From an uncultured Desulfospira sp. (lineage in GTDB: Bacteria > Desulfobacterota > Desulfobacteria > Desulfobacterales > Desulfobacteraceae): a stretch of 64,000 nucleotides of DNA. The notes beneath the pieces are model-generated. The model was not told the origin of the DNA. It was given only the letters and a program-made list of their open reading frames with translations, and searched no databases. Each line of letters starts with the position of its first letter. Position 1 is the first letter of the stretch. Positions 1 to 64,000 of the stretch are shown here, one piece after another. Made by a program: the position numbers and the translations under genes. The stretch covers positions 864,001 to 928,000 of the forward strand of contig OY760175.1 of NCBI GenBank assembly GCA_963663165.1, read 5' to 3'.

Positions 1-35
1 AGTTTGTGCCAGAGGGGCCAGAAGCCAGTCACCCA

Positions 36-797
36 TCAGCCATCTTCCTTTGTGGTTACCGCTTTAAAAACCTTTAACCGCCCTTCATAGACCTGGCTGA
101 GCAGGTCTTCTTTGAGAACCAGACCCGGGGGGCCGTAGGCGTAAAGCCGCTGCTTGATCAACAGCAGTTTGTCAAAATATTCAGATGCCGTGGACAGGTC
201 ATGGTGAACCACCACCAGGGTTTTGCCGGACTCTTTGGCCCGTTCCAGCACATCAAGAATGGCCCGTTCCGTTGCTGCGTCCACCCCGGCAAAGGGTTCG
301 TCCAAAAGAAGGATATCGCTGCCCTGGGCCAGGGCCCTGGCCATAAACACCCGCTGCTGCTGCCCCCCGGAAAGCTCCCCGATCTGCCGGTCGGAAAACT
401 CAGTCATCCGGACCATGTCCAGGGCCTCCATGGCCTTGTCCCAATCCTTTGGCTTAGGTGACGAATACCAGGGAATCTGCTGGTAACGACCCATTAAGGC
501 CACTTCTTTGACCGTTATGGGAAAATCCCAGTCTACGGCCCCCCGCTGGGGCACATAGGCCACCTGGCCTTTGGCCTTTCGGGCAGGAACACCGTTGATG
601 CGAACAGTTCCCAAATCCGGGGTAACAAACCCCAAGACAGCCTTGATAAAGGTTGATTTACCGGCCCCGTTGGGCCCGATAACCCCCACTAACTGATCGG
701 TTTCAATGGCCACGGTAACATCGAGCAGGGCCGGCCTGGCATTGTAGCTGACGGTCAAATGTTCGACTTCAACGGCAAATTTGGGATGATCAGTCAT
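36..797 (-). CDS. Metal (Zn/Mn) ABC transporter ATP-binding protein
   Basis: Walker A GPNGAGKST, LSGGQQQR signature, LLLDEPF, YVPQR..DWDFP typical of ZnuC/MntB ATPases; start taken at MTDHP. Confidence 0.93.
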   Translation of the reverse strand: MTDHPKFAVEVEHLTVSYNARPALLDVTVAIETDQLVGVIGPNGAGKSTFIKAVLGFVTPDLGTVRINGVPARKAKGQVAYVPQRGAVDWDFPITVKEVALMGRYQQIPWYSSPKPKDWDKAMEALDMVRMTEFSDRQIGELSGGQQQRVFMARALAQGSDILLLDEPFAGVDAATERAILDVLERAKESGKTLVVVHHDLSTASEYFDKLLLIKQRLYAYGPPGLVLKEDLLSQVYEGRLKVFKAVTTKEDG

Positions 798-1293
798 GGC
801 CGGACTCCTTTTCAGGGTCAAGGGTAAAGCCGACCGTTCCGGCCACCCGTTCCCCATGCCCGGCCCAGATGGTTTTATCAACCATGGATGCCCCGTTCAA
901 GGTCAGCTTAACCCGGATGCCGTGAAACAGCGTACTTTCACTTACCGGGGGCCCGGCATTAATATAAACTTCGTTAAACCCGGGCAAAAGGGCTGGCAAG
1001 CGGCTGATCCGCAATTCCTGTCCCCGGGCCATATCCGGGGATGGCAAATCAATGTTTTTCCCGTTGAGCCTTATCACCAGATCTGATGTACTCTCATCCC
1101 CTGTGTCCAGGGCAAAGGGATCTTTCTGAGTAGAAAAGGTCGGGGTCAGGCTTAAAATAAAATCCGCCTGGACCACCGTTACGGCCTTTGCCCGGGCCGG
1201 TTCGCCGGGCAGCCGGGCGTCCCTGGCAGCGGTATAAAGCCATACGCTGCCAACCATGGCCACCCAGATCAGTATGCCAAGTAAAAATCTCAC
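790..1293 (-). CDS. Hypothetical membrane-anchored protein in metal ABC operon
   Basis: 167 aa with N-terminal TM helix; abuts or overlaps both neighbours. Confidence 0.75.
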   Translation of the reverse strand: MRFLLGILIWVAMVGSVWLYTAARDARLPGEPARAKAVTVVQADFILSLTPTFSTQKDPFALDTGDESTSDLVIRLNGKNIDLPSPDMARGQELRISRLPALLPGFNEVYINAGPPVSESTLFHGIRVKLTLNGASMVDKTIWAGHGERVAGTVGFTLDPEKESGHD

Positions 1294-1297
1294 GGCT

Positions 1298-2230
1298 TTA
1301 TTTAAGCGCCCTCACAATTAAAAGGGTATTTTCCCGCATCATGCCGATATAGGTTTCCCCGGCCGAGCCTTTCGGCCCCATGGAGTCCGAGTAAAGCTCT
1401 CCGCCGATTTTTACACCGGTTTCCTGAGCAATTTCACGAATCTGCTTGGGGTTGATGGTGGTTTCAACAAATATGGCCGGGGCACCGGATTCTTTGATGG
1501 AGGCGACCACCTTCTGCCGCCGTTCCGGTGTCATGCCGGCCCCGACTTCAGCACCCGTAGACCATCCGACCGGGGCAATGGATAGAAAATCATTCTCTTC
1601 ATTAAAGTTGTATTCCCGGCAAAAATAATTGAAGGCATCATGGGTAGTGACCAGAATTCTTTGCCGGGAAGGGATAGTGCTGACCTGCTCTCTGATCCAG
1701 GCATCCAGAACCCGAAGCTGCTGTAAATACAATTTTCCCCGGGCCTGGTAGGCGTCCTTGTTTTCAGGATCAATCCCGGCCAGGGCCTTTATGATATTGT
1801 TCACATAAACCGCCGCATTCTGAGGGGAAAACCAGGCATGGGGATCCGGAAGGGTTTGTTTCCCTTCCTGGATCAACAACGGTTTGATTCCGTTGGTGGC
1901 TGTAACCAGGGGTTTGCCGGCATCTGTGGCCAGGGTTTTCATCCAGGATTTTCCTTCCAGATGAAGACCATTTTCAATGCATAGATCAGCCTTTAAAACA
2001 ATTTGAACATCATTGGGGGTAACCGTATAGGTGTGGGGGTCGGCCCCCGGCGCGAGAATGCTTTGCACCACGGCATGATCCCCTGCCACCTTTCGTGCAA
2101 AATCACCGATCTGTGTCGTAGATACAACGATAACCGGCTTTTCAGATGCCGATACCGGGGCAAGAAAAACGCCAATATTAACGGCCATTACCAGTACCAT
2201 CAAAATTGAATTTCGAATCATAAATCTCAT
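1298..2230 (-). CDS. Metal ABC transporter substrate-binding protein (ZnuA/MntA/TroA family)
   Basis: GADPHTY, DPHAW, THDAFNYF and LYSDS motifs; signal peptide; start at MRFMIR. Confidence 0.93.
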   Translation of the reverse strand: MRFMIRNSILMVLVMAVNIGVFLAPVSASEKPVIVVSTTQIGDFARKVAGDHAVVQSILAPGADPHTYTVTPNDVQIVLKADLCIENGLHLEGKSWMKTLATDAGKPLVTATNGIKPLLIQEGKQTLPDPHAWFSPQNAAVYVNNIIKALAGIDPENKDAYQARGKLYLQQLRVLDAWIREQVSTIPSRQRILVTTHDAFNYFCREYNFNEENDFLSIAPVGWSTGAEVGAGMTPERRQKVVASIKESGAPAIFVETTINPKQIREIAQETGVKIGGELYSDSMGPKGSAGETYIGMMRENTLLIVRALK

Positions 2231-2271
2231 GGGCTGTACTCCTTGATCAGTTGATTTAAAGATATACAAAC

Positions 2272-2292
2272 CTAAATGTGATGCATATTTAG
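2272..2292. promoter_or_regulatory. Imperfect palindrome, possible metal-regulator operator
   Basis: CTAAATgtgatgcatATTTAG about 40 bp upstream of the metal SBP start. Confidence 0.3.
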
Positions 2293-2476
2293 AACCGGAA
2301 CAACCGTTTTTAAAACCAGACCGGTCTTCCTTAGAATTACAATAATGGCTGATCATAAATCGTCAAATTTAATATTTTTTGTCAAAGGTTTTTTTATTTT
2401 TTCTTGAACGTAAAAACAATAAATTATATGGTACCTGCCCTGATGTAACGGAACACTTAAGACAAGGACCAAAGCC

Positions 2477-3724
2477 ATGACAGACCAACCCAACATTATG
2501 ATTATCGGCGGCGGGGTTATCGGCCTTGCCTGCGCCCATTATCTGATTGAAAAAAAGGCCCGGGTGACCATCATTGAACGAGACCGGGCTGGTGACGGGG
2601 CGTCCCACGGGAACTGCGGACTGCTCTATTTCAGTGATGTTACCCCCTTGTGTGTTCCCGGTGCGGTGGGCCATGAAATCATCAGGACCCTTAAGGGCAC
2701 CTCCCCCCTTTACATCAAACCCACCTTGGACCCCGGCCGGCTCAGCTGGCTGCTCAGATTTGCGGGAAACTGCACCCATGGCCATAAACGAAAAGCAGCC
2801 AAAGGCAAATTTGAACTGCTCTCGTATAGTGACCGGCTGTACGGCGACCTTTTAAAATCAAAAGAGTTGCTTTGCGATTACGAGGCCAAAGGGGTGCTGA
2901 CCGTTTTCAAAAATCCTGAAAATTTTAACGGATTTACCGCAACCGACCAGTTTCAGCAAACCTTTGGTATCAAAAGCCGTAAAATTAAAAAACAAGAACT
3001 GATAGAAATGGAGCCGGCCCTTGGCAATGATGTGGTTGGGGCATGGCATACCATAGGGGACGCCCATTTGCGGCCTGAGCTGCTTATGGCATCCTGGAAA
3101 AATGCGTTAACAAAAAAAGGGGTGGTGTTTGAAGAAAACTGCCGGTTTCTCAAGTTTAACCAATCCTGCGGCAAGGTCGACAGCATTAACACCTCAAAGG
3201 GCCGGTTTAAAGCCGATGCCTTTGTCATGGCTGCCGGCGCCTGGACCCCGTCCACCATGCAGCAGTTGAATCTAAGACTGCCGGTGGAACCGGGAAAAGG
3301 GTACAGTATTACCATGAAACCGTCCAAAGACTGTCCGGTCTTCCCGTTATATTTTTATGAGAGCAACGCCGTGGCCACCCCATGGAAAAGCGCCTGCCGG
3401 CTTGGGGGCACCATGGAGTTTTCAGGCTACGACATGGGGCTGAACCGCATTCGAATAAACAAAATTATATCCGGGGCCCGGCAGTATCTTAAAAATCCCC
3501 TGACCAGTCCCATTATCGAAGAGTGGACCAACCTGCGGCCCATGACCTGCGACGACATGCCCATTATCGATACGGTCCCTGCCCTGGATAACCTGATTGT
3601 GGCCACCGGCCACGGCATGCTCGGCTTAACCCTTGCCACAGGAACCGGCAAAGCGGTCAGCGACCTGGTATACGGCAAAAAACCTGAAATTGATCTGTCG
3701 CCGTTTTCTCTTTCCCGGTTCTGA
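2477..3724 (+). CDS. dadA: FAD-dependent D-amino acid dehydrogenase/oxidase family protein
   Basis: GGGVIG Rossmann motif, ASHGNCG, GKGYS, LRPMT, ATGHGMLGLT. Confidence 0.85.
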   Translation: MTDQPNIMIIGGGVIGLACAHYLIEKKARVTIIERDRAGDGASHGNCGLLYFSDVTPLCVPGAVGHEIIRTLKGTSPLYIKPTLDPGRLSWLLRFAGNCTHGHKRKAAKGKFELLSYSDRLYGDLLKSKELLCDYEAKGVLTVFKNPENFNGFTATDQFQQTFGIKSRKIKKQELIEMEPALGNDVVGAWHTIGDAHLRPELLMASWKNALTKKGVVFEENCRFLKFNQSCGKVDSINTSKGRFKADAFVMAAGAWTPSTMQQLNLRLPVEPGKGYSITMKPSKDCPVFPLYFYESNAVATPWKSACRLGGTMEFSGYDMGLNRIRINKIISGARQYLKNPLTSPIIEEWTNLRPMTCDDMPIIDTVPALDNLIVATGHGMLGLTLATGTGKAVSDLVYGKKPEIDLSPFSLSRF

Positions 3725-4025
3725 TCGCGGATAGCGGTGGCACTGGTCTGGTGAATTGTAGAAAAGGTAATTAGACTGAAGGGATGAACAGCCCTAAACC
3801 CCTTCAGCCTTCAGCCTAATCCCCTACATTAGATTGGAGATTATCCCCCTTCATCGTTCCCTTTTTTCTTTTCTTGATAATGGGCAAAATTTATCCTATG
3901 ATGCCTTTTAAATTCTGACCGAATATCTCGATAACTCTCTATTATTGTTGCGATTCATTTGATGTGGGCAAACCATTAAAACCTTGAACCGGCTGATCTG
4001 TTGGCCATTTCAAAAGGGGGAAAAG

Positions 4026-7000
4026 ATGATCGCATCCAAAATCCGTCTTGGGACGGTTTTACTTGGCACCATTTTTATTCTGGCCACAGCCCTTACAACC
4101 GACCTTGGGGCAGAGGGCATTGAAACCTTTACCCTGCCCTGCGGCATGCAGTGGGGCACACTTTATGGAAACGGCATGATTCCAACGGACATGGTTCCCG
4201 TGTCTGACGGATTTGTCCTGTCCGTTGTGCAGTGTGATGATCCGTCAAACTGCAGTCTTTCTCCCTGGTGGGTGACAACCTCTGCCCGGATGGTCAAATT
4301 GGACAGAACCGGCAACCGGGTGTTTGACCAGCCGGTCTTTAACCCGTCAGATACCGGCCCCTATACGGCCGCACTGGGAATTGAACTGGTTCCATTAAAT
4401 GCTGACGGATCAGGGGAAGACGGATTTATGGTTTCAGGCCGGAAATACCAGAGCCATTCCTATGACGGAACCACCTGGGAGCAATGGGATATGTGGGTAT
4501 CCCGTACAGACAATGATGGCAATTTTTCCTGGGAAAAAACCTTTGGCCGTTTTGGCGATGAGTGGGCCAATGATATATCGGTTTTCTGGGACCCTGGTTC
4601 CTCAAGGTATGATTTTTACCTGGGCGGAAATCAGCCGGACCTTGGAAACACGGTCTGGGATGGTTGGATTTTAAGAGCTTCTTCTTCCACCACAGAATGG
4701 AGTCACGGCTGGGATGATATCGACGGGCCGCCTTATGAAATTTTCTGTGTTGAGGCAACTTCTGACAAAGGCGTCATCGCCGGAACCCTAAGCGGTATTT
4801 ATAAATACGACCAAGAAGGAAACCGTGAGTGGATGGCAGAATCAGGCAGTACCTGGTTTGGCATCCGGAATACGTCTGACGGCGGATACATTGCCGTTGG
4901 CAGCAAGACGCAAATCGGTGCCTATGATCTTTGCTATGCCGGGGTATGTGGGGACCTGACCCTGGTCAAACTTAACAGCGACGGCAGCACACAATGGTAT
5001 AAGACCTTTGGGGAAGCAGGAAAACCCGATGCCGGCTACGATGTGATCCAGACAAGCACCGGCGGCTATGCCGCCGTTGGCATGACCACCTCTTATCAGC
5101 CCACTATCCGTTTCAGCATCTGGCTGCTTGCCGTTGACAGTGACGGGGAACTTCTATGGGACGTCCCCATTGGCGGAGACGGATACGATGAGGGGGTTGC
5201 CATTGCCGAGGACACGGGCAGTGATCCCGGATTTGTTGTTGTGGGGACCACCACCTATGACCTGTATGGCGAAGATGGGGATCTCGGCCAGGACGGGGTC
5301 AGGGAAGACCATATCTGGGCCTTTAAAACCCGGGGGTTTTACTCACGGCCCCAAGCCACATTTACCTGGTCTTCGGATGATCCGGTGTTTGTCTACCAGA
5401 CCATTGCGTTTGACGCCTCCCCTTCCCTGGACGATGACGGGGAAATTTTAAGCTATGAGTGGGATTTTGACGGGGACGGCACGGCTGATGCTACCGGCCT
5501 TTTGGCCTCATATTCCTTTTCGTCCCCCGGCACTCACACGGTGACCCTGACCGTAAAAGATGACGACTGCCTTTTTGACACTGTTTCCCAGACCATTACC
5601 GTAGTGGGCCCCCAGATTCTGTGGAAAAGAACCATTACCAATGAAAGGGACTGTGAAGAAGGGGCCTACTGCTACATTGACGTCAGGGGAAATGATATTA
5701 TAAGGGGCACCGACGGCGGGTTTGCTGCCACAGGCTACTCCTTTTTCGGATATTCATCCGGCAGTAGAAGAAATGATATGTGGCTGCTCAAAACCTTTGA
5801 TAACGGTATCATGCAATGGCAGCGCAACCTGACCCAAAATTTCAATGTGTGGGAACAGGGGACAGCCCTTGCCGCAGCACCGGATGACGGCTACGTGATC
5901 ATCGGCGATTATAATGAGGATACAGCCTACTTTCAGTATCCCAGGTTGAGCCTGGCCAGAACGGATGTTCAGGGCAACCTTCTGTGGCATACCATCTTTG
6001 GTAATGATGCAGATGAGGCATTCAAATGCATGGGCATGGATGTATTAAGCCTTGAGTCCGGGGATATTATCGCGGCGGCAAACAAATATATTGACGGTGA
6101 AGGCTGGGCCATGTGGGCTTTTAAGACAGATGCCAACGGCACACCCCTTTCGGTGGAATCCCTTGTGCATTCCACCCCGGATAATTACAGCGGTTTCGCC
6201 TTTTTAAAATCCATTGCCCGGGACACCCCGGACGGGGTCATTATATCCGGGCACTATGGTTCCCAGATAAGCGGCAGCAACGGGGCGGTTTCCCTGATCC
6301 GGACAGATGACGACCTGAACCTGGACTGGTTCTTTGCCTGGGACCGGATCTCCTACGCCTTCAACTCAGGCAACTGGGTTGAGCGACTGGATGACGGATA
6401 TGTCATTGGCGGGTGCAATGACAGTATGCCGTCCGTTAGAAAACTGAACACAGAAAAGGAAGCGGTCTGGCACACATCAGTGGATGACCAGGATTTTGAA
6501 GGCTGCTTTGACTCAGGGGCTGTGACACCGGATAACGGATTTATCCTTGCAGGGCCTGCAGAATTAAATACGGACGGGGCAACCCAGGAAGGGATCCTTG
6601 CAGCAAAATTCAGCAGCGCAGGCGGCCTTGAATGGTACAAATTTCTGGTCAATGACAATGAAGACTATTCTTATGCCATGGGCGGCAGCGTTGTGGCCCT
6701 GCCTGACGGCAGCGTTATTGTCATGGGAAACGAATGCCATTACAGCGGCGGCTACGGGTGCCGGGCAAAACTGTTTAAAATCGCACCCTATAATACCCTT
6801 GTGGCGGCCTTTGACATGATGGTCCGGGACGGATTCATCCCCCTTGAAATCGAATTCACCGATTTAAGTACCGGCGGGACCGCCCCTTATACCTATGCAT
6901 GGGATTTTGACGGGGACGGCGTTATTGACTCCACAGAACAGCATCCCACCGTCACTTTTCCAGACCGGCAGACCTACTCGCCAAGCCTGACCGTCACCGA

Positions 7001-7757
7001 TGAAAACGGGCAGACCGACACCTTTGTGTGTGAGGCCTGCGTTTTCACCCGTGACCCGGGCGTCTATACAACTGATGCAGGTGTAACCATCACCGATTTT
7101 TCAGTTACCGACGACGCCGCATCCTATCCGGGGACCTATGATTTTGAACTGGCCCCGGACATGATAAACAGTGAAACCGCTTTTGGCTTCACCATATCGG
7201 CTACAGGGGAGGATGGAACCTATCCGTTTCAGATCACCTTTCCAAGCCCCTATGATCCGGACATGGTGCTTTACAAACTGCCGGACTGGACCGAACTTGC
7301 CTATACAATCATTGACGAATACACCATTGAAGTGGAGCTTTCCATTGTAGATGGCCAGCTTGATCCGCCCTTTGTCCTGACCTTATTTTATCCTTTGAAG
7401 ACCCTGACTATTCTGGTAGAGGGAAACGGCACCACTGACCCTGCCCCCGGGGTTTACAGCTACTATGTGAACAATGTCACATCCATACCGGTTCAGGCCA
7501 TTGCCGACAGCGGCTGGGAATTTGATTCCTGGAGCGGCAGCATCTCGGGCACCACCAACCCCAGGACTGTCACCTTTTACAGTTCTTCCAAAGATATGAC
7601 CATTACCGCAACCTTTATACAGGCCTCTTTGCCCGGGGACAGTGAACCGGACGGAGATGTGGATGGCAAGGACATTTACAGCCTGATCAGCCGGTCCGGC
7701 GGATTTACGGCCGAGGAGCTGGAGGCCCTGGCCGGTAATTTTGGGACGGTACTATAA
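4026..7757 (+). CDS. Large secreted beta-propeller/PKD-domain surface protein
   Basis: Signal peptide; repeated W..TFG/KTD..G..W propeller blades; two PKD domains (YEWDFDGDG, YAWDFDGDG); C-terminal GDxxxDGDVDGxD motif. Confidence 0.85.
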   Translation: MIASKIRLGTVLLGTIFILATALTTDLGAEGIETFTLPCGMQWGTLYGNGMIPTDMVPVSDGFVLSVVQCDDPSNCSLSPWWVTTSARMVKLDRTGNRVFDQPVFNPSDTGPYTAALGIELVPLNADGSGEDGFMVSGRKYQSHSYDGTTWEQWDMWVSRTDNDGNFSWEKTFGRFGDEWANDISVFWDPGSSRYDFYLGGNQPDLGNTVWDGWILRASSSTTEWSHGWDDIDGPPYEIFCVEATSDKGVIAGTLSGIYKYDQEGNREWMAESGSTWFGIRNTSDGGYIAVGSKTQIGAYDLCYAGVCGDLTLVKLNSDGSTQWYKTFGEAGKPDAGYDVIQTSTGGYAAVGMTTSYQPTIRFSIWLLAVDSDGELLWDVPIGGDGYDEGVAIAEDTGSDPGFVVVGTTTYDLYGEDGDLGQDGVREDHIWAFKTRGFYSRPQATFTWSSDDPVFVYQTIAFDASPSLDDDGEILSYEWDFDGDGTADATGLLASYSFSSPGTHTVTLTVKDDDCLFDTVSQTITVVGPQILWKRTITNERDCEEGAYCYIDVRGNDIIRGTDGGFAATGYSFFGYSSGSRRNDMWLLKTFDNGIMQWQRNLTQNFNVWEQGTALAAAPDDGYVIIGDYNEDTAYFQYPRLSLARTDVQGNLLWHTIFGNDADEAFKCMGMDVLSLESGDIIAAANKYIDGEGWAMWAFKTDANGTPLSVESLVHSTPDNYSGFAFLKSIARDTPDGVIISGHYGSQISGSNGAVSLIRTDDDLNLDWFFAWDRISYAFNSGNWVERLDDGYVIGGCNDSMPSVRKLNTEKEAVWHTSVDDQDFEGCFDSGAVTPDNGFILAGPAELNTDGATQEGILAAKFSSAGGLEWYKFLVNDNEDYSYAMGGSVVALPDGSVIVMGNECHYSGGYGCRAKLFKIAPYNTLVAAFDMMVRDGFIPLEIEFTDLSTGGTAPYTYAWDFDGDGVIDSTEQHPTVTFPDRQTYSPSLTVTDENGQTDTFVCEACVFTRDPGVYTTDAGVTITDFSVTDDAASYPGTYDFELAPDMINSETAFGFTISATGEDGTYPFQITFPSPYDPDMVLYKLPDWTELAYTIIDEYTIEVELSIVDGQLDPPFVLTLFYPLKTLTILVEGNGTTDPAPGVYSYYVNNVTSIPVQAIADSGWEFDSWSGSISGTTNPRTVTFYSSSKDMTITATFIQASLPGDSEPDGDVDGKDIYSLISRSGGFTAEELEALAGNFGTVL

Positions 7758-7761
7758 AGAA

Positions 7762-7830
7762 GGGAGACCGGAAGAAGGAAGACGGAAGACCGGATGTTTA
7801 ACACCCTCCGGTTTCCGGTCTCCATTTTCC
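7762..7830. repeat. GGAGACCGG...CCGGTCTCC heptamer-type inverted repeat
   Basis: Imperfect hairpin; a related copy lies at 36835-36926. Confidence 0.5.
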
Positions 7831-7845
7831 ATCACTTATAGTCCT

Positions 7846-7880
7846 GTAGAAGGGTGGGTAAAAGCGCAGCGTTGCCCACC
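7846..7880 (+). repeat. GTAG-type REP-like palindrome
   Basis: GTAG..GGTGGGTAA..TTGCCCACC; degenerate relative at 53770-53797. Confidence 0.5.
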
Positions 7881-7923
7881 ATTAACCGCTGCCTTCGTAA
7901 CTTTGTTAACAACAAAGTGGCAT

Positions 7924-8931
7924 TCAACACTTGTAGTATGCCCGGTACCAGTCCACAAAATTCTGAACCCCTTCTTGAACCGGGGTGGCGGGTTTAAATC
8001 CGGTATCGGCGATCAGATCGTTGACATCGGCATAGGTTGCGGGCACATCGCCGGGCTGGAGAGGTAAAAATTCTTTGATGGCCTCCTTTCCTAACGCTTT
8101 TTCAATAGCTTCGATAAATTCCATTAAGGCCACGGGCTGGTTGTTTCCGATATTGTATATCTTGTAGGGGACCCGGCTTGAAGACGGATTGGGGGTGTCT
8201 GAGGACCAGTCCGGATCCGGTTCCGGGATTTTATCCATTACCCGGATCACCCCTTCCACAATATCGTCAATATAGGTAAAATCCCGCTGCATGTTTCCGT
8301 TGTTGAACACCTTGATGGGCTCATTGTTCAAGATGGCTTTGGTAAACAAAAATAAGGCCATATCAGGTCTTCCCCAGGGGCCGTAAACCGTAAAAAACCG
8401 CAGGCCCGTACAGGGCAGGTTGTACAGATAGGCGTAGGTGTGGGCCATGAGTTCGTTGGCCTTTTTGGATGCGGCATAGAGGCTGATGGGGTGATCCACA
8501 TTGTGCCTGACCGAAAAGGGCATTACGGTATTCAGGCCGTAAACCGAGCTGGACGAGGCATATACCAGGTGCTTGACCCCACAATGGCGGCACCCTTCAA
8601 GGATGTTGCCAAAGCCCACCAGGTTGGAGTCCACATAAGAGGCCGGATTTTCAAGGCTGTACCGGACCCCGGCCTGGGCCGCCAGGTTGACCACGCAGTC
8701 AAATGAAACCGATTTAAACAGGGTTTCCATGGCTTTCCGGTCGGCAAGGTCCAGCCGTTCAAAGGTAAAGCCCGTTTGATTTTCAAGTTTTGAAAGCCGG
8801 TCTTTTTTCAGGTTCACGTCATAATAGTCATTGAGGTTGTCGATCCCCCAGACATTGACGCCCTTGTCCAGAAGACGCTTGCTCAAGCTGTATCCTATAA
8901 ACCCGGCAACGCCGGTGACCAGTACATTCAT
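7924..8931 (-). CDS. NAD-dependent epimerase (UDP-glucuronate 4-epimerase)
   Basis: [37 protein letters not shown]. Confidence 0.95.
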
Positions 8932-9104
8932 AAATTTCTCTCCTTAGTCAAGAACTGCTTGGCACCTGATCGAAAACCCGTGTTTGGACGAGAAATTGCC
9001 CATATGCAAGGCACAGAAAAATTGGCAACCGGAGCAACCTTGAAGGTTGTGAGGATTGCCGATTTTTCTGTAACGCGGCAGATGGGTGATTTCTCGTTCT
9101 AACA

Positions 9105-9812
9105 CTACCACAACTCCCAGGAGCCGGTATAATAGACATAAAGCGCCAGCCCCAAATTGGTGACACCATGGGCCACGATACAGGATAAAAGATCTTTTCT
9201 AATAATCCACAAAAAGGCCATCAAAAGACCGTAGGCAATGGCAGCCGGCCACTCCGGGGTGGTGTGGCCCAGGGTAAAAATCACCGTGGAAATCCAGACA
9301 GCGGCCCAGTTCCAGGCCCCCGGCGAAACCGTTGAAATATCGGCGTGTTCAAGGGTGTGCCAGAGGGGCTGTTTTACTTTTTGTTTTCGAAATTCATCCC
9401 ATTGAAGGGCCACCCGGTACACAAACCCGCGCATCATCAGCTCTTCAAATACCGGGACCACCAGGCTGGCCGTGACCAGGCGAAGAATAAACCCGGTAAC
9501 TGTCCACGGCTCCTGGCCGGGGGTGGCAAACGGCGCAAAAAGAGCAATCCATACCACCAGGCCGACAATGCCGAAAACCACGCCGTACAGGGATGAGACC
9601 ACTTTGCTTTTAGGACCGGTTAAAGGGACGTACCACTTCCAGGCCCAGGCGAGCAGTGCTGGGACGATAACAAGCTTTAGGCAGTAATTGAGTTCAACGC
9701 TAATTTTATTGTGCAGAACCGAGGAAATGGCTACATATGCAAAATATGGTGCAGCATAGGGAATAATCAGTTCCTGGTTGGCCCATCGAGCAACAGATAT
9801 TTTTTGCGGCAT
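9105..9812 (-). CDS. CPBP (CAAX) intramembrane protease, PEP-CTERM/exosortase-associated type
   Basis: VPVFEELMMRG, F..GH, AHGVTN motifs; N-terminal PY..P(Y/F)..Y. Confidence 0.85.
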   Translation of the reverse strand: MPQKISVARWANQELIIPYAAPYFAYVAISSVLHNKISVELNYCLKLVIVPALLAWAWKWYVPLTGPKSKVVSSLYGVVFGIVGLVVWIALFAPFATPGQEPWTVTGFILRLVTASLVVPVFEELMMRGFVYRVALQWDEFRKQKVKQPLWHTLEHADISTVSPGAWNWAAVWISTVIFTLGHTTPEWPAAIAYGLLMAFLWIIRKDLLSCIVAHGVTNLGLALYVYYTGSWELW

Positions 9813-9987
9813 CAGCTGTACCCTTTCCTATCCAGTCAGTTATCAGTGGGTATGTCTTAATGGATAAGAAAGAATATTTCAAGGGCTATCTTATTTTTAA
9901 ATACATAACTAACAAGTTGAAACTGCAAATGGGGAATACATCAAGGAAAACGGCTTAACAGAAGGGCAAAACAAACAGACAGGACAA

Positions 9988-10004
9988 TCCCCCCGAAAGG
10001 GGGA
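9988..10004 (-). terminator. GC hairpin, possible terminator
   Basis: TCCCCCC-GAAA-GGGGGA just past the stop of 10019..10270; weak U tract. Confidence 0.4.
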
Positions 10005-10018
10005 AAATCAACCTTCAC

Positions 10019-10270
10019 TTAAGGCAGGTCTGAAAAAATCGGGGCACTGCTCCACTTGCTGATTCTTTCCCAGCCGTACCGGTCTTCCCAGCCTTTTCTG
10101 CGGTCGGCTCTGTTTTTGCGCAGCTGGCTTTCGGGATACCCGGGCCCCATATCCAGGATCCTGCGGTCAACCGGGGATCTGCGGTCCACAGGGGAGCGTT
10201 TTTCATACATATTTTCATCTTTAATCGGGGGCATATTTTCCTCTTCACTGGTGGTAAAGTCGCTTTTCAT
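10019..10270 (-). CDS. Small hypothetical protein with DRR repeats
   Basis: RBS AGGAGG; EKRSPVDRRSPVDRR...RADRR. Confidence 0.65.
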   Translation of the reverse strand: MKSDFTTSEEENMPPIKDENMYEKRSPVDRRSPVDRRILDMGPGYPESQLRKNRADRRKGWEDRYGWERISKWSSAPIFSDLP

Positions 10271-10349
10271 GGCGTTTTCCTCCTGTTGGTATTTTAAGGT
10301 TATGGTTTTGGGACGAAATTACTTTGGGGAATACCGCTTTTGGAAAGGA

Positions 10350-10412
10350 TTGGCGGCTTACCGCTTCAGCTCGAGAGTTCGTCCCTCATCATTGCCGGAA
10401 AGCCTTTAGCAA
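10350..10412 (-). promoter_or_regulatory. Possible degenerate c-di-GMP-I (GEMM)-like riboswitch
   Basis: Minus strand GCTAAAGGC..GGCAATGATGAGGGACG..GCCGCC partly follows the GEMM order of elements, in a 5' UTR; several core positions deviate. Confidence 0.3.
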
Positions 10413-10495
10413 TCATCGTCTTAAAACGTTTATATCTTCGGATAAATTGTTATATAAGTTTGATTATATGAAATATTTTGTGATTGTCAATATTT

Positions 10496-10588
10496 TTATA
10501 TGAAAGTCTCATTAACATCCTGATAAGACTTTCATTATTCGTTGTGGGCGGTTCTTGGTTGGATAACCAAGGCGGCCCGTGGCCGGTA
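10496..10588 (-). repeat. ~91-bp dispersed three-hairpin repeat, copy A
   Basis: Near-identical to 20931-21023 and the 56893-57168 units. Confidence 0.9.
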
Positions 10589-10975
10589 TCAAGGAAAAAT
10601 CAATTTATCCAGAATTAAGCCATAAAACCGGTTCACCATGCCGCCGGTTTCGCCGGAAAAAATCCAGCCCAGATGGGATCCGCACCCGGCACAGGCACCA
10701 ATGGTCCATGAATATCCGGGAAACCAGGTAAATTCATCAGATCGTTGGGAAACCGGCACACACCCCGGGGCATGGGAAAAACAGCCGATTTCAAATACAT
10801 TGCCGTGGGGATTGGCAAACACATGGGCATGGGCATCATTGACCCGGATGCTCAGTTCCGGTTTGGTAACAAGTTGGCTGCAAACCCTGCAGATAATCAC
10901 CTTTTCATCTTCAACGAGGGTCTGGCTGTCGGGTTCTGTAAGGGTCTCAGACCGCTGTTTGCAAATAACGGCCAT
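10589..10975 (-). CDS. Cereblon-family (CULT, thalidomide-binding domain) protein
   Basis: CxxC, NPHG.F, FTWFPGYSW, CxxC.SHLGW.F. Confidence 0.9.
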   Translation of the reverse strand: MAVICKQRSETLTEPDSQTLVEDEKVIICRVCSQLVTKPELSIRVNDAHAHVFANPHGNVFEIGCFSHAPGCVPVSQRSDEFTWFPGYSWTIGACAGCGSHLGWIFSGETGGMVNRFYGLILDKLIFP

Positions 10976-10980
10976 GACAG

Positions 10981-11697
10981 TTACCGGTCTTCTTTGTCAA
11001 TCACATACAAAGTGGCCCCCACCGGCGCAAAAGAAAGGATAAGGATATTCAGCCAGGGGATGAGAAACAAAAGCCCGAATCCCAGGTGAAACAGCAGATG
11101 ACGCTTTAAAAAGCCAAGCCTTTCGGAAAAGGGTTTCATCCGCCGGGCCGGCACAAGGTCGGTATTGTCCCAGGCCATAAACATGGCCCCGGCCATGGCG
11201 GAGATGATCAAAATCGCAGGACTGATGGGGGTGAACAGGCCAAGCCCCATGATTACAATACTGATCAGCACCGGGATCACGGCTCGGGGGATTTCCTGCC
11301 TGATCAGATAAATGAAAAAAGCCACCCAGGAGGCCTGAACCGGATGTTTTTCATGGCCTAGAACCAGTCTTTCTGTAATCCTGGACATATAGTCCATGAT
11401 AAACACACAGAAAAACAACTGGGCAATGAGGTAAGCAATGATCATGGCAATGCCGGCCAGAAACAAGGACAGCAGCCAGGAGGCCACATGCCAGACATAT
11501 ATCAGCCACCCGCCGTCGGGTGCCGTCCATATCATGGACAGAATATTGTCATGATGAAGCAAAATTAACCCGCTTAAAGAAAGGGTCAAGGCAAACACCA
11601 CAAAAAATCTGAGCAGCCCGAGCAACAGTAGTGAAGGGGTTTTTAAAGAAAGAAGCAGTCCTTTGATGTTATATTGAATTCCTGAAAAAAATTCCAT
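10981..11697 (-). CDS. EI24/CysZ-family membrane protein
   Basis: Four to five TM segments, C-terminal IPWLN...P.GAT. Confidence 0.75.
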   Translation of the reverse strand: MEFFSGIQYNIKGLLLSLKTPSLLLLGLLRFFVVFALTLSLSGLILLHHDNILSMIWTAPDGGWLIYVWHVASWLLSLFLAGIAMIIAYLIAQLFFCVFIMDYMSRITERLVLGHEKHPVQASWVAFFIYLIRQEIPRAVIPVLISIVIMGLGLFTPISPAILIISAMAGAMFMAWDNTDLVPARRMKPFSERLGFLKRHLLFHLGFGLLFLIPWLNILILSFAPVGATLYVIDKEDR

Positions 11698-11781
11698 TTT
11701 ATCCCTTGATAATCCTGGTAATGGTTGTATTTATTCCCTTACTATAGAAAATATTAAATCCGACTTCAAGGAGTTTGCCCC

Positions 11782-12660
11782 ATGAAGACCTATTATGTGG
11801 ACGGCCGGTTTGTCCCGGCAGATCAGGCCGTCATTCCAGTTGATGACCTTGCTGTGCTCAGGGGATATGGTGTGTGCGACATCATGCGGACCTATAACGG
11901 CAGACCCTTTTTTTTAAATGAACATATCAGGCGGCTCCAGCATTCCGCCGCCCAGATCGGCTTGACCCTGCCCTGGGATGAGGACCGGATCAAAGAAATC
12001 GTTCTTGAAACCATTGAAAAAAATTTCAACGGTTCTTTATCAGGTGCCGGCCGCCCCGATGACAGCGAAATGGATGAGGCCAATATCCGGATTGTCATCA
12101 CCGGCGGTTCCAGCCCTGACTTTTTAAATCCCAAGGGCCGGCCCCGCCTCATTGTTCTGGTTACCCCCATTACCAAACTGCCCGAAGAATGGTACACCGA
12201 TGGGGCCAAGATTATCACCGTTGAACGGGAAAGATCCATTCCCGGGGCCAAGGTGACCTCTTACGTCCCGGCGGCCCTGGCCCTTAAAAAAGCCAAAACC
12301 GTGGGGGCCATGGAGGCCCTGTATGTGAATTCAGCCGGGGAGGCCCTTGAATGCACCACCTCCAATTTATTTGCCTTTTTCGGCAATTGCCTGGTAACGG
12401 CAGGCTCCGGCATTCTTAAGGGCATCACCCGGGAACTGATCATGACCCTTGGTGCCGATATGTTCGAGATAAAAGAAGAAAAACTGCTGTTAAAGGATCT
12501 TCTCAAGGCAGATGAGGTCTTTATCACGGGCACCAACAAGGGCGTGGTTCCGGTGATTCAAATTGACGATACCGTTATCAAGGACGGCCGGCCCGGAAAA
12601 AACACCCTTAAAATTCTCAATGCCTTGAACCGGCACGCCGAAGAATTTTCTAAATCTTAG
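11782..12660 (+). CDS. Class IV PLP aminotransferase (IlvE/D-alanine transaminase-like)
   Basis: RGYGV, EHI.RL, ECTTSN.F, LKGITR, ADEVF.TGT. Confidence 0.9.
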   Translation: MKTYYVDGRFVPADQAVIPVDDLAVLRGYGVCDIMRTYNGRPFFLNEHIRRLQHSAAQIGLTLPWDEDRIKEIVLETIEKNFNGSLSGAGRPDDSEMDEANIRIVITGGSSPDFLNPKGRPRLIVLVTPITKLPEEWYTDGAKIITVERERSIPGAKVTSYVPAALALKKAKTVGAMEALYVNSAGEALECTTSNLFAFFGNCLVTAGSGILKGITRELIMTLGADMFEIKEEKLLLKDLLKADEVFITGTNKGVVPVIQIDDTVIKDGRPGKNTLKILNALNRHAEEFSKS

Positions 12661-12676
12661 CTATCCGGATATATTT

Positions 12677-13579
12677 ATGCCCCAGGCCCGGTACATTGAA
12701 ACAAGGCGTCAGGGACGCCTGAAACAAAAAATCAAACAGGCCTATGACCTGATGGAAAGCTGCTGCCTGTGCCCCAGGGAATGCCAAGTGGACCGTGCCC
12801 GGGATCAGACCGGGGTCTGCAGGGCTTCAAACGTTCTGGAAATTTCAAGTTACTGTCCCCACTTTGGTGAAGAGCCCCCCTTGTCCGGGACCCAGGGCTC
12901 GGGCACCATTTTTTTTACCCATTGCAGCTTGCGGTGCCTTTTCTGCCAGAACCATGACATCAGCATCCAGGGCCAGGGCCAAAGGGCCCAAACCGGCCAG
13001 TTGGCTTCGGTCATGCTGGCCCTTCAAAAGGCCGGATGCCACAACATCAACCTGGTCACCCCGGGGCATTTCCTGCCCTTTATCCTTGAAGAACTCGATA
13101 TTGCGGCCCGGAACGGCCTGACGCTTCCTTTGATATACAACTCATCAGGGTATGAACGCCTTGAAGCCCTCAAAATCCTGGACGGGATTGTGGATATTTA
13201 CCTTCCGGATTTTAAATTCTGGGACCCGGACATCGCCCAAAAAATCTGCAACGCCCGGGATTATCCGTCCGTCGCCCGGCAGGCCGTAACGGAAATGTTC
13301 CATCAGGTCGGGAATCTTAAAACCGATTCAAAGGGCATTGCCGTTTACGGTCTTCTTGTCCGCCACCTGGTGTTGCCTGAAAACCTGGCCGGCACCCGTG
13401 AAGTGGTAGAATTTTTAAGCCGGAATGTCTCCCCAAACTGCCGGATCAATGTCATGTCCCAATACCGGCCCATGTACCGGGCCCGCACCCTGCCTGAACT
13501 GTCAAGACAGGTCTCAGCCTTAGAATACAAAGACGCGTTAAACCTTGCAAAGCGGTCCGGTCTGTCAACTGGCGATTAA
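12677..13579 (+). CDS. Radical SAM protein, PflX-like
   Basis: CCLCPREC, HFGEEPP, C.LRC.FCQN, DIYLPDFK, VRHLVLP. Confidence 0.9.
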   Translation: MPQARYIETRRQGRLKQKIKQAYDLMESCCLCPRECQVDRARDQTGVCRASNVLEISSYCPHFGEEPPLSGTQGSGTIFFTHCSLRCLFCQNHDISIQGQGQRAQTGQLASVMLALQKAGCHNINLVTPGHFLPFILEELDIAARNGLTLPLIYNSSGYERLEALKILDGIVDIYLPDFKFWDPDIAQKICNARDYPSVARQAVTEMFHQVGNLKTDSKGIAVYGLLVRHLVLPENLAGTREVVEFLSRNVSPNCRINVMSQYRPMYRARTLPELSRQVSALEYKDALNLAKRSGLSTGD

Positions 13580-13680
13580 AAAACAGTTGACCGGGGAATG
13601 GCCTTATTGTATCTTGAAATACATAACGTGTTATACAAATCACCCTTGATTCACCCGAGCCCAAATGGAGGGAATAACCT

Positions 13681-13824
13681 ATGGAGCAGTATGGGTTACT
13701 CATCGACTATCATTATTGTACGGGGTGCCATAGCTGTGAGGTGGCCTGCCAGCAAGAGCACAGTCTCCCTGCGGATACCTTCGGAATCACCGTAACGGAA
13801 TATGTTTTGAAAAACTGGTGGTGA
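13681..13824 (+). pseudogene. N-terminal fragment of a DmsB-type Fe-S subunit
   Basis: RBS then MEQYGLLIDYHYCTGCHSCEVACQQEH; truncated; absent from the ORF track. Confidence 0.75.
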
Positions 13825-14075
13825 TTGACCCGCGCATGTCCTGGGCCGCTACCCGTGCCGACCTGTGGCTGCGTCCCCGTCCCGGGACAGACGGCGCGCT
13901 GGCCCTGGGACTGCTCAATGTCATTATCAATGAAAACCTTTATGATAAGGAGTTTGTCGAGAAATGGACCCACGGCTTTGACGAACTCAAACAACGGGTT
14001 CAGGAATACCCGGTACAAAAAGTCTCCCAAATCACCTGGGTCCCGGCAGAAGATATCGTCAAGGCGGCCCGAAGG
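13812..14075 (+). pseudogene. Internal fragment of a molybdopterin oxidoreductase catalytic subunit
   Basis: KLVVIDPR...ADLWL..RPGTDGALALGL..VII.E.LYD.EFV.KWT.GF. Confidence 0.85.
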
Positions 14076-14086
14076 AAAATCCCGCA

Positions 14087-14539
14087 ATGAATTCACACCG
14101 TACGCTTAATAATGTCTTACGGATCAAACGACTATACTCCTACCTGAACAAAAACCGAACCCAATGGCTCTCCACCTTTGACATCACCGCAACCCAATGT
14201 GATATTCTCATGTTTCTGTACGATAACATGGACAATAAGGAAATAAATCAAAAATCCCTTGAAGAATACCTTATGGTCAGTAACCCTGCCGTTTCAGGCG
14301 TCATAAAGCGGCTCCAGGATAAAGGGCTTATCTCAAGCAAACAAAGCACCATTGATGCCCGGAACAAATGCCTGACGCTTACAAAACCCGGACTTCATTG
14401 TGCCCAAACCATTATTGAAAAAGGAAGGGACAGCCAGGACCTTCTGTTGATAAAGGGCATGACCAAAGAGGAGGCGGACCAGTTTCAAAAACTCCTGAAC
14501 CATGCGTTAAAAAATCTGGAAGTCAAAAAAGGAAAATAA
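14087..14539 (+). CDS. MarR-family regulator
   Basis: IT.TQ..IL..L, wHTH, DARNK.L.LT..G. Confidence 0.85.
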   Translation: MNSHRTLNNVLRIKRLYSYLNKNRTQWLSTFDITATQCDILMFLYDNMDNKEINQKSLEEYLMVSNPAVSGVIKRLQDKGLISSKQSTIDARNKCLTLTKPGLHCAQTIIEKGRDSQDLLLIKGMTKEEADQFQKLLNHALKNLEVKKGK

Positions 14540-14555
14540 TCCCTCACGCCCGGGT

Positions 14556-15497
14556 TTATTTTATTCCCCCTACCCCCTGCAAAGCCGTCCGGTCTCTTTT
14601 TTGATCCAGCAAAAGGGCTTTGGTCAACCATTCTTTGAACAATTGAACGCCCTGTGTGGTTTGATGAGAATCAGGCCATGAAAAATAGTAACCGCCTGTT
14701 TTTATCGTGGCAAGGCCAAAGGGCGCTGCCAGCCGGCCGGAGGCCAGTTCCTCCCTTATCAGAAACAGATCCCCCAATGCCACCCCTATGCCTGCCGTGG
14801 CAGCCTGGAGAGCGGCATCATCCACCTCAAACACCTGCCCTTTATCCAGGGGAAGATCCGGCACGCCGTTCTGGTCGGCCCATGCGGCCCACTCCTTTAA
14901 ATCGGGGCTGTTATGGAGCAGCATGTGGTGTTTCAAGTCTCCAGGGCGGCAAAGGCCGGGATTACCCCGGGCGAGTTTGGGAGAACAGACCACAACGAGC
15001 TGTTCCGTGAGAATCACCTGCCGGTTCACGCCGGGGATTTTTTCACCCAGATGGGTGATGCCCGCATCAAAATTCTCCCTTGAAAAATCCACATTGACAC
15101 TGGATGTGGTAAACCGGACCTGGATGTCCGGGTAAAGGGCCTGAAAGAGATGAAGCTTTGGAATCAGCCAGCGGATGGCAAAGGTGGGGTGAACCTTTAA
15201 GTTTAAATCATGGGGATGGCGGGTCAGGCGCTCCAGGGCATTGGAGATAATGTCAAAGGCCCGGGCAAGGTCCCGGGAAAGCACCCTGCCCTGATCGGTC
15301 AGGACAAGTTCCCGGTGATGCCTGTGGAACAGCACCACGTTAAGCGCGGTTTCCAGAAGCTTGACCTGGCGGCTCACCGCGCCCTGGGTCACGCTCAGTT
15401 CCCGGGCCGCCCGGGTAAAGGACAGATGCCGCGCGGCCGCCTCAAACGCCTTGAGCCCGTTCAGGGACGGCAGATGGCAGATATGGGGATTTTGCAT
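14556..15497 (-). CDS. LysR-family regulator (GcvA-like), divergent from rocD
   Basis: LPSLNGLKAFEAAARHLSFTRAA.EL.VTQGAVSRQ. Confidence 0.93.
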   Translation of the reverse strand: MQNPHICHLPSLNGLKAFEAAARHLSFTRAARELSVTQGAVSRQVKLLETALNVVLFHRHHRELVLTDQGRVLSRDLARAFDIISNALERLTRHPHDLNLKVHPTFAIRWLIPKLHLFQALYPDIQVRFTTSSVNVDFSRENFDAGITHLGEKIPGVNRQVILTEQLVVVCSPKLARGNPGLCRPGDLKHHMLLHNSPDLKEWAAWADQNGVPDLPLDKGQVFEVDDAALQAATAGIGVALGDLFLIREELASGRLAAPFGLATIKTGGYYFSWPDSHQTTQGVQLFKEWLTKALLLDQKRDRTALQGVGGIK

Positions 15498-15647
15498 GAG
15501 TTTTTCTCATCCTTTGGATGTCTTAAAATGATTTGACCGGTCTGTTTAATACTGTAATATTATAAAAATAAAAACCCTGTGCTTATATTTATCTTGAAAA
15601 AAAATCGGGCATAAGGCGTTTGCACCCCATCCATGAAAGGCAAAGCC

Positions 15648-16856
15648 ATGAAGACAAAAGAATATATCGACCTTGAAGACCGTTACGGTGCCAGAAACTA
15701 CAAACCCCTGGACATTGTTCTTTGCCGGGGCGAAGGCATCTGGGTATGGGATGTGGACGGCAACCGATACCTGGACTGCCTGTCTGCCTATTCCGCCGTG
15801 AACCAGGGCCACTGCCACCCCAAGATCCGTCAGGCCATGCTGGAACAGGCCGATAAACTGACCCTGACCTCCCGGGCCTTCCGCAATGACCAGCTGCCCC
15901 TTTTGTATGAGCAGTTGTGCCGCCTGACCAACTCCCACAAGGTGCTGCCCATGAACTCCGGGGCTGAGGCCGTTGAAACCGTGATCAAGTGTGCCAGAAA
16001 ATGGGGATATGAATCCAAAGGGATTGCCAGAGACCAGGCTCAGATCATCGTATGCCAAAACAATTTTCACGGCCGGACCCTGTCCATCATCGGGTTCTCC
16101 ACCGACGACAACGCCCGGGAAAATTTCGGCCCCTTTACCCCGGGGTTTGTCACCATTCCCTTTGGGGATGCCGCGGCCCTTGAAGATGCCATCACCCCCG
16201 ACACCGTGGCCTTTTTAGTGGAACCCATCCAGGGAGAAGCCGGTGTTATCATCCCGCCCAGGGGATATTTAAAGAAAGTTCGAAAGATCTGCACCCGGAA
16301 CAATATCCTGATGATTTTAGATGAAATCCAGACCGGCCTTGGCCGGACCGGCAAGCTTTTGGCCGAAGAACACGAAGGGGTTCAGGCCGACCTGACCCTC
16401 ATCGGCAAGGCGTTGTCCGGCGGATTCTACCCGGTCTCTGCGGTGCTCTCCAATGAGGCGGTACTCGGGCTGCTTCAGCCGGGCCAGCACGGCTCCACCT
16501 TTGGCGGCAACCCCATGGCCTGTGCCGTGGCCCGCATGGCTTTAACGGTTCTGGTTGAAGAAAATATGGTGGAAAATGCGGCACAGATGGGCACCTATTT
16601 TCTGGATCAGCTCAACAAAATCAAACACCCGGCCATCAAGGAAATACGGGGGATCGGCCTGATGATCGCCGTTGAACTTCATGAGGGGACAAAAGGCGGT
16701 GCCCGGGCCATTTGTGAGGATCTTTCCCACATGGGTATCCTGTGCAAGGAAACCCACACCTATACCATCCGCTTCGCCCCGCCCCTGATCATTGGAAAGG
16801 CCGATATTGACTGGGCCGTTGAAAAAATCAACCAGGCCTTTAAAAATTTAAAATAG
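15648..16856 (+). CDS. rocD: Ornithine aminotransferase
   Basis: [44 protein letters not shown]. Confidence 0.93.
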
Positions 16857-16947
16857 CAGGAAATTCCTTGAAATTCGGCCTATTTTTAAAGATATTGGTT
16901 TCTTGAATTTAAATTTGGTGGTTACACGGCTTGAGGAGGCATGGCCC

Positions 16948-17790
16948 ATGGGAATTGATGATATCATAATCGACAAAGAAAAATGCGTCAGGGACGGCCG
17001 CTGCGCCGCCATATGCCCATCCATCTTCCATGTCTCTTCTGAATCCGGCGGCTATCCGGTGGTGTTGGATTCCGAAAAGGAAATGTGCATGGGATGCGGG
17101 CAGTGTGTGGCCATCTGCCCTGCCGGTGCGATCACCAACGGAAACATCACCTTGGACACCTGCCCGGCCATTGAACCGGATTTGACCATCAATGAAAAAC
17201 AGATGATCCAGTTTTTAAGGTCCAGAAGAAGCGTTCGGGTCTATAAGCGAAAAGCCGTGGAACCGGCCGTGATCGAAAAACTCATTCGCATCGCCCAATA
17301 TGCCCCGAGTGCCGGCAACGGCCAGGAGGTTGAGTGGACGGTTTTCAACGGCCGGGCCCGGCTGGACAATTTCGTGAATGCAGCCATGGGATGGCTCAAA
17401 AAAGAGATTCAAGAGAATCCCACCGGCGAAATCGGAAGCTACGCCGCCCATCATGCCATTCTTAAGGATTGGGAAACCCGCAAACTGGATGGCCTGCTCT
17501 GGGGGGCGCCGGCCCTACTGATCGCCTCTTCGGATCAGGATTCCTGTGAAGCCATGGTCAATATCTCCCTGGCCCTGTCCTATCTGGACCTTGCCGCCCC
17601 AGCCCTGGGGCTTGGCACCTGCTGGACCGGCACCTTTAATGAGGCCATGGGCCACAACCCGTTAAAGGCAGAAATCGGTCTGCCCCCAAACCATACCCAC
17701 CACTATGCCATGATCCTGGGATATCCCAGGCACCCGTTTTTACGACTGCCCCCCAGAAAGCCGCCGGTTATTCACTGGCAGGCAAAATAA
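16948..17790 (+). CDS. Nitroreductase with N-terminal 4Fe-4S domain
   Basis: Two CxxCxxCxxxCP-like motifs, RRSVR.Y, APSAGN, LGLGTCW. Confidence 0.9.
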   Translation: MGIDDIIIDKEKCVRDGRCAAICPSIFHVSSESGGYPVVLDSEKEMCMGCGQCVAICPAGAITNGNITLDTCPAIEPDLTINEKQMIQFLRSRRSVRVYKRKAVEPAVIEKLIRIAQYAPSAGNGQEVEWTVFNGRARLDNFVNAAMGWLKKEIQENPTGEIGSYAAHHAILKDWETRKLDGLLWGAPALLIASSDQDSCEAMVNISLALSYLDLAAPALGLGTCWTGTFNEAMGHNPLKAEIGLPPNHTHHYAMILGYPRHPFLRLPPRKPPVIHWQAK

Positions 17791-18027
17791 GGGCCTGACC
17801 GGCCACTTTCAGGCGATTAAAGGGCAAAGGGATTAATCAGAGCCCTGGTGGTCAACATTCCATATTGGGGATATTTCAATGTGGGTGTCGTCCTCATGGG
17901 AATTTTTAATGATCTGGCCTCCCGATAGTTTTACTATTGAATGCTGTTTTGAAATAGGCTTTGGGGGCGTGGATACGATAGTACTTGACCTTAATTAAAT
18001 ATGGTGTCCCACGAATCCCAAAGGATT

Positions 18028-18792
18028 TTAAAACCGGAGTGACAGGCAGCTCAGCCCGCCGTCCAGTTTTCTGAATTCCGAGGTGTCCACGGCCATGGTT
18101 TTGAGCCCGGCATCTTCGATCAATTTTCTTGTTTTGGGAAACCATTCCGGGACAATCACATAATCGTTGACCCGGATGCAGTTGGCCGCGTAACTCTCCT
18201 CTTCGGGAATCTCAATCATATCAAAGGAACGGAACTCTTTTTTATTTTTGAATTCGCCTGCCGCCAAAAGGATGTTCTCTTCCAGGTATGACAACCCGGT
18301 CTTTAAGTGAAGCATATCGCTCATTTCAACCATGGACCCGTCCATCCCGTGGGCACTCAAGGCCGCAATGAGCTGCGCCGCCCCTTCCCGGTTGGTCCGG
18401 TCCGAAAGGCCGATATAATAGTGGTCCTTTACCATCATCACATCCCCGCCTTCCAGGGTGCCCGGGGCCGTTATCTGCTCAATGTGGTCATAAAATCCGC
18501 TGAGGACGGCTGCCGTGTCTTCTTGTTCCCCCATCCGGGACCGGGCGCCGGGGCGGGTGACCATGGCAAAGGCCCGGGTGCAGACGGCCACATCCTCAAT
18601 AAAACAGGAATCCGGAAAATTCTCGTCCGGGTCCAGCACGGTCACGCCGACCCCGCAGGCCTCAAGGGCCCGGATATAGGTTTGGTGCTGTTCCAACGCC
18701 TTCGCATAATCAGGGGCGCCCAGTTCAGGCGAAGCGGTAATGCCGGCCGTTAAAGTAGATGCCGGGGTTTTAACAATGGCATATTTAAACAT
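18028..18792 (-). CDS. Dimethylarginine dimethylaminohydrolase (DDAH) family
   Basis: FPDSCFIED, LEGGDV, HLKTG, DGGLSCLSLRF. Confidence 0.9.
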   Translation of the reverse strand: MFKYAIVKTPASTLTAGITASPELGAPDYAKALEQHQTYIRALEACGVGVTVLDPDENFPDSCFIEDVAVCTRAFAMVTRPGARSRMGEQEDTAAVLSGFYDHIEQITAPGTLEGGDVMMVKDHYYIGLSDRTNREGAAQLIAALSAHGMDGSMVEMSDMLHLKTGLSYLEENILLAAGEFKNKKEFRSFDMIEIPEEESYAANCIRVNDYVIVPEWFPKTRKLIEDAGLKTMAVDTSEFRKLDGGLSCLSLRF

Positions 18793-18892
18793 AATCTTTC
18801 CCTTTGAATATTAGACTTACGGTATTGGCCAGATGAATATTCCTTTTTAAAGAGGATTTCAATTTTTGACCTTCAGCCTTCAGGCTAACTAC

Positions 18893-19696
18893 CTAAAGCA
18901 TTCCGGCCCTGAAGGCCTTTAAGTAGTTCATACAATACCCGTCCCTGCCGGCAAGGGCCTCAGCCGTTACAATGGCGGCCATCATCTTTTGGTCCAGGGG
19001 GTTGGCAATGGCGCCGTCCAGTCCCTTGGCAACGGCCATGGCCATGAAGGTCCGGTTCATGAGCCCCCTTGCAGGCATGCCAAAGGAGATGTTGGACAGC
19101 CCGCACATGGTGTGGATGCCTTCATGCCGGTCCATGAGCTTTTCAATGGTGTCTAAAAATGCCGTGCCAAAAGAGACATTGGTGCTGATGGCCTGAACCA
19201 GGGGGTCAACATAGATATTTTCAGGTTTCACATTGGCCTGGATCAGCTTATTGATCAGCGCATCGGCAATGGAAAGCCGTTCATCCACCGTGGCCGGGGT
19301 GCCTTTGTCGTTCATGCAAAGGGCAATGATTTTAAAGTCGCTGCCGGACACCATGGGCAGCATGGCTTCAAGCTTGTCCGTTTCAAGGGAGATGGAGTTA
19401 ATCATGGGGGGGGTGCCGGTTTTGGCGGACAGATAATTTAACGCCTGGTCCAGCACTTCAGGGTTGGGGCTGTCAACACAGACCGGGATGTCGCAGGCAT
19501 CAAGAATCTGGTCAATGACCCATTTAAGGCAACCGGTCTCCTTGTCCCTGAAGACCCCGGCATTGGCATCAATATAGGCAGCCCCGGCCCCGGCCTGATC
19601 CTGTGCAAGTTTCCGGATAAAGGCCCCGTCCTTTGTTTCAATGGCGGTCTGTACGGCCTTCCGGGTGGCGTTGATCAATTCACCGACGATAATCAT
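18893..19696 (-). CDS. Methyltetrahydrofolate:corrinoid methyltransferase (AcsE-like)
   Basis: IIVGELINAT, CVDSPN, INSIS, YVDPLV, GLSNISFG; ATGA overlap with the MFS gene. Confidence 0.9.
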   Translation of the reverse strand: MIIVGELINATRKAVQTAIETKDGAFIRKLAQDQAGAGAAYIDANAGVFRDKETGCLKWVIDQILDACDIPVCVDSPNPEVLDQALNYLSAKTGTPPMINSISLETDKLEAMLPMVSGSDFKIIALCMNDKGTPATVDERLSIADALINKLIQANVKPENIYVDPLVQAISTNVSFGTAFLDTIEKLMDRHEGIHTMCGLSNISFGMPARGLMNRTFMAMAVAKGLDGAIANPLDQKMMAAIVTAEALAGRDGYCMNYLKAFRAGML

Positions 19697-20865
19697 ATGG
19701 CATATTCTCCCCATTTTCTGTGAATCACAATGTAAAATCCGAGGCTGACCAGGACACTGACCGCGCACATCAGGAGCACCGGACCAAAACCTGTGCCGTC
19801 CTCACCCACCAAAAGGGCGGCCAGGGCCGGTCCCAACGTAAAGCCGATCCCCTGAAAAGCCGGCACCAGAACCGCATACCGGCCCGTATGGTCAAAGCCG
19901 CTGAGGGAGCCCAGCTGAAATATATCGGTTACGTTCCAGAACATGAAAAACAGGGTGGATCCCAGGATATAGGCCATGGGGGTCAATGATATTCCCAGGC
20001 CCGCCATGATCAGGATTTCAGCCACCAGGGTAATCATCAGGGGGCGGGCCTGGCCGAATCTACCCCCGAGCCAGGTGGCAAACAGGCAGCTGGTCAGGCT
20101 TGCCAGATTCCCCAAAGACAGGCAGGTCAGGACCGTACCGTCTGAAAGGCCCGATGCCAGCCCGATTCTCTCTGCATAAGCCCAGAAGGTATTGACATTG
20201 GCAGCGAAAAAACAGATGGCCCCCAGGCTGAGGAAACAGGGCAGCACCACCGGATTCTTAGCCTTGTGTTCAAGCTCCTCCGGGGTTTCAATGTATCTTG
20301 CGGGAAAAAACCGGATGAACACAAAGCAGACCAGCGTTACCAGGGCAAAGGCATAAAATATGGCCTCAACATTCCACGTTGCGGACAGATACGGCAGGGC
20401 AATCAGCTCAAGCCCGATAAAGGCAACCGAGAACAGATATAAAACAGCAAAGTTCCGGGTGGGGTTGCTTGTTCCGGACAGGCAGGCCAGCACCAGGGAC
20501 CAGTTGATTCCCTGGCTGAACCCGGCAAATATCCAGATCAGAACCAGGGGGGCCATGGTGTCGGGCTGAACCATGGCAATGAGCAGGTGGCTGATGACGG
20601 CCAGAACGGTCCCGGCGGCCAGGATCCAGCGCCGGTTCAAGGTGGTGATCACAAAGGTGCACAAAACGGAGGCCACGGTCATTCCCCCCATATACGCAGA
20701 CGCCACAAACCCGATTTTCTGTTCTGAATAGGCCCATTTCACCACCATCTCGTTGAGTATGACCGGCATACCGGCAATAAAGCAATTGGCAGTGATGCCG
20801 ACAATGATGGCCGTTACAATCACCATAGGACGATTAAATGTTGAATTTACCTGTTCTGGTTCCAT
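19693..20865 (-). CDS. MFS transporter
   Basis: About 12 hydrophobic segments, 390 aa. Confidence 0.85.
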   Translation of the reverse strand: MEPEQVNSTFNRPMVIVTAIIVGITANCFIAGMPVILNEMVVKWAYSEQKIGFVASAYMGGMTVASVLCTFVITTLNRRWILAAGTVLAVISHLLIAMVQPDTMAPLVLIWIFAGFSQGINWSLVLACLSGTSNPTRNFAVLYLFSVAFIGLELIALPYLSATWNVEAIFYAFALVTLVCFVFIRFFPARYIETPEELEHKAKNPVVLPCFLSLGAICFFAANVNTFWAYAERIGLASGLSDGTVLTCLSLGNLASLTSCLFATWLGGRFGQARPLMITLVAEILIMAGLGISLTPMAYILGSTLFFMFWNVTDIFQLGSLSGFDHTGRYAVLVPAFQGIGFTLGPALAALLVGEDGTGFGPVLLMCAVSVLVSLGFYIVIHRKWGEYAI

Positions 20866-20930
20866 AAGTCTTTTTCCAAAGTTAAAAATTCAGGGGGTGC
20901 CCCGGCAGGGCAATGCCGGCAAAAGGGCAT

Positions 20931-21023
20931 TTATATGAAAGTCTCACTAACATCTTGAGAAGACTTTCATTATTTGTTGTGGGCGGTTCTTGGTTGGATA
21001 ACCAAGGCGGCCCGTGGCCGTTA
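20931..21023 (-). repeat. ~91-bp repeat, copy B
   Basis: Begins at the TAA stop of the flavoprotein gene. Confidence 0.9.
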
Positions 21024-21818
21024 ATCCTCATCAAATTCCAGCTGGGTATCCTCATCAGTGGCAAAATAGTCATAGGGCTTTTCAATGGCCAGGGGTTTTG
21101 TCCCGGAAATCCGCCGGAGAAACATGGTGTAGCGGCCGCTCTTTTCGAGCAGGTCGTGAACCTGCTTTTGCCGGGCCCCGGTTTTGATCAAAACAGCGAG
21201 CTGGGCGATGCCGGCGGCCATGTTCCGTGTGGATTTGACCAGGTAGGCCGTGGTTTCATCGTTGCCGGCGTGAAGGTCTTTCAGGGCATTTTTCCGGGGA
21301 TCCACGTGGGTCCATCCGCCGGCCCCGGTATAGGCACCGGGCCACTCCCCGGCAAAGGGCAGACAGCCCAGCATCATGGCATGGGCGTTGATAAAATTCA
21401 TGACCGATTCCTGGCCGGTGGCAATGCCGGTTCCCGAGGTGACGCACCCCACCACTTTCATCTGTTTGGAAAAAAATCCCTCCACCACGCTTTCGCCCAG
21501 CCGGTCAATAAAACATTTCAAATGCCCCGGGATTCCGGCGTGGTACACCGGCACGGAGTAAATCAGGGCATCGGCTTCAAGCCATTTGTCCCGCAGTTCG
21601 GCAAAATCATCCTCAAGCCGGCAGACCCCTAATTTTGAATGGCAGCGGTCGCAGGCCGTACAGGGAAGATACGTCCGGCCGCCGGTTTCATAAATTTCAG
21701 TGTCCACGCATCCGGGCACCGCCAGGGCTGCCGCCGCCAGTGCCTGGTCCAGCAGAAAACGGCTGTTGCCGCCCCTGCGGTTGCTTCCGTTGATTCCCAG
21801 TATCTTTATGGTTTCCAT
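21021..21818 (-). CDS. Flavodoxin-like iron-sulfur flavoprotein (FMN reductase family)
   Basis: GINGS.RRGGNS, CTACDRC, PVY..GIPG.LK.FIDR. Confidence 0.88.
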   Translation of the reverse strand: METIKILGINGSNRRGGNSRFLLDQALAAAALAVPGCVDTEIYETGGRTYLPCTACDRCHSKLGVCRLEDDFAELRDKWLEADALIYSVPVYHAGIPGHLKCFIDRLGESVVEGFFSKQMKVVGCVTSGTGIATGQESVMNFINAHAMMLGCLPFAGEWPGAYTGAGGWTHVDPRKNALKDLHAGNDETTAYLVKSTRNMAAGIAQLAVLIKTGARQKQVHDLLEKSGRYTMFLRRISGTKPLAIEKPYDYFATDEDTQLEFDED

Positions 21819-21832
21819 ATGCAGTTACCTGT

Positions 21833-23110
21833 TTAATAAACCCCGTATTTATAAACTGTTTCGGCCATGGCCATGACATTTTCCTTTTTGGCTTCCTTGG
21901 GGATTCCGGCCGATCCGTCAATGATCAGGCCGCCGGTATCCCCAAAAATATCAATCAGTTCTTTAACAGCATCAGCGGTCTGTTCCGGTGTGCCCGCAAT
22001 CAGCACCTGGGTGGGCACATTCCCCCAGAAGCACATGGTATCGCCAATGGCCTGCCGGGCCTTTTTTAAATCCACCACATCAAAATGCCCCCAGACCTTG
22101 CCGGCGGGAAGCTCGGTGAGAAACTCCAGCCGGTTGGTATAGGAGCCTTCAAAGAAGGGTATGGGGGTCAGATCCGCCTCGATCAGGGCCAGCAGAAGTT
22201 TTTTTAAGCCGGGCCAGTAGAATTCGGCAAACTGGGCGTTGGACATGAACGAGTCCGATCCCCGGTGAAGGGGGATGGAGACCGTTGTTCCGCCCATTTC
22301 TTTGGCGCTTGCAATGGCGTAATCTATAATGGTGGGGGTAATCACCTCTATGGTAGCCTTGAGTTTGTCCGGGTTATAGTACATGTCCATCATGGAACCC
22401 CGGATGCCCCGCAGATAATCGGAAACCCAGTCAAAGGGGGCATGGGCAAAAGAGGCCGACAGCCCGTTTTCCACGGGGAGGCCTTTTTGCTTTAAGGCTT
22501 CGGTGGTCCGGTCCAGCACCTCCAGCAGCTTGTTCATCTCCTCGCCGGCTTTGATCATTTTCCTGAGCATCTCCAGCACCTCGGGCCGGCTAAGGGCAAT
22601 GGCCAGCTCCCCCACCGGCGCATAGGCATGGGACATGGCCGCCAGGGGCGGGAACAGACCGAAAGGCTCAAGGACCGTGGCCATGCGCGGCCACAGCTTT
22701 CTAACCGTGAAATCCCCGGGGTCCTTTAAAAACAGGTCATACTCATCAGCGAGCAGGTACTCTTTTTCAACATACTGGAACTCCTGGGTATCCGGCAGAT
22801 TGTACCCGCCCCATTTATTGGTGGTAAGTCCCAGGATCTCCCCGACCTTTCCGGGAAATGCCGCAAACAGGCCGACCATGTCCCAGCCGTATTTCACGAT
22901 CTCTTCTTGAAATACCTTTGCTGCAAGTTCGGTGTCATAATAGGCCTGGGCCGGGGTTAAGCCCCCCTGGTGCAGGGAAAAGTAATCGTCGAGGATCACC
23001 ATGGGCACCCGGTCCGGCTGTTTGAGCCGCACCGCGTCCCAGACCCTTTTTAGGCGGGCCCGGTACTCTTTTTGTTCTTTGGTATGGGGTATTAGTTCTT
23101 GATTTTCCAT
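21833..23110 (-). CDS. Uroporphyrinogen decarboxylase-fold protein, probable substrate:corrinoid methyltransferase
   Basis: PDRVP, PFD...LRG...M.DMY..P, FYWP.LK, F.GNVP; adjacent to the corrinoid protein. Confidence 0.8.
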   Translation of the reverse strand: MENQELIPHTKEQKEYRARLKRVWDAVRLKQPDRVPMVILDDYFSLHQGGLTPAQAYYDTELAAKVFQEEIVKYGWDMVGLFAAFPGKVGEILGLTTNKWGGYNLPDTQEFQYVEKEYLLADEYDLFLKDPGDFTVRKLWPRMATVLEPFGLFPPLAAMSHAYAPVGELAIALSRPEVLEMLRKMIKAGEEMNKLLEVLDRTTEALKQKGLPVENGLSASFAHAPFDWVSDYLRGIRGSMMDMYYNPDKLKATIEVITPTIIDYAIASAKEMGGTTVSIPLHRGSDSFMSNAQFAEFYWPGLKKLLLALIEADLTPIPFFEGSYTNRLEFLTELPAGKVWGHFDVVDLKKARQAIGDTMCFWGNVPTQVLIAGTPEQTADAVKELIDIFGDTGGLIIDGSAGIPKEAKKENVMAMAETVYKYGVY

Positions 23111-23213
23111 ATGGTTGTTCCCCGTTGCTGTTGTACTCCATTTTTTTTCAACCATTTGGCTTTTTTTGCAGGCTTTACAGCCCCAAAGCTAATGGCTAAC
23201 AGCTAATAGCTGT

Positions 23214-23846
23214 TCAAGCGATGGCCCAGTTTCTGGCTATACTCACCGCATCCATGGCCGTGGAGCCCCAGGCATCAGCCCCGATCTGGTCAGAGACCAG
23301 CTGGTTGACCGGGCCGCCGCCCACCATCACCTTCACATCGGTGAGGTTGGCCGCTTTGAGGGCCTGGATGGTCCGTTCCATGGGGTCAATGGCAAGGGTT
23401 AAAAATCCGCTCAACCCCACAATCTTAGCCTGGTGTTCCTCAACGGCCTTTACAAAATTTTCAGGCGGCACATCCACCCCTAAGTCAATCACCTCAAAGC
23501 CGTTCACATCCAGCATGAACACCACAATGTCCTTGGCAATATCATGGATGTCCCCCTGCACGGTTCCAAACACCACTTTACCGATTTTTTTGGTGTCGCC
23601 CTGGGCCTCCATAACGGGCTTGACCTTTTCGGCAATGGCCCCGAGAATATCGCCGGACACCATCAATTCGGGCAGAAAATATTCCCCTTTTTCAAAGCGC
23701 TCTCCAATGAGCTGCATGGCTTTGCGCCCCACATCCAGAATTTTTTGCGGGGATTCGCTGCCGGCCAGCAGTGCCTCGGTGATGCGGACGGCGTCGGTTC
23801 TGTTCAAGGTGGTAATGGCTTTAAATAATTCTTCGCTCATTTGCAT
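23214..23846 (-). CDS. Corrinoid (B12-binding) protein
   Basis: EYFLPEL, GTVQGDIHDIAK, DLGVDV, GGGP. Confidence 0.93.
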   Translation of the reverse strand: MQMSEELFKAITTLNRTDAVRITEALLAGSESPQKILDVGRKAMQLIGERFEKGEYFLPELMVSGDILGAIAEKVKPVMEAQGDTKKIGKVVFGTVQGDIHDIAKDIVVFMLDVNGFEVIDLGVDVPPENFVKAVEEHQAKIVGLSGFLTLAIDPMERTIQALKAANLTDVKVMVGGGPVNQLVSDQIGADAWGSTAMDAVSIARNWAIA

Positions 23847-23919
23847 TTCCTCATCATCATATCACTTATATATTGTAACTATTCAGCTAATGCTGAAAAT
23901 TAAGCAAAAACAGGGGCCA

Positions 23920-24025
23920 TAACTGTTCATCAGTGCTTCATATTTGTTTAGTCAGGACTTCGTAGCATACTTTTGCTATGTGAGAAGGCCTGAATGAGCG
24001 AAGATGGGGCACTGCTGAACAGTTA
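23920..24025. repeat. 106-bp long imperfect hairpin element
   Basis: TAACTGTTCAtCAGTGC...GCACTGcTGAACAGTTA with inner TAGCA..TGCTA stem. Confidence 0.75.
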
Positions 24026-25135
24026 CTATATTTTTTTTACCGCAGGCTTGTACTTAAAACCATAGCCCAAATACTCAGGCCCGAAAATTTTCAAGCCTTT
24101 TTCCGTTAAAAAGGCTTTGGGGGCCGGCAGAATCAGAACGGCCACCGCCCTTCCCTTTTCATGGTTGGGGTTGGTCACCGGTTCATCCGTATCTGTATCC
24201 ATCAGGCAGATCAAGTCCGGAATCGTAGCATGGACTTCGTTGTCCAGCCATGAAATCATGTTTTCATTCTTAAAATTAATTTTATAGGTATGGCCGGCAT
24301 ATCTGCCGGTTCCCCGAATCAGGATATCCCCGATGGTAAACCCCTCCTGGTTTTTCCAGGAAAAGTCTTCTATGGTTCCCCTGAAGGCCACAAATCCGCT
24401 GCCGGCCCCGGCAATGGCCTGGGCTGAGTCCTCCTGGGTCTGGCGCGCCAGCCGTAACACTTGCCCGAGTTTCAAGGCATAGGACACGGCGCCTTTAATC
24501 ACCGCCGGCCGCAGCACCTTCATTTCAAGGGCGTGATCCACGGCGGCAATATCATTGGCGCTGGCCACGGCAAGGGAACGGACCAGCTGTTCGGCCCGTT
24601 TGTCATCAATGATATTTTCACAGATGGCGGTCTCTCCAAAGGCATTGACCAGGACAATGGGGGATGCGGGCAGCCCGTTTAAATAGTAGGTGGAGTGGGT
24701 AATTTCAGGCACGGCCCGTCCGGCGGGGTCCGCATCAACGATAAAGCCCTGGATCATGGCCGCCACATAAAAGGACAAGGCGGAGTTGGCCCCGCCCATT
24801 TCACAGGAGATGGTCCCGTAAAAATCGGCGCCAAGGTAGGCTTTAAACCGATTTACGGCTGCCATAATGGGGTTTTCGGCCAGCCGGGGCAGCCGGTCGT
24901 ACTGCTGTTTTTCCTGTTCCGACACCGGGGATACGGCACCCAGAAAATAGGGGGTGCAGATCAGGGCATTGTCCGGGACCTCATCCACGGGAATAAGCCG
25001 GAACTGCCGGCCATGGGAAAGGGCCTCCTCAATGAGGTCCATCCCTTCCTGGATCTCTCCGCCGCCGCCGGTGCCAAGGATGGTACAGCCATATAAAATG
25101 TCGGTTAAATCCTGTCGGGTCAAATTTTTGATCAA
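24026..25135 (-). CDS. DUF917 family protein
   Basis: G..ILGTGGGG, E.GG.NS, VDAD..GRA.PE, F.NENM, PDLI. Confidence 0.88.
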   Translation of the reverse strand: MIKNLTRQDLTDILYGCTILGTGGGGEIQEGMDLIEEALSHGRQFRLIPVDEVPDNALICTPYFLGAVSPVSEQEKQQYDRLPRLAENPIMAAVNRFKAYLGADFYGTISCEMGGANSALSFYVAAMIQGFIVDADPAGRAVPEITHSTYYLNGLPASPIVLVNAFGETAICENIIDDKRAEQLVRSLAVASANDIAAVDHALEMKVLRPAVIKGAVSYALKLGQVLRLARQTQEDSAQAIAGAGSGFVAFRGTIEDFSWKNQEGFTIGDILIRGTGRYAGHTYKINFKNENMISWLDNEVHATIPDLICLMDTDTDEPVTNPNHEKGRAVAVLILPAPKAFLTEKGLKIFGPEYLGYGFKYKPAVKKI

Positions 25136-25250
25136 TGCTGCTCTCCAGAAATTTTCCGGGGGGACAACGCCCTGATCCCGGAATCAAAATATTTTTTGCA
25201 TTGTGCGTTTTGTCTTATGGGTTATAATTACCCGGGTAAAATATTTTGTC

Positions 25251-25280
25251 CTATACCTTAAAGGGTAGAAGGCGGGGTAA
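25251..25280 (-). promoter_or_regulatory. Putative operator (shared 30-bp motif), copy 1
   Basis: TTACCCCGCCTTCTACCCTTTAAGGTATAG; 26/30 identical to 53829-53858. Confidence 0.6.
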
Positions 25281-25312
25281 CTTTACAAAAAAATGCATAA
25301 AAGAAACCGCCC

Positions 25313-27982
25313 ATGATCATCCAGACCAAACTGACAATGCCCCCCCTGAGGGAAAAAATGGTCCAGCGCAGCCAGTTGACCGGGATCATAGAACAGGGCA
25401 AAGACCACTCCTTGATCTTTATCACCGGACAGGCCGGGGCCGGCAAAACCTGCCTGGCGGTCCAGTGGCTTTCCCGGTACGAAAAACGGGCCGCCTGGTA
25501 TTCCCTGGACAATCAGGACAATGATCCGGATCTGTTCTCCCGGTACCTGTTATCGGCCATGCTCACGTGCAGCAAAAAAATTGCCCAGGCCTTCAGCCCG
25601 TTTCTCCAGGGGCAGAAAACCATTCCCATCCAAAAGGCCGTGCAGCGGATAATTGATGAGTTTGTGGACTTTAAAGACCATTTTTTTCTGGTGCTGGATG
25701 ATTACCACGCCATTGAATCAACCCAAATTCACGAGGCCATTCAATATCTTATTGAGTGCGCGCCGGCCTGCCTTCACCTGGTCATCCTCAGCCGGTCCGC
25801 CCTGCCCTTTCCCACAGCCCGGCTCACCGTGGGAAACCGGTTGATCCAGGTCAGTGCCATGGATTTAAAATTCAGCCTGGATGAAACCGCCTGTTTCCTG
25901 TCAGATCTCTTCAATATCCGGCTTTTGCCCGAACAGCTCAAAAAAATTTTTCAACTCACCGAAGGCTGGGTATCGGGGCTTCAGCTGGTGGGGCTCTCCT
26001 TGAACCGGCAGCCGCTTCAGGATCTTTCCAGAATCTCCCTTAAAGAGCACAAAACCTTTGCCATGGATTATTTCAGGGAAGAGGTGTTCCGGGTGCAGCC
26101 GGAACCGGTTCAGCAGTTTTTGCTCAAAACATCCATTCTGACCCGGTTTAATGCAACGCTTTGTGAAAACATCACCGGGATGAAAGATTCAGGTGCCATC
26201 CTTGAACAGCTGGACCGGAACAATATCTTCATCATTGCCCTTGACCCGTCCCGGGAGTGGTTCCGGTACCATGCCCTGTTTGCCGATTCCCTGAAAAAAC
26301 ACCTGAAACAAACCCATTCCGAACAGGTCCCGGATCTGGAGAAAAAAGCCGCGCTCTGGTACGCGGCCAACGATCATTTTGAGCTGGCCTTTATACACGC
26401 CCATGCCTCGGGGGATATCCATTTTCTGGCCGACGTGCTGGAAGACCATCTCATGTTCTATCTTCTGGCCTGCGAATTTGTCACGATTGCCCGGTGGCTG
26501 AACAAAATCCCCGACGCCCTGGTCAACCAGCGACTTATCCTGCTCTTATACCGGCAGCTGCTGGCAACGGAGCAGTGGAACCTGTCCCAGGCCGACTTTT
26601 TAATGAAAAATATCCGGGACAGGAAAGATGCGCTGCTTTCCCGGTATACCGGGGCAAAGCAGCAGCGGGCCAGGGATTTATGGCTGGCGGCAGAACACTC
26701 CAATGCCATTTTTAAACATCCGGACCGGCACGACGCCCATCAGCTGGCCCTGGACCTTAAAACCATCAGCCCCGGACATCTTTACATTAAAATGTATCTT
26801 TTGGATTTTATCCCCTGGAGCCTCATGGAAAGCGGCGAGACCCAGCAACTTGCCGGTACGGTTCTGGATAACCTTGCCTTCTATAAGCAGAAAAAACTCG
26901 GGTTCGGGGTATTTAACCTGCTCCGGATTTACGCCTCGATAGAGATCACCATGGGCCACATGTCCCGGGCAGAGGAAAAACTCAAAGCCGAACTGGACAT
27001 GGCCAAAGAGGCCGGTCTGTCAAAGCTGCCCTTCCGGTCGGATTACTTTGTCATCATGGCCATGATCCATGCCATGCGAAACGAACCGGACCTTGCATTG
27101 GAGAACATTTCTTCGGCCATGGCATACCTTGAAGAAACCAACCTGAACCTGATCCAGTGCGATGCCCATATCCAGCAGGCCTGTATCCTCCAGGCCATGG
27201 GCCGGGAGACCGTCGCCTCCTTTGCCATGGAAAAGGCCCTGGAAAAAAGCGCCGCCATGGGCAGCCCCTACCTTCTGGCCGTGGCCGAGTGTGCCGCCGC
27301 AAGGCTTGCGCTTTTTCAAGGGGAACCGTCCCGGGCCCGGCAATGGGCCGATGGCAGAAAACTGAATGTCAACGAGCCCTTTTCGGAATGTTTTGAATCC
27401 GAATGCCTGCTGGCCGCCCATTTGTGGGTGGACCAGGGCGAGTATGAAAAAGCGGTGCTGCTGCTGGAGACCCTGAGGCCAAGGTCGTTAAAGCGGCTGA
27501 GGGCCGAACCGGTCTTAAGGATTGATATCCTCCTTTCCGCGGCCCTGTACCGCCTGGACCGGAAAAAAGAGGCGTTTCTTTTCCTGGAATGCGCCGTCTG
27601 TTTTGCCGTGCCTGAAAAATACATTCAGCCCTTTATCCTCTTTTCCGCCTATATCGGGGAGTTGCTCCTGTCCCTTCAGAATGCGGCGGATCCCCTGATT
27701 CAGGCCCATGCCGGCGAACTTTGCCGCCAATGCGGCCTGGCGCATGGCCCTTGCCGGGAGAGCGGCAAAAGCATTCCGGTCAACAGCTTTGAAAGCCTGA
27801 CCCCACGGGAGGTGGATATTTTAAAAATGATGGCCTCGGGCCACTCCAACAACGATATTGCCGCCAATCTGTTTGTCTCGGTGAATACGGTCAAATTTTA
27901 CAATAAAAATATTTTTGCCAAGCTTGAAGTCAAAAACAGGGTCCAGGCGGGCATCAAAGCCCGGAAATTAAACATCATCTAA
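25313..27982 (+). CDS. MalT-like ATP-dependent LuxR regulator 1
   Basis: TKL..P, GQAGAGKT, LVLDDYH, TEGW, WFRYH.LF, C-terminal LuxR HTH. Confidence 0.93.
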   Translation: MIIQTKLTMPPLREKMVQRSQLTGIIEQGKDHSLIFITGQAGAGKTCLAVQWLSRYEKRAAWYSLDNQDNDPDLFSRYLLSAMLTCSKKIAQAFSPFLQGQKTIPIQKAVQRIIDEFVDFKDHFFLVLDDYHAIESTQIHEAIQYLIECAPACLHLVILSRSALPFPTARLTVGNRLIQVSAMDLKFSLDETACFLSDLFNIRLLPEQLKKIFQLTEGWVSGLQLVGLSLNRQPLQDLSRISLKEHKTFAMDYFREEVFRVQPEPVQQFLLKTSILTRFNATLCENITGMKDSGAILEQLDRNNIFIIALDPSREWFRYHALFADSLKKHLKQTHSEQVPDLEKKAALWYAANDHFELAFIHAHASGDIHFLADVLEDHLMFYLLACEFVTIARWLNKIPDALVNQRLILLLYRQLLATEQWNLSQADFLMKNIRDRKDALLSRYTGAKQQRARDLWLAAEHSNAIFKHPDRHDAHQLALDLKTISPGHLYIKMYLLDFIPWSLMESGETQQLAGTVLDNLAFYKQKKLGFGVFNLLRIYASIEITMGHMSRAEEKLKAELDMAKEAGLSKLPFRSDYFVIMAMIHAMRNEPDLALENISSAMAYLEETNLNLIQCDAHIQQACILQAMGRETVASFAMEKALEKSAAMGSPYLLAVAECAAARLALFQGEPSRARQWADGRKLNVNEPFSECFESECLLAAHLWVDQGEYEKAVLLLETLRPRSLKRLRAEPVLRIDILLSAALYRLDRKKEAFLFLECAVCFAVPEKYIQPFILFSAYIGELLLSLQNAADPLIQAHAGELCRQCGLAHGPCRESGKSIPVNSFESLTPREVDILKMMASGHSNNDIAANLFVSVNTVKFYNKNIFAKLEVKNRVQAGIKARKLNII

Positions 27983-27990
27983 AGGCGTTA

Positions 27991-30660
27991 ATGATTGTCA
28001 GAACCAAATTAATTGTCCCGGAACAAAGATCTGAAATGGTTCTGCGGCAGCACCTTACAGACCGCCTGGCGGCGGGGGAGAAACGGCCCCTTATCCTGAT
28101 CACCGGGTGTGCCGGCGCAGGCAAAACCGCCCTGGCCGTAAAGTGGCTTTCCCAAAAAGACCGCCACCCGGCCTGGTACACCCTTGATCCCCGTGACAAT
28201 GATCCCGGCCTCTTTTTACGGCATCTTCTCATCAGCCTCTTGTCCATCAGCGATCCCATTGATAAGGCCGTCGGCCCCCTTCTCCAGGGACACAGATCCG
28301 TGGCCGACCCGGATGTGGCCGCCGCCGTTCTCGATGCCTTCAGCGCGGAGGCCGGGCCGGTTTACCTGGTGTTTGATAACTTTCATGTCCTGACCTGCCG
28401 CCCGATCCTGGATTTTGTGGCCCACCTGATCCAGTATGCCCCCAAGGCCCTTCACCTGGTCATCATCAGCCGGTCCCAGCCGCCGTTTCCCCTTTCCCGG
28501 CTGCGGGCCGGAAACCGGATAACCGAACTTCACCCGGAAGCGTTGAAATTCAGCCGGGACGAAACCCGCTTCTATTTGACCCGGGTGGCCGGGCTGGACC
28601 TGCGGCCGGACCAGGCCGACACCATTTTTGAGGCCACCGAAGGCTGGATATCCGGGCTGGTGCTGACCAGGGCGGCCCTGCACCGAAAGGATCCGGTATC
28701 AGCGATTTCCAATATCACGCCCTTTGTTGAGAATGCCGTTGTCAATGAATATTTCAACGAAGAGGTCATTGACACCCTCCCCCCGGACCTACAGGATTTT
28801 TTGCTTACAATCTGCATCCTGAACCGGTTTAATGCCGCACTGTGCCGGGAGGTAACCGGCCGGACCGGCTGCCGTGACGTCCTGACCACCCTGTACCGGA
28901 ACCATTCATTTATCATCTCCCTGGATGCCGGGGGCGAATGGTTCCGGTTTCACCGGCTTTTTGCCCGGGCCCTGAGAAACCATCCCCATGCCATATCCAC
29001 CCAAAAGGCCGTCCTGCTCCATAAAAAAGCGGCCTTATGGAACGCCCGGCACTATCTTCTCGACCAGGCCTTTGACCACGCCCTGAAAGCTTATGACACC
29101 GAATTTCTGGCAGACCTGATGGAAGATCACCTGATGTTTTATTTTCTGGAGTGCGACTTTGAACCGGTGTGCCGTCTGTTGGATGCCCTGCCGGCACAAC
29201 GGATTGACACCTCTTTGATCCTCTCGGTTTACCGGCTGATGGTGTTGATCTCCACTTGGGATCTGATCCCGGCCCCCGGGCTTTTCAAGGCCCTTGAAAG
29301 GCGGAAAACCGAACTGCTGGACCAGTGCCCGGACCGTAAAAAAGAATTTGCCCTGGCCCTGTGGGCCCTTGCCGGACACGCCATGGCCGCGGCCCATGAC
29401 CCGACGTTATGCCGCCTGGACCAGCTTACCCGGGACATTGACCACATGCCCGAAACATATCCGTTGCTCACGCTGTTTTTATCCGAGCTTCGGCTGCTGA
29501 TTCAACTTGACAGGGGAGACCTGTCCCTGTCCCACGCCTTTATTGAGGACCAGAAAGAGCTGTATCAGACACTGGAGATCGGGTTTGGCTATTTTACTCT
29601 GTTAAGGGCCTATGCCCAGATTGAGATCGCCATGGGAAACATGACCAGGGCCACGCAGCGATTGGGGCAGTGGTTTGACCAGGCCGCGGGAACCGGCATA
29701 TCCGCCGCCCCCTACCAGGCCGATTATTTTTATATGATGAGCCGCATCCGCTACCTGGAAAACCGGCTGGACAAGGCCCTTTCCAACATCAACAAGGCCC
29801 ATGATTTTTTAAGAACATCCCGGATCAATATTTTCCTTTGCGAAATTTACATCCAGACGGCGTTCATCCTCCAGGCCATGGGCCGGTCATCAACCGCCTT
29901 TTTTAATATGGAAAAAGCCCTGCACAGGGCCGACGGATCGGGAAGCCGCTATCTGATCCGGACCGCCCGGGCCGCCATGGCCAAACTTGGCCTGCTCCAG
30001 GGCAAACGCCAGGCGGCACAGGCCTGGTCAACGAAAAATCCCCTGTCATTGGATGAGCCCTTTTGTGAAGCCTTTGAATCCGACTGCCTGGTGCAGGCCT
30101 TTCTTCTCCTTGACCAGGCGCGGTTTCAAGAGGCCTGCCGCCTCATGGAAACCCTTCGGCCCCGGGCCCTGAAGCGGCACAGAAGAACGGCCGTGCTTGA
30201 AGCCGATATCATCCGGGCGGCAGCCTTGAACGGCCTGGGGGAAAAAGAAAACGCCGTGCGGATCCTGGAACTTGGCCTTTGCTTTGCCGTCCCCGAGCAA
30301 TACATCCAGCCGTTTGTGATCTACTCGCCCTATATTGCCGACCTTCTGATCACCCTTTCCAGTGCAACGGATCCCGTGGTCAAGGCCCATGCCGCCGTAA
30401 TCTGCGGCCACTGCCGCCTTGAAAAACCCCTGGAGCGGCCGCAGAAAACCATCCCCGTCACCGCCTTTGACAGCCTGAACCAAAAAGAGTTCGACATTTT
30501 AAAGCTCATCGACCTTGGCTGTTCAAACCGGGAAATCGCCCAGAAGATGCATATCTCCATCAACACGGTCAAGTTCTACAACAAATCCCTGTTCACCAAG
30601 CTGTCCGTCAAAAACCGGGTCCAGGCCGTCACCAGGGCAAGGCAGCTGAATATTTTTTAA
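27991..30660 (+). CDS. MalT-like ATP-dependent LuxR regulator 2
   Basis: Collinear paralogue of regulator 1, also 889 aa. Confidence 0.93.
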   Translation: MIVRTKLIVPEQRSEMVLRQHLTDRLAAGEKRPLILITGCAGAGKTALAVKWLSQKDRHPAWYTLDPRDNDPGLFLRHLLISLLSISDPIDKAVGPLLQGHRSVADPDVAAAVLDAFSAEAGPVYLVFDNFHVLTCRPILDFVAHLIQYAPKALHLVIISRSQPPFPLSRLRAGNRITELHPEALKFSRDETRFYLTRVAGLDLRPDQADTIFEATEGWISGLVLTRAALHRKDPVSAISNITPFVENAVVNEYFNEEVIDTLPPDLQDFLLTICILNRFNAALCREVTGRTGCRDVLTTLYRNHSFIISLDAGGEWFRFHRLFARALRNHPHAISTQKAVLLHKKAALWNARHYLLDQAFDHALKAYDTEFLADLMEDHLMFYFLECDFEPVCRLLDALPAQRIDTSLILSVYRLMVLISTWDLIPAPGLFKALERRKTELLDQCPDRKKEFALALWALAGHAMAAAHDPTLCRLDQLTRDIDHMPETYPLLTLFLSELRLLIQLDRGDLSLSHAFIEDQKELYQTLEIGFGYFTLLRAYAQIEIAMGNMTRATQRLGQWFDQAAGTGISAAPYQADYFYMMSRIRYLENRLDKALSNINKAHDFLRTSRINIFLCEIYIQTAFILQAMGRSSTAFFNMEKALHRADGSGSRYLIRTARAAMAKLGLLQGKRQAAQAWSTKNPLSLDEPFCEAFESDCLVQAFLLLDQARFQEACRLMETLRPRALKRHRRTAVLEADIIRAAALNGLGEKENAVRILELGLCFAVPEQYIQPFVIYSPYIADLLITLSSATDPVVKAHAAVICGHCRLEKPLERPQKTIPVTAFDSLNQKEFDILKLIDLGCSNREIAQKMHISINTVKFYNKSLFTKLSVKNRVQAVTRARQLNIF

Positions 30661-31157
30661 TCCCGGCCCGGCTTTATGGCTGTGCCGCAGTCCGCCATAG
30701 GTGCCGCTCAGCACCAGACTCAAAGATCTGTAAAAATTTAAAATTATGGACTGTTGGCTTTTAATAATAGTCCGGGGTTTTGAATCCGGCCGTCACTGCA
30801 TTTTGTTTTTGACATAGTCCTCCGTCAGGAATTTTTAATCCCCCCCAACAATACTTCTGTCATTGAACGCTGATTCCAAATCGGCTCGGGCGACTATAAA
30901 TATCATCATTATTGACTTTGCCATTTCTCATTTTCAATTTTCTGAAAAAGAAATTTAACAGGGCATAAAATTGACTGTTGCAATTTCCAGCAGAGGGTGT
31001 TTAATCTCCAATTATTTTGAATTTTAGATTAAAGCCCATTGTCCAATAATACTGTTAGGCTTTCAGAAAAAAATAGAGGGCGATTAATTTCCAATAATTA
31101 TGGATTTTCAGACTTTTAGAAAAATAATGTAACTTCTACTCTGTAGAGGGGGGAACA

Positions 31158-32447
31158 ATGAATATTCGACAAGATATAGTTCTTATTGCCGTTTGTTTTA
31201 TTGTAGTATTTGTTTCAAATTTGCATGCTTCGAACCTAATTTTAAATGGTGACTTTAGTGCCGGTAATACTGGATTCAGTACAGGGTATTCACTTGGATT
31301 GTCTCATACCTCAGGAACGTACGGTATTTTCACAGCAGGCGTTAATACTGGATTCTTTGGAATAGTTCCAAACGACCATACTACGGATGATGGTGAAATG
31401 TTTCTTGCAAATGGAGCCAATTCGAATACCTTGATTTGGGGACAGGATGTGGCTGTTCAACAAGACACAGTTTATAATTTTTCTATGTGGGCTATGACAC
31501 TTGCGATGGGTAATGGTGGTAATAATTCCGATTTGGAAGTAATGATCAATGGTTTACCTATTGGACCAATACTCGGAACCCCATTCCAGAATAGAAGCCC
31601 TTGGATCAATTTCACTGCGATATGGGACTCAGGAAGTAGCACCATTGCACAGATTCGCATTTTTGAAAGTTCTCTAGAATCTAGTGGGAACGACTTTGGC
31701 TTAGACGATATATCACTATCGGCTATTCTCCTTACTCACATTACAAGTTCAAATAGTGCACAGGCAATGCCAATAGGTGGTTCATTATCAGAACAAATTG
31801 AAAAAGTAAATTTTGGTCCACCTGCATATAACTCTGATGAATGGGAGGTTGCTCATAGCTTTTCTTACGATAATCATATGGCAAGTTCGTTTGAGTGTTC
31901 AGATCCAGATGTGTCAGACCCTTTAAATGAACCACATGTTTCAGCCAATGAATTTATCGATGATGCGTTTGAAGTAACTTATGACAATTGTTCCTCTGCA
32001 TTTTATAAATTCACCTTTAATATCCAAAATTGTTCAGAAGTCCTCGGAGCTGAATTAAAAGTCAATGTGGACGACATGGCAGTAGCTTACCTTAACGGTC
32101 ACAGAATTTCCCCCAAAATTTCAGCAGAAGATTTCACAAGTGAAGCCGGTAGAGAAAGAACTGAAAACGGAGTTCCAATTCTGGCATGGCCGAATATGGA
32201 TACTTTAAATGTCAATCCTGACTTATTCGTTCAGGGGGCAAATGTTCTTGTGTTTGGTGTCATTGGTGATGCCATTAATGAGTATGGAAACCAACTGGAA
32301 CCAACTGGAGTTGAGTTTGCCATGGCAATTGATATTAAAAACCCACCCTGCAAAGGGGATCTTGATGAAGATGGAGATGTTGATGGTAATGATTTACTTG
32401 AATTCACAAATGTATTTGGTAAGGAGTGCACGACAACTTCCGAATAG
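31158..32447 (+). CDS. Secreted protein with beta-sandwich domains and C-terminal dockerin-like motif
   Basis: Signal peptide, NLI.NGDFS.GN.GF, GNDFGLDDIS, VDD..AYLNG, GDLDEDGDVDGND; AT-rich. Confidence 0.8.
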   Translation: MNIRQDIVLIAVCFIVVFVSNLHASNLILNGDFSAGNTGFSTGYSLGLSHTSGTYGIFTAGVNTGFFGIVPNDHTTDDGEMFLANGANSNTLIWGQDVAVQQDTVYNFSMWAMTLAMGNGGNNSDLEVMINGLPIGPILGTPFQNRSPWINFTAIWDSGSSTIAQIRIFESSLESSGNDFGLDDISLSAILLTHITSSNSAQAMPIGGSLSEQIEKVNFGPPAYNSDEWEVAHSFSYDNHMASSFECSDPDVSDPLNEPHVSANEFIDDAFEVTYDNCSSAFYKFTFNIQNCSEVLGAELKVNVDDMAVAYLNGHRISPKISAEDFTSEAGRERTENGVPILAWPNMDTLNVNPDLFVQGANVLVFGVIGDAINEYGNQLEPTGVEFAMAIDIKNPPCKGDLDEDGDVDGNDLLEFTNVFGKECTTTSE

Positions 32448-32586
32448 AAATCTATAGTCAACAAAATACATTTTCGCTCCCGTACATAGAACCTGAGAAA
32501 TCAATTTAATACCGGATAAAATTGATTCTTTGCGAACCGACCAATGTATAGGGAATTTAGGAATCTTACGGAGAGTACCTTATCTA

Positions 32587-33633
32587 TCATGTGTCGCCCA
32601 AAGGCTTTATAGAAAGGGTAATGTCCGTGTCCTCTTTAAATCCGTATACGCCGACAAGCCATTCAAAGGGACCGGCATCGGGTTTTGAGGTCAGCCGCAC
32701 TTCCTGGCTTAAAAATCGGTCGTCAAATTCCCAGATATTTTTACCGTAATCATACACCCCCACACCGCTGCCAAGTACGGAGTACTGGTCATAATCCCTG
32801 TGACCGGTGATGGAAACAAGGTCAAAGGCATCGGCTTCGTATTCAATCTTCAGCGCCTGGCCTGCCCCTTCCTGGTCAAGGGTTGAGTCGTGGAACCCTC
32901 TCATCTCGGTGGGGTTGTCGTTTTTCAGGCCGTCGTCACTTGTAAATACTCTGTAAAGTCCCTGGCCGTCATCGTATTCAAAAGCATCCACGACCAGGGA
33001 AACAGACAGGTTATTATTGGGCAGCCACAATGCATTGGCCTTGATGTTTCTTCTATCGATCTTTGTAGCATCGTCCTGCCCGGTACGTGTATTTTTCATA
33101 AACCCGTCGCTGATGATGCCCCGGCCGTCAATGCCCAGAAAAAATCTGTCTTTTAAAACCGGAATATCAAGGCTGACACCGGCTTCATATTCCGGGATCA
33201 TGCCGTGGGAGGTGTCAAAGATGCTGTATGTGGCTTCAACGGTTCCGCTGAATGCGTTGCCCGGTTCCCGGGTCACAATATTCAATACGCCGGACTCCGT
33301 GTTTCTGCCGTAAAGGGTGCCCTGGGGACCGCGCAGGAATTCCACCCGTTCAACGTCAAGCAGTTCCAGGTTGTGCATGAACTGCAGCGGATAGTTGATA
33401 CCATCAATGTAAACGCCCACTGGCCCGATGGTGGCACCGTCCACCGAGGATACACCCCGGACCACCATGATATTCTCCATAGTCGCTTCTTTGAAATAAA
33501 CATTGAGAACAAAGCGGATCAAATCAGGCGTATCTGCTACGCCGGCATATTTCAGAGCCATGGCATCAAATGCATCCATACTGACAGGTACATCCTGCTC
33601 GTCAGCTTTTCTTTTTTCCGCTGTTACCGTCAT
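32587..33633 (-). pseudogene. Truncated TonB-dependent receptor
   Basis: VTAEKR, VGVYIDG, ERVEFLRGPQGTLYGRN, SQEVRL; lacks signal peptide and C-terminal barrel half. Confidence 0.85.
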
Positions 33634-33945
33634 GGTTTAAACAATGGGAGCATACCATTTATCAATTTACGTGAGGTCATATTCAGTCGCCGTCGGATTG
33701 TTGAAGTTTGAAAATTTTTGTTTTATTTCATCTGGTTGATCCTGTTTTTCGGAAATGTTAATATTTCTTGACAAAAAGCGATGAAGCATTTACTCATACT
33801 ACTAAACTAAAGCACAATCAAATTTGGATGTCATGACTAAATCAATGAGTCGTGGTAAATTAAATGTATAGGGATGGACGCCACAAAGGTTAAAAAGTGG
33901 TTATTATTTTTATGTTTATACTGAATAGAGGAGGAATATCTACAG

Positions 33946-35808
33946 ATGAAAATTGTAAAATGGACGTTTTCCGGCTTGTTTTTGATCCTGTGTTTGCTGT
34001 TTCTTACGGCCTGCAATGGCGGCGGTGGCGGCGGCGGTGATGCTGCGGATGCCACCATCAGCGGTATTGCCGCAGCGGGCGCTCCCATAGTCGGTACCAT
34101 AAATATCAGAGGGGCAAACGGTGTCACATCCCAAAGTGCAATTCTGGCTGACGGCAGTTACGAAGTCAATGTTGAAGCCCTGACTGCCCCCTTTCTGATC
34201 TGGGCCCAGGGAACGGCCAACGGAAAGGAAGTCAAGCTTTATTCCACGGTGGACTCTACTGAGGAAAACGCCAATGTCACACCGGCCACCAATTTGGTCA
34301 TGGCCATGGCTTTAGGGGCGGACCCGGCAGACGTTTATGAGGATGATCCTGATGCGGATGTTCCTGATGCCGCTGATATAGTCAATGCGGCGGTACGGGT
34401 CCAGGAACTTTTAAGCAGTGTTTTCGCCACCCTGGAAATGGATGCAGATTTTGATTTGATGAACGGTGAATTTGTCATCGGAGAGTCCTTTGACAGGGTC
34501 CTTGACACGGTATCCTTTCAAGTAGACAGCACAGACCCTGACAATGTGACCGTAGAGATTGCCGACAAGTCCTCGGGTACAACAATGTTTGAACATAACG
34601 CTTCAAGCGGGGAAACCGAAAAGGAACTGACACCTGAGGAAGTTCAGGAGATTGTGGGGGCCAATCTCACTTTCCAGGAAGAAGCCCTGGCCATATTTAA
34701 GAAAATAGAAGCGTTATATGCGACTTCAGAGCCAACTATAGCTAAATTGAAAGCGGCGCTTCTCCCCTACATGACGTCTGATTTTCTGGATGAGGGCATG
34801 GGCCGGGAAGATTTCCTGGAAGATTGGCTGGATGAAGATGAAGGGCCAACCACCGGCATTACGATCACGGCGGTGAGTATTTACCGGGGAATGAGCAACG
34901 CTAAAACGGTGTATAATAATGTAACAATAGACGAAATGCCCGGTTATACGGAAGGAAACTGGTGTTTGGTAACATTGAGCGAAAATGGGGTTACAGAGAG
35001 TTTTATCACCTCATTTGTCAAAGACGGTGACATCGTGAAATGGTATGGCAACCAGTGTCCATTTTATGACGGTGGGGATATAGAAAGTGACCATGTTTTT
35101 GAGACGCGGGAATACGGTGGGGATAGCAAATGGTCCGGCCTTGATTTATGGGCTGAAGATGAGGGTAATGTGGCGTTGGACACCTATGGTATTAATGGGT
35201 TTATTGTGTTGCATCCAGCGTTGCCCAGTCTGACCAATATCGGTTATCCCGGCATCAACGGTCTTTTGCTTGAACGGACCAGTGATATAGATCCGGAATA
35301 TACAATTTCTTCAACAACGACATCCCATTGGATGAGTCAATATACAGAAGATGACGGTTTGAAAATTGAAGAACTCACGGCGGGTGATGAGTTTTTCTTT
35401 GTCGGGGTGGATGTTGACACCAAAACAGTCAAGCACAGCTGGATTTGCCCGCTTAATGCCGTTCCCCTCAAGGCGAGCAAACTGACCAACGCGCATTTTC
35501 CAACCATTACTACGCCAACTGATTCCGGTGATGTAAGTATTCCCGGAGAGGTCTCTGTGGCCTGGACCCTGCCCACGGCAGTAGATGCCTTTGGAGACTG
35601 GGTTTCCATTAACTTTGGTACTGGTTCCAATTGGTCAAATATGGACAACGATAATCCTGAGTGGGGTGATAAAGACTGGGTGACAACCACCTTTGATACC
35701 TCTGAAACCAGTATCACCAATCCCACCTGGTTTAATGTCCAGGTAACTGCAGAGGACGGCAGTGGCATGGCTTTTAAAAGGATTCTTTCTTTTTCACTGC
35801 CCCAATAA
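33946..35808 (+). CDS. Acidic surface lipoprotein
   Basis: Lipobox LTAC, poly-Gly linker, G.AA.GAPI, ANVTP.T. Confidence 0.85.
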   Translation: MKIVKWTFSGLFLILCLLFLTACNGGGGGGGDAADATISGIAAAGAPIVGTINIRGANGVTSQSAILADGSYEVNVEALTAPFLIWAQGTANGKEVKLYSTVDSTEENANVTPATNLVMAMALGADPADVYEDDPDADVPDAADIVNAAVRVQELLSSVFATLEMDADFDLMNGEFVIGESFDRVLDTVSFQVDSTDPDNVTVEIADKSSGTTMFEHNASSGETEKELTPEEVQEIVGANLTFQEEALAIFKKIEALYATSEPTIAKLKAALLPYMTSDFLDEGMGREDFLEDWLDEDEGPTTGITITAVSIYRGMSNAKTVYNNVTIDEMPGYTEGNWCLVTLSENGVTESFITSFVKDGDIVKWYGNQCPFYDGGDIESDHVFETREYGGDSKWSGLDLWAEDEGNVALDTYGINGFIVLHPALPSLTNIGYPGINGLLLERTSDIDPEYTISSTTTSHWMSQYTEDDGLKIEELTAGDEFFFVGVDVDTKTVKHSWICPLNAVPLKASKLTNAHFPTITTPTDSGDVSIPGEVSVAWTLPTAVDAFGDWVSINFGTGSNWSNMDNDNPEWGDKDWVTTTFDTSETSITNPTWFNVQVTAEDGSGMAFKRILSFSLPQ

Positions 35809-35861
35809 CAATAGCCGGTCGGGTTTTGTCGGTGGTTGATCCGGAATAACGGACCGTTAGG

Positions 35862-35902
35862 GAGACAAGGCCTTTAATTTTAAACAGGCCTTGTCTCTCT
35901 TT
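35862..35902 (+). terminator. Intrinsic terminator
   Basis: GAGACAAGGCCT...AGGCCTTGTCTC followed by TCTTT. Confidence 0.6.
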
Positions 35903-36002
35903 GCTGCAACACACCGGTTGGTTTTAAGGATGGCAGTCCCCTTTCCGATACGGCAGTTAAAGGGACTGCCTATCCATGGATTTAAGCAGGCCAACAGTAA
36001 AT

Positions 36003-36818
36003 ATGAAAAGACCTTTTATAATCATAAGCCTGGTTTTTATTTTAACTTTTTATGGTTTCTTTTTTGAAACCGTTAAGATGAGTGCGCTTGCCAAATCCCA
36101 GACAGTTCATAATGAAAATACAAAAAGCGTTAAGGCTGACAGAGCCAAAGATGCGCTACTTCGAAAAACGAATTTAGACCTTGAACTTTTAGGAACAATT
36201 GTCGCAGAAGGCAGTGCTTCTTATGCCATTATCCGGAATAAACATACACATGACCAGATTCTGTATTCAACAGGGGATAGAGTTAATGACGCTGTTGTGG
36301 AAAGGATCTTCAGAGAAAAGGTTGTTCTGGCGGTTAACGGGGAAAATGAGATACTGCATATTCAAAAAGGCCGTCAGGTTTTGCCGGATACCGGCGGAAA
36401 GCCAACCCGGGACTATGGAACACAACATAAGGATGGTAAAGATCATATCGCGGTAAAAAAAGAACATGTTGAACAAATAATAAATAATTTTGACGTGCTG
36501 CAAAAACTGATTCGTGTCCAACCGGTTTATTCCAATAAAAAAATGGATGGTTATAAAGTTACGGGAATAACAGCAGGTTCTGTTTTTGAAAAAATCGGTT
36601 TAAAGAACGGGGATGTTGTGGTGGGTGTCAACTCGAAAAAAATTACATCAATAGAAGATGTCGCAATAATTTATGAGGAATTTCAATCACTTGGGGACTT
36701 AAGCGATATAGATCTTGAGATAAAAAGAGAACAAAATACCGGCCCAAAACACAGGTTCCGCCGTAAAAAAAGATCCCCGAACCCATCTGCATACCGGGCT
36801 ATCTCCGGTAATAGCTGA
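36003..36818 (+). CDS. gspC: GspC-like type II secretion protein with PDZ domain, C-terminus possibly scrambled
   Basis: L.L.GT....A.I, I....V.L..NG..E.L, GS.F.K.GLK.GD. Confidence 0.7.
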   Translation: MKRPFIIISLVFILTFYGFFFETVKMSALAKSQTVHNENTKSVKADRAKDALLRKTNLDLELLGTIVAEGSASYAIIRNKHTHDQILYSTGDRVNDAVVERIFREKVVLAVNGENEILHIQKGRQVLPDTGGKPTRDYGTQHKDGKDHIAVKKEHVEQIINNFDVLQKLIRVQPVYSNKKMDGYKVTGITAGSVFEKIGLKNGDVVVGVNSKKITSIEDVAIIYEEFQSLGDLSDIDLEIKREQNTGPKHRFRRKKRSPNPSAYRAISGNS

Positions 36819-36834
36819 CAATACCCTAATAAAC

Positions 36835-36926
36835 GGAGACCGGGAACAGGAGACCGGAGGCCGGAATACGTATACCTTAAGAAGGTGCAACTCCCGGTTT
36901 CCGGTCTTCATTCCTTCAGTCTCCCC
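36835..36926. repeat. GGAGACCGG-type inverted repeat
   Basis: Related to 7762-7830. Confidence 0.5.
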
Positions 36927-37158
36927 GCAGGGGCGCCTAAGATGCCTTTACTAAACCAAGTTTAAATGATACTCTTTTTTTGAGTCATAATGAGCCGTTA
37001 AGGTAGGTTAAAATAGAGTTCGCCGGATCATCCAGCCGCTGCCAAGACATCGCAACCTCATACCGGACCGTGGCCGTTTTGCTCAAACATGCTCATGAAT
37101 TTCATTTCACCGGATCTGATCCACAGGGTAATGTCAACGTTAACGGGGTGGGTGCCGG

Positions 37159-37731
37159 ATGGGAACGAAACACACCATTTCAGAAAGTCTTGCAAGCGAT
37201 ACCTTTCCGCTTAATATCGCCATTGTGGGCGGCGGCCGGACCTGCCGGTTTTTTCTTGAGCTGATCCATGATGACCCCCTGCCGTTCTTTGATATCAAAA
37301 TACTGGGGGTGTGTGATAAAAACTCCCGGGCCGAGGGGATTCTGATGGCCCGGAAAATGGGGATATATACAAACAACAGCCTTGATGACCTGCTGAAAAT
37401 TGAACGCCTTGACAGCGTTCTTGAGCTGACGGGAAAGCAAATCGTCCTTCTTGAAATTATCCGGCTAAAACCCCGGGGGGTCGGGGTTCTTGAGTACAAT
37501 ATCAGCCGGGTGCTGCGCAATCTTCTAAAAACCCGCCAGCGGCTTGAATCAACCGAGCAACGGCTTTTGGCCGAAAAAACATTTTCCAATCTGTTGATCC
37601 GCCAGAGTACGGCGGCCATTGTTTCTATTAATACGGATTTCACCATTGTTGATGCCAATGACGCCTATCTTAAAACGGTGAAAAAGACAAAGGACCAGGT
37701 CATGGGTGCCCGCTGCTATGAAATTTCATAG
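37159..37731 (+). pseudogene. Truncated PAS sensor (Rossmann-like N-domain plus start of PAS)
   Basis: NIAIVGGG..., PAS start F.IV.AN.AYL...G..CYE, then stops next to the IS91 end. Confidence 0.75.
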
Positions 37732-37799
37732 ACAGATACAACAGATAAGAACTTGCTTTTTGACTCAAGAAGTATAGAAAAATATTGGAAGCTTGAAAT

Positions 37800-37855
37800 A
37801 TGCCCCCGCCGGGCCACAGGCACAACATGTTGTGCCTGTGGCCCGGCGGGGGCAT
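37800..37855. repeat. Perfect 56-bp palindrome with no loop
   Basis: ATGCCCCCGCCGGGCCACAGGCACAACA|TGTTGTGCCTGTGGCCCGGCGGGGGCAT. Confidence 0.95.
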
Positions 37856-38633
37856 TCGCCGAAAAAAGGGATGTCGCAGGACAGAGGTAAAAGAATAGCC
37901 TGTATCAGAAATCTCCAAAGCAAATATGAAAATTCCAAAATTTAAGCTGATTTTAAGCGCACCTCACCAGAAACCCCGCGTACAGAGAAAATCAATTCCA
38001 ATACTCAACTGCCGGGATCTGGGAGACTGAAAAGTCATAAACCAACTCAGGAATGGGATCAGAAATAACCGCCTGCGGTGGGTCATGGTTGTGGATATCC
38101 CATAAGCCCAGGTGCCGCAAAATCTTTTCGATAATATCAAGATCTTCGATAAAAGAAATAATTTTCATTTGGCCCTGACATTTTGGGCAAACCAAAGGAT
38201 CAATTTCATAAATTTTTTGGATTAATCTGGCCCAATTCTGCCTTGCTTCTTTTGAAGACATCTTATTTTGTATAATTGTCGGGATTGTGTTATCAGTTTC
38301 CGCCTTCTTTCTCATCCCCCTGGACTTGTTAGAAAAGTAACTATAGTAACGAACGGTATGCTCGTATCTTCCTGGAATATGTGTCACCAACCTGGCAAGC
38401 CAATCCAAAGCATTAAACATTTTTTGGGATTTTCCATCTTTGGCGGTATAAATGATTTTAGCAATACCATCATCAGATTTTTCGACCGGAATATAGACCA
38501 GTCTTTCCTGGGAGAAGCAGGCTCGAATGATATATCTTGCCAGGTTGCCAAGTCCGATTTTATCATCAGGCTCAATTCTGTCTCCGATATAAACTTTAAA
38601 TCCGGAATGATACCAGGAAAGCATGTTGTTCAA

Positions 38634-38652
38634 GTTTCTGCCCTTCAGGGTA
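38634..38652 (-). mobile_element. Hairpin micro-insertion
   Basis: TACCCTGAAGGGCAGAAAC. Confidence 0.75.
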
Positions 38653-38992
38653 TGATGGCATCATTTATTTTCCCCTCTTTCTTGAGCATTTTCAGCACCT
38701 CATACTGAAATGCTTCTTCCAGGTCTTCAAGCATAAATATCGGAGCAGTCTGAAAGCTGCCGTCTTTTAAGAAACAACCGTCTGAAACTATGGCGTGAAG
38801 ATGCGGATTGAAATTTAGAAAGTCGCCATAGGTCTGCACTGCAATACTGGCACCGGGAACAGCTTCTCCACCCGGGACCGTAGATTTCAGGTAAGCTGTA
38901 ATAACACTCCATGCACATTTGGAAAGTTTTGCCAGTAAAGTGCGGTCATAAAGAAAATAAATTCGTAACCGTTTAGGGATGCTGAAAACCCA

Positions 38993-39011
38993 GTTTCTGA
39001 CCTTTAGGTTA
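38993..39011 (-). mobile_element. Hairpin micro-insertion
   Basis: TAACCTAAAGGTCAGAAAC; removal restores YRQ-WVFS in frame. Confidence 0.85.
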
Positions 39012-39263
39012 TTGCCGGTATGGGACATCTTTTAAGACATTTGTCAGCAGCCATTCTCCATATTCGACAACCCTTTTCTGATGATAGGATGGGCAAAAAT
39101 GCCGGCGCTTGCAAGAAAATGCCAGAAGACACTCATGGCCACATTCTTCACAACGGACCCTGGCAAACCCCATATGAAGATCACCACAGTCGAGATATCT
39201 GTAAATTACAGTCATGACGTATGTTCGCCAATAGCCGTATCTGGATTTATACATATCATCCCA

Positions 39264-39281
39264 GTTTCTGCCCTCCGGGTA
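39264..39281 (-). mobile_element. Hairpin micro-insertion (in frame)
   Basis: TACCCGGAGGGCAGAAAC; removal gives ERV-WDDM. Confidence 0.85.
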
Positions 39282-39455
39282 CACCCGTTCCAACTCTTCA
39301 AAATGATTCTCAACACACTTGTAATATGCGCTTTCTTTGGGAGTACGCGGTTTGTAAACATCAAAATTACTTGTTGCCTGTTGGGCCATTACGCGCTTAT
39401 GTGTTAATTAGGTTTTCCAGGTGTATCAGGGTGGGCTTGGGATTGTTCAGGATGA

Positions 39456-39500
39456 GGGCAACTACTGGTTGTTGATGAAAACATACAATAATTGTTGAAT
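39456..39500 (+). other. attI-like site
   Basis: GGGCAACTACTGGTTGTTG...AAACATACAATAATT-GTTGAAT (GTTRRRY core) upstream of and divergent from the transposase. Confidence 0.4.
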
Positions 39501-39529
39501 AAACTAAACAAAAATAAAAATTGAAATCG

Positions 39530-39577
39530 CCCTAACAAAAAAATGCTGCGGATAAACCGCAGATTTTGACGTTCTGG
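39530..39577 (+). other. Compact attC-like site
   Basis: CCCTAAC-AAAAAAAT[G]CTGCGG-ATAAA-CCGCAG-ATTTTGAC-GTT: AAC/GTT boxes, unpaired central spacer, one extrahelical G. Confidence 0.65.
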
Positions 39578-40577
39578 GTGCGACACGAGGTCGCACTATT
39601 GGCTGTTTGCGGGCCTGTCGGTCCTGACCAAACCCGGCATTCTCCTGCCGGTACCCTATGTGGCATGCGGTTTCCGGTGCATCCGGAAACGGTGTGAAGC
39701 CCAACCGAAAACGTACCGAATTCCGCAATTGCGGAAGGGGTGGAAGCCGTGAGGCGGATATCCTCCTGGAAGCCTCAATCCGGTTGAGGGCAAGGGTTTG
39801 GATGATATGGTCAAATTAATTGAATGTTCCGTAAGTACCGTCACGGAGAGCAAGCTAAAGAGGCTGGTAAGCTTGGACCTAAAGGTGAGCGGTCAGGTTG
39901 CAGATTTCCGAACTACCGCGTGAGATGTTGCGCCGCCGGTGCTTAAGGGCAGGCCTAAGTCATCCACTAATTGGCAATAGTGTGGAACGTGGAAACCCCG
40001 TATCTTCGCCGGGAACATTCGGCAGGTGAAACCGTAAGGCACACTGATGAAGGTGCGGGAGTAAGATGCAGGAAAAAGCGAATGCCATCTTGTAATGAGG
40101 TGGATACGGATTGAGATGGATCTATTCTTCAACATTACCCGGCCCGAAAGGGAGCTGACGTCCGGCGGGTGTGGCTACAGACACACCCGGACAGGTGTTT
40201 CTTTGCGAGAAAGTCTGGAGAATCTTTGAAAATGGGAAAGCAAATGACGGCAATAGCTGGTGCGCCCATCAGCAGTTTATACTGTTAAAAGACTGTAGAT
40301 GCGTATCGCAAAGGTTGTTAGAGAAGCACACGACATGCACATCCAGAGGCATTTTCAAAAGACGTATGTTTTTTGACCAGAAAAAAAAGAACTGTACTTC
40401 CCTGGCGGATCATCAAAGAAGCATGCTATGGAATAACTGTAAATTTCATTATTGCTTAAACAACCGGGTGGCCCCGCAAGGCTTAGCCTTAGAAATGCTT
40501 GAGCCGTATGACGGGAAACTGTCACGTACGGTTCTGAGGGGGCTTGGGGCAGTTAAAACTGCCCCCGGCTACCCGAT
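39578..40577 (+). ncRNA. Group IIB intron ribozyme with deleted RT ORF
   Basis: 5' GTGCG; domain V GAGCCGTATGACGGGAAACTGTCACGTACGGTTC; domain VI ending CTACCCGAT; IEP relics MTAIAGAP (40244) and MRIAK (40299). Confidence 0.9.
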
Positions 40578-40726
40578 TGACAAAAAATATATGGTTCAAT
40601 ACCGTTGTTGGAAAAACCACTCTCGGAGAGAAGGAAGGAACCCTAATTGTAAAGAATTAAGGCATGTTTTTATTTATAAGTCTCTTTGTATTTAGTTTTC
40701 TAATAGCATTTTTCTCAGATTCGCCA

Positions 40727-42133
40727 TCAAGGAACTATCTGCTTTCCTGCGGCTGTCTTTAACGCCTCAACCAGCGGCCATATCCTGTCCGCTGTTTTTT
40801 CGGCAAATACGCTGCTTTCCATCTCGTGCAGTCTGTCGAACCATTTTTTATCACCGGATCTGTCGTTTCGCCAGCATTGTCGGACTTTTACCGCTTCTTT
40901 GACCAGGGCCTTCATCTCTGAATTTTCAAGCAGTAGCGTTAACATTTTTTTCCCTGTGTGCTTTTTATTGTGAAGGTAAACCTCAAGACTTTGCATCAAC
41001 TCAACCCCTGTATTGTGGTCAGTTGCTTCATCGGCTGATTCCGGTTTTTGGGTTTGCACAAGCCCACCAAGTAACCCTGCGGTTCTGGGAAATCGAATAA
41101 TAGCCGAAATAAAGGGTGCCAATGCTTTTTGCCACCGGTCCATCTCACAAAGAGCAAAAGCCCGTGCAAAATTTTCCTGCGGATAGACCATGCAGACGTA
41201 CCAGGCAGCTTTTTCTGCTTCTTCCCAGGCTCCGCTGTTTAAATACACAGGAATGCGCTCCGACATTGCAGTGATTTTTTGACCGCACTCCTTGTCCAAC
41301 TTATCGCATAGTGCAAGTGCCCGGGTGTATTCGTTATTTCGGTTGCAGGTTTGCGCCAGATAGATTATCGCGCGGATGTATGGCCGGGTTGACAGATCCG
41401 ACCAGTAACTGTCCTTCCGGATCCGCTTTGGAAAAAGTGTGCGACCTATAGTCATGGCATTTTTAAAATGCGTTTTAGCTGCTGCCAGATCATTTTTTGT
41501 CACAGCGGTAAGTCCCAGATAATTGTGGCCCTCGGCATAGTTATCCCAGCACTCAACAAACAGTCCGGCCAAGGCCTCAACCTTATCATATTCCTGATTT
41601 TCATACATTTGGGCAATAGCCTCCATTCCTTCGGCAGGTATTTCACGGCGATGCATCAATGTTCGCCAGAAAAAGGGATTGTCCTGGTTCCATTCGTTTT
41701 CTTCTTGATCTGCAAGGTCAAGCCGCCAACTGATGAGATCCCGCAGATACATAAGCTCGTGTTGCTGATTTTCCAATAGCCTTGCCGATGAAATCAAAAC
41801 CTGGGGATCTGCAATTAAAAGTTCTTTGGTAAATGCAACCATGGCATTTCGAAAGCCGTTTTCCACCCTGCTCTGCTTGTATGGATAAAGATCGGGAAGA
41901 ATAGCCATGTTATTTTTTATAGCGGCGTCCAGCTTTTTCCAATCAAACCGGATCGCTGGAAACTCATCCTCAAGGAATTGCCTGAACATCTGTTTATACT
42001 TGCCGGTTGCAGCCATGGTTTCAGCCTTTGAATAGAACACGAACAATGTCTGCTGTTCCACGGAGTTGGAGACTGAATTCCTTTGCCCATGAACGATAAC
42101 AACTTGATTGCCTTTTTTTCTGACATACGCCAT
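40727..42133 (-). CDS. Hypothetical protein with TPR-like helical region
   Basis: Long ORF with RBS GGGGAG; YAEGHNYLGL...A..HF..A TPR-like repeat. Confidence 0.8.
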   Translation of the reverse strand: MAYVRKKGNQVVIVHGQRNSVSNSVEQQTLFVFYSKAETMAATGKYKQMFRQFLEDEFPAIRFDWKKLDAAIKNNMAILPDLYPYKQSRVENGFRNAMVAFTKELLIADPQVLISSARLLENQQHELMYLRDLISWRLDLADQEENEWNQDNPFFWRTLMHRREIPAEGMEAIAQMYENQEYDKVEALAGLFVECWDNYAEGHNYLGLTAVTKNDLAAAKTHFKNAMTIGRTLFPKRIRKDSYWSDLSTRPYIRAIIYLAQTCNRNNEYTRALALCDKLDKECGQKITAMSERIPVYLNSGAWEEAEKAAWYVCMVYPQENFARAFALCEMDRWQKALAPFISAIIRFPRTAGLLGGLVQTQKPESADEATDHNTGVELMQSLEVYLHNKKHTGKKMLTLLLENSEMKALVKEAVKVRQCWRNDRSGDKKWFDRLHEMESSVFAEKTADRIWPLVEALKTAAGKQIVP

Positions 42134-42165
42134 ATGCTCCCCCTGATGTTGTGTTTTTTTGTATA

Positions 42166-42192
42166 ATTGCACAACAGCACGAATTGTGCAAT
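42166..42192. promoter_or_regulatory. 9-9-9 inverted repeat, possible operator
   Basis: ATTGCACAA-N9-TTGTGCAAT about 30 bp upstream of 42133. Confidence 0.45.
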
Positions 42193-42403
42193 AAATCATT
42201 TGCGCACAACAACCTTGTAATTTAAAAAAAGAAGAAAGTCATACCGCGCATAGCCAGGTTAACGATGAAAAGAGAAGAAAGCATTTGGTGGTCGCCTTTT
42301 GATGTTAAAATGGAGCCTTTACAGGAATTTTTAACAGGCCTTTTGATTTATATTTTCGTCTGATATAATGCTGAAAAATATATCCGGGAGGTACAAAAAA
42401 ATC

Positions 42404-42628
42404 ATGAGAGTAACCAATACATCAATATTTGATTTAAGCCCACCAGAAAAATTGCAGTTGGTACAGGATTTATGGGATGATCTGGCTAACACTGCATCTG
42501 ATGTCCCCATTCATGAATGGCAAAAACAAGAATTGGCCAAGAGAAAGGCTAACTTAATGACCAATCCGGCTTCTGGGCTATCATGGAACGAGGTAAAGCA
42601 AAAAGTTCGAAGTCCATATGGACGCTGA
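42404..42628 (+). CDS. Addiction module antitoxin component
   Basis: LSPPEKLQLVQDLWDDL...W...EL..R...SW.EVK. Confidence 0.88.
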   Translation: MRVTNTSIFDLSPPEKLQLVQDLWDDLANTASDVPIHEWQKQELAKRKANLMTNPASGLSWNEVKQKVRSPYGR

Positions 42629-42918
42629 ACTCGTCATAGCACCTGAGGCTCTTCAAGATGTTCATGAAGCCTATAACTGGTATGAAAACAGAAGGACTGG
42701 CCTGGGTGAAGATTTTTTGAGTTGTGTGGATGCCTGTATCCAAAAAAATATGCCGGGCACCTGAATTATATATGAAGGTTCATGAGAACTATCGACGGGC
42801 ACTGGTGAGGCGCTTCCCATATGCTGTATTCTTTGAATTTGCAAATAAAAAGGTGATTGTTTACAGTATATTCCATATTTCTCAAAATCCAGGAAAATGG
42901 AAATTCCGCTTAACTTGA
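42618..42918 (+). pseudogene. RelE/ParE toxin, frameshifted in an A7 run
   Basis: MDAEL.IAPEA.QD..EAY.WYE..R.GLG.DF joins RRAL.RRFPY only after a shift at CAAAAAAAT (~42741). Confidence 0.8.
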
Positions 42919-43053
42919 TCAAGATTGTACAATCATAGAAAAACAAGCTCTTGAATTTCTTATTTATCCCGAGGAAAGACTTTTAAATACTTCATAACAA
43001 AAACATGCTGCGGGCAAGCCACAGATGTTTTTGTTAATCCTGACGGGAGACCG

Positions 43054-43185
43054 GATGTGGACCAGGTGCATGTGGACCAGGAAAATAAAATCGTTACCAC
43101 GCCGGCTTATATGCTGGGACCTGGAATCAAAGACGCGGCCAAAGGAATTGAAAAACTGGTTCTGAAAATAATTGAAATGGCATGA
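43054..43185 (+). pseudogene. elbB: C-terminal fragment of ElbB (DJ-1/PfpI glyoxalase)
   Basis: VDQENKIVTTPAYML...AKGIEKLV. Confidence 0.75.
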
Positions 43186-43588
43186 TAAAATTCATGTTTG
43201 GCCGTGTGTCTGTGACAGTCTTTGTTCGTCCGTGTTTTTTGCAGGAGAGGCTATTCTCGCGAAGCCATCGTGGGCATGGCCCACTCCTTCCCAAAATCGA
43301 AATTCATCCCAAGATCGATTTGATAGCGTTCCCTATAGCGATAGCGAGTTCGGTAGGGTAGGTACACTTTATTATAAATGCGGGTTACCCTGACTCTGTG
43401 GATGGGCACCCTTGACAAATAAAATAAAGCCTGATTAAAAAGGATGTTATTAAAATTCATTTTACCCCGCTGCAGCTGAAAACAGAAATCATAAACGGCA
43501 CTCAAGATTAGAGAATTCCAGAGAAGATCTGCCAAAAATCCTTTTGGCAGGGTCGATCTGTTTTTACTTTAAAGGAGGGGAAAGCATC

Positions 43589-45385
43589 ATGGGAATCAAG
43601 AGGATTGCAACATGGCTGTTCATAACGGCCTGGGTACTGACGGTCATGGCCACACCAGGTTTTGGACTTATGTCTGAGCAGATCAATTACCAGGGCAAGC
43701 TAACGGATCCATCAGGAATGCCTGTTCTTGATGACACTTACATCATCACCTTTTCCATCTACAACTCGGATACGGCCACCATCCCGCTTTGGCATGAGGC
43801 TTCGGTCGCCGTACCGGTCGTCAATGGAATCTTCAATGTCAAACTGCCCCATGACCCCGGCAGTTCCCCCTTCCCGGCAGGCCTGTTTGACAACGAACTG
43901 TTTTTGGGCGTTAAGGTAGGAGCGGATGATGAGATGGTGCCCCGGCAACTTCTCACCTCAGTTCCCTTTGCCTTTAAAGCCGCTGATTCACAAATGCTTG
44001 AGGGCCGTTTGGCTGACGAGTTTGCCGGTGCCGAACACACCCACGATTTTGCTGATATAAACGGATCGGTCAGCGACGACCAGGTTCCGGATACCATTAC
44101 CGTCAATCATGCTGCCCAGGCAGACCTTGCAGAAAATGCAGACCTGCTGGACGGTCAGCCTGCAAGTTTTTTTGCCGCTGCCACCCACGAACACACCTTT
44201 GCTCAAATCCTTGGCGAGATCGGCGACGGCCAGGTCCCCAACAACATCACCGTTGAGTATGCCTCAAATACTGGGAATGCAGATATGGTGGATGGTCAGC
44301 ACGCCAGTGCGTTCATGGCCGCAGGCACTGACAACTGGGTTAACACCACCGGAGACACCATGACTGGCCGCCTGGAGGTAACGCGGATACTGCTTAACGG
44401 ATGGGGAGAGTCTATCAAAGGCATTCTCAATACCGGAGACACCGGGGCCGGTGTATATGGCATGAGCAATGGTCCCAATTCCTATGGCGTGGCCGGCGGT
44501 GCCACCGGGGCCAATGGCGCCGGTGTATACGGTGAGACCACCGGGACCAGCGGCATCGGTGTAAAAGGAACCGCCTTTGGTGCCGACGGGATCGGTGTTT
44601 ACGGCGAGGGACAGCAATGGGCCGGCTACTTTAACGGCGACCTGTTTGCTGGCGGAACGGTGGGGATCGGCACGACCAATCCAACGGAAACCAAACTTCA
44701 TGTGGCCGGTAATTTAAAAGTGACCGGAGATGACGGCTGGAGCACCACCGGTGACGAGGCCGTCATCGGTCTGGGCAATTATATCGGACACTTTTTCATC
44801 AAGGCGGTTTTCGGGGATGGCCTCCGGCTTGGCGCTTACGCCACCACCGATGCTTTTGTGCTCAAGCAGATCTCCGGCAATGTCGGTATTGGAACGGCAA
44901 GTCCTGCCAGCAAGCTGGATGTAAACGGCACCACCACCACAAAAGTCCTGGTCATTACCGGCGGTGCAGATTTATCCGAAAGTTTTGACGTATCTCCTAC
45001 CGGCAGAGAAATCCGGCCAGGCGCGGTGGTCAGCATTAACCCGGATCAAACCGGCGGGCTCATGGTCAGTCAGGAGGCCTATGACCATAAAGTGGCCGGC
45101 ATCATCAGCGGCGCCGGTGATGTAAAACCCGGTCTTCACATGGGCCAGAAAGGCACCCGGGCCGACGGAGAATACCCCGTGGCGCTTACCGGCAGGGTCT
45201 ACTGCTGGGCAGATGCCTCCCGGGATCCGATCCGGCCAGGCGATTTATTGACCACATCAGACACTCCGGGCCATGTCATGCGCGTGACAGACTATGCAAA
45301 AGCTCAGGGGGCCACACTTGGCAAGGCCATGAGTTCCCTGGAACAAGGCCAGGGGCTGGTGCTCGTGCTGGTGGGACTGCAGTAA
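43589..45385 (+). CDS. Secreted fibre/adhesin-like protein
   Basis: Signal peptide, INYQGKL.D, three AD.LDG..A..F repeats, GVYG repeats, GNVGIGT..P..KL.V.G, C-terminal GAD.SE..G.V...G.V.V domain. Confidence 0.8.
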   Translation: MGIKRIATWLFITAWVLTVMATPGFGLMSEQINYQGKLTDPSGMPVLDDTYIITFSIYNSDTATIPLWHEASVAVPVVNGIFNVKLPHDPGSSPFPAGLFDNELFLGVKVGADDEMVPRQLLTSVPFAFKAADSQMLEGRLADEFAGAEHTHDFADINGSVSDDQVPDTITVNHAAQADLAENADLLDGQPASFFAAATHEHTFAQILGEIGDGQVPNNITVEYASNTGNADMVDGQHASAFMAAGTDNWVNTTGDTMTGRLEVTRILLNGWGESIKGILNTGDTGAGVYGMSNGPNSYGVAGGATGANGAGVYGETTGTSGIGVKGTAFGADGIGVYGEGQQWAGYFNGDLFAGGTVGIGTTNPTETKLHVAGNLKVTGDDGWSTTGDEAVIGLGNYIGHFFIKAVFGDGLRLGAYATTDAFVLKQISGNVGIGTASPASKLDVNGTTTTKVLVITGGADLSESFDVSPTGREIRPGAVVSINPDQTGGLMVSQEAYDHKVAGIISGAGDVKPGLHMGQKGTRADGEYPVALTGRVYCWADASRDPIRPGDLLTTSDTPGHVMRVTDYAKAQGATLGKAMSSLEQGQGLVLVLVGLQ

Positions 45386-45439
45386 GAGGCATGAGCCGAA
45401 AGGACTTTAAGTCAGGTAACATCAACGAAGGAGTCTTTC

Positions 45440-47038
45440 ATGCAATCAAGACTAACAATATATCGACTTTTTGGCTGGATCATGGCCATACCGGCTCTTT
45501 TCTGGATAAGCGGCAGTTCCGCCTGGGGACAGGCACCTTTCATGGACAATGCCGTCAAGCCCCTCCGGGTGAAGGCTGTTGCCCAGCCGGCCCCCCGGTC
45601 GCTGGAAAAGACAGAGCTTTTTGACCAGACCAACCTGGTGGAAACCCCTCGGCTGAACGTTCAGCAATTGCTTGCTGAAGATGCCGGACGAACGCGCCTG
45701 GGCCCGCTTCGGATTGGCGTAACCCAGCAATTTTCACCAGTATCCACCCGGGAAAACGGCAAATGGACAACCCTGCCCGATGGCGGACAAATATGGACCG
45801 CCTGGTTCAGGGCACCGGGAGCCCTTTCCATACGGCTTCGACTGACGCCCTGGCCTCCTGCAGCAGGGGCTCAGCTTATCATTTACAATTCTGAAGATGG
45901 AACCCAAGTCAGACAGATGGATGCTGCCCGCGCCGGCAGAACATCCGGCGAGTTCTGGACACCGCCGGTTTTCAACGATGAAGTTCGCCTGGAGTACTAC
46001 CTTCCCGACGGCATTGATCCTGGCTCAACCAATACTTTTTTCTCTGTCGACGCCATCTCCAACCAGTACCGCCCCATGCCCGGTACGGCGTCCACAGATG
46101 ATCTTCAACCGGTCGAACTGGACTGCCATCTGAATATCAGCTGCTACACAGAATGGCAGACCCAGGCAGACGGCGTTGGTGCGCTGACCTATATATCGAG
46201 TCCGGAAGAAGGCCAGTTTTTCTGCTCAGGGGCCATGTACAACCGAGTGCCCCAGGATTTCACATCACTGTTTGCCACGGCCCGGCACTGCGGCGGCAGC
46301 GATGGCTGGAGCCAGTCCGAGGCTGAGTCCGCAATTGTATTCTGGTTTTACCAGACACCTTCTTGCAACGGCACGCCTCCTGACCCGTCAACGCTGCCGA
46401 GCACCAGTGGTGTAGCTGTGCTCGCGGTCGACTCAAACACCGACTACACCTTGCTTGGTCTTGAATCAGATGTTCCCGGAGGCGTCGAATACGAGGGTTG
46501 GGATGCCGGCTACTGGGCCGACAACGAACCTGCAACGGGCATTCACCACCCTCGGGGAACGCACCGTCGGATTACCTTTGGAACCAAAACTGACGATGTT
46601 ACCAGCTGCATCCCGGCCCAGGCATGGCGGGTTTACATTGCCGATGGAGACGGAGAAATCGAACCCGGTTCCTCCGGATCACCAATTTTCGATTCAGGCC
46701 ATCGCGTCCGGGGTGTCGCCAGTTGCGCCAGCTGGAGTTGCACCAGCGACGATACTACCGATTACGGGCGTTTTGACACCGCATTTTCCGTGCTTGAACC
46801 GTTTATTTACAGGAATGATGAAGTGGAATGGGATGCCTATATCAATGAGTCTTATACCGGCACAGAAAAAGGAACCATGTCCCAGCCTTTTAACACTGTC
46901 TTAGAAGGCATTTTTGCCGTACGCAAAAGCACGGACTATTCGGTTTACATTGAGGGGGGCAGTTATGACGAAAGTCTGGTTATCGACACACCCATGACGT
47001 TGAGGGGCCGGAACGGTATTGTCAGCATCGGCCGGTGA
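45440..47038 (+). CDS. Secreted trypsin-like serine protease (lysyl endopeptidase-like)
   Basis: CSGA, TARHC, DYTLL, IHHP.G, GSSGSP. Confidence 0.88.
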   Translation: MQSRLTIYRLFGWIMAIPALFWISGSSAWGQAPFMDNAVKPLRVKAVAQPAPRSLEKTELFDQTNLVETPRLNVQQLLAEDAGRTRLGPLRIGVTQQFSPVSTRENGKWTTLPDGGQIWTAWFRAPGALSIRLRLTPWPPAAGAQLIIYNSEDGTQVRQMDAARAGRTSGEFWTPPVFNDEVRLEYYLPDGIDPGSTNTFFSVDAISNQYRPMPGTASTDDLQPVELDCHLNISCYTEWQTQADGVGALTYISSPEEGQFFCSGAMYNRVPQDFTSLFATARHCGGSDGWSQSEAESAIVFWFYQTPSCNGTPPDPSTLPSTSGVAVLAVDSNTDYTLLGLESDVPGGVEYEGWDAGYWADNEPATGIHHPRGTHRRITFGTKTDDVTSCIPAQAWRVYIADGDGEIEPGSSGSPIFDSGHRVRGVASCASWSCTSDDTTDYGRFDTAFSVLEPFIYRNDEVEWDAYINESYTGTEKGTMSQPFNTVLEGIFAVRKSTDYSVYIEGGSYDESLVIDTPMTLRGRNGIVSIGR

Positions 47039-47079
47039 TCCGACTTATCAAAAAAATACGGGCGCCTTCCTGACGATTG

Positions 47080-47196
47080 ATGGGAGCAACCGCCTATCTG
47101 CTCAAAAATGCCGCGATGAAAAAACGGCTGCTTGATGCTAAAAACCGCACGGAAGGAATACCTTTTGATAAAGCCTGCCAGGATCTTGGAGTTTGA
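47080..47196 (+). pseudogene. C-terminal part of a YefM-like antitoxin
   Basis: ATAYLLKN.AM.KRL..A...EGI.F. Confidence 0.6.
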
Positions 47197-47434
47197 TGCC
47201 AACGGATTTGAGGACCTTGCCTGGTGGATCGAAAAGGACAGAAAAAAGGCCCAAAAAATCGTTAAACTCATCAAGGAAGTCCAACGCCAACCGTTTGAGG
47301 GGACGGGCAAGCCCGAACCCCTCAAACACGAACTGTCTGGATGCTGGTCACGACGGATTGGCCGGGAACACCGGCTGGTCTAACTGGTCTTTGATGAAAA
47401 AATCAGGATATTGGCTTGTAGATATCATTATTAG
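47186..47434 (+). pseudogene. yoeB: Txe/YoeB toxin with internal stop
   Basis: PFEG.GKPEPLKH.LSG.WSRRI..EHRLV*; TAA at 47381-47383, frame continues to CRYHY. Confidence 0.88.
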
Positions 47435-47619
47435 CTGAACTCTTGTTTAGCTGTCAAGCTTGACCTTGGTTGGTTTCTTAAAACGCCTTTTTTGCCCTCA
47501 AAAACATCAATATAGGCCCCCAAAAGGGGATATTTTTAAGGCTAACTGATTGATTATAAATCATTTTGCTTGGTCCGACCCCGACTCAACGACTCACTTG
47601 CTCATGGCCCGACTCATGA

Positions 47620-47945
47620 CTCAACTTCAATAGACGCACTTTGACCGCTTTCGGCTTCCTGGCCGTTTACACTGCGCAGACTTGCCGCTGCATAGGTGTA
47701 GGTGCCTTCCTGGTCCGGCTAGTCTGTATATTGTGTGGTGTCAAGGGTGGTTTAAAGGGGAAAGTTGAACTTGCCCGGGAGCCATCCGGTACTCCACATA
47801 TCCTGCGGCAGAATCCACGGCATTCCATGTAAGGCTGATCTTTCCTGCCGGCATACTGACTCCGGCAAGGCCTGCGGGCGCTTCCAAGGGGGGCAGATCC
47901 CCCTGGTAAATCTGGAAGGCATTGTCATCACTGGCCTTGTTTGAA
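47620..47945 (-). pseudogene. Fragment of an FN3-containing surface protein
   Basis: AP.GL......ISLTW.AV..A.GY..YR, then TQYTD*...TY.Y with frame breaks. Confidence 0.55.
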
Positions 47946-48182
47946 AAAAACTTGCCCAACTTGAAAAATAAAGGCACACTAAAAAATATGATCAAAAATA
48001 GCCTGATTGTAATAAAATAATGGAGTGACTATGGTATTAGCTGACAGGGCGTTGATGCAGACCATCAAGGAGATAGACAACCTGACCGAAGAGGACCGAA
48101 CCACGACAAAAGAGGTATTAAATACATTTATTATTAAACACCGTTTCCAGCGTTTGGCGTCCCAAACAGGCCTGTAGCATTT

Positions 48183-48500
48183 ATGGAACATGACATATTG
48201 AACCGCATACAGAAAAGTGCGGAAAAACAAATACTGTTTCTTCCCCATGCTGTACGCCAGATGTCAAGGCCGGACAGGATGATAAGCACCAGGGATATCC
48301 GTTACGTGATCGAAAACGGTGAGGTCATAGAAGATTATCCGGAAGATGTCCGGGGCCACAGTTGCCTTGTCCTGGGCTGCCCTGATCATGCGATCCATGT
48401 TGTTTGTTCTCCCAAACCGGACTATCTTGCCATTATAACCGCTTACCTGCCCGACGAACAGGAGTGGGAGAACGATTTTAAAACAAGGAGAAAAACATGA
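48183..48500 (+). CDS. DUF4258 toxin-like protein
   Basis: HAVRQM, GEVIEDYPED.RG.SCL.LG, IHVVC, IITAY.P...W. Confidence 0.88.
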   Translation: MEHDILNRIQKSAEKQILFLPHAVRQMSRPDRMISTRDIRYVIENGEVIEDYPEDVRGHSCLVLGCPDHAIHVVCSPKPDYLAIITAYLPDEQEWENDFKTRRKT

Positions 48501-48709
48501 AGTGCATGCATTGCCAGGGAACAATGATCAAAGGCACGGCACCTTTTCATATTGATCAAAAGGGCTACTACTTAACTTTGGAAAAAGTGCCGGCCTGGGT
48601 GTGCCAACAATGCGCAGAGGTCTATTTTGATGAACAGGAAGTAGACGCTATCCAGGAAATTATTAAAACACTGAGAGACCGGACAGATAAGCTTATGGCT
48701 GTGGCATAG
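48497..48709 (+). CDS. YgiT-type zinc finger (MqsA-like antitoxin)
   Basis: MKC..C.G...VPA.VC.QC.E.YF; ATGA overlap. Confidence 0.88.
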   Translation: MKCMHCQGTMIKGTAPFHIDQKGYYLTLEKVPAWVCQQCAEVYFDEQEVDAIQEIIKTLRDRTDKLMAVA

Positions 48710-49338
48710 CAATTTGCTTTGGGGAATAGAAAGTCCAAATGTCAAGCCTGCCCCCCCACTTTTTAAATCTTTTAGCGGGGTAGTTTAAACCAAATAATCT
48801 TGGACGGGTGAGTCTAATTATTCTAAGGCTTAGCAAATAGCCGCATCTATCATATCCAAGTCTGTGCATAATGCTATAATCAAGGTTTAGCCCCTTTTCT
48901 GGAAGGTAATCACCAGGATCAGGGGGACTTGCGCCAGGGGTTGGCCGTTGCTGCGGTCCACGGCCCGGCCAATGATCTCTATATTCTATAAAAAATAAGG
49001 TCAGAGTAAAATTAAACCCATGTTTTCGGCCCCCGAAAGAGTCGATTAAGGCCGTTTTAGGGGCATATTTTTAGCTCTTTTATAGATATTACAATGGGTT
49101 GCTGTGGCCCGACCCCAAACCTACCAACAACCAAACCCAAATCACGCCATGACCATTCAAACATTCGATAGTGTTGAATCCGCAAAAAAGTGGCTCAGAA
49201 AGTGAGGCCATTGCCGCTTTGTTTATTTTTCACACCTTGAATGATGTTTGCAGCCCTATTCCATATATGATAATTAAGCCCATGGTCAAAATGAAGCCGC
49301 CCACAGGGTTTGCCTTTTCATATTAAGGAATAACCATC

Positions 49339-51696
49339 ATGTACGTTAACTTGCTAAAACAGGCTTTTATATTAATCTTTATGTGCTGCTTTCTGACCGG
49401 ATGTGCAAACCAACCGGAAACCGAGGCTGAAAAATTCATCAAAAGCGCCAGGTCTTACATTTCCCAACAAAAACCGGATGAGGCGGTGATTGAATACAAA
49501 AACGCCATAAAGGCTGATCCCGGCAATGGTAACGCCCTGTTTGAACTTGCCGAAACCTATATCCTACTGAAAAGGGTTAACCTTGCCGTCAAGTATTATC
49601 AACTGGCAGCCCGGGCAGAACCCGGCACCCTGACGGCACATCTGAGGCTTGGGCAGATCTATCTTCAGAAAGGACAGCTTATGGAAGCAAGGCAGGAGGC
49701 CATTCACGCCCTTAAAATCTCTCCTGACGCCATTGACGGCCTTCATCTTCTGGCAGATCTTCAGGTTAAAGAAAAGGATATTGAATCCGCCATTAAAACC
49801 CTGAAAACAGCATCAACCATTGACGATAAAAATGTCAAAACCTTTACCGGTCTTGCGCTGCTTTACCTTAAAAACCGGCAGTTAACCAAGGCCGAAGAGG
49901 CCTTTCAAAAGGCCATTGCCGTTGATCCGGCCTCAAGAGATGCCTATATGGGGCTGGCAAGGCTTTACGCCTTTCAAGGCAGGAATGACAAAATTGAGGC
50001 CCTGTTGAAAACAGTCCTTGAAACACCCGGCATAACATCCCAAAAGCATGTGGATCTTGCCTGGTTTTATGAGGGCCAAAAAAATTTCCCCCTTGCTGAA
50101 GAACACTATCTAAAAGCCATTCCGGCATCTGATGAAGCCGTGCGCCCCCTTATCGATCTTGCAAAATACTATGCACGGCGGGAAATGAAGGACAAGGCTG
50201 TTGATACCATGCAAAAGGCCCTTTCAAAACATAAAGAATCCGTGGTTGTGCTCACGGAGTTGTCATGGATTTACCTTAATTTCTCGATGGTGGACAAAGC
50301 ATTTGAAACCGTGAATCAGGCATTGGCCGGGAATCCTTCTGATGTTGACGCCCTTTTACAAAAGGGCCGGGTATTGATGGCCCGAAATGATGTTGAACAC
50401 GCCCTGAAAATTTTTGACAGGGTCATCGGCCAGGACAGGCTCAATGCAAAAGCATACTACTACCGCGCCATCTGTATTGAAACCGGGGGGGCAACAGACC
50501 TGTCGGCACAAGAAATTTTCAGGTCGGCCGCAGGCCTGGCCGACAACCCGGCGGAATTTGAAAAAGTCCAGGTAACGGACAACCTTCTTGCCGCCGCAGC
50601 AATCGACCCGGATTTCACGGATGCCAGGATCAAATTGGCCCAGATCTACCTTTCTGAAAAAAATATAAAAAAGACAAAAGAACAGCTTGAAGAGATCTTC
50701 AAACGCCGGGCACCGAATTTAAAAACCCTGACCCTTCTATCGGGACTTCATATTCTCGAGGGGAACATGGCCCAAGCCGAAAAGATTCTTAAAACCATTG
50801 TTGAGGAAAAACCCGGCCATATCCCGGGAAAACTTCGGCTTGCCCTTTTATACAAAGCCATGGGCAATAAAGAAAAGGCCATAGCGTATTTTCAGGCAGC
50901 TTATGACCTGGACCCAAGACAGCTGGGCCTTATCCAGAAGATCACAAACATTTACCTTGAAGATAAACAATATGGCCCGGCCCTGGCTCTTTTGGATAAG
51001 GTTTCCGGCCAATTCGAACATCAGACAGATGCCAATAATGCCTTATCCTTTTTTGAAAATCTCAAGGCAGAAATCTATTTAAATAAAAAAGAGCTGGACA
51101 ACGGGGTGATTCATCTTCGCAAAGCCATTGAACTGCAACCTGAATACATAACCCCCCGCAATCTGCTGGCAAATATTCTGGCCATGGACAAGGACAAATC
51201 AAAAGCATTGGAACAGTTCAGGGCCATTGAAAAGCTGAACCCGGATTTTATCCCCGCGCTCATGGGCATCGGATCAATATCGGATCTTAGAGGAAACACC
51301 GGCACGGCCCAGGCCTATTACCGTAAAATTCTGGAACTTGACCCTGGCCATGCCCGGGCCGCAAACAACCTGGCATTTATCCTTTCAGAAGAAAAAGACG
51401 GCCTTGAAGAGGGATTCCGCCTGGCCGGGCTTGCAAGGAGCCGTCTTCCCAATGCACCGGATGTTCTGGATACCATGGGATGGCTTTACTTTCAAAAAGG
51501 GGTCTACCCGTCTGCCCGGGCTGAATTTGAAAAAAGCTTAAAACTGAATCCTGAAAGCGCCCTTACCTGCTATCACTATGCCATGACCTTATACCGGATG
51601 AAAGAGTTTGAAGAGGCAAGGGTCTATTTTAGAAAAGCGTTGAAAATCGATCCCGACTTCAAAGGGGCATCTATGGCAAAAAATCTCTTAAACTAG
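49339..51696 (+). CDS. TPR-repeat lipoprotein, PrsT-like (PEP-CTERM system)
   Basis: Lipobox LTGC, A.IEYKNA, many TPRs, AANNLA, DT.GW; next to a PEP-CTERM gene. Confidence 0.85.
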   Translation: MYVNLLKQAFILIFMCCFLTGCANQPETEAEKFIKSARSYISQQKPDEAVIEYKNAIKADPGNGNALFELAETYILLKRVNLAVKYYQLAARAEPGTLTAHLRLGQIYLQKGQLMEARQEAIHALKISPDAIDGLHLLADLQVKEKDIESAIKTLKTASTIDDKNVKTFTGLALLYLKNRQLTKAEEAFQKAIAVDPASRDAYMGLARLYAFQGRNDKIEALLKTVLETPGITSQKHVDLAWFYEGQKNFPLAEEHYLKAIPASDEAVRPLIDLAKYYARREMKDKAVDTMQKALSKHKESVVVLTELSWIYLNFSMVDKAFETVNQALAGNPSDVDALLQKGRVLMARNDVEHALKIFDRVIGQDRLNAKAYYYRAICIETGGATDLSAQEIFRSAAGLADNPAEFEKVQVTDNLLAAAAIDPDFTDARIKLAQIYLSEKNIKKTKEQLEEIFKRRAPNLKTLTLLSGLHILEGNMAQAEKILKTIVEEKPGHIPGKLRLALLYKAMGNKEKAIAYFQAAYDLDPRQLGLIQKITNIYLEDKQYGPALALLDKVSGQFEHQTDANNALSFFENLKAEIYLNKKELDNGVIHLRKAIELQPEYITPRNLLANILAMDKDKSKALEQFRAIEKLNPDFIPALMGIGSISDLRGNTGTAQAYYRKILELDPGHARAANNLAFILSEEKDGLEEGFRLAGLARSRLPNAPDVLDTMGWLYFQKGVYPSARAEFEKSLKLNPESALTCYHYAMTLYRMKEFEEARVYFRKALKIDPDFKGASMAKNLLN

Positions 51697-51717
51697 GTAT
51701 TTTTCTTCCCAACTTTA

Positions 51718-51731
51718 TGTAAAAATTTACC
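51718..51731. promoter_or_regulatory. Possible enhancer-binding site (PEP-CTERM box-like)
   Basis: TGTAAAAATTTACC about 130 bp upstream of a sigma54 site. Confidence 0.45.
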
Positions 51732-51861
51732 CAAATACAGCCTATCCCCGGTTTAGATAAACACACCGCCTGGCACCCATCATCTTCACATCAGTGATGA
51801 AATCCATATTATTTTGAACAGTTATACAAAAAAAACAATATTAGTGATCTTTTTGAAGAAC

Positions 51862-51877
51862 TGGCATTAAATTTGCA
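51862..51877 (+). promoter_or_regulatory. Sigma-54 promoter
   Basis: TGGCAT-N5-TTGCA. Confidence 0.75.
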
Positions 51878-51970
51878 TGTATTATATGTGGTTTATTCGA
51901 TTCAGCTGATTTGCTAAACAGATTGCGACAGACAATGGGCAGACAACAGCTTTTTAATGGCGTGGACAAA

Positions 51971-52978
51971 ATGAAACAGGCGGCAGCGGTTATGAAGTTG
52001 ATTTTTCGAACAAAAGTTATCTTTCTTTGTCTTGGGGTTTTACTATTCTGCGCCAATGCTTATGCAGGGGCCATGCAGGACTTTAATTTAATCGTCCTTG
52101 GCAACCTTACCGCCGGCAATAGTGATGTGCATGGACGAACCCTTGTTGCCGGGAATATTAAAGGAGGTACAAAAGATTTTGCCATCAGGGAGGGGGCTGT
52201 TTCAAATGATGTCACTACTACGGGGCTCGATAAAAACGATTCCCTGATTGTTGGCGGGCAGATTCTCTCATCGGGTGAGACTCATGTCGACTTTGGCGGT
52301 ACCAGGGTTGGCGGAAGTGACGCAGGCAAAACAATCCTTAATTCCGATTATGTATATTATAACGACACATCTGTTAATGATGTGATCCAGGCGGTCAGTG
52401 CCGATATTCAGGCCACCACGGACTGGTTTGAAAATCTGAACGCCACAGCCACCGAAACCATGACATATACGGCTAGCAATGCTGCTGCACTCAACGTGGC
52501 CACCACCGGTGATACCGCTGTCTTTGAACTGAATTCCAGTCTGATAGACAGTTCAACGGCATTGGCAAATCTTTATATTACCGGCAATCTTTCCGATGTG
52601 GATATGATCCTTATCAAGGTGACAGGAGATAGTAAAAGCCTGGTTACCGGCGGCGGACTGCATTTATCCGAAGCCTTTACAACCTATGCAGACAAAATTG
52701 TGTGGTACTTTCCGGAGCTTGAAAGTCTAAAACTGTCTACCGGATGGGCAGGCTCGGTGGTTGCCACCGGCGCAAATTTCAGTTTTACTTCGCCCATTGA
52801 AGGCTCCGTGGTTGTCAACAACATGACACTTGACTCGGAAATTCACCTGCAAACCCCTTCCTGGGATCGCCCAGACCCCGGCAGCACCGTTCCGGAACCT
52901 GCCACCGCTTTTTTGCTCGGATTTGGAATTCTTGCCATTGCCGGCCGGATAAGACTTCCCGGGCGATTTATAGTATAG
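51971..52978 (+). CDS. PEP-CTERM protein with choice-of-anchor A domain
   Basis: FNLIV.G......DV.GR..V.G, W.F...L, GSV.A..A, EIH; VPEPAT-TM-RIR. Confidence 0.9.
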   Translation: MKQAAAVMKLIFRTKVIFLCLGVLLFCANAYAGAMQDFNLIVLGNLTAGNSDVHGRTLVAGNIKGGTKDFAIREGAVSNDVTTTGLDKNDSLIVGGQILSSGETHVDFGGTRVGGSDAGKTILNSDYVYYNDTSVNDVIQAVSADIQATTDWFENLNATATETMTYTASNAAALNVATTGDTAVFELNSSLIDSSTALANLYITGNLSDVDMILIKVTGDSKSLVTGGGLHLSEAFTTYADKIVWYFPELESLKLSTGWAGSVVATGANFSFTSPIEGSVVVNNMTLDSEIHLQTPSWDRPDPGSTVPEPATAFLLGFGILAIAGRIRLPGRFIV

Positions 52979-53122
52979 TGTCTGATCAAAAACTTGAAAA
53001 TTGTGCCATGTACAAGGCGGGCTGAAATTACAGGTCCGCTGCCTTAAAATTCTTGGGACTTACACGGCATTGCTTCCGGATCATTCTTCCGGCGGGCTGC
53101 TAAGCTGTTTTAAGTATTCATA

Positions 53123-53200
53123 TAAACGGTCACGGACCGTCCCGGGTTATCCAACCAAGAACCGTCCTAAACGAATAATGAAAGTTTTTATAAGTAGTTA
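53123..53200 (+). repeat. ~91-bp repeat, degenerate copy C
   Basis: CGGTCACGGACCG..GGTTATCCAACCAAGAACCG..AATAATGAAAG. Confidence 0.8.
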
Positions 53201-53207
53201 AGCAATG

Positions 53208-53444
53208 TCATTCGGTCAGATACAAGATGTACAGCTCTTCCAAATCCTCTAACCCCACCGAGATGGAAAGATAAATTTGGTCGCCGTCATAGTTATCCAC
53301 TGAAAAGTTCCAGACCGAGAAAATGTCTTCGTCTTCGTCCATGAGGTCCGTTAAATTTGCCAGCAAGTCTTTGTCCGTGACAAGCGTTGCGGTAAATGAA
53401 AAGTCATTGGAATCTGCCGCCACGGCACCGGACAGACCGCTTGG
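53208..53444 (-). pseudogene. C-terminal fragment of an unrelated acidic protein
   Basis: Open frame fused behind the VapC stub; no start of its own. Confidence 0.35.
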
Positions 53445-53479
53445 TATCGTAACAAAACGTTGGTGTCGATTGCGATCAT
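53445..53479 (-). pseudogene. VapC/PIN toxin stub
   Basis: MIAIDTNVLLRY overlapping the antitoxin stop, then homology ends. Confidence 0.7.
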
Positions 53480-53691
53480 TGCAGAGAACTCTGCCTGGAC
53501 TCTTCATCAGTCATAGAAGGGTCCCCCTGGACATGTTTTAAGACGCCTTTTGCAATTCCCTGTTTTTTTGTCACAATGGTTAACTGGCCAAGAGCGATAA
53601 AGCATTCCACTTCATCCCCCGGTTTGATTCCCAAAGTTTCACAATGACTTACAGGCAAAGTGATTTGTCTTTTTGCACTGACCTTTGGCAT
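53476..53691 (-). CDS. AbrB/MazE-type antitoxin
   Basis: KVSAKRQITLP...LGIKPGDEV. Confidence 0.85.
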   Translation of the reverse strand: MPKVSAKRQITLPVSHCETLGIKPGDEVECFIALGQLTIVTKKQGIAKGVLKHVQGDPSMTDEESRQSSLQ

Positions 53692-53828
53692 GTCCCCTCC
53701 TTTACTATTTGTCAATCGGTAAAGATTATCCCCTCTTCGTCGGGACCAAAAAGGACCGCATCAAGCCAGGCAGGGTGAGCACGTTTTTTGTACCCACAAT
53801 GCCGGTGGTTTGTAAACCAACCTGCTTT

Positions 53829-53858
53829 TTACCCCCCCCTCTACCCTTTGGGGTATAG
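53829..53858 (+). promoter_or_regulatory. Putative operator (shared 30-bp motif), copy 2
   Basis: TTACCCCCCCCTCTACCCTTTGGGGTATAG followed by -10-like TATACT at 53877. Confidence 0.6.
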
Positions 53859-53936
53859 ATTAAAAACAGCCCTGATTATACTTCTCGTGAGTGAAAGCTG
53901 ATTAATCCCTAATTTGAGTTATTGAGGAGGCTCAAC

Positions 53937-55394
53937 ATGTTTATTGGTAAAAAATTTTCACTTATTTTAGTGGCGGCCGGTTTATTTATCCCGGTATTGA
54001 CCCTGCCCCTGCACGCACAGGATTACCCCCATCCGGGCACCTATGTGCCGTCCCCTGCACAAGTCGCCGAGCATAAAGCGGTAATTGACGACCCCAGGCC
54101 GATTTTAAAAGAGTTTGGGATTCATCAGCTTGTGCCAAAGGAAATGCTGGAAAAAATGACGTGGGACGTCGGGCAGATGAAGCAGCAGTGGAGCCAAATC
54201 AAAGGGTTTAAGGCCCCGGATGTGGTGGGCAAAATTGCCCCGGACATCAAGCCCGGCAAATATACCTGGGAGGATGTACAGAACAATCCCGGATTTAAAG
54301 AGCTGTTGCCCGAAGGCTATATCGAGCGGTTCAAAAAAACAGCCCCGCCCCTGGCCGGCACTTTTGAAGAATTTGAAATCATCCCCACCCGCCAGTACTA
54401 CATGCCCCTGCCCGTGGCCGAGGCCACGGCCAAAAATGCCGGAAAAACCCGGCTGGATGACCAGGGATATATCATAGACAAAACCTGGGTGTCCGGAATG
54501 CCCTTTCCCCGGCCTGAAGGCAAATTCAAGGCCCAGCAGATCATGTATAACTTAAAATTCACATACGAGTGCTGGGGCGGCAATATATACTTTGTTGACA
54601 ATGCCGTGGGGTGGAACCGGAACCTGGAACAGGATTTTACCAACACCCTTCACTATTACGGGGCAAGGATGAACGGCCGGGTCATCTTTCCCCCCCTTGG
54701 CGCCATCAATGAGCGAGCCGCCAACCGGCGGGAACTTAAAGGGGAGATCACCATTTATGATGCCCCCCGGGATGTGGCCGGTATGACCATGGTGACCATC
54801 TCCTTTATTCCGGCTGAGTCCGAATCCCAGAGCATGATGTACCTGCCGTCCCTGCGAAGGGTCAGGAAACTGAGCGCATCAGACACCCAGGACCCCATGG
54901 CCGGATTTTCCCAGGCCGTGGATGATCTTGGCGGGTTTGCCCAAACCATGTCCCCTGATGAGTATCCCATGTCATATGAGGTGATTGCCGAGCGGGAGTA
55001 CCTGGTCACCGCCCCCACCACAGACGGCGCATTTACCATCACCCAACAGGGGACCATCGTGGGACAGCAGTTTGAAAGACGGCCGGTATGGGTGGTCCTT
55101 CTCACGGAGCTGGATCCCAATTATGTCTATTCAAAGCGCATCTTATACATCGACCAGGAAACCAACCGGCTCATTTTCTCAGATATGTACGACCAGAAGG
55201 GACGAAAATACAGGACCACGGAAAACGGCGGTTCCTGGCATCCGGAATTTGGCGTTGTCAGCTCCGGCGGCGGCTGGGTGCTGGCCTGCGACCACATTGA
55301 GTATCACACGGAAATTTCGGTCTCCTATGAACTGCCGGCCGTCTATGACGCTGAAGATATCAGCTTAAGAAACATGATGCGCAGGGCCAAGTAG
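53937..55394 (+). CDS. DUF1329 family periplasmic protein
   Basis: G.PFP.P, P.D.AG, YLPSLRRVRK, YSKR..YID.E, YD..G. Confidence 0.88.
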   Translation: MFIGKKFSLILVAAGLFIPVLTLPLHAQDYPHPGTYVPSPAQVAEHKAVIDDPRPILKEFGIHQLVPKEMLEKMTWDVGQMKQQWSQIKGFKAPDVVGKIAPDIKPGKYTWEDVQNNPGFKELLPEGYIERFKKTAPPLAGTFEEFEIIPTRQYYMPLPVAEATAKNAGKTRLDDQGYIIDKTWVSGMPFPRPEGKFKAQQIMYNLKFTYECWGGNIYFVDNAVGWNRNLEQDFTNTLHYYGARMNGRVIFPPLGAINERAANRRELKGEITIYDAPRDVAGMTMVTISFIPAESESQSMMYLPSLRRVRKLSASDTQDPMAGFSQAVDDLGGFAQTMSPDEYPMSYEVIAEREYLVTAPTTDGAFTITQQGTIVGQQFERRPVWVVLLTELDPNYVYSKRILYIDQETNRLIFSDMYDQKGRKYRTTENGGSWHPEFGVVSSGGGWVLACDHIEYHTEISVSYELPAVYDAEDISLRNMMRRAK

Positions 55395-55448
55395 GGCCCA
55401 AGTAGGGCTTGAACAAAAATTCAACAACGCAAAAGGAAACGCATACAG

Positions 55449-56891
55449 ATGAAAAAACATACCCATTGTGCCGCAGCTTTAATCGTTATGGTGCCCATGA
55501 TCATGGCGTTTTGCATGATGATACCGGGAACAGCCTTATCCGGAACCGGCCCGGTTGAGTTTTCCGGTTATATTGAACAGGGGGCCAATTTTGGTATTGC
55601 CGGTGACAAACAGGACAACAAAGAGGGATTCCAGCAGGCCGTCACAAAGGTCCTTCTTGAAGCACGCCATGATTTTTCAGACACCCTGTTTTTCTATGGA
55701 TCAGGCCGGCTGGATGTGGACCTGGCCTATGATCTGTTACATGACAACCATGAATGGGAAAGCAAGGGGTTCAATAAATCCAGGGACGAGCGCCAGATGC
55801 TGGATGAATGGAATGACCTCCTTTTTGAGGCCCATCTGACCTGGACCCCGGGGGATTTCAGGATCCGGGTGGGCAAGCAGATCATTCAATGGGGGGAGAT
55901 GGACATTGTGCCGGTGACCAGCCAGGTGTCGCCCCAGGACTACCGCAGGGGGTATACGGAAAACGATTTTGAATTGCTGTTTTTACCGGTTACCATGGCC
56001 AAGATAGAGTATTATCCCCCTATCTTTACCGAGTCTGTCTCCCATGTGGCCATTGAACTGGTCATCAACCCGGGCATCGAATTTCGGGGAACGGAAGGCT
56101 GGGTCGAGGCCTCAAGCCAGGATGCCGGGATCTGGACCCCGGACATGATGGACTTATGGATTCCGGCCAACTATGCTGAAGATATAGACTTCAAAGAGCC
56201 GGACCATTACGAGGAGTTCGGACTGCGTGTCTCTGCGGATATTTTTGAGACCTATATCCAGGTCATGTACTTCAACGGGATCCAGAACAACCCGGTGGTG
56301 ACCGAAGTGGATGCCTGGTTTACCTCCACCAAAGCCGGATACAGGGATGAAGAGTTTATCGGCATGTCCCTTTCCCGGGAACTGCCCTTTTCCCTTTCCG
56401 CCCTTGGCGGGGTTAAACCGGTGCTGCGCCTTGAAACCGCCTATTTCTTTGACTCCACCATCGGGTTCTACTATATCCCGGATTATTTTATGAGCCTTAT
56501 CAAAGACAAGTGGCTGTGGGGCGTCGGCCTGGACTGGAAAATCGATATCCCCCTTTTAAACCCCAGGGCCGACATTACCGTTTATCCGGAAGTGGTTCAG
56601 GAACTGGTCCTTGACACCAACACCGCTGAAGTGGATGCCGTCAGCGGTGCCCAAAAAACAACCTCCTGGAACCTGACCCTGGAAACCCTCTATCTGCACG
56701 ACAAGCTCAAGGCCTCTTTGTTTATTCAGTATGAATCCGAGTACAATACCCGGCAGATCAACCCGGCCATTGAGTACAGCCCGGATGAAAACTGGACCTA
56801 CCGGCTCGGCGTCCGGTGGTTTGACGGAACCAAAGATATCACGTGGAACCACAAAGACCACATCTATGCATCGGTATCCTACCAGTTTTAA
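55449..56891 (+). CDS. DUF1302 family outer-membrane protein
   Basis: Signal peptide, R.GKQ.I.WGE.D, P.D, terminal YQF. Confidence 0.82.
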   Translation: MKKHTHCAAALIVMVPMIMAFCMMIPGTALSGTGPVEFSGYIEQGANFGIAGDKQDNKEGFQQAVTKVLLEARHDFSDTLFFYGSGRLDVDLAYDLLHDNHEWESKGFNKSRDERQMLDEWNDLLFEAHLTWTPGDFRIRVGKQIIQWGEMDIVPVTSQVSPQDYRRGYTENDFELLFLPVTMAKIEYYPPIFTESVSHVAIELVINPGIEFRGTEGWVEASSQDAGIWTPDMMDLWIPANYAEDIDFKEPDHYEEFGLRVSADIFETYIQVMYFNGIQNNPVVTEVDAWFTSTKAGYRDEEFIGMSLSRELPFSLSALGGVKPVLRLETAYFFDSTIGFYYIPDYFMSLIKDKWLWGVGLDWKIDIPLLNPRADITVYPEVVQELVLDTNTAEVDAVSGAQKTTSWNLTLETLYLHDKLKASLFIQYESEYNTRQINPAIEYSPDENWTYRLGVRWFDGTKDITWNHKDHIYASVSYQF

Positions 56892-56892
56892 A

Positions 56893-57168
56893 TAACGGTC
56901 ACGGACCGTCTTTGGTTATCCAACCAAGAACCGGTCCACAACAAAAGATGGAAGTCTTTACGGGTAGTTAGTCAGACTTTCATATAACGGCCACGGGCCG
57001 TCTTGGTTATCCAACCAAGAACCGCCCACAACAAATAATGAAAGTCTTCTCAGGAGGTTAGTGAGACTTTCATATAAACAGCCACGGGCTGATTTGGTTA
57101 TCCAACCAAGATCCGCCCACAACAAATAATGAAAGTCCTCTCAAGATGTTAGTGAGACTTTCATATAA
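56893..57168 (+). repeat. Three tandem copies of the ~91-bp repeat
   Basis: Units start at 56893, 56985 and 57075; no spacers. Confidence 0.93.
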
Positions 57169-57245
57169 AACCCGACAGACCCGGGGGCCAGTTTTCCTTA
57201 ACGGGCCGGCCCCTTTGGATAAGACCCGAACATAAGCAGATCCAT

Positions 57246-58265
57246 ATGGTAAACAAAATATTTCACCACACCTTTTGGGCCGCGTTGACGCTGCCTTTAC
57301 TAATTTTTTTGTGGGCCTGCCCGGCCTTTTGTGAATACGGCCTGTTTAACCGTGACCTTTTTTCCGTATCCTTTCCGGCACCTGAATCCGGGTGGGCCTG
57401 CGGCCGGCGGGGAATCATCGCCGCCACCCGCGACGGCGGCAACACCTGGGACCGCCAGGAGAGCGGGACACGTTTTACCCTCTCCTCCATTTGTTTTACG
57501 GACGTGCAAACCGGCTGGGCCGTGGGGGATGTGGGAACCATCCTTCATACCGTGGACGGCGGCAAGACCTGGCAGCCCCAGAAAAGCCCCGTCAGCTATT
57601 ATTTAATGTCGGTTTGTTTTGCCGATTCCCTTACCGGATGGATTGCCACTGAGATGAGTACCATTCTCTTTACCCGTGACGGGGGCCTGACCTGGGAGGT
57701 CCAGTTTCAGGACCCGGATGAGGAGTTTGTGTTCCGGAGCATTTCATTTTGCGATGAAAACAACGGGTGGGCTGCCGGGGAGTACGGCTTTATCTACCAT
57801 ACGACCGACGGCGGCAGCACCTGGGAAAAACAGGCCGGATTTTTAAGGATTTCTCTTGAAACCGAGATGATGGAAACGGGCAACTTTATTTTTGATGTCT
57901 GGGCTGTTGATCCGGATACGGCCTGGGTGGCGGGCCTTGGAAAATATATCGCCGTAACCCGGGACAACGGAAACACCTGGCAACAGATCCAAACCGACGT
58001 GATTGATCCGGTCCACCTGTTTGCGGTATGGGCGGATCAAACCGGCCATGTCATCATCGGCGGAAACGGCACCCTGATTGAAAGCATCGACAATGGGGCT
58101 TCCTTTCAAAAGGCAGCCGTCACGCCCCCGGTGACCTATGGATGGATCGGCGACATTGAACCTTCGGCAGACAATACTTTTTTTGCCGTGGGCATCAAGG
58201 CCTGGATCTATAAAACCCATACCGGCCCTTCCGGCCATTGGCTAAACCTCAACCCGAGCAGATAA
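57246..58265 (+). CDS. YCF48-related BNR/Asp-box beta-propeller protein
   Basis: Repeated GWAVG..G.I..T.DGG.TW. Confidence 0.9.
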   Translation: MVNKIFHHTFWAALTLPLLIFLWACPAFCEYGLFNRDLFSVSFPAPESGWACGRRGIIAATRDGGNTWDRQESGTRFTLSSICFTDVQTGWAVGDVGTILHTVDGGKTWQPQKSPVSYYLMSVCFADSLTGWIATEMSTILFTRDGGLTWEVQFQDPDEEFVFRSISFCDENNGWAAGEYGFIYHTTDGGSTWEKQAGFLRISLETEMMETGNFIFDVWAVDPDTAWVAGLGKYIAVTRDNGNTWQQIQTDVIDPVHLFAVWADQTGHVIIGGNGTLIESIDNGASFQKAAVTPPVTYGWIGDIEPSADNTFFAVGIKAWIYKTHTGPSGHWLNLNPSR

Positions 58266-58283
58266 AAAGGCTACGCAAAAACC

Positions 58284-60722
58284 GTGACACAGAAAATTAA
58301 AACAGACCGCAAAGGGCTTGCCGACGTGATTATGGGACAAAAAAAAGGGGTTATTGTCCTGGTTGTATTGCTGACACTGGGGTTTGGCATGGGCATGGGA
58401 AAAATTAAAAATGAAGTGGTGTTATCCGACCTGTTTCCCCTGGATCACCCCTACCTTCAATTAATGGACAAATTTTACGAGGTCTTCGGCGGGTTTGGCA
58501 TGGGGGTTCTCATCGGGGTAGAATCCAAAGATCAGGATATCTTCAATCCCGAAACCCTGGCCAAGGTCAGGGACATTACCCTGGAAATTGAGTTGTGGGA
58601 TGAGGTGTACCGGCTCCAGACCTTTTCCATGGCCTCCAGTGCGGCCAAGGTGGTCAAGCTTTTGCCCGGCGGGGAAATCCGTTCGGAAAACCTGATGTTT
58701 CCTGAAGTGCCCCAGGACCCGGCCGGGATAGAGGCGTTAAAGACAAATATCTTTACCGATCCCACCTATGACGGCGTGTCCGTATCCATGGACGGCACAG
58801 CGGCCATGATCACCACATCTTTTAGAGAAGACATTTCCTACAGCCGGGTTTATGCCAAGATGCAGGACCTTAAAAAACGGTATGAAGATGAGAACACCAC
58901 CCTTCATATTCTGGGGTTTCCCATGCTCATGGGGGTGATCTACAGTTTTGTGGGCCAGATGTACCTGGTATTTGCCATCTCCGTTGTCCTCATGGTGGTC
59001 ATCCTTTTTCTTATCTTCAGGAATGCCTTAGGGATCATCGCCCCGTTGACCATGCTGGTGATCTGCACCATCATGGGGCTGGGATTTACCGGGTGGATCC
59101 AGATGAATTTCTCCCCCCTGCTTTATGTGCTGGCCTTTTTAGTGGGGGCGAGGATGCTGAGCAACTCGGTGCAGATCACCCACCGGTATATTGAAGAACT
59201 CAAGGCCACAGGGCATGTGGACCAGGCCACGGGCAACACCATCACCGCCATGTGGAAGCCCAATGCCGCGGCGGTCATGACCGATGCGGCCGGATTTCTG
59301 GTCCTGGGCCTGGCCAAGATTGTCCTGCTCCAGCAGCTGGCCGTTATCATGAGTTTCTGGATGCTGACCATCGGCCTTTCAGGCATTCTGGTGCCCCTGA
59401 TCTGCAGCATGGTGCCCGTTGACCCTAAGACTTTGAAAACCGCGCCGGCGCAAACAAAAGAGAGCCACTGGCTTGACCGGATGATTCTCAACACAGTGAA
59501 CTTTTCCATTGGCCGGGGAAGGCCCCTGATTTTCATCATCATTGCCGCCATCCTTGCCGTGGGAATCTGGCAGATCAAACATTTAGAGGTGGGCGACCCC
59601 ACCCCCGGTTCGGCCATCCTCTGGCCTGATCAGCAGTACAATACGGACACCGCCCTTCTCAATGAGAAATTCAAGGCATCTTCCGATGATTTCTCCCTTT
59701 TCTTTGAAGGAGAGAAGGGGGCGGTTTACCAGCCCCAAGTATTGAAAACCCTGGAGGATTTTTCCGATTATATGCTCGAAACCCTGCCGGACATCTATAA
59801 ATCTTCGGACTCCATCCTCAACCTGGTCCGGTCGGTGAACTACATGTTCCGGGAGGGAGACCCCTTAAGATACCAGCTGCCCGCCAACCTTGAGGAGATG
59901 ACCGGCCTTTTGGGACAGCTGAAATCCACCATTGATCCGGCGGTTCTGGCCCTGTATATGGACAAGGAGATGCGGCGGACCCAGATCACCCTCTATTTTG
60001 CCGACCATACCTCCCAAAATATCATCCGCATCAAAAAAGCGGCCTATGATTTTTTCAAAAACAAAGGGATAGCACTTGAGAACGGCGGGTTTACCACTGA
60101 GCACGGCACCTATTTTCTGGCCGGCGGAGCCATTGGGATGGAGATTGCCCTGAACGAGGAGATGCGGCGCTCCCATGCGGTCATGGACGCCTTGGTGCTG
60201 CTGGCCATCTTTGTCATGTGTTCTTTGACCTTCCGGTCTATGGCCGCCGGGCTCATGCTCGCGGTTCCGCTGCTGTTTTCCAACCTGATTGCCTTTACCT
60301 ACATGACCTTTGCCAATGTAGGGCTGACCACCAACACCCTGCCGTGTTCGGCAGTGGGCGTGGGGGTGGGCGTGGATTTTGCCATCTATCTGTACTCAAG
60401 GTGCATGGAGGGGTTCACCCCGGAAAAAAGTTACAGCCAGGTGGTGGTCGAATCGGCTAAAACAGCCGGCAAGGGCATCATCTTTACCGGGATCACCCTG
60501 ATCCTGCCCCTGATCATGTGGTACGCGGTTTCCGGATTGAAATTCCAGGCCCAGATGGGATTTTTCCTGTCCATGCTGCTGTTTACCAATATGGTGGCGG
60601 CCTTAACCCTTCACCCGCTGTTAATCTGCGCCATCCGGCCTGAATTTCTTAAAAGAAAGGCAAACCAGAGCTTGCAGCCCAAACTTTCAGGATTTCACCC
60701 CTCAGGGGCGGAACACGGTTAA
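58284..60722 (+). CDS. MMPL/RND-family transporter
   Basis: Two TM blocks with large periplasmic loops, TDAAGF, VGVGVGVDF.IY. Confidence 0.9.
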   Translation: MTQKIKTDRKGLADVIMGQKKGVIVLVVLLTLGFGMGMGKIKNEVVLSDLFPLDHPYLQLMDKFYEVFGGFGMGVLIGVESKDQDIFNPETLAKVRDITLEIELWDEVYRLQTFSMASSAAKVVKLLPGGEIRSENLMFPEVPQDPAGIEALKTNIFTDPTYDGVSVSMDGTAAMITTSFREDISYSRVYAKMQDLKKRYEDENTTLHILGFPMLMGVIYSFVGQMYLVFAISVVLMVVILFLIFRNALGIIAPLTMLVICTIMGLGFTGWIQMNFSPLLYVLAFLVGARMLSNSVQITHRYIEELKATGHVDQATGNTITAMWKPNAAAVMTDAAGFLVLGLAKIVLLQQLAVIMSFWMLTIGLSGILVPLICSMVPVDPKTLKTAPAQTKESHWLDRMILNTVNFSIGRGRPLIFIIIAAILAVGIWQIKHLEVGDPTPGSAILWPDQQYNTDTALLNEKFKASSDDFSLFFEGEKGAVYQPQVLKTLEDFSDYMLETLPDIYKSSDSILNLVRSVNYMFREGDPLRYQLPANLEEMTGLLGQLKSTIDPAVLALYMDKEMRRTQITLYFADHTSQNIIRIKKAAYDFFKNKGIALENGGFTTEHGTYFLAGGAIGMEIALNEEMRRSHAVMDALVLLAIFVMCSLTFRSMAAGLMLAVPLLFSNLIAFTYMTFANVGLTTNTLPCSAVGVGVGVDFAIYLYSRCMEGFTPEKSYSQVVVESAKTAGKGIIFTGITLILPLIMWYAVSGLKFQAQMGFFLSMLLFTNMVAALTLHPLLICAIRPEFLKRKANQSLQPKLSGFHPSGAEHG

Positions 60723-60829
60723 CCTCTTTGTTGTTTTATGATATTAATTGAGAATCTTTCAGGGGCATGAAATCGGTATCCGTGCCCCTGAATATGTAGA
60801 ACTTTAATAAAAATTGGGGTTGTTTGAGG

Positions 60830-61720
60830 ATGACAGGTTCGGCGTACGCTTTAGGGGCGGCCTTTTTCTGGGCCGCCGGTGTTATTTTATTCAAAAAAAG
60901 CCAGGGCACGTTTTCTCCGGTTCCCCTGAACATTTATAAAAGCATTGTGGCCCTGGTCCTGTTGACCGGCACCATGCTGATATTCAAGGTTCCGTTTTTT
61001 CCGGGCCATCCCCATAGATACTGGATTTTGCTGTCCTTGTCCGGCTTTCTCGGCATTACCCTGGCCGACCTGCTTTTTTTTATTGCCCTGGACCGGCTGG
61101 GCGCCGGGTTCCTGGCTGTAGTAGAATGTTTTTACCTGCCCTGTATTCTGTTGTTCTCTTTTGTTCTGCTGGATGAATCCCTGTCTGCCCCGGGCATTGC
61201 CGGAACCTTTTTGATTCTCGGGGCCATCGGCTTGGGATCGGTTTCCTTCCGGCAAAGGCCCCAGGATAAGGCCTTAAACGCTCAAATTTCCTTTATCGGT
61301 CTCGGGGCGGGGTTTTTGTCCATGATTCTTCTGGCCTGGGGCATTGTGATGGTCAAGGATGTACTGGAGCAGACCCATGTGTTATGGGCCACCCTGGTCC
61401 GGGTCGCGGCCGGGATACTGCCCCTGGGAATTATCGTGCTGTTTCATCCCAAACGGGATCAATACCTTAAGGAGTTAAAGTTCTCAAATGCCTGGCTGAC
61501 CGCCCTGCCCGCCTCCATTTCAGCTAACTTTCTGGCTCTCTTGTGCTGGATTGCCGGCATGAAATACACCACCGTATCAAGGGCCGCCATCCTCAACCAG
61601 ATGTCCACCATCTTTATTTTTATTCTGGCCGCCCTTTTTTTAAAGGAGAGAATCACGGTCAACAAAAGCATTGCCATCATCCTTGCCGTGGCCGGGGCCT
61701 GGCTGACCATTGTGGGATAA
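60830..61720 (+). CDS. DMT/EamA transporter
   Basis: About 10 TMs, LSGFLG..LAD..FF.AL, FLKE. Confidence 0.88.
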   Translation: MTGSAYALGAAFFWAAGVILFKKSQGTFSPVPLNIYKSIVALVLLTGTMLIFKVPFFPGHPHRYWILLSLSGFLGITLADLLFFIALDRLGAGFLAVVECFYLPCILLFSFVLLDESLSAPGIAGTFLILGAIGLGSVSFRQRPQDKALNAQISFIGLGAGFLSMILLAWGIVMVKDVLEQTHVLWATLVRVAAGILPLGIIVLFHPKRDQYLKELKFSNAWLTALPASISANFLALLCWIAGMKYTTVSRAAILNQMSTIFIFILAALFLKERITVNKSIAIILAVAGAWLTIVG

Positions 61721-61907
61721 CAATACATCAGAAATGGGCTGACCATAAAAATTATGGTTGCATCCTGTTAACGGCAAAGGATATACAATCAAAACCAATG
61801 TCCGGTTTTATTCCATTCCGTTTTTAAGGCTTGGATATTTTTCAAATCATCCGGATATTCAGTTATTCTGATGCAGCATCATAATCAGTCAACGCTCAGG
61901 AGCAGTT

Positions 61908-62855
61908 ATGAACGGTGAGAATGACAACCAATTTAACACCCCTTTTGAAGCAGTTGTTGGTGAATGCTGCTCCGAAGACGATGTCGGCCATGGGAACCAC
62001 CTTGGGATCTTTTATGATGATCTGACCAGCCTTTTTAATCAGCTTCCGGAAATTATACAACAAGGCCGGATAGCGTTATCATATGCGGACAACAAAAGCG
62101 CCAGGCCCTATCCATTTCCCGAACAGGAACCGACAGGTGTTCTGCTGGAATGGCCCATACCACGATTTGGTTTGATCAGTGTCATTCAAACGGACTCGCC
62201 GGAAGGGGGGAATGAATTCATCTCAGCCTATCCCTGGGTAAGTGATGGGGCGCAGCATACAATTCTTATTGAAGAAATTAAATTATGGCCCAATCGTCTT
62301 GAAGCCCAGATTCAATGTGTTGTGGGCTCTGAAAAAGATCACTCGCTTGTATTTTTTGATCCGTTGTTTGCCGCTAACCGAAAATTTTATAAAAAAGGGG
62401 AAGCTTATCCGTTCATTTTTACGGGGTTCACATATACGATGGAAATCGTAAGCCCTGATCCCATCATTATCCATGAGCAAGAACATGTCTCCCGGCTTCG
62501 GGGGGTGATGCATGCCAATAATCCAGCCGAACGGGATAGTAAAGAACCATTGATTTTTCAAACCTGTGGAATGGCAGCGCTTTTACCACGGCCTGATCTT
62601 GGTGAAGACGACTATGAGTTTCAGGGACCTGTCAGATCGGTGACAGAACTGCATGAAAAAATGCTCGGTCAAAGGGTTTGGTGTATTCGCATCACGGTAC
62701 TCAGACCTTGTGATATTGATTTTGATATCGATTTGTATGTCCCTGAAAACAAGCTCAAAAACCGCAGACTCCCAACCATTGGTGAAGACGTGCGCGGCGT
62801 TCTCTGGCTCCAGGCCTATCTTTGGTATCCCGGAGAAAAAACAAACCAAACATAA
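61908..62855 (+). CDS. Hypothetical protein
   Basis: 315 aa ORF with RBS AGGAG; C-terminal G.D..G.LWLQ. Confidence 0.75.
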   Translation: MNGENDNQFNTPFEAVVGECCSEDDVGHGNHLGIFYDDLTSLFNQLPEIIQQGRIALSYADNKSARPYPFPEQEPTGVLLEWPIPRFGLISVIQTDSPEGGNEFISAYPWVSDGAQHTILIEEIKLWPNRLEAQIQCVVGSEKDHSLVFFDPLFAANRKFYKKGEAYPFIFTGFTYTMEIVSPDPIIIHEQEHVSRLRGVMHANNPAERDSKEPLIFQTCGMAALLPRPDLGEDDYEFQGPVRSVTELHEKMLGQRVWCIRITVLRPCDIDFDIDLYVPENKLKNRRLPTIGEDVRGVLWLQAYLWYPGEKTNQT

Positions 62856-62889
62856 GTGGAAATTCAATTTAAAGTCCAACTATTGGATA

Positions 62890-62995
62890 TAACGGCCATA
62901 CCCTAAAGGGCAGAAACCGGGCCGCCTTGGTTATCCAAGCGAGGCAGCCGGCAACAAAGATTAAAAGTCACCTTTGTTAAGGGACTTTCTCATAA
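62890..62995 (+). repeat. Divergent ~91-bp repeat (copy G) carrying a 19-bp micro-insertion
   Basis: TAACGGCCA[TACCCTAAAGGGCAGAAAC]CGGGCCGCCTTGGTTATCCAA. Confidence 0.85.
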
Positions 62996-63008
62996 AACTC
63001 AATACACT

Positions 63009-64000
63009 ATGAATGACATCGAAAAAATCGAAAAACGTCTATGGGAGGCGGCTGACCAGTTAAGGGCAAACTCAAAGCTGACCTCTACCGAATACGCATT
63101 GCCCATATTGGGGCTGATCTTTTTGAGGCATGCCTACAACCGGTATCTGATCGTTGAAAAACAGATCAAGAAAGACCTGCCGTCCCGTGGGGGCAAGACC
63201 CGTCCCCTTACCAAGGATGATTTCGTTCAGAAAAGCGCCCTGTATCTCCAGAAGGAGGCCCAGTTCCAGTATCTGCTTGAGCTTCCCTCGGGGGAGGATA
63301 TTTCCCATAAGATCATCAATGCCATGACGATCATCGAGTCCGACTATACGGGGCTCCAAGATATCCTGCCCAGGGAATACCACATCTTCGATAACGAACT
63401 GTTGAGCAAGATGCTACGGATTTTTGACGATGAAGCCCTGCGTAACGGCAATGGGGATGTGTTTGGTCGGATCTACGAGTATTTTCTCATGAAGTTTGCC
63501 ATGGCCGGTGCCCAGGACTCCGGGGAGTTTTTTACGCCGACATCCCTGGTTCAGACCATCGTGAATGTCATTGAACCGGACCATGGGACCGTGTTTGACC
63601 CGGCTTGCGGGTCCGGCGGCATGTTCGTTCAAACCTCCCATTTTCTCAACCAGACGGGCAGGGCAACCCAGGAGGCTGTCACCTTTTACGGGCAGGAGAA
63701 GACGGCACTGACCATCCGTCTTGCCAAAATGAACCTTGCCGTGCACGGCCTTGAAGGGCAGATCCTTGAGGGAAACACCTTTTATGAGGACAACCACTGG
63801 CTTTGGGAGAAGGCTGATTTTTTGATGGCCAATCCACCGTTCAATGTGGACAAGGTGGACGCCGAAAAGATCAAGGACGATCCCCGCCTGCCCTTTGGCC
63901 TGCCCGGCGTAAACAAGAACAAGGAGGTCAGCAACGGTAATTACCTGTGGATCTCTTATTTCTACAGTTATCTCAATGGGACAGGGCGGGCCGGTTTCGT
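63009..64000 (+). CDS. hsdM: Type I restriction-modification methyltransferase (runs off the window)
   Basis: LWEAADQLRANS, GRIYEYFL, GEFFTP, DPACGSGGMF, ANPPFN. Confidence 0.95.
   Translation, partial: MNDIEKIEKRLWEAADQLRANSKLTSTEYALPILGLIFLRHAYNRYLIVEKQIKKDLPSRGGKTRPLTKDDFVQKSALYLQKEAQFQYLLELPSGEDISHKIINAMTIIESDYTGLQDILPREYHIFDNELLSKMLRIFDDEALRNGNGDVFGRIYEYFLMKFAMAGAQDSGEFFTPTSLVQTIVNVIEPDHGTVFDPACGSGGMFVQTSHFLNQTGRATQEAVTFYGQEKTALTIRLAKMNLAVHGLEGQILEGNTFYEDNHWLWEKADFLMANPPFNVDKVDAEKIKDDPRLPFGLPGVNKNKEVSNGNYLWISYFYSYLNGTGRAGF

Follow-up and report, generated by a model that had tools for sequence, protein, structure and literature searches.

The systems closest to the element analysed here are found among ISCR and IS91-type elements and among attC clusters that lack an integrase. 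ISCR1, known from complex class 1 integrons, is described as having a conserved oriIS, no working terIS and a one-ended mobilisation of the integron DNA on its terIS side; in the parts of these accounts cited here, it is located after the 3' conserved segment of an entire intI1 integron (PMC3575428, PMC5732528). In contrast, the present element has a single attC, fixed and vertically inherited at its end and directed away from the transposase, and it is not accompanied by an intI. ISCR28 and ISCR20, beside sul4, are also ISCR elements with adjoining attC sites, those of ISCR28 being reported without data shown. There, as far as the cited text goes, the attC lies at or just past the end of the transposase gene and the element is read as a passively shuffled cassette (PMC12772301), whereas the attC of the present element lies upstream of the transposase, so that the element would receive and carry cassettes. 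With IS91, IS801 and IS1294, as these are described in the text cited (PMC13181058), it has in common an oriIS downstream of the gene, a subterminal palindrome, the absence of target duplication and one-ended events; it differs in having no tetranucleotide target, no orf121, no defined terIS cut and a single catalytic tyrosine. IS91 elements with their own tyrosine recombinase, associated with attC sites, also occur in the same genome, whereas the present element is without a recombinase, inserts at unrelated sites and carries the attC itself. Finally, SALINs and small CALINs consist of attC sites without a nearby intI that are served by an IntI elsewhere, and the origins listed for them in the passages cited are attG insertion, intI loss and rearrangement (10.1101/2022.09.11.507474, PMC4889954). 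Unlike these, the integrase-less site described here owns a transposase and is copied round the genome. No description of an IS91 or ISCR element with an attC fixed upstream of the transposase was found in full-text searches of the openly accessible literature. The element is a real variant, and apparently an undescribed one, of ISCR type and with an attC that is built in and used. In its working it resembles a mobile cassette site without integrase, and it is not an integron.

The window, that is the whole stretch of 64,000 nucleotides that was analysed, corresponds to positions 864001-928000 of the single contig (G000:C1) of a 6.74-Mb genome, G000, with Desulfospira, Desulfobacula, Desulfobacter and Desulfocicer as its nearest relatives. 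Contigs of the sequencing run X1 match it with 0 differences, one covering 39445-39600 and another 40520-43400; this support is not independent, because the run is possibly the source sample. A low-depth contig of the same run that joins 43030 to 39571 was considered as an excised cassette and rejected, since it has five extra letters and the hairpin and intron of another strain are likelier. For comparison, element loci from genomes (74) and metagenomes (77) were pooled with 11 further loci; after removal of redundancy, the 78 elements for which 170 nt or more precede the start were kept. A PDB sequence search gave no match.

Positions 37741-39577 are a decayed ISCR-type element of the IS91 family, made up of oriIS, a broken transposase gene, a promoter region and a terminal hairpin of 48 bp. 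To the left, outside the element and cut by it, lies the 5' half of a PAS histidine-kinase gene (37159..37727, plus strand); its match to an intact paralog (88.6%) stops at 37727, and an intact syntenic gene is present in the related genome G012. Short iterations of the oriIS tip occupy the junction (37728..37740), and such repeats are found at 18 of 71 distinct oriIS junctions, against none in the control window. The oriIS end itself, the start of the transferred strand (37741..37761, plus strand), is where all other copies in the genome begin, and its motif is also found downstream of relatives, conserved even where transposase identity is as low as about 45%. A perfect palindrome with 28-bp arms is subterminal to it (37800..37855; folding z -9.8), and its arms vary among relatives yet remain complementary. 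The end is thus that of an IS91-family element: downstream of the gene, with a subterminal palindrome, without terminal inverted repeats and without target duplication. No 4-mer next to oriIS recurs among the 71 junctions, and a canonical tetranucleotide target of the GTTC/CTTG type is not seen. An attC adjoins oriIS at none of these junctions, and the idea of an element that inserts into attC sites was rejected on these grounds.

At the other side no such fixed end is apparent. Two siblings of the intact copy described below, of 559 bp (100% identity) and 1320 bp (99.9%), both begin at oriIS and end within the gene, indicating recent activity without a fixed terminator. Same-genome copies share about 95, 500, 920, 1420, 1750 and 2700 bp past the hairpin. 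With ends in the gene, in the hairpin or up to 2.7 kb past it, no defined terIS cleavage site is seen, though some preference may persist, and an empty-site reconstruction yields no single gene from the flanks, either for the copy in the window or for the intact one. The oriIS-anchored copies and the tip iterations point to a probable rolling-circle transposition of the element.

The IS91-family transposase that the initial annotation had placed on the minus strand is indeed present, in three pieces from 39389 to 37992, with the domains Zn_Tnp_IS91 and Y2_Tnp. It is an ISCR-type HUH transposase pseudogene (37992..39389, minus strand). Relative to an intact copy, one motif of 18-19 bp has been inserted three times (38633-51, 38992-39010, 39263-80) and a single base pair once, which breaks the gene. 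The intact copy, P0001, lies in the same genome (G000:4957953-4959293; 446 aa) and is 91% identical in DNA to the window element over its length. It is this copy, the one in the window being a pseudogene, that secures the assignment to the IS91-family transposases: it carries PF14319 and PF04986 and passes the family model NF033538 (176.5 bits, cut-off 125). IS91 proper carries a two-tyrosine motif. The label Y2 given to the transposase proved to be a Pfam name only, as the protein has the single-tyrosine RYxxR motif of ISCR1 (Y267/R270), an HLH at 184-186 and C-terminal cysteine pairs that form a zinc-finger-like motif, at 29% identity to ISCR1. Because RYxxR and the cysteine pairs align with ISCR1, the transposase is classified as ISCR-type and not as two-tyrosine. 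Its score with the ISCR clade Ia model (144 bits) is far under the cut-off of 925, and it therefore represents a separate lineage. The other ISCR features are also found, namely the C-terminal extension of the single-tyrosine transposase, variable passengers and a probable one-ended mobilisation of adjacent DNA.

The hairpin at 39530..39577 (plus strand) has the geometry that had been noticed at first: TAAC, 8 nt, an unpaired G at 39545, a 6-bp stem, 8 nt and GTT at 39571-39573. In terms of attC structure, R'' (39530-36), spacer and L'' with the extrahelical base are followed by L', spacer and a GTTRRRY-like R' (39571-77), with the crossover G|TT at 39571/39572. The folding z is -4.1 for the top and -4.9 for the bottom strand. 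With a covariance model of our own, built from 18 attC sites that are mostly from IntI arrays of relatives and include none of the short family, the hairpin ranks first in the 64-kb window (28.8 bits, E 1.3e-4), a match that is aided by one training site (L263:1133-1191, 59 bp), a close longer relative. This score falls inside the range of the genome's array sites (24.5-60 bits). Of 20 clade loci searched with the model, 15 gave the element-borne site, with scores of only 15-27 bits. The genome-wide run scored 150 of 2053 candidates, a limit because of which short hairpins were missed. At 48 bp, the site is shorter than all 35 harvested array sites (59-138 bp). Among 18 hand-picked full hairpins, column identity is 90% in the hairpin, 60% in the spacer before it and 41% in the ten columns past GTT; 96% of the cells are paired, with one compensatory pair. 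Judged by these features of sequence and folding, the hairpin is a real attC, for which IntI recombination is predicted on the bottom strand.

It had been stated that only one attC is visible. A second short attC of the same family is present 3.4 kb away (42992..43039, plus strand; bottom strand -14.1 kcal/mol); it is a clear family member but a weak one under the independent model (13 bits, E 1.3). With two sites in one orientation and no intI in the vicinity, the locus is a candidate CALIN.

The hairpin is linked to one lineage of transposases. Within one mainly Desulfobacteraceae clade of 52 elements, 25 have the full hairpin, 14 a cut one and 13 none, whereas none of the 26 elements outside the clade has it; for this tally, six labels were corrected by hand, elements missing from the tree were put in the clade by hand, and the counts overstate independence because the rows are related. 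A quick protein tree, built from the 68 rows of sufficient length, places all hairpin bearers in one clade of 35 rows (SH-aLRT 99) and none among the 33 others. Upstream of the transposase, the clade hairpin begins at a distance of 111-162 nt. The reading of the hairpin as an attC coupled to a transposase clade without adjacent intI is thereby supported. Sister clades with near-identical motifs are without it. In the outgroup, the attC model gave two weak matches at 22 loci, one of which, at L239, is a decayed attC that belongs to another family and lies some 130 bp upstream of the transposase, pointing to an occasional independent juxtaposition of transposase and attC; at 16 further outgroup loci, matches were limited to L065, on the oriIS side. 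A search of the 121 family genomes with a strict pattern identified 33 sites of the family, spread over 19 genomes, and 0 with the reversed control. Nine pattern matches on viral contigs, none with an R'' arm, are taken as chance.

There are 24 distinct sequences directly past GTT. Most of these junctions show no complete cassette, but at four (L003, L173, L137 and L240, by inspection) one follows G|TT and has an R'' complementary to the R' of the junction; homology at L051 adds to these attC-type cassette junctions. An automated version of the R''/R' comparison finds 3 of 22, against 0.15 in shuffles. In the intact copy (L003), G|TTATGC leads into a 119-codon gene; its stop codon falls in GCATAAC, which is exactly complementary and with which a degenerate attC begins. 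L173 has three further attC sites, L137 a second one of 31 bits, and L240 one by inspection. In G012, three copies run into DNA that resembles the start of a cassette of the G000 IntI array, from the crossover base onward (83% over 224 nt), and in G003 a family member stands within a true IntI array, before a matching cassette. Junctions fall inside open frames in 4 of 22 cases, against 31 of 70 at oriIS junctions (p 0.04), while the presence of a ribosome site plus start (5 of 22 against 25 of 70 oriIS flanks) gives no separation. Truncated cassette genes are numerous, which is what one-ended copying would lead one to expect. In the 74 loci, a low-sensitivity scan rarely met another attC site within 8 kb. 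The term integron-like platform, used at first, does not suit arrays this small, with 0-3 cassettes that are often truncated. From the idea of a transposase coupled to a cassette array, the mobile integrase-less array is retained, with cassettes following the hairpin, but not the attI, the platform or the transposase as a replacement of the integrase.

In the window, an ORF-less group II intron is inserted 4 nt past GTT (39578..40577, plus strand; Rfam RF02012, RF00029). From the long domain 5 and from features of the reverse transcriptase, the class is probably IIB/CL1; the reverse transcriptase has the domains RVT_N, RVT_1 and GIIM. Fifteen of the 16 5' ends of this intron family in the genome sit 3-4 nt past the GTT/GTC core of an attC, 14 of them at other attC families and one at the window hairpin, the remaining one being nested in another intron. 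An attC-homing intron thus treats the hairpin like the long attCs, and it does likewise at L140. Insertion is into the top strand here and not, as for group IIC-attC introns, into R'' of the bottom strand, opposite to the cassettes. The group IIB intron UHB.I2 also lies just downstream of an attC and in cassette orientation; there it is one case in the text cited (PMC7923331), whereas here it concerns nearly all insertions of one family. Past the removed intron, the expected ATG is present at 40591. The remnant of the first cassette (40578..40726, plus strand) can be read, from sequence only, as a 34-codon ORF from this ATG or as a gene tail in another frame; it has no homologue in 161 genomes, and a matching R'' for this 'cassette' of the window is not seen. 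Next come a passenger gene in reverse orientation for a TPR-repeat protein (40727..42199, minus strand), with fragments in two other genomes, and a cassette-type pair of an addiction-module antitoxin and a frameshifted ParE-type toxin gene (42368..42919, plus strand), a homologue of which in G070 is followed by a long attC. About 20 nt past the second attC begins the 3' fragment of an elbB-like gene (43056..43185, plus strand), likely the right flank of the moved unit: homologues match from 43056, and the 5' part is not found in the genome. From 37741 to about 43055, the DNA likely came as one unit that would later have been killed by the intron and small insertions.

We consider it probable that the locus is a decayed ISCR-type element with a lineage attC, loaded by IntI in trans and spread by a probably terminator-less transposase. 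The 48-bp attC, some 110-160 bp upstream of the transposase and in cassette orientation pointing away from it, would have been acquired once, by an ancestor that landed backwards just upstream of the attC of a cassette. The IntI of the host would insert or swap cassettes in trans at the G|TT of this attC, and the transposase would bring copies of the unit, from oriIS through its own gene and the attC to a varying extent of the cassettes, to new sites without sequence specificity. Since the copies are anchored at oriIS and have variable ends, the cassettes probably ride by one-ended transposition. The simplest agent of the junctions would be an IntI acting in trans. The genome encodes one intact IntI with an array (G000:4194663; 456 bits, cut-off 265), 3.3 Mb from the element, and two large detached arrays of 127-bp attCs, and IntI is found in 73 of 121 family genomes.

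A more modest role for the attC is unlikely. It might be a hitchhiker, acquired once and kept only because it lies 0-35 bp past the promoter, which no active copy can do without, or because it shields the gene as a terminator, with occasional use by IntI and no benefit. On the transposase (minus) strand the hairpin does read as an intrinsic terminator, in half of the clade it is missing or cut, and outgroup elements have spread without it (14 places on one Trichlorobacter plasmid); the 13 elements without hairpin and the 14 with a cut one in the clade of 52 show that it is dispensable for spread. However, the R boxes, the 5-nt spacers and the extrahelical bases, needless for a terminator, have been kept (96% of AAC..GTT pairs) next to a spacer that drifts.

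At the opposite extreme, one could imagine a selected partnership of two single-strand DNA systems, in which the element keeps the attC as a loading dock and acts as an integrase-free carrier that seeds attC sites and small arrays and welds attC to genes through indels 5' of R''; we regard this as unlikely. Out of 30 family hairpins fetched, 10 have the transposase upstream, 3 the promoter region only and 17 are solo, 8 of these 17 at 70 bp or less from a gene end. Two observations hint at such a partnership: the solo hairpin at G000:4923774 has 44 bp identical to a private variant of the element and is joined at AAC to DNA that is found elsewhere without hairpin, and in G065 a solo site and an element share a loop variant. 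Solo hairpins on resident genes were looked for in the comparison with G012; both of the two sites lie in strain-specific inserts and therefore lend no support to the creation of cassettes from resident genes.

The hairpin could also be terIS itself, an attC co-opted as subterminal palindrome with a cut after GTT(N), the downstream DNA then being target; this we judge quite improbable. The terIS of the IS91 family is described, in the part cited, as a single imperfect palindrome beside a cleavage site of sequence GTTC or CTCG (PMC13181058); GTTC is also what the window has at this place, and different lineages diverge at GTT. Against this, the base past GTT is varied (A in 9, G in 4, C in 3 and T in 2 of 18 full hairpins), copies in one genome extend far past the hairpin, no single gene results from joining the two flanks in the cases checked (PAS kinase, TtcA), and the DNA at the junctions is that of cassettes, the R'' boxes matching.

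That the transposase and not IntI inserts the cassettes at the hairpin, forming an integrase-free integron, is very improbable. As stated at first, there is no tyrosine integrase in the window, since none of 71 PF00589 matches falls there. No element has an intI nearby: for the window copy the nearest is the one 3.3 Mb off, and no intI fragment is found in its vicinity. Three genomes with element-borne hairpins, G046 (complete), G104 and G116, give no IntI match, and in G046 neither copy has a gene cassette past the hairpin; moreover, a cut after G and a cut after GTT are indistinguishable by sequence. Yet matching R''/R' boxes and homology to cassettes of IntI arrays are what IntI products would be, most hosts encode IntI, and the sister clades have no hairpin in spite of their near-identical motifs. 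The proposal that the transposase stands in the place of the integrase is therefore abandoned in favour of a carrier role, as the junctions bear the IntI signature (crossover at G|TT, matching boxes); with a true IntI encoded in the genome, it is improbable that the transposase acts as the recombinase.

Upstream of the transposase, paired GTTG..CAAC / GTTG..AAAC boxes (39466..39512; 85% column identity) are likely its promoter or operator. A sigma-70 consensus, as could also belong to a Pc promoter driving the cassettes, is not found in 39380-39600, and a LexA/SOS box was rejected because the boxes have no match upstream of recA, lexA or intI. Within them lies the GTTGAAT core of the initial annotation, at 39494-39500, 105 bp upstream of the transposase start as had been noted. 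Its proposed role as attI has fared less well: the core belongs to the conserved promoter-region repeat, GTT occurs in 9 and full GTTRRRY in 3 of 16 aligned rows, it is not a junction, and it bears no sign of recombination or of the entry of new cassettes. The motif GGCAACTAC.GGTTG, thought to be consistently upstream, is confined to the sub-lineage of the window copy, with 2 places in the genome, and is absent in most relatives. That the locus is a remnant integron with GTTGAAT as attI and an intI deleted and replaced by the IS, as the mimicry of an intI-attI-cassette layout and the AAC-7 nt-GTT spacing in the window could suggest, is scarcely credible, since the core is not conserved, the stretch from core to attC exceeds about 35 bp in no element, the real attI region of the genome is unrelated and intI fragments are missing nearby.

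Clusters of cassettes that lack an integrase are frequent, and where they come from is left open in the text cited (PMC4889954). The lineage described here would be a natural vehicle for them, needing one gene, one origin, one minimal attC and a distant IntI, and its spread would explain some of these clusters. The logic of ISCR1 seems to have been reached independently in environmental (marine) sulfate reducers, before antibiotic selection, and an intact, recently active copy is present in the same genome. The 48-bp site also bears on the minimal length of a working attC. If the selected partnership were true, it would provide a concrete route to the creation of cassettes.

In the uncultured Desulfospira genome (G000), the transposase of the decayed IS91-family element is broken by a single motif of 18-19 bp, inserted three times (window 38633-38651, 38992-39010 and 39263-39280), and this same motif is also contained in the elements of relatives and in about 17 copies of an intergenic repeat in G000. 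The motif may be a very small mobile unit, or else a footprint left by excision. An intergenic repeat, modular and some 91 bp long, is dispersed in the window (10495-10588, 20930-21023, 53125-53200 and 62918-62943), with a tandem arrangement at 56.9-57.2 kb (56894-57167). The oriIS tip of the element is tandemly re-iterated at 18 of the 71 distinct junctions, among them window 37728-37741 and the downstream ends of the related loci L038, L211, L030 and L069. These tip copies suggest abortive rolling-circle rounds, with re-insertion at the element's own end.

Elsewhere in the window, a block comprising a gene for a 620-aa lipoprotein-like product, a T2SS protein C-like gene and the 5' half of a PAS kinase gene (33643-37727) appears to be a displaced second copy; its counterpart in the relative G012 sits within a locus that is present at G000:6.197-6.215 Mb. 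Further toxin-antitoxin genes (YoeB-like, DUF4258) occupy window 47132-48500, where no attC was found, and a related block is located at G000:1261417-1263078.

A group II intron family is associated with attC sites: 15 of the 16 G000 copies are inserted in the top strand, 3-4 nt after the attC GTT. Copies are found at window 39578-40577 and in the arrays at 1.86-1.89, 4.18-4.19 and 5.54-5.58 Mb, and one carries an RT (G000:5573174-5574760). Two-gene elements, consisting of a recombinase and an IS91 gene, adjoin attC R'' or R' boxes in the G000:1884151 region, L143 and L140.

In L038/L255 (G003:C3, upstream of 1082326), a different attC-like hairpin replaces the short attC and is directly abutted by the CAAC box of the probable promoter, so placing the junction at AAC and not at GTT. 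In the outgroup element L239 (61% identity), the site roughly 130 bp upstream of the transposase (L239:1130-1164) is a decayed attC that belongs to another family and shares the orientation. Short GC-rich palindromes lie just 3' of the hairpin GTT in L027, L058, L107, L129 and at G000:4919131. The hairpin of L027 is also followed by the end of a group II intron in reverse orientation. Similar sequences are found after other attCs as well, and these palindromes and the reversed intron end may represent further attC-homing elements.

Follow-up and report, generated by a model that had tools for sequence, protein, structure and literature searches.

Can a hairpin of only 18-19 nt move from site to site as an element in its own right, and if so, by what means? 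The question is raised by a pseudogene of an IS91-family Y2 transposase (37992..39389, minus strand; pieces of Zn_Tnp_IS91 and Y2_Tnp, Pfam PF14319 and PF04986) lying in the window, that is, the whole stretch of 64,000 nucleotides of an uncultured Desulfospira sp. that was analysed, in which three such hairpins, here called units, have entered the gene. Unit 1 (39264..39281, minus strand) is an 18-nt variant with a 3-nt loop, a TACCC stem and a GAAAC tail, in frame at about codon 37 of the transposase; unit 2 (38993..39011, minus strand, 19 nt) joins a TAACC stem to a GAAAC tail at about codon 121, where its TAA forms an in-frame stop; and unit 3 (38634..38652, minus strand, 19 nt) has a TACCC stem and the GAAAC tail at about codon 234. 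Unit 4 (62899..62917, plus strand), of 19 nt and again with TACCC stem and GAAAC tail, has entered a ~90-bp repeat, family B, at the loop of its first hairpin, in a copy that extends over 62890..62985 on the plus strand (right end approximate). All four were found with the coordinates and orientation given in the preliminary description; a 19-nt pattern allowing up to 3 mismatches recovers three of them, against a chance mean of 0.09, and misses the 18-nt loop variant at 39264-39281, which was located separately. An Rfam search of the window placed no family on the units and returned two group II intron pieces only.

The IS91-type element to which the transposase belongs covers approximately 37744..39575 (minus strand), from a conserved downstream end at 37744 to a conserved upstream hairpin at about 39530-39575, ends for which the labels oriIS and terIS may be borrowed by analogy. 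Directly at the end of the upstream hairpin begins a group II intron of ~1 kb (about 39579-40577, plus strand; RF02012 and RF00029), which has no long reverse transcriptase (RT) frame and whose 5′ part has more than 10 related copies in the genome from which the window was taken (G000, 6.74 Mb).

That same genome holds an intact transposase paralogue of 446 aa (contig C1, about 4957950-4959290), 91% identical in DNA to the window copy and free of all three units, and when both are aligned, the window copy proves longer by exactly 18, 19 and 19 bases at the three sites, where the flanks are not duplicated. Thus the earlier proposals that removal of the units restores a frame of ~446 aa, that intact homologues would lack them, and that the target is not duplicated are borne out at exact junctions. 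The third unit had been given as possibly 20 nt, or as accompanied by a separate 1-nt indel, and it is the second of these that holds: the unit itself measures 19 nt, and the alignment with the paralogue places a one-base insertion at 38628 (minus strand), five bases beyond it, which is also present in an allele of another genome, G001 (locus L205). Empty alleles were likewise found in assembled contigs from four other studies, for site 38634 in all four runs, for 39264 in two and for 38993 in one; no relatives of the window transposase were found in viral contigs. As for the fourth unit, its repeat does show the empty site elsewhere, as had been said, in six copies within the window (chance mean 0.15): three in tandem at 56893..57091 (plus strand), where the empty site is visible, and further copies at 10573-10588, 21008-21023 and 53124-53139. 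Unit 4 is also found at the orthologous site of G001, with one stem change.

The complete unit is a sequence of 18-19 nt with fixed ends, which exists with two tails, GAAAC and CACG (the CACG unit being of 18 nt), and with two stems, TAACC and TACCC. Its loop is nearly fixed, T[A/G]AA, contrary to the initial impression that the loops vary. Read on the opposite strand, it consists of a foot (GTTTC or CGTG), a 5-bp stem with one G-T pair and a TT[T/C]A loop, in which the T, T and A are invariant and the third base is free. With a predicted energy of -0.3 to -1.3 kcal/mol the hairpin must be called weak, and shuffled sequences do as well. The stem covariation previously noted stands in that the arms match in 426 distinct copies as against 8 with mismatched arms, but it amounts to a single two-state split only. 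In G000 there is also a CRISPR-like array (C1, 5419800-5450500) whose 36-nt repeat starts with the last nine bases of the TAACC-type unit, a sharing that is probably a coincidence.

Units are far commoner than chance, as the preliminary description had supposed: 36 paired-arm matches were seen in G000 where an order-4 Markov model expects 0.16, and the 38 matches to a looser pattern are distributed among a ~130-bp inverted repeat, family A (16), family B (17), IS91 (3) and two mismatched-arm sequences that look like chance. Among 151 genomes of the family, which from the scan described below we take to be the Desulfobacteraceae, 42 carry the GAAAC-tail unit (the reverse-pattern control gave 1 match) and 37 the CACG-tail unit, of which G000 and G001 have no copies; some genomes carry one tail type only, so that the two types expand separately. 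Copy numbers reach 148 in G001 and 159 in G430, and are zero in G002, which belongs to the genus of G000. When all species genomes were scanned, the TAACC form was met in 101 stretches, of which the 80 with a title come from Desulfobacterales genera or loosely labelled MAGs; a few true copies occur in other families of the Desulfobacterales, and when a further 300 genomes of the phylum were searched with a looser pattern, the single matches numbered 7 and those of the control 8. Units were also found in phage contigs and in at least 125 metagenome stretches. Altogether, the loci that were fetched, a sample of all matches, contain 444 distinct sites in 166 site families.

The rule of insertion can be read in the flanks (tandem neighbours having been removed before counting). 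After the GAAAC tail, the 3′ flank is Y-D-R in 97 of 111 site families, and the 5′ flank is a purine in 99 of the 111; after the CACG tail, the 3′ flank is YAA in 39 of 44 families, a flank that follows GAAAC in 21/111. The YGGG flank first suggested from the window is therefore replaced by the more general Y-D-R. In other words, insertion takes place at R|YDR or at |YAA according to the tail, and the target is not duplicated, because the left end of the unit stays TAA or TAC whatever the flank. The TAA start is itself a target, and units therefore pile up head to tail in arrays of 2-4 with an exact 18-nt period: a unit is followed by a TAA-led unit in 20 cases and by an intact TAC-led unit in none, the lone exception (L644) being decayed. 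Units have also been inserted in the loop of an inverted copy, forming nests up to three deep; family B and these self-insertions are in loops, while over 102 site families hairpin-loop targeting in general is unsupported. A stop at the unit ends an open frame of 100 codons in 8 of 100 families of TAA-led units and in 0 of 48 TAC-led ones, and TAA-led units lie harmlessly on the stop codons of core and phage genes. In four viral contigs (L089, L448, L450, L452) units give phage structural genes their stop codon, once as a tandem pair. On IS91 they occupy both strands (19 sense, 17 antisense). The end of IS91 was considered as a possible end of the unit and rejected, the apparent YDR flank having vanished on comparing 30 homologous loci; at its downstream end IS91 has a 15-nt motif of its own, after which CYTT, CCT or TGT mostly follow.

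A part of this abundance has been acquired in a passive way, by amplification within mobile repeats of larger size. In G000 the units within family A always have the TAACC stem and those within family B always the TACCC stem, and with looser matching the filled copies are 19 of 85 in family A and 16 of 245 in family B. When 58 filled sites of G001 were examined, 25 could be placed in G000, where by automatic label 16 lack the host repeat altogether, 4 are filled in both genomes and 5 have the host present but empty; checked by eye, one of the "absent" proved to be an empty host and one a decayed unit, and some of the five empty pairs differ in host subtype. Since most of the placed sites lack the host repeat in G000, the high counts in these two genomes are due mostly to hitch-hiking. 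The unit does not stop the host repeats of families A and B from moving, and the idea that it inactivates mobile DNA is thus correct for the IS91 reading frames, but not for the host repeats, which keep moving with the unit inside, nor for the core and phage genes whose stop codons receive TAA-led units without harm. Family B was not confirmed as a miniature IS110, its ends being absent from the flanks of the four PF02371 matches of G000. Other repeats of this kind were met: a dispersed repeat of G432, undescribed so far and no shorter than 70 bp, holds 17 of the 20 units of the genome at one site (L380-L398); family-B-like repeats of other genera (L400-L419; G430, G534, G536 and G500) contain TACCC units at two sites, often both in one copy; and an inverted pair of truncated family-B copies has both arms filled in G001 (L030) and both empty in G000 (C1, about 6365650-6365710).

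Coding sites offer a different picture. On local trees of IS91 alleles (limited to those covering 80% of a 210-nt interval; the alleles scored at site 121 include an inverted nest that really occupies a neighbouring position) the filled alleles are scattered among empty ones, the nearest empty allele being 84-99% identical to a filled one and the filled alleles differing from each other down to 68-78% identity. Eight IS91 positions are filled in at least two lineages (23 lineages in all, with <88% identity over 80 nt): the site of unit 1 is also filled in other IS91 lineages, that of unit 2 in three, every one with TAACC, and that of unit 3 in four, every one with TACCC. Each of the eight has a single stem type, and taking all the data 20 of the 21 site families with at least 3 distinct flanks are pure in this respect. 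Descent or conversion explains the purity in the mobile hosts; it does not obviously do so at the IS91 coding sites, because there the flanks differ up to the junction and are poor predictors of the stem (AUC 0.59-0.63). That each site should be locked to one stem type is the chief puzzle of the whole analysis. At several loci two hot spots are joined with one unit between them, and these are deletions between units. A further case is the stop codon of a ribosomal protein gene, which we take to be rplF: among the 30 orthologues that best match a filled query allele, 12 have 1-3 CACG units (11 by scripted scoring, the twelfth being a decayed copy), scattered on the tree and including one nearly identical sister pair, filled and empty, although slippage between the flanking TAA triplets or allele exchange could contribute here.

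The whole of this evidence, with exact junctions, 444 sites in 166 families and empty alleles in other contigs, makes it very likely that these 18-19 nt are a mobile element complete in itself, non-autonomous and inserting without target duplication, in agreement with the minimal unit originally postulated. Does it belong to a known class? The SDRs of the Nostocaceae reportedly measure 21-27 nt (Elhai et al. 2008), are found inside other repeats and their own copies, are said to show compensatory stem changes, and to be lineage-restricted with HIP1 targets; we know of no enzyme for them. The unit resembles them in nesting in itself, in being embedded in other repeats and in leaving no target duplication; it differs in its size of 18-19 nt, its phylum and its R|YDR and |YAA targets, and it adds filled and empty coding alleles, recurrent hot spots and a link of tail to target. 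To our knowledge, it is shorter than other such units and among the shortest mobile DNA described. The other close relation is with the group-3 REPs of Marinomonas, of which REP Mb, according to PMC8266576, is built of a GTAG foot, two further bases, a stem of 5 bp and a loop, ~20 nt altogether, needs T12, T13 and A15 of the loop with N14 free, is cleaved at another site when the foot is changed, and suffers in its cleavage from a stem mismatch. The unit shares the foot, the 5-bp stem and the TTNA loop, and, as PMC3733652 states for REP ends, it can supply stop codons; its stem, however, is imperfect and weak, with a G-T pair, and its foot is GTTTC or CGTG instead of GTAG (or CGTC). Unlike a REPIN, it occurs as singlets and head-to-tail tandems with sharp junctions, and not as an inverted doublet. 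The GTAG REPtrons of these genomes own different REPs; group-3-like RAYT genes with canonical GTAG REPs unrelated to the unit were seen in G000 (C1, about 1954200-1955000) and at L492/L495 (G497; two in tandem).

With the ends of IS200/IS605 and the PATEs, the unit has in common a CC-TT[T/C]A-GG tip, the lack of target duplication and a short one-sided target, but it is one hairpin instead of separate left and right hairpins, and has neither lower stem nor long form; the local IS200 elements, moreover, have ends and targets other than those of the unit. One of these, a 592-bp tnpA-only IS200 inserted after TTTAT, is present in G000 in three copies (C1, 804853-805444, 2721694-2722285 and 6219595-6220186), one of which interrupts a RAYT-like gene. 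Like the IS91 mini-elements, as described in PMC13181058, the unit makes no target duplication and has asymmetric ends; unlike them, it has no oriIS-like sequence and a different target, and IS91 is its victim. A MITE would have terminal inverted repeats and target duplication, whereas the unit has neither, its left end being TAA or TAC whatever the flank. On these features it cannot be placed among the SDRs, REPs, PATEs, IS91 mini-elements or MITEs, and a literature search, with most subscription journals outside its scope, gave no description of it; the statement that it was not described holds, within that search, for the unit itself, but not wholly for its class. In short, it behaves like the Nostoc SDRs, which are cited in PMC3116915 and PMC5861425, and is built like a single group-3 REP.

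With respect to the agent of movement, the asymmetric ends, the absence of duplication, the one-sided 3-nt target linked to the foot and the likeness of the loop make a Y1-type HUH enzyme the most likely mover, a proposal to which we would give about an even chance; the CC-TT[T/C]A-GG tip also caps the end hairpins of IS200/IS605 in these same genomes. Such an enzyme would act in trans on single-stranded DNA, and the unit would work on the strand of the foot, stem and TT[T/C]A loop as a substrate comparable with a single REP. Binding would be to the TTNA loop, with one cut following YHR in the target and another following the last bases of the unit, and the foot would help to select the site, like the guide tetranucleotides of IS200/IS605 and REPtron Mb. 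The preference for IS91 elements would come from their passage through single-stranded intermediates; in PMC13181058, IS91 is described as inserting via a single-stranded circle without target duplication.

Several facts count against a Y1-type enzyme. The two cuts implied would lie at the foot's first base and where the stem begins at its base, a geometry unlike that of the distant cuts in IS200/IS605 and REPs. The weak stem with its G-T pair would, by analogy with the harm that a stem mismatch does to the cleavage of REP Mb, be another, as are the presence of units on both IS91 strands, the lack of general loop targeting and the locking of stem type; and REP singlets were not seen excising in reads of P. 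fluorescens (PMC3116915). IS200/IS605 elements insert with a bias to the lagging strand; among the filled repeats of G000, copies that are mostly hitch-hikers, the leading and lagging counts are 10:9 and 9:7, without such a bias. Among the PF01797 loci fetched from 15 genomes (71 of them, with four stretches of G000 in addition) no RAYT gene is flanked by the unit as in the REPtrons, and only L053 and L488 have decayed units nearby; G432 (20 units) and G533 (16 units) gave no PF01797 match, a profile that a diverged RAYT-type enzyme could escape. The suggested co-occurrence with RAYT or TnpA genes thus yielded no cognate RAYT, TnpA or IS91 link. In 11 PF01541 (GIY-YIG) loci from five genomes, presumably small free-standing and UvrC-sized proteins, no unit and no flanking of the Ssn type was met; and, IS91 excepted, no recurrent neighbour gene pointing to an enzyme was found. 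A more tentative possibility, which we hold to be less probable, is that a single-strand recombinase not yet recognised has the single hairpin of 18-19 nt as its entire transposable element; in this hairpin the foot (4-5 nt) would program the target trinucleotide and the stem type would send TAACC and TACCC to different hot spots.

Other origins can be imagined. It is unlikely that an RT adds the unit to nicked DNA with a small RNA as template; the alignment of primer and template over three bases would then account for the tandems as well as for the YAA and YDR flanks. The one-sided 3-nt flank, with a degeneracy that fits wobble pairing, would agree with it, as would the sense orientation between co-directional genes (28 versus 7), the many sites in strongly expressed operons and phage structural genes (judging by gene names) and the arrays of 2-4 units; yet the TAA start, being itself a target, is enough to produce tandems, and the sense bias, obtained with crude ORF calls, is due to the CACG type (19:1), and stop codons and the A-richness of sense strands may lie behind it. 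Units are absent from all 16 RT loci of five unit-rich genomes, no intact units were seen in the RT and IS110 loci, and G000 contains no master copy, 36 of its 38 matches being in the two repeats or IS91 and 2 being chance-like.

That a few ancient insertions were spread by hitch-hiking, by short-patch conversion between alleles and by slippage, with little or no current jumping, seems to us improbable. In such a history one would understand the 16 of 25 resolved sites whose host repeat is missing altogether in G000, the differences of host subtype in some of the five empty pairs, the 20 of 21 families with a single stem type, and the TAA on both sides of the CACG units, which permits their precise loss or doubling by slippage; but it meets 166 unrelated site families, filled alleles in which the bases adjacent to the junction differ, with no common patch, filled coding alleles that are broken and yet each stand beside intact relatives, and units that are still intact in IS91 lineages of 68-78% identity. 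We find it likewise improbable that the IS91-type Y2 transposase moves the unit, preferentially near its own gene, even though no neighbour is met as often as IS91-like ORFs (23 of 270 loci), 31 of the 218 sites from two unbiased pattern scans fall within 150 nt of IS91-like sequence, and IS91 makes no target duplication (PMC13181058): its downstream end and its targets (CYTT, CCT, TGT) differ from YDR, the unit shares no sequence with it, 2 of 9 Y2 loci carry units, both inside or beside family-B-like repeats, and the unit-rich G500 and G530, both incomplete assemblies, gave no PF04986 match.

There is little probability that the unit is the footprint, or scar, of a longer insertion sequence, or of two, one for each stem type. 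Such an origin would account for the fixed ends and, if the parents had different targets, for a stem type fixed by site; however, tandems and nests contain whole units, no long element joins the junctions in G000, and the half-unit searches of 130 family genomes gave decayed units or chance coding matches among the ~100 loci read, these being a subset of the matches and metagenome assemblies being prone to lose IS copies; the longer elements with these ends once envisaged were found in neither. The sole half-unit match in multiple copies, of which G434 has 11, is part of the reading frame of a transposase. It belongs to a ~4-kb transposon of five ORFs in 11 near-identical copies (L701-L711), whose 562-aa ORF happens to hold the 14-nt core of the unit. 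Finally, an artefact of assembly or adaptors may be dismissed, given the 42 and 37 of 151 genomes, the metagenome stretches and phage contigs, the empty alleles in contigs of other studies, the target rule, the decayed copies and the persistence at orthologous sites.

The kind of element is already known, though unexplained, among the SDR- and REP-like repeats, and the question of how REP singlets and repeats of the SDR type are spread is decades old; what is new is an unusually good evidence of movement together with a directly testable rule from foot to target, but without an enzyme. The family of units offers exact filled and empty coding junctions, two natural foot variants with different targets and recurrent hot spots, to which sister genomes differing at single sites add value, and the question of the mover can be reduced to an oligonucleotide assay. 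Should a defined 18-19-mer prove to be inserted by an enzyme, scar-free and at a trinucleotide chosen by the foot, this would set a lower size limit for mobile DNA, and the same insertion could serve as a minimal tagging tool. For these sulfate reducers, many IS91-type genes are frameshifted because units have been inserted in them; and if the movement is indeed due to an unrecognised single-strand recombinase, they would harbour about the smallest programmable mobile DNA known, one whose TAA start lands on stop codons and leaves the genes unharmed.
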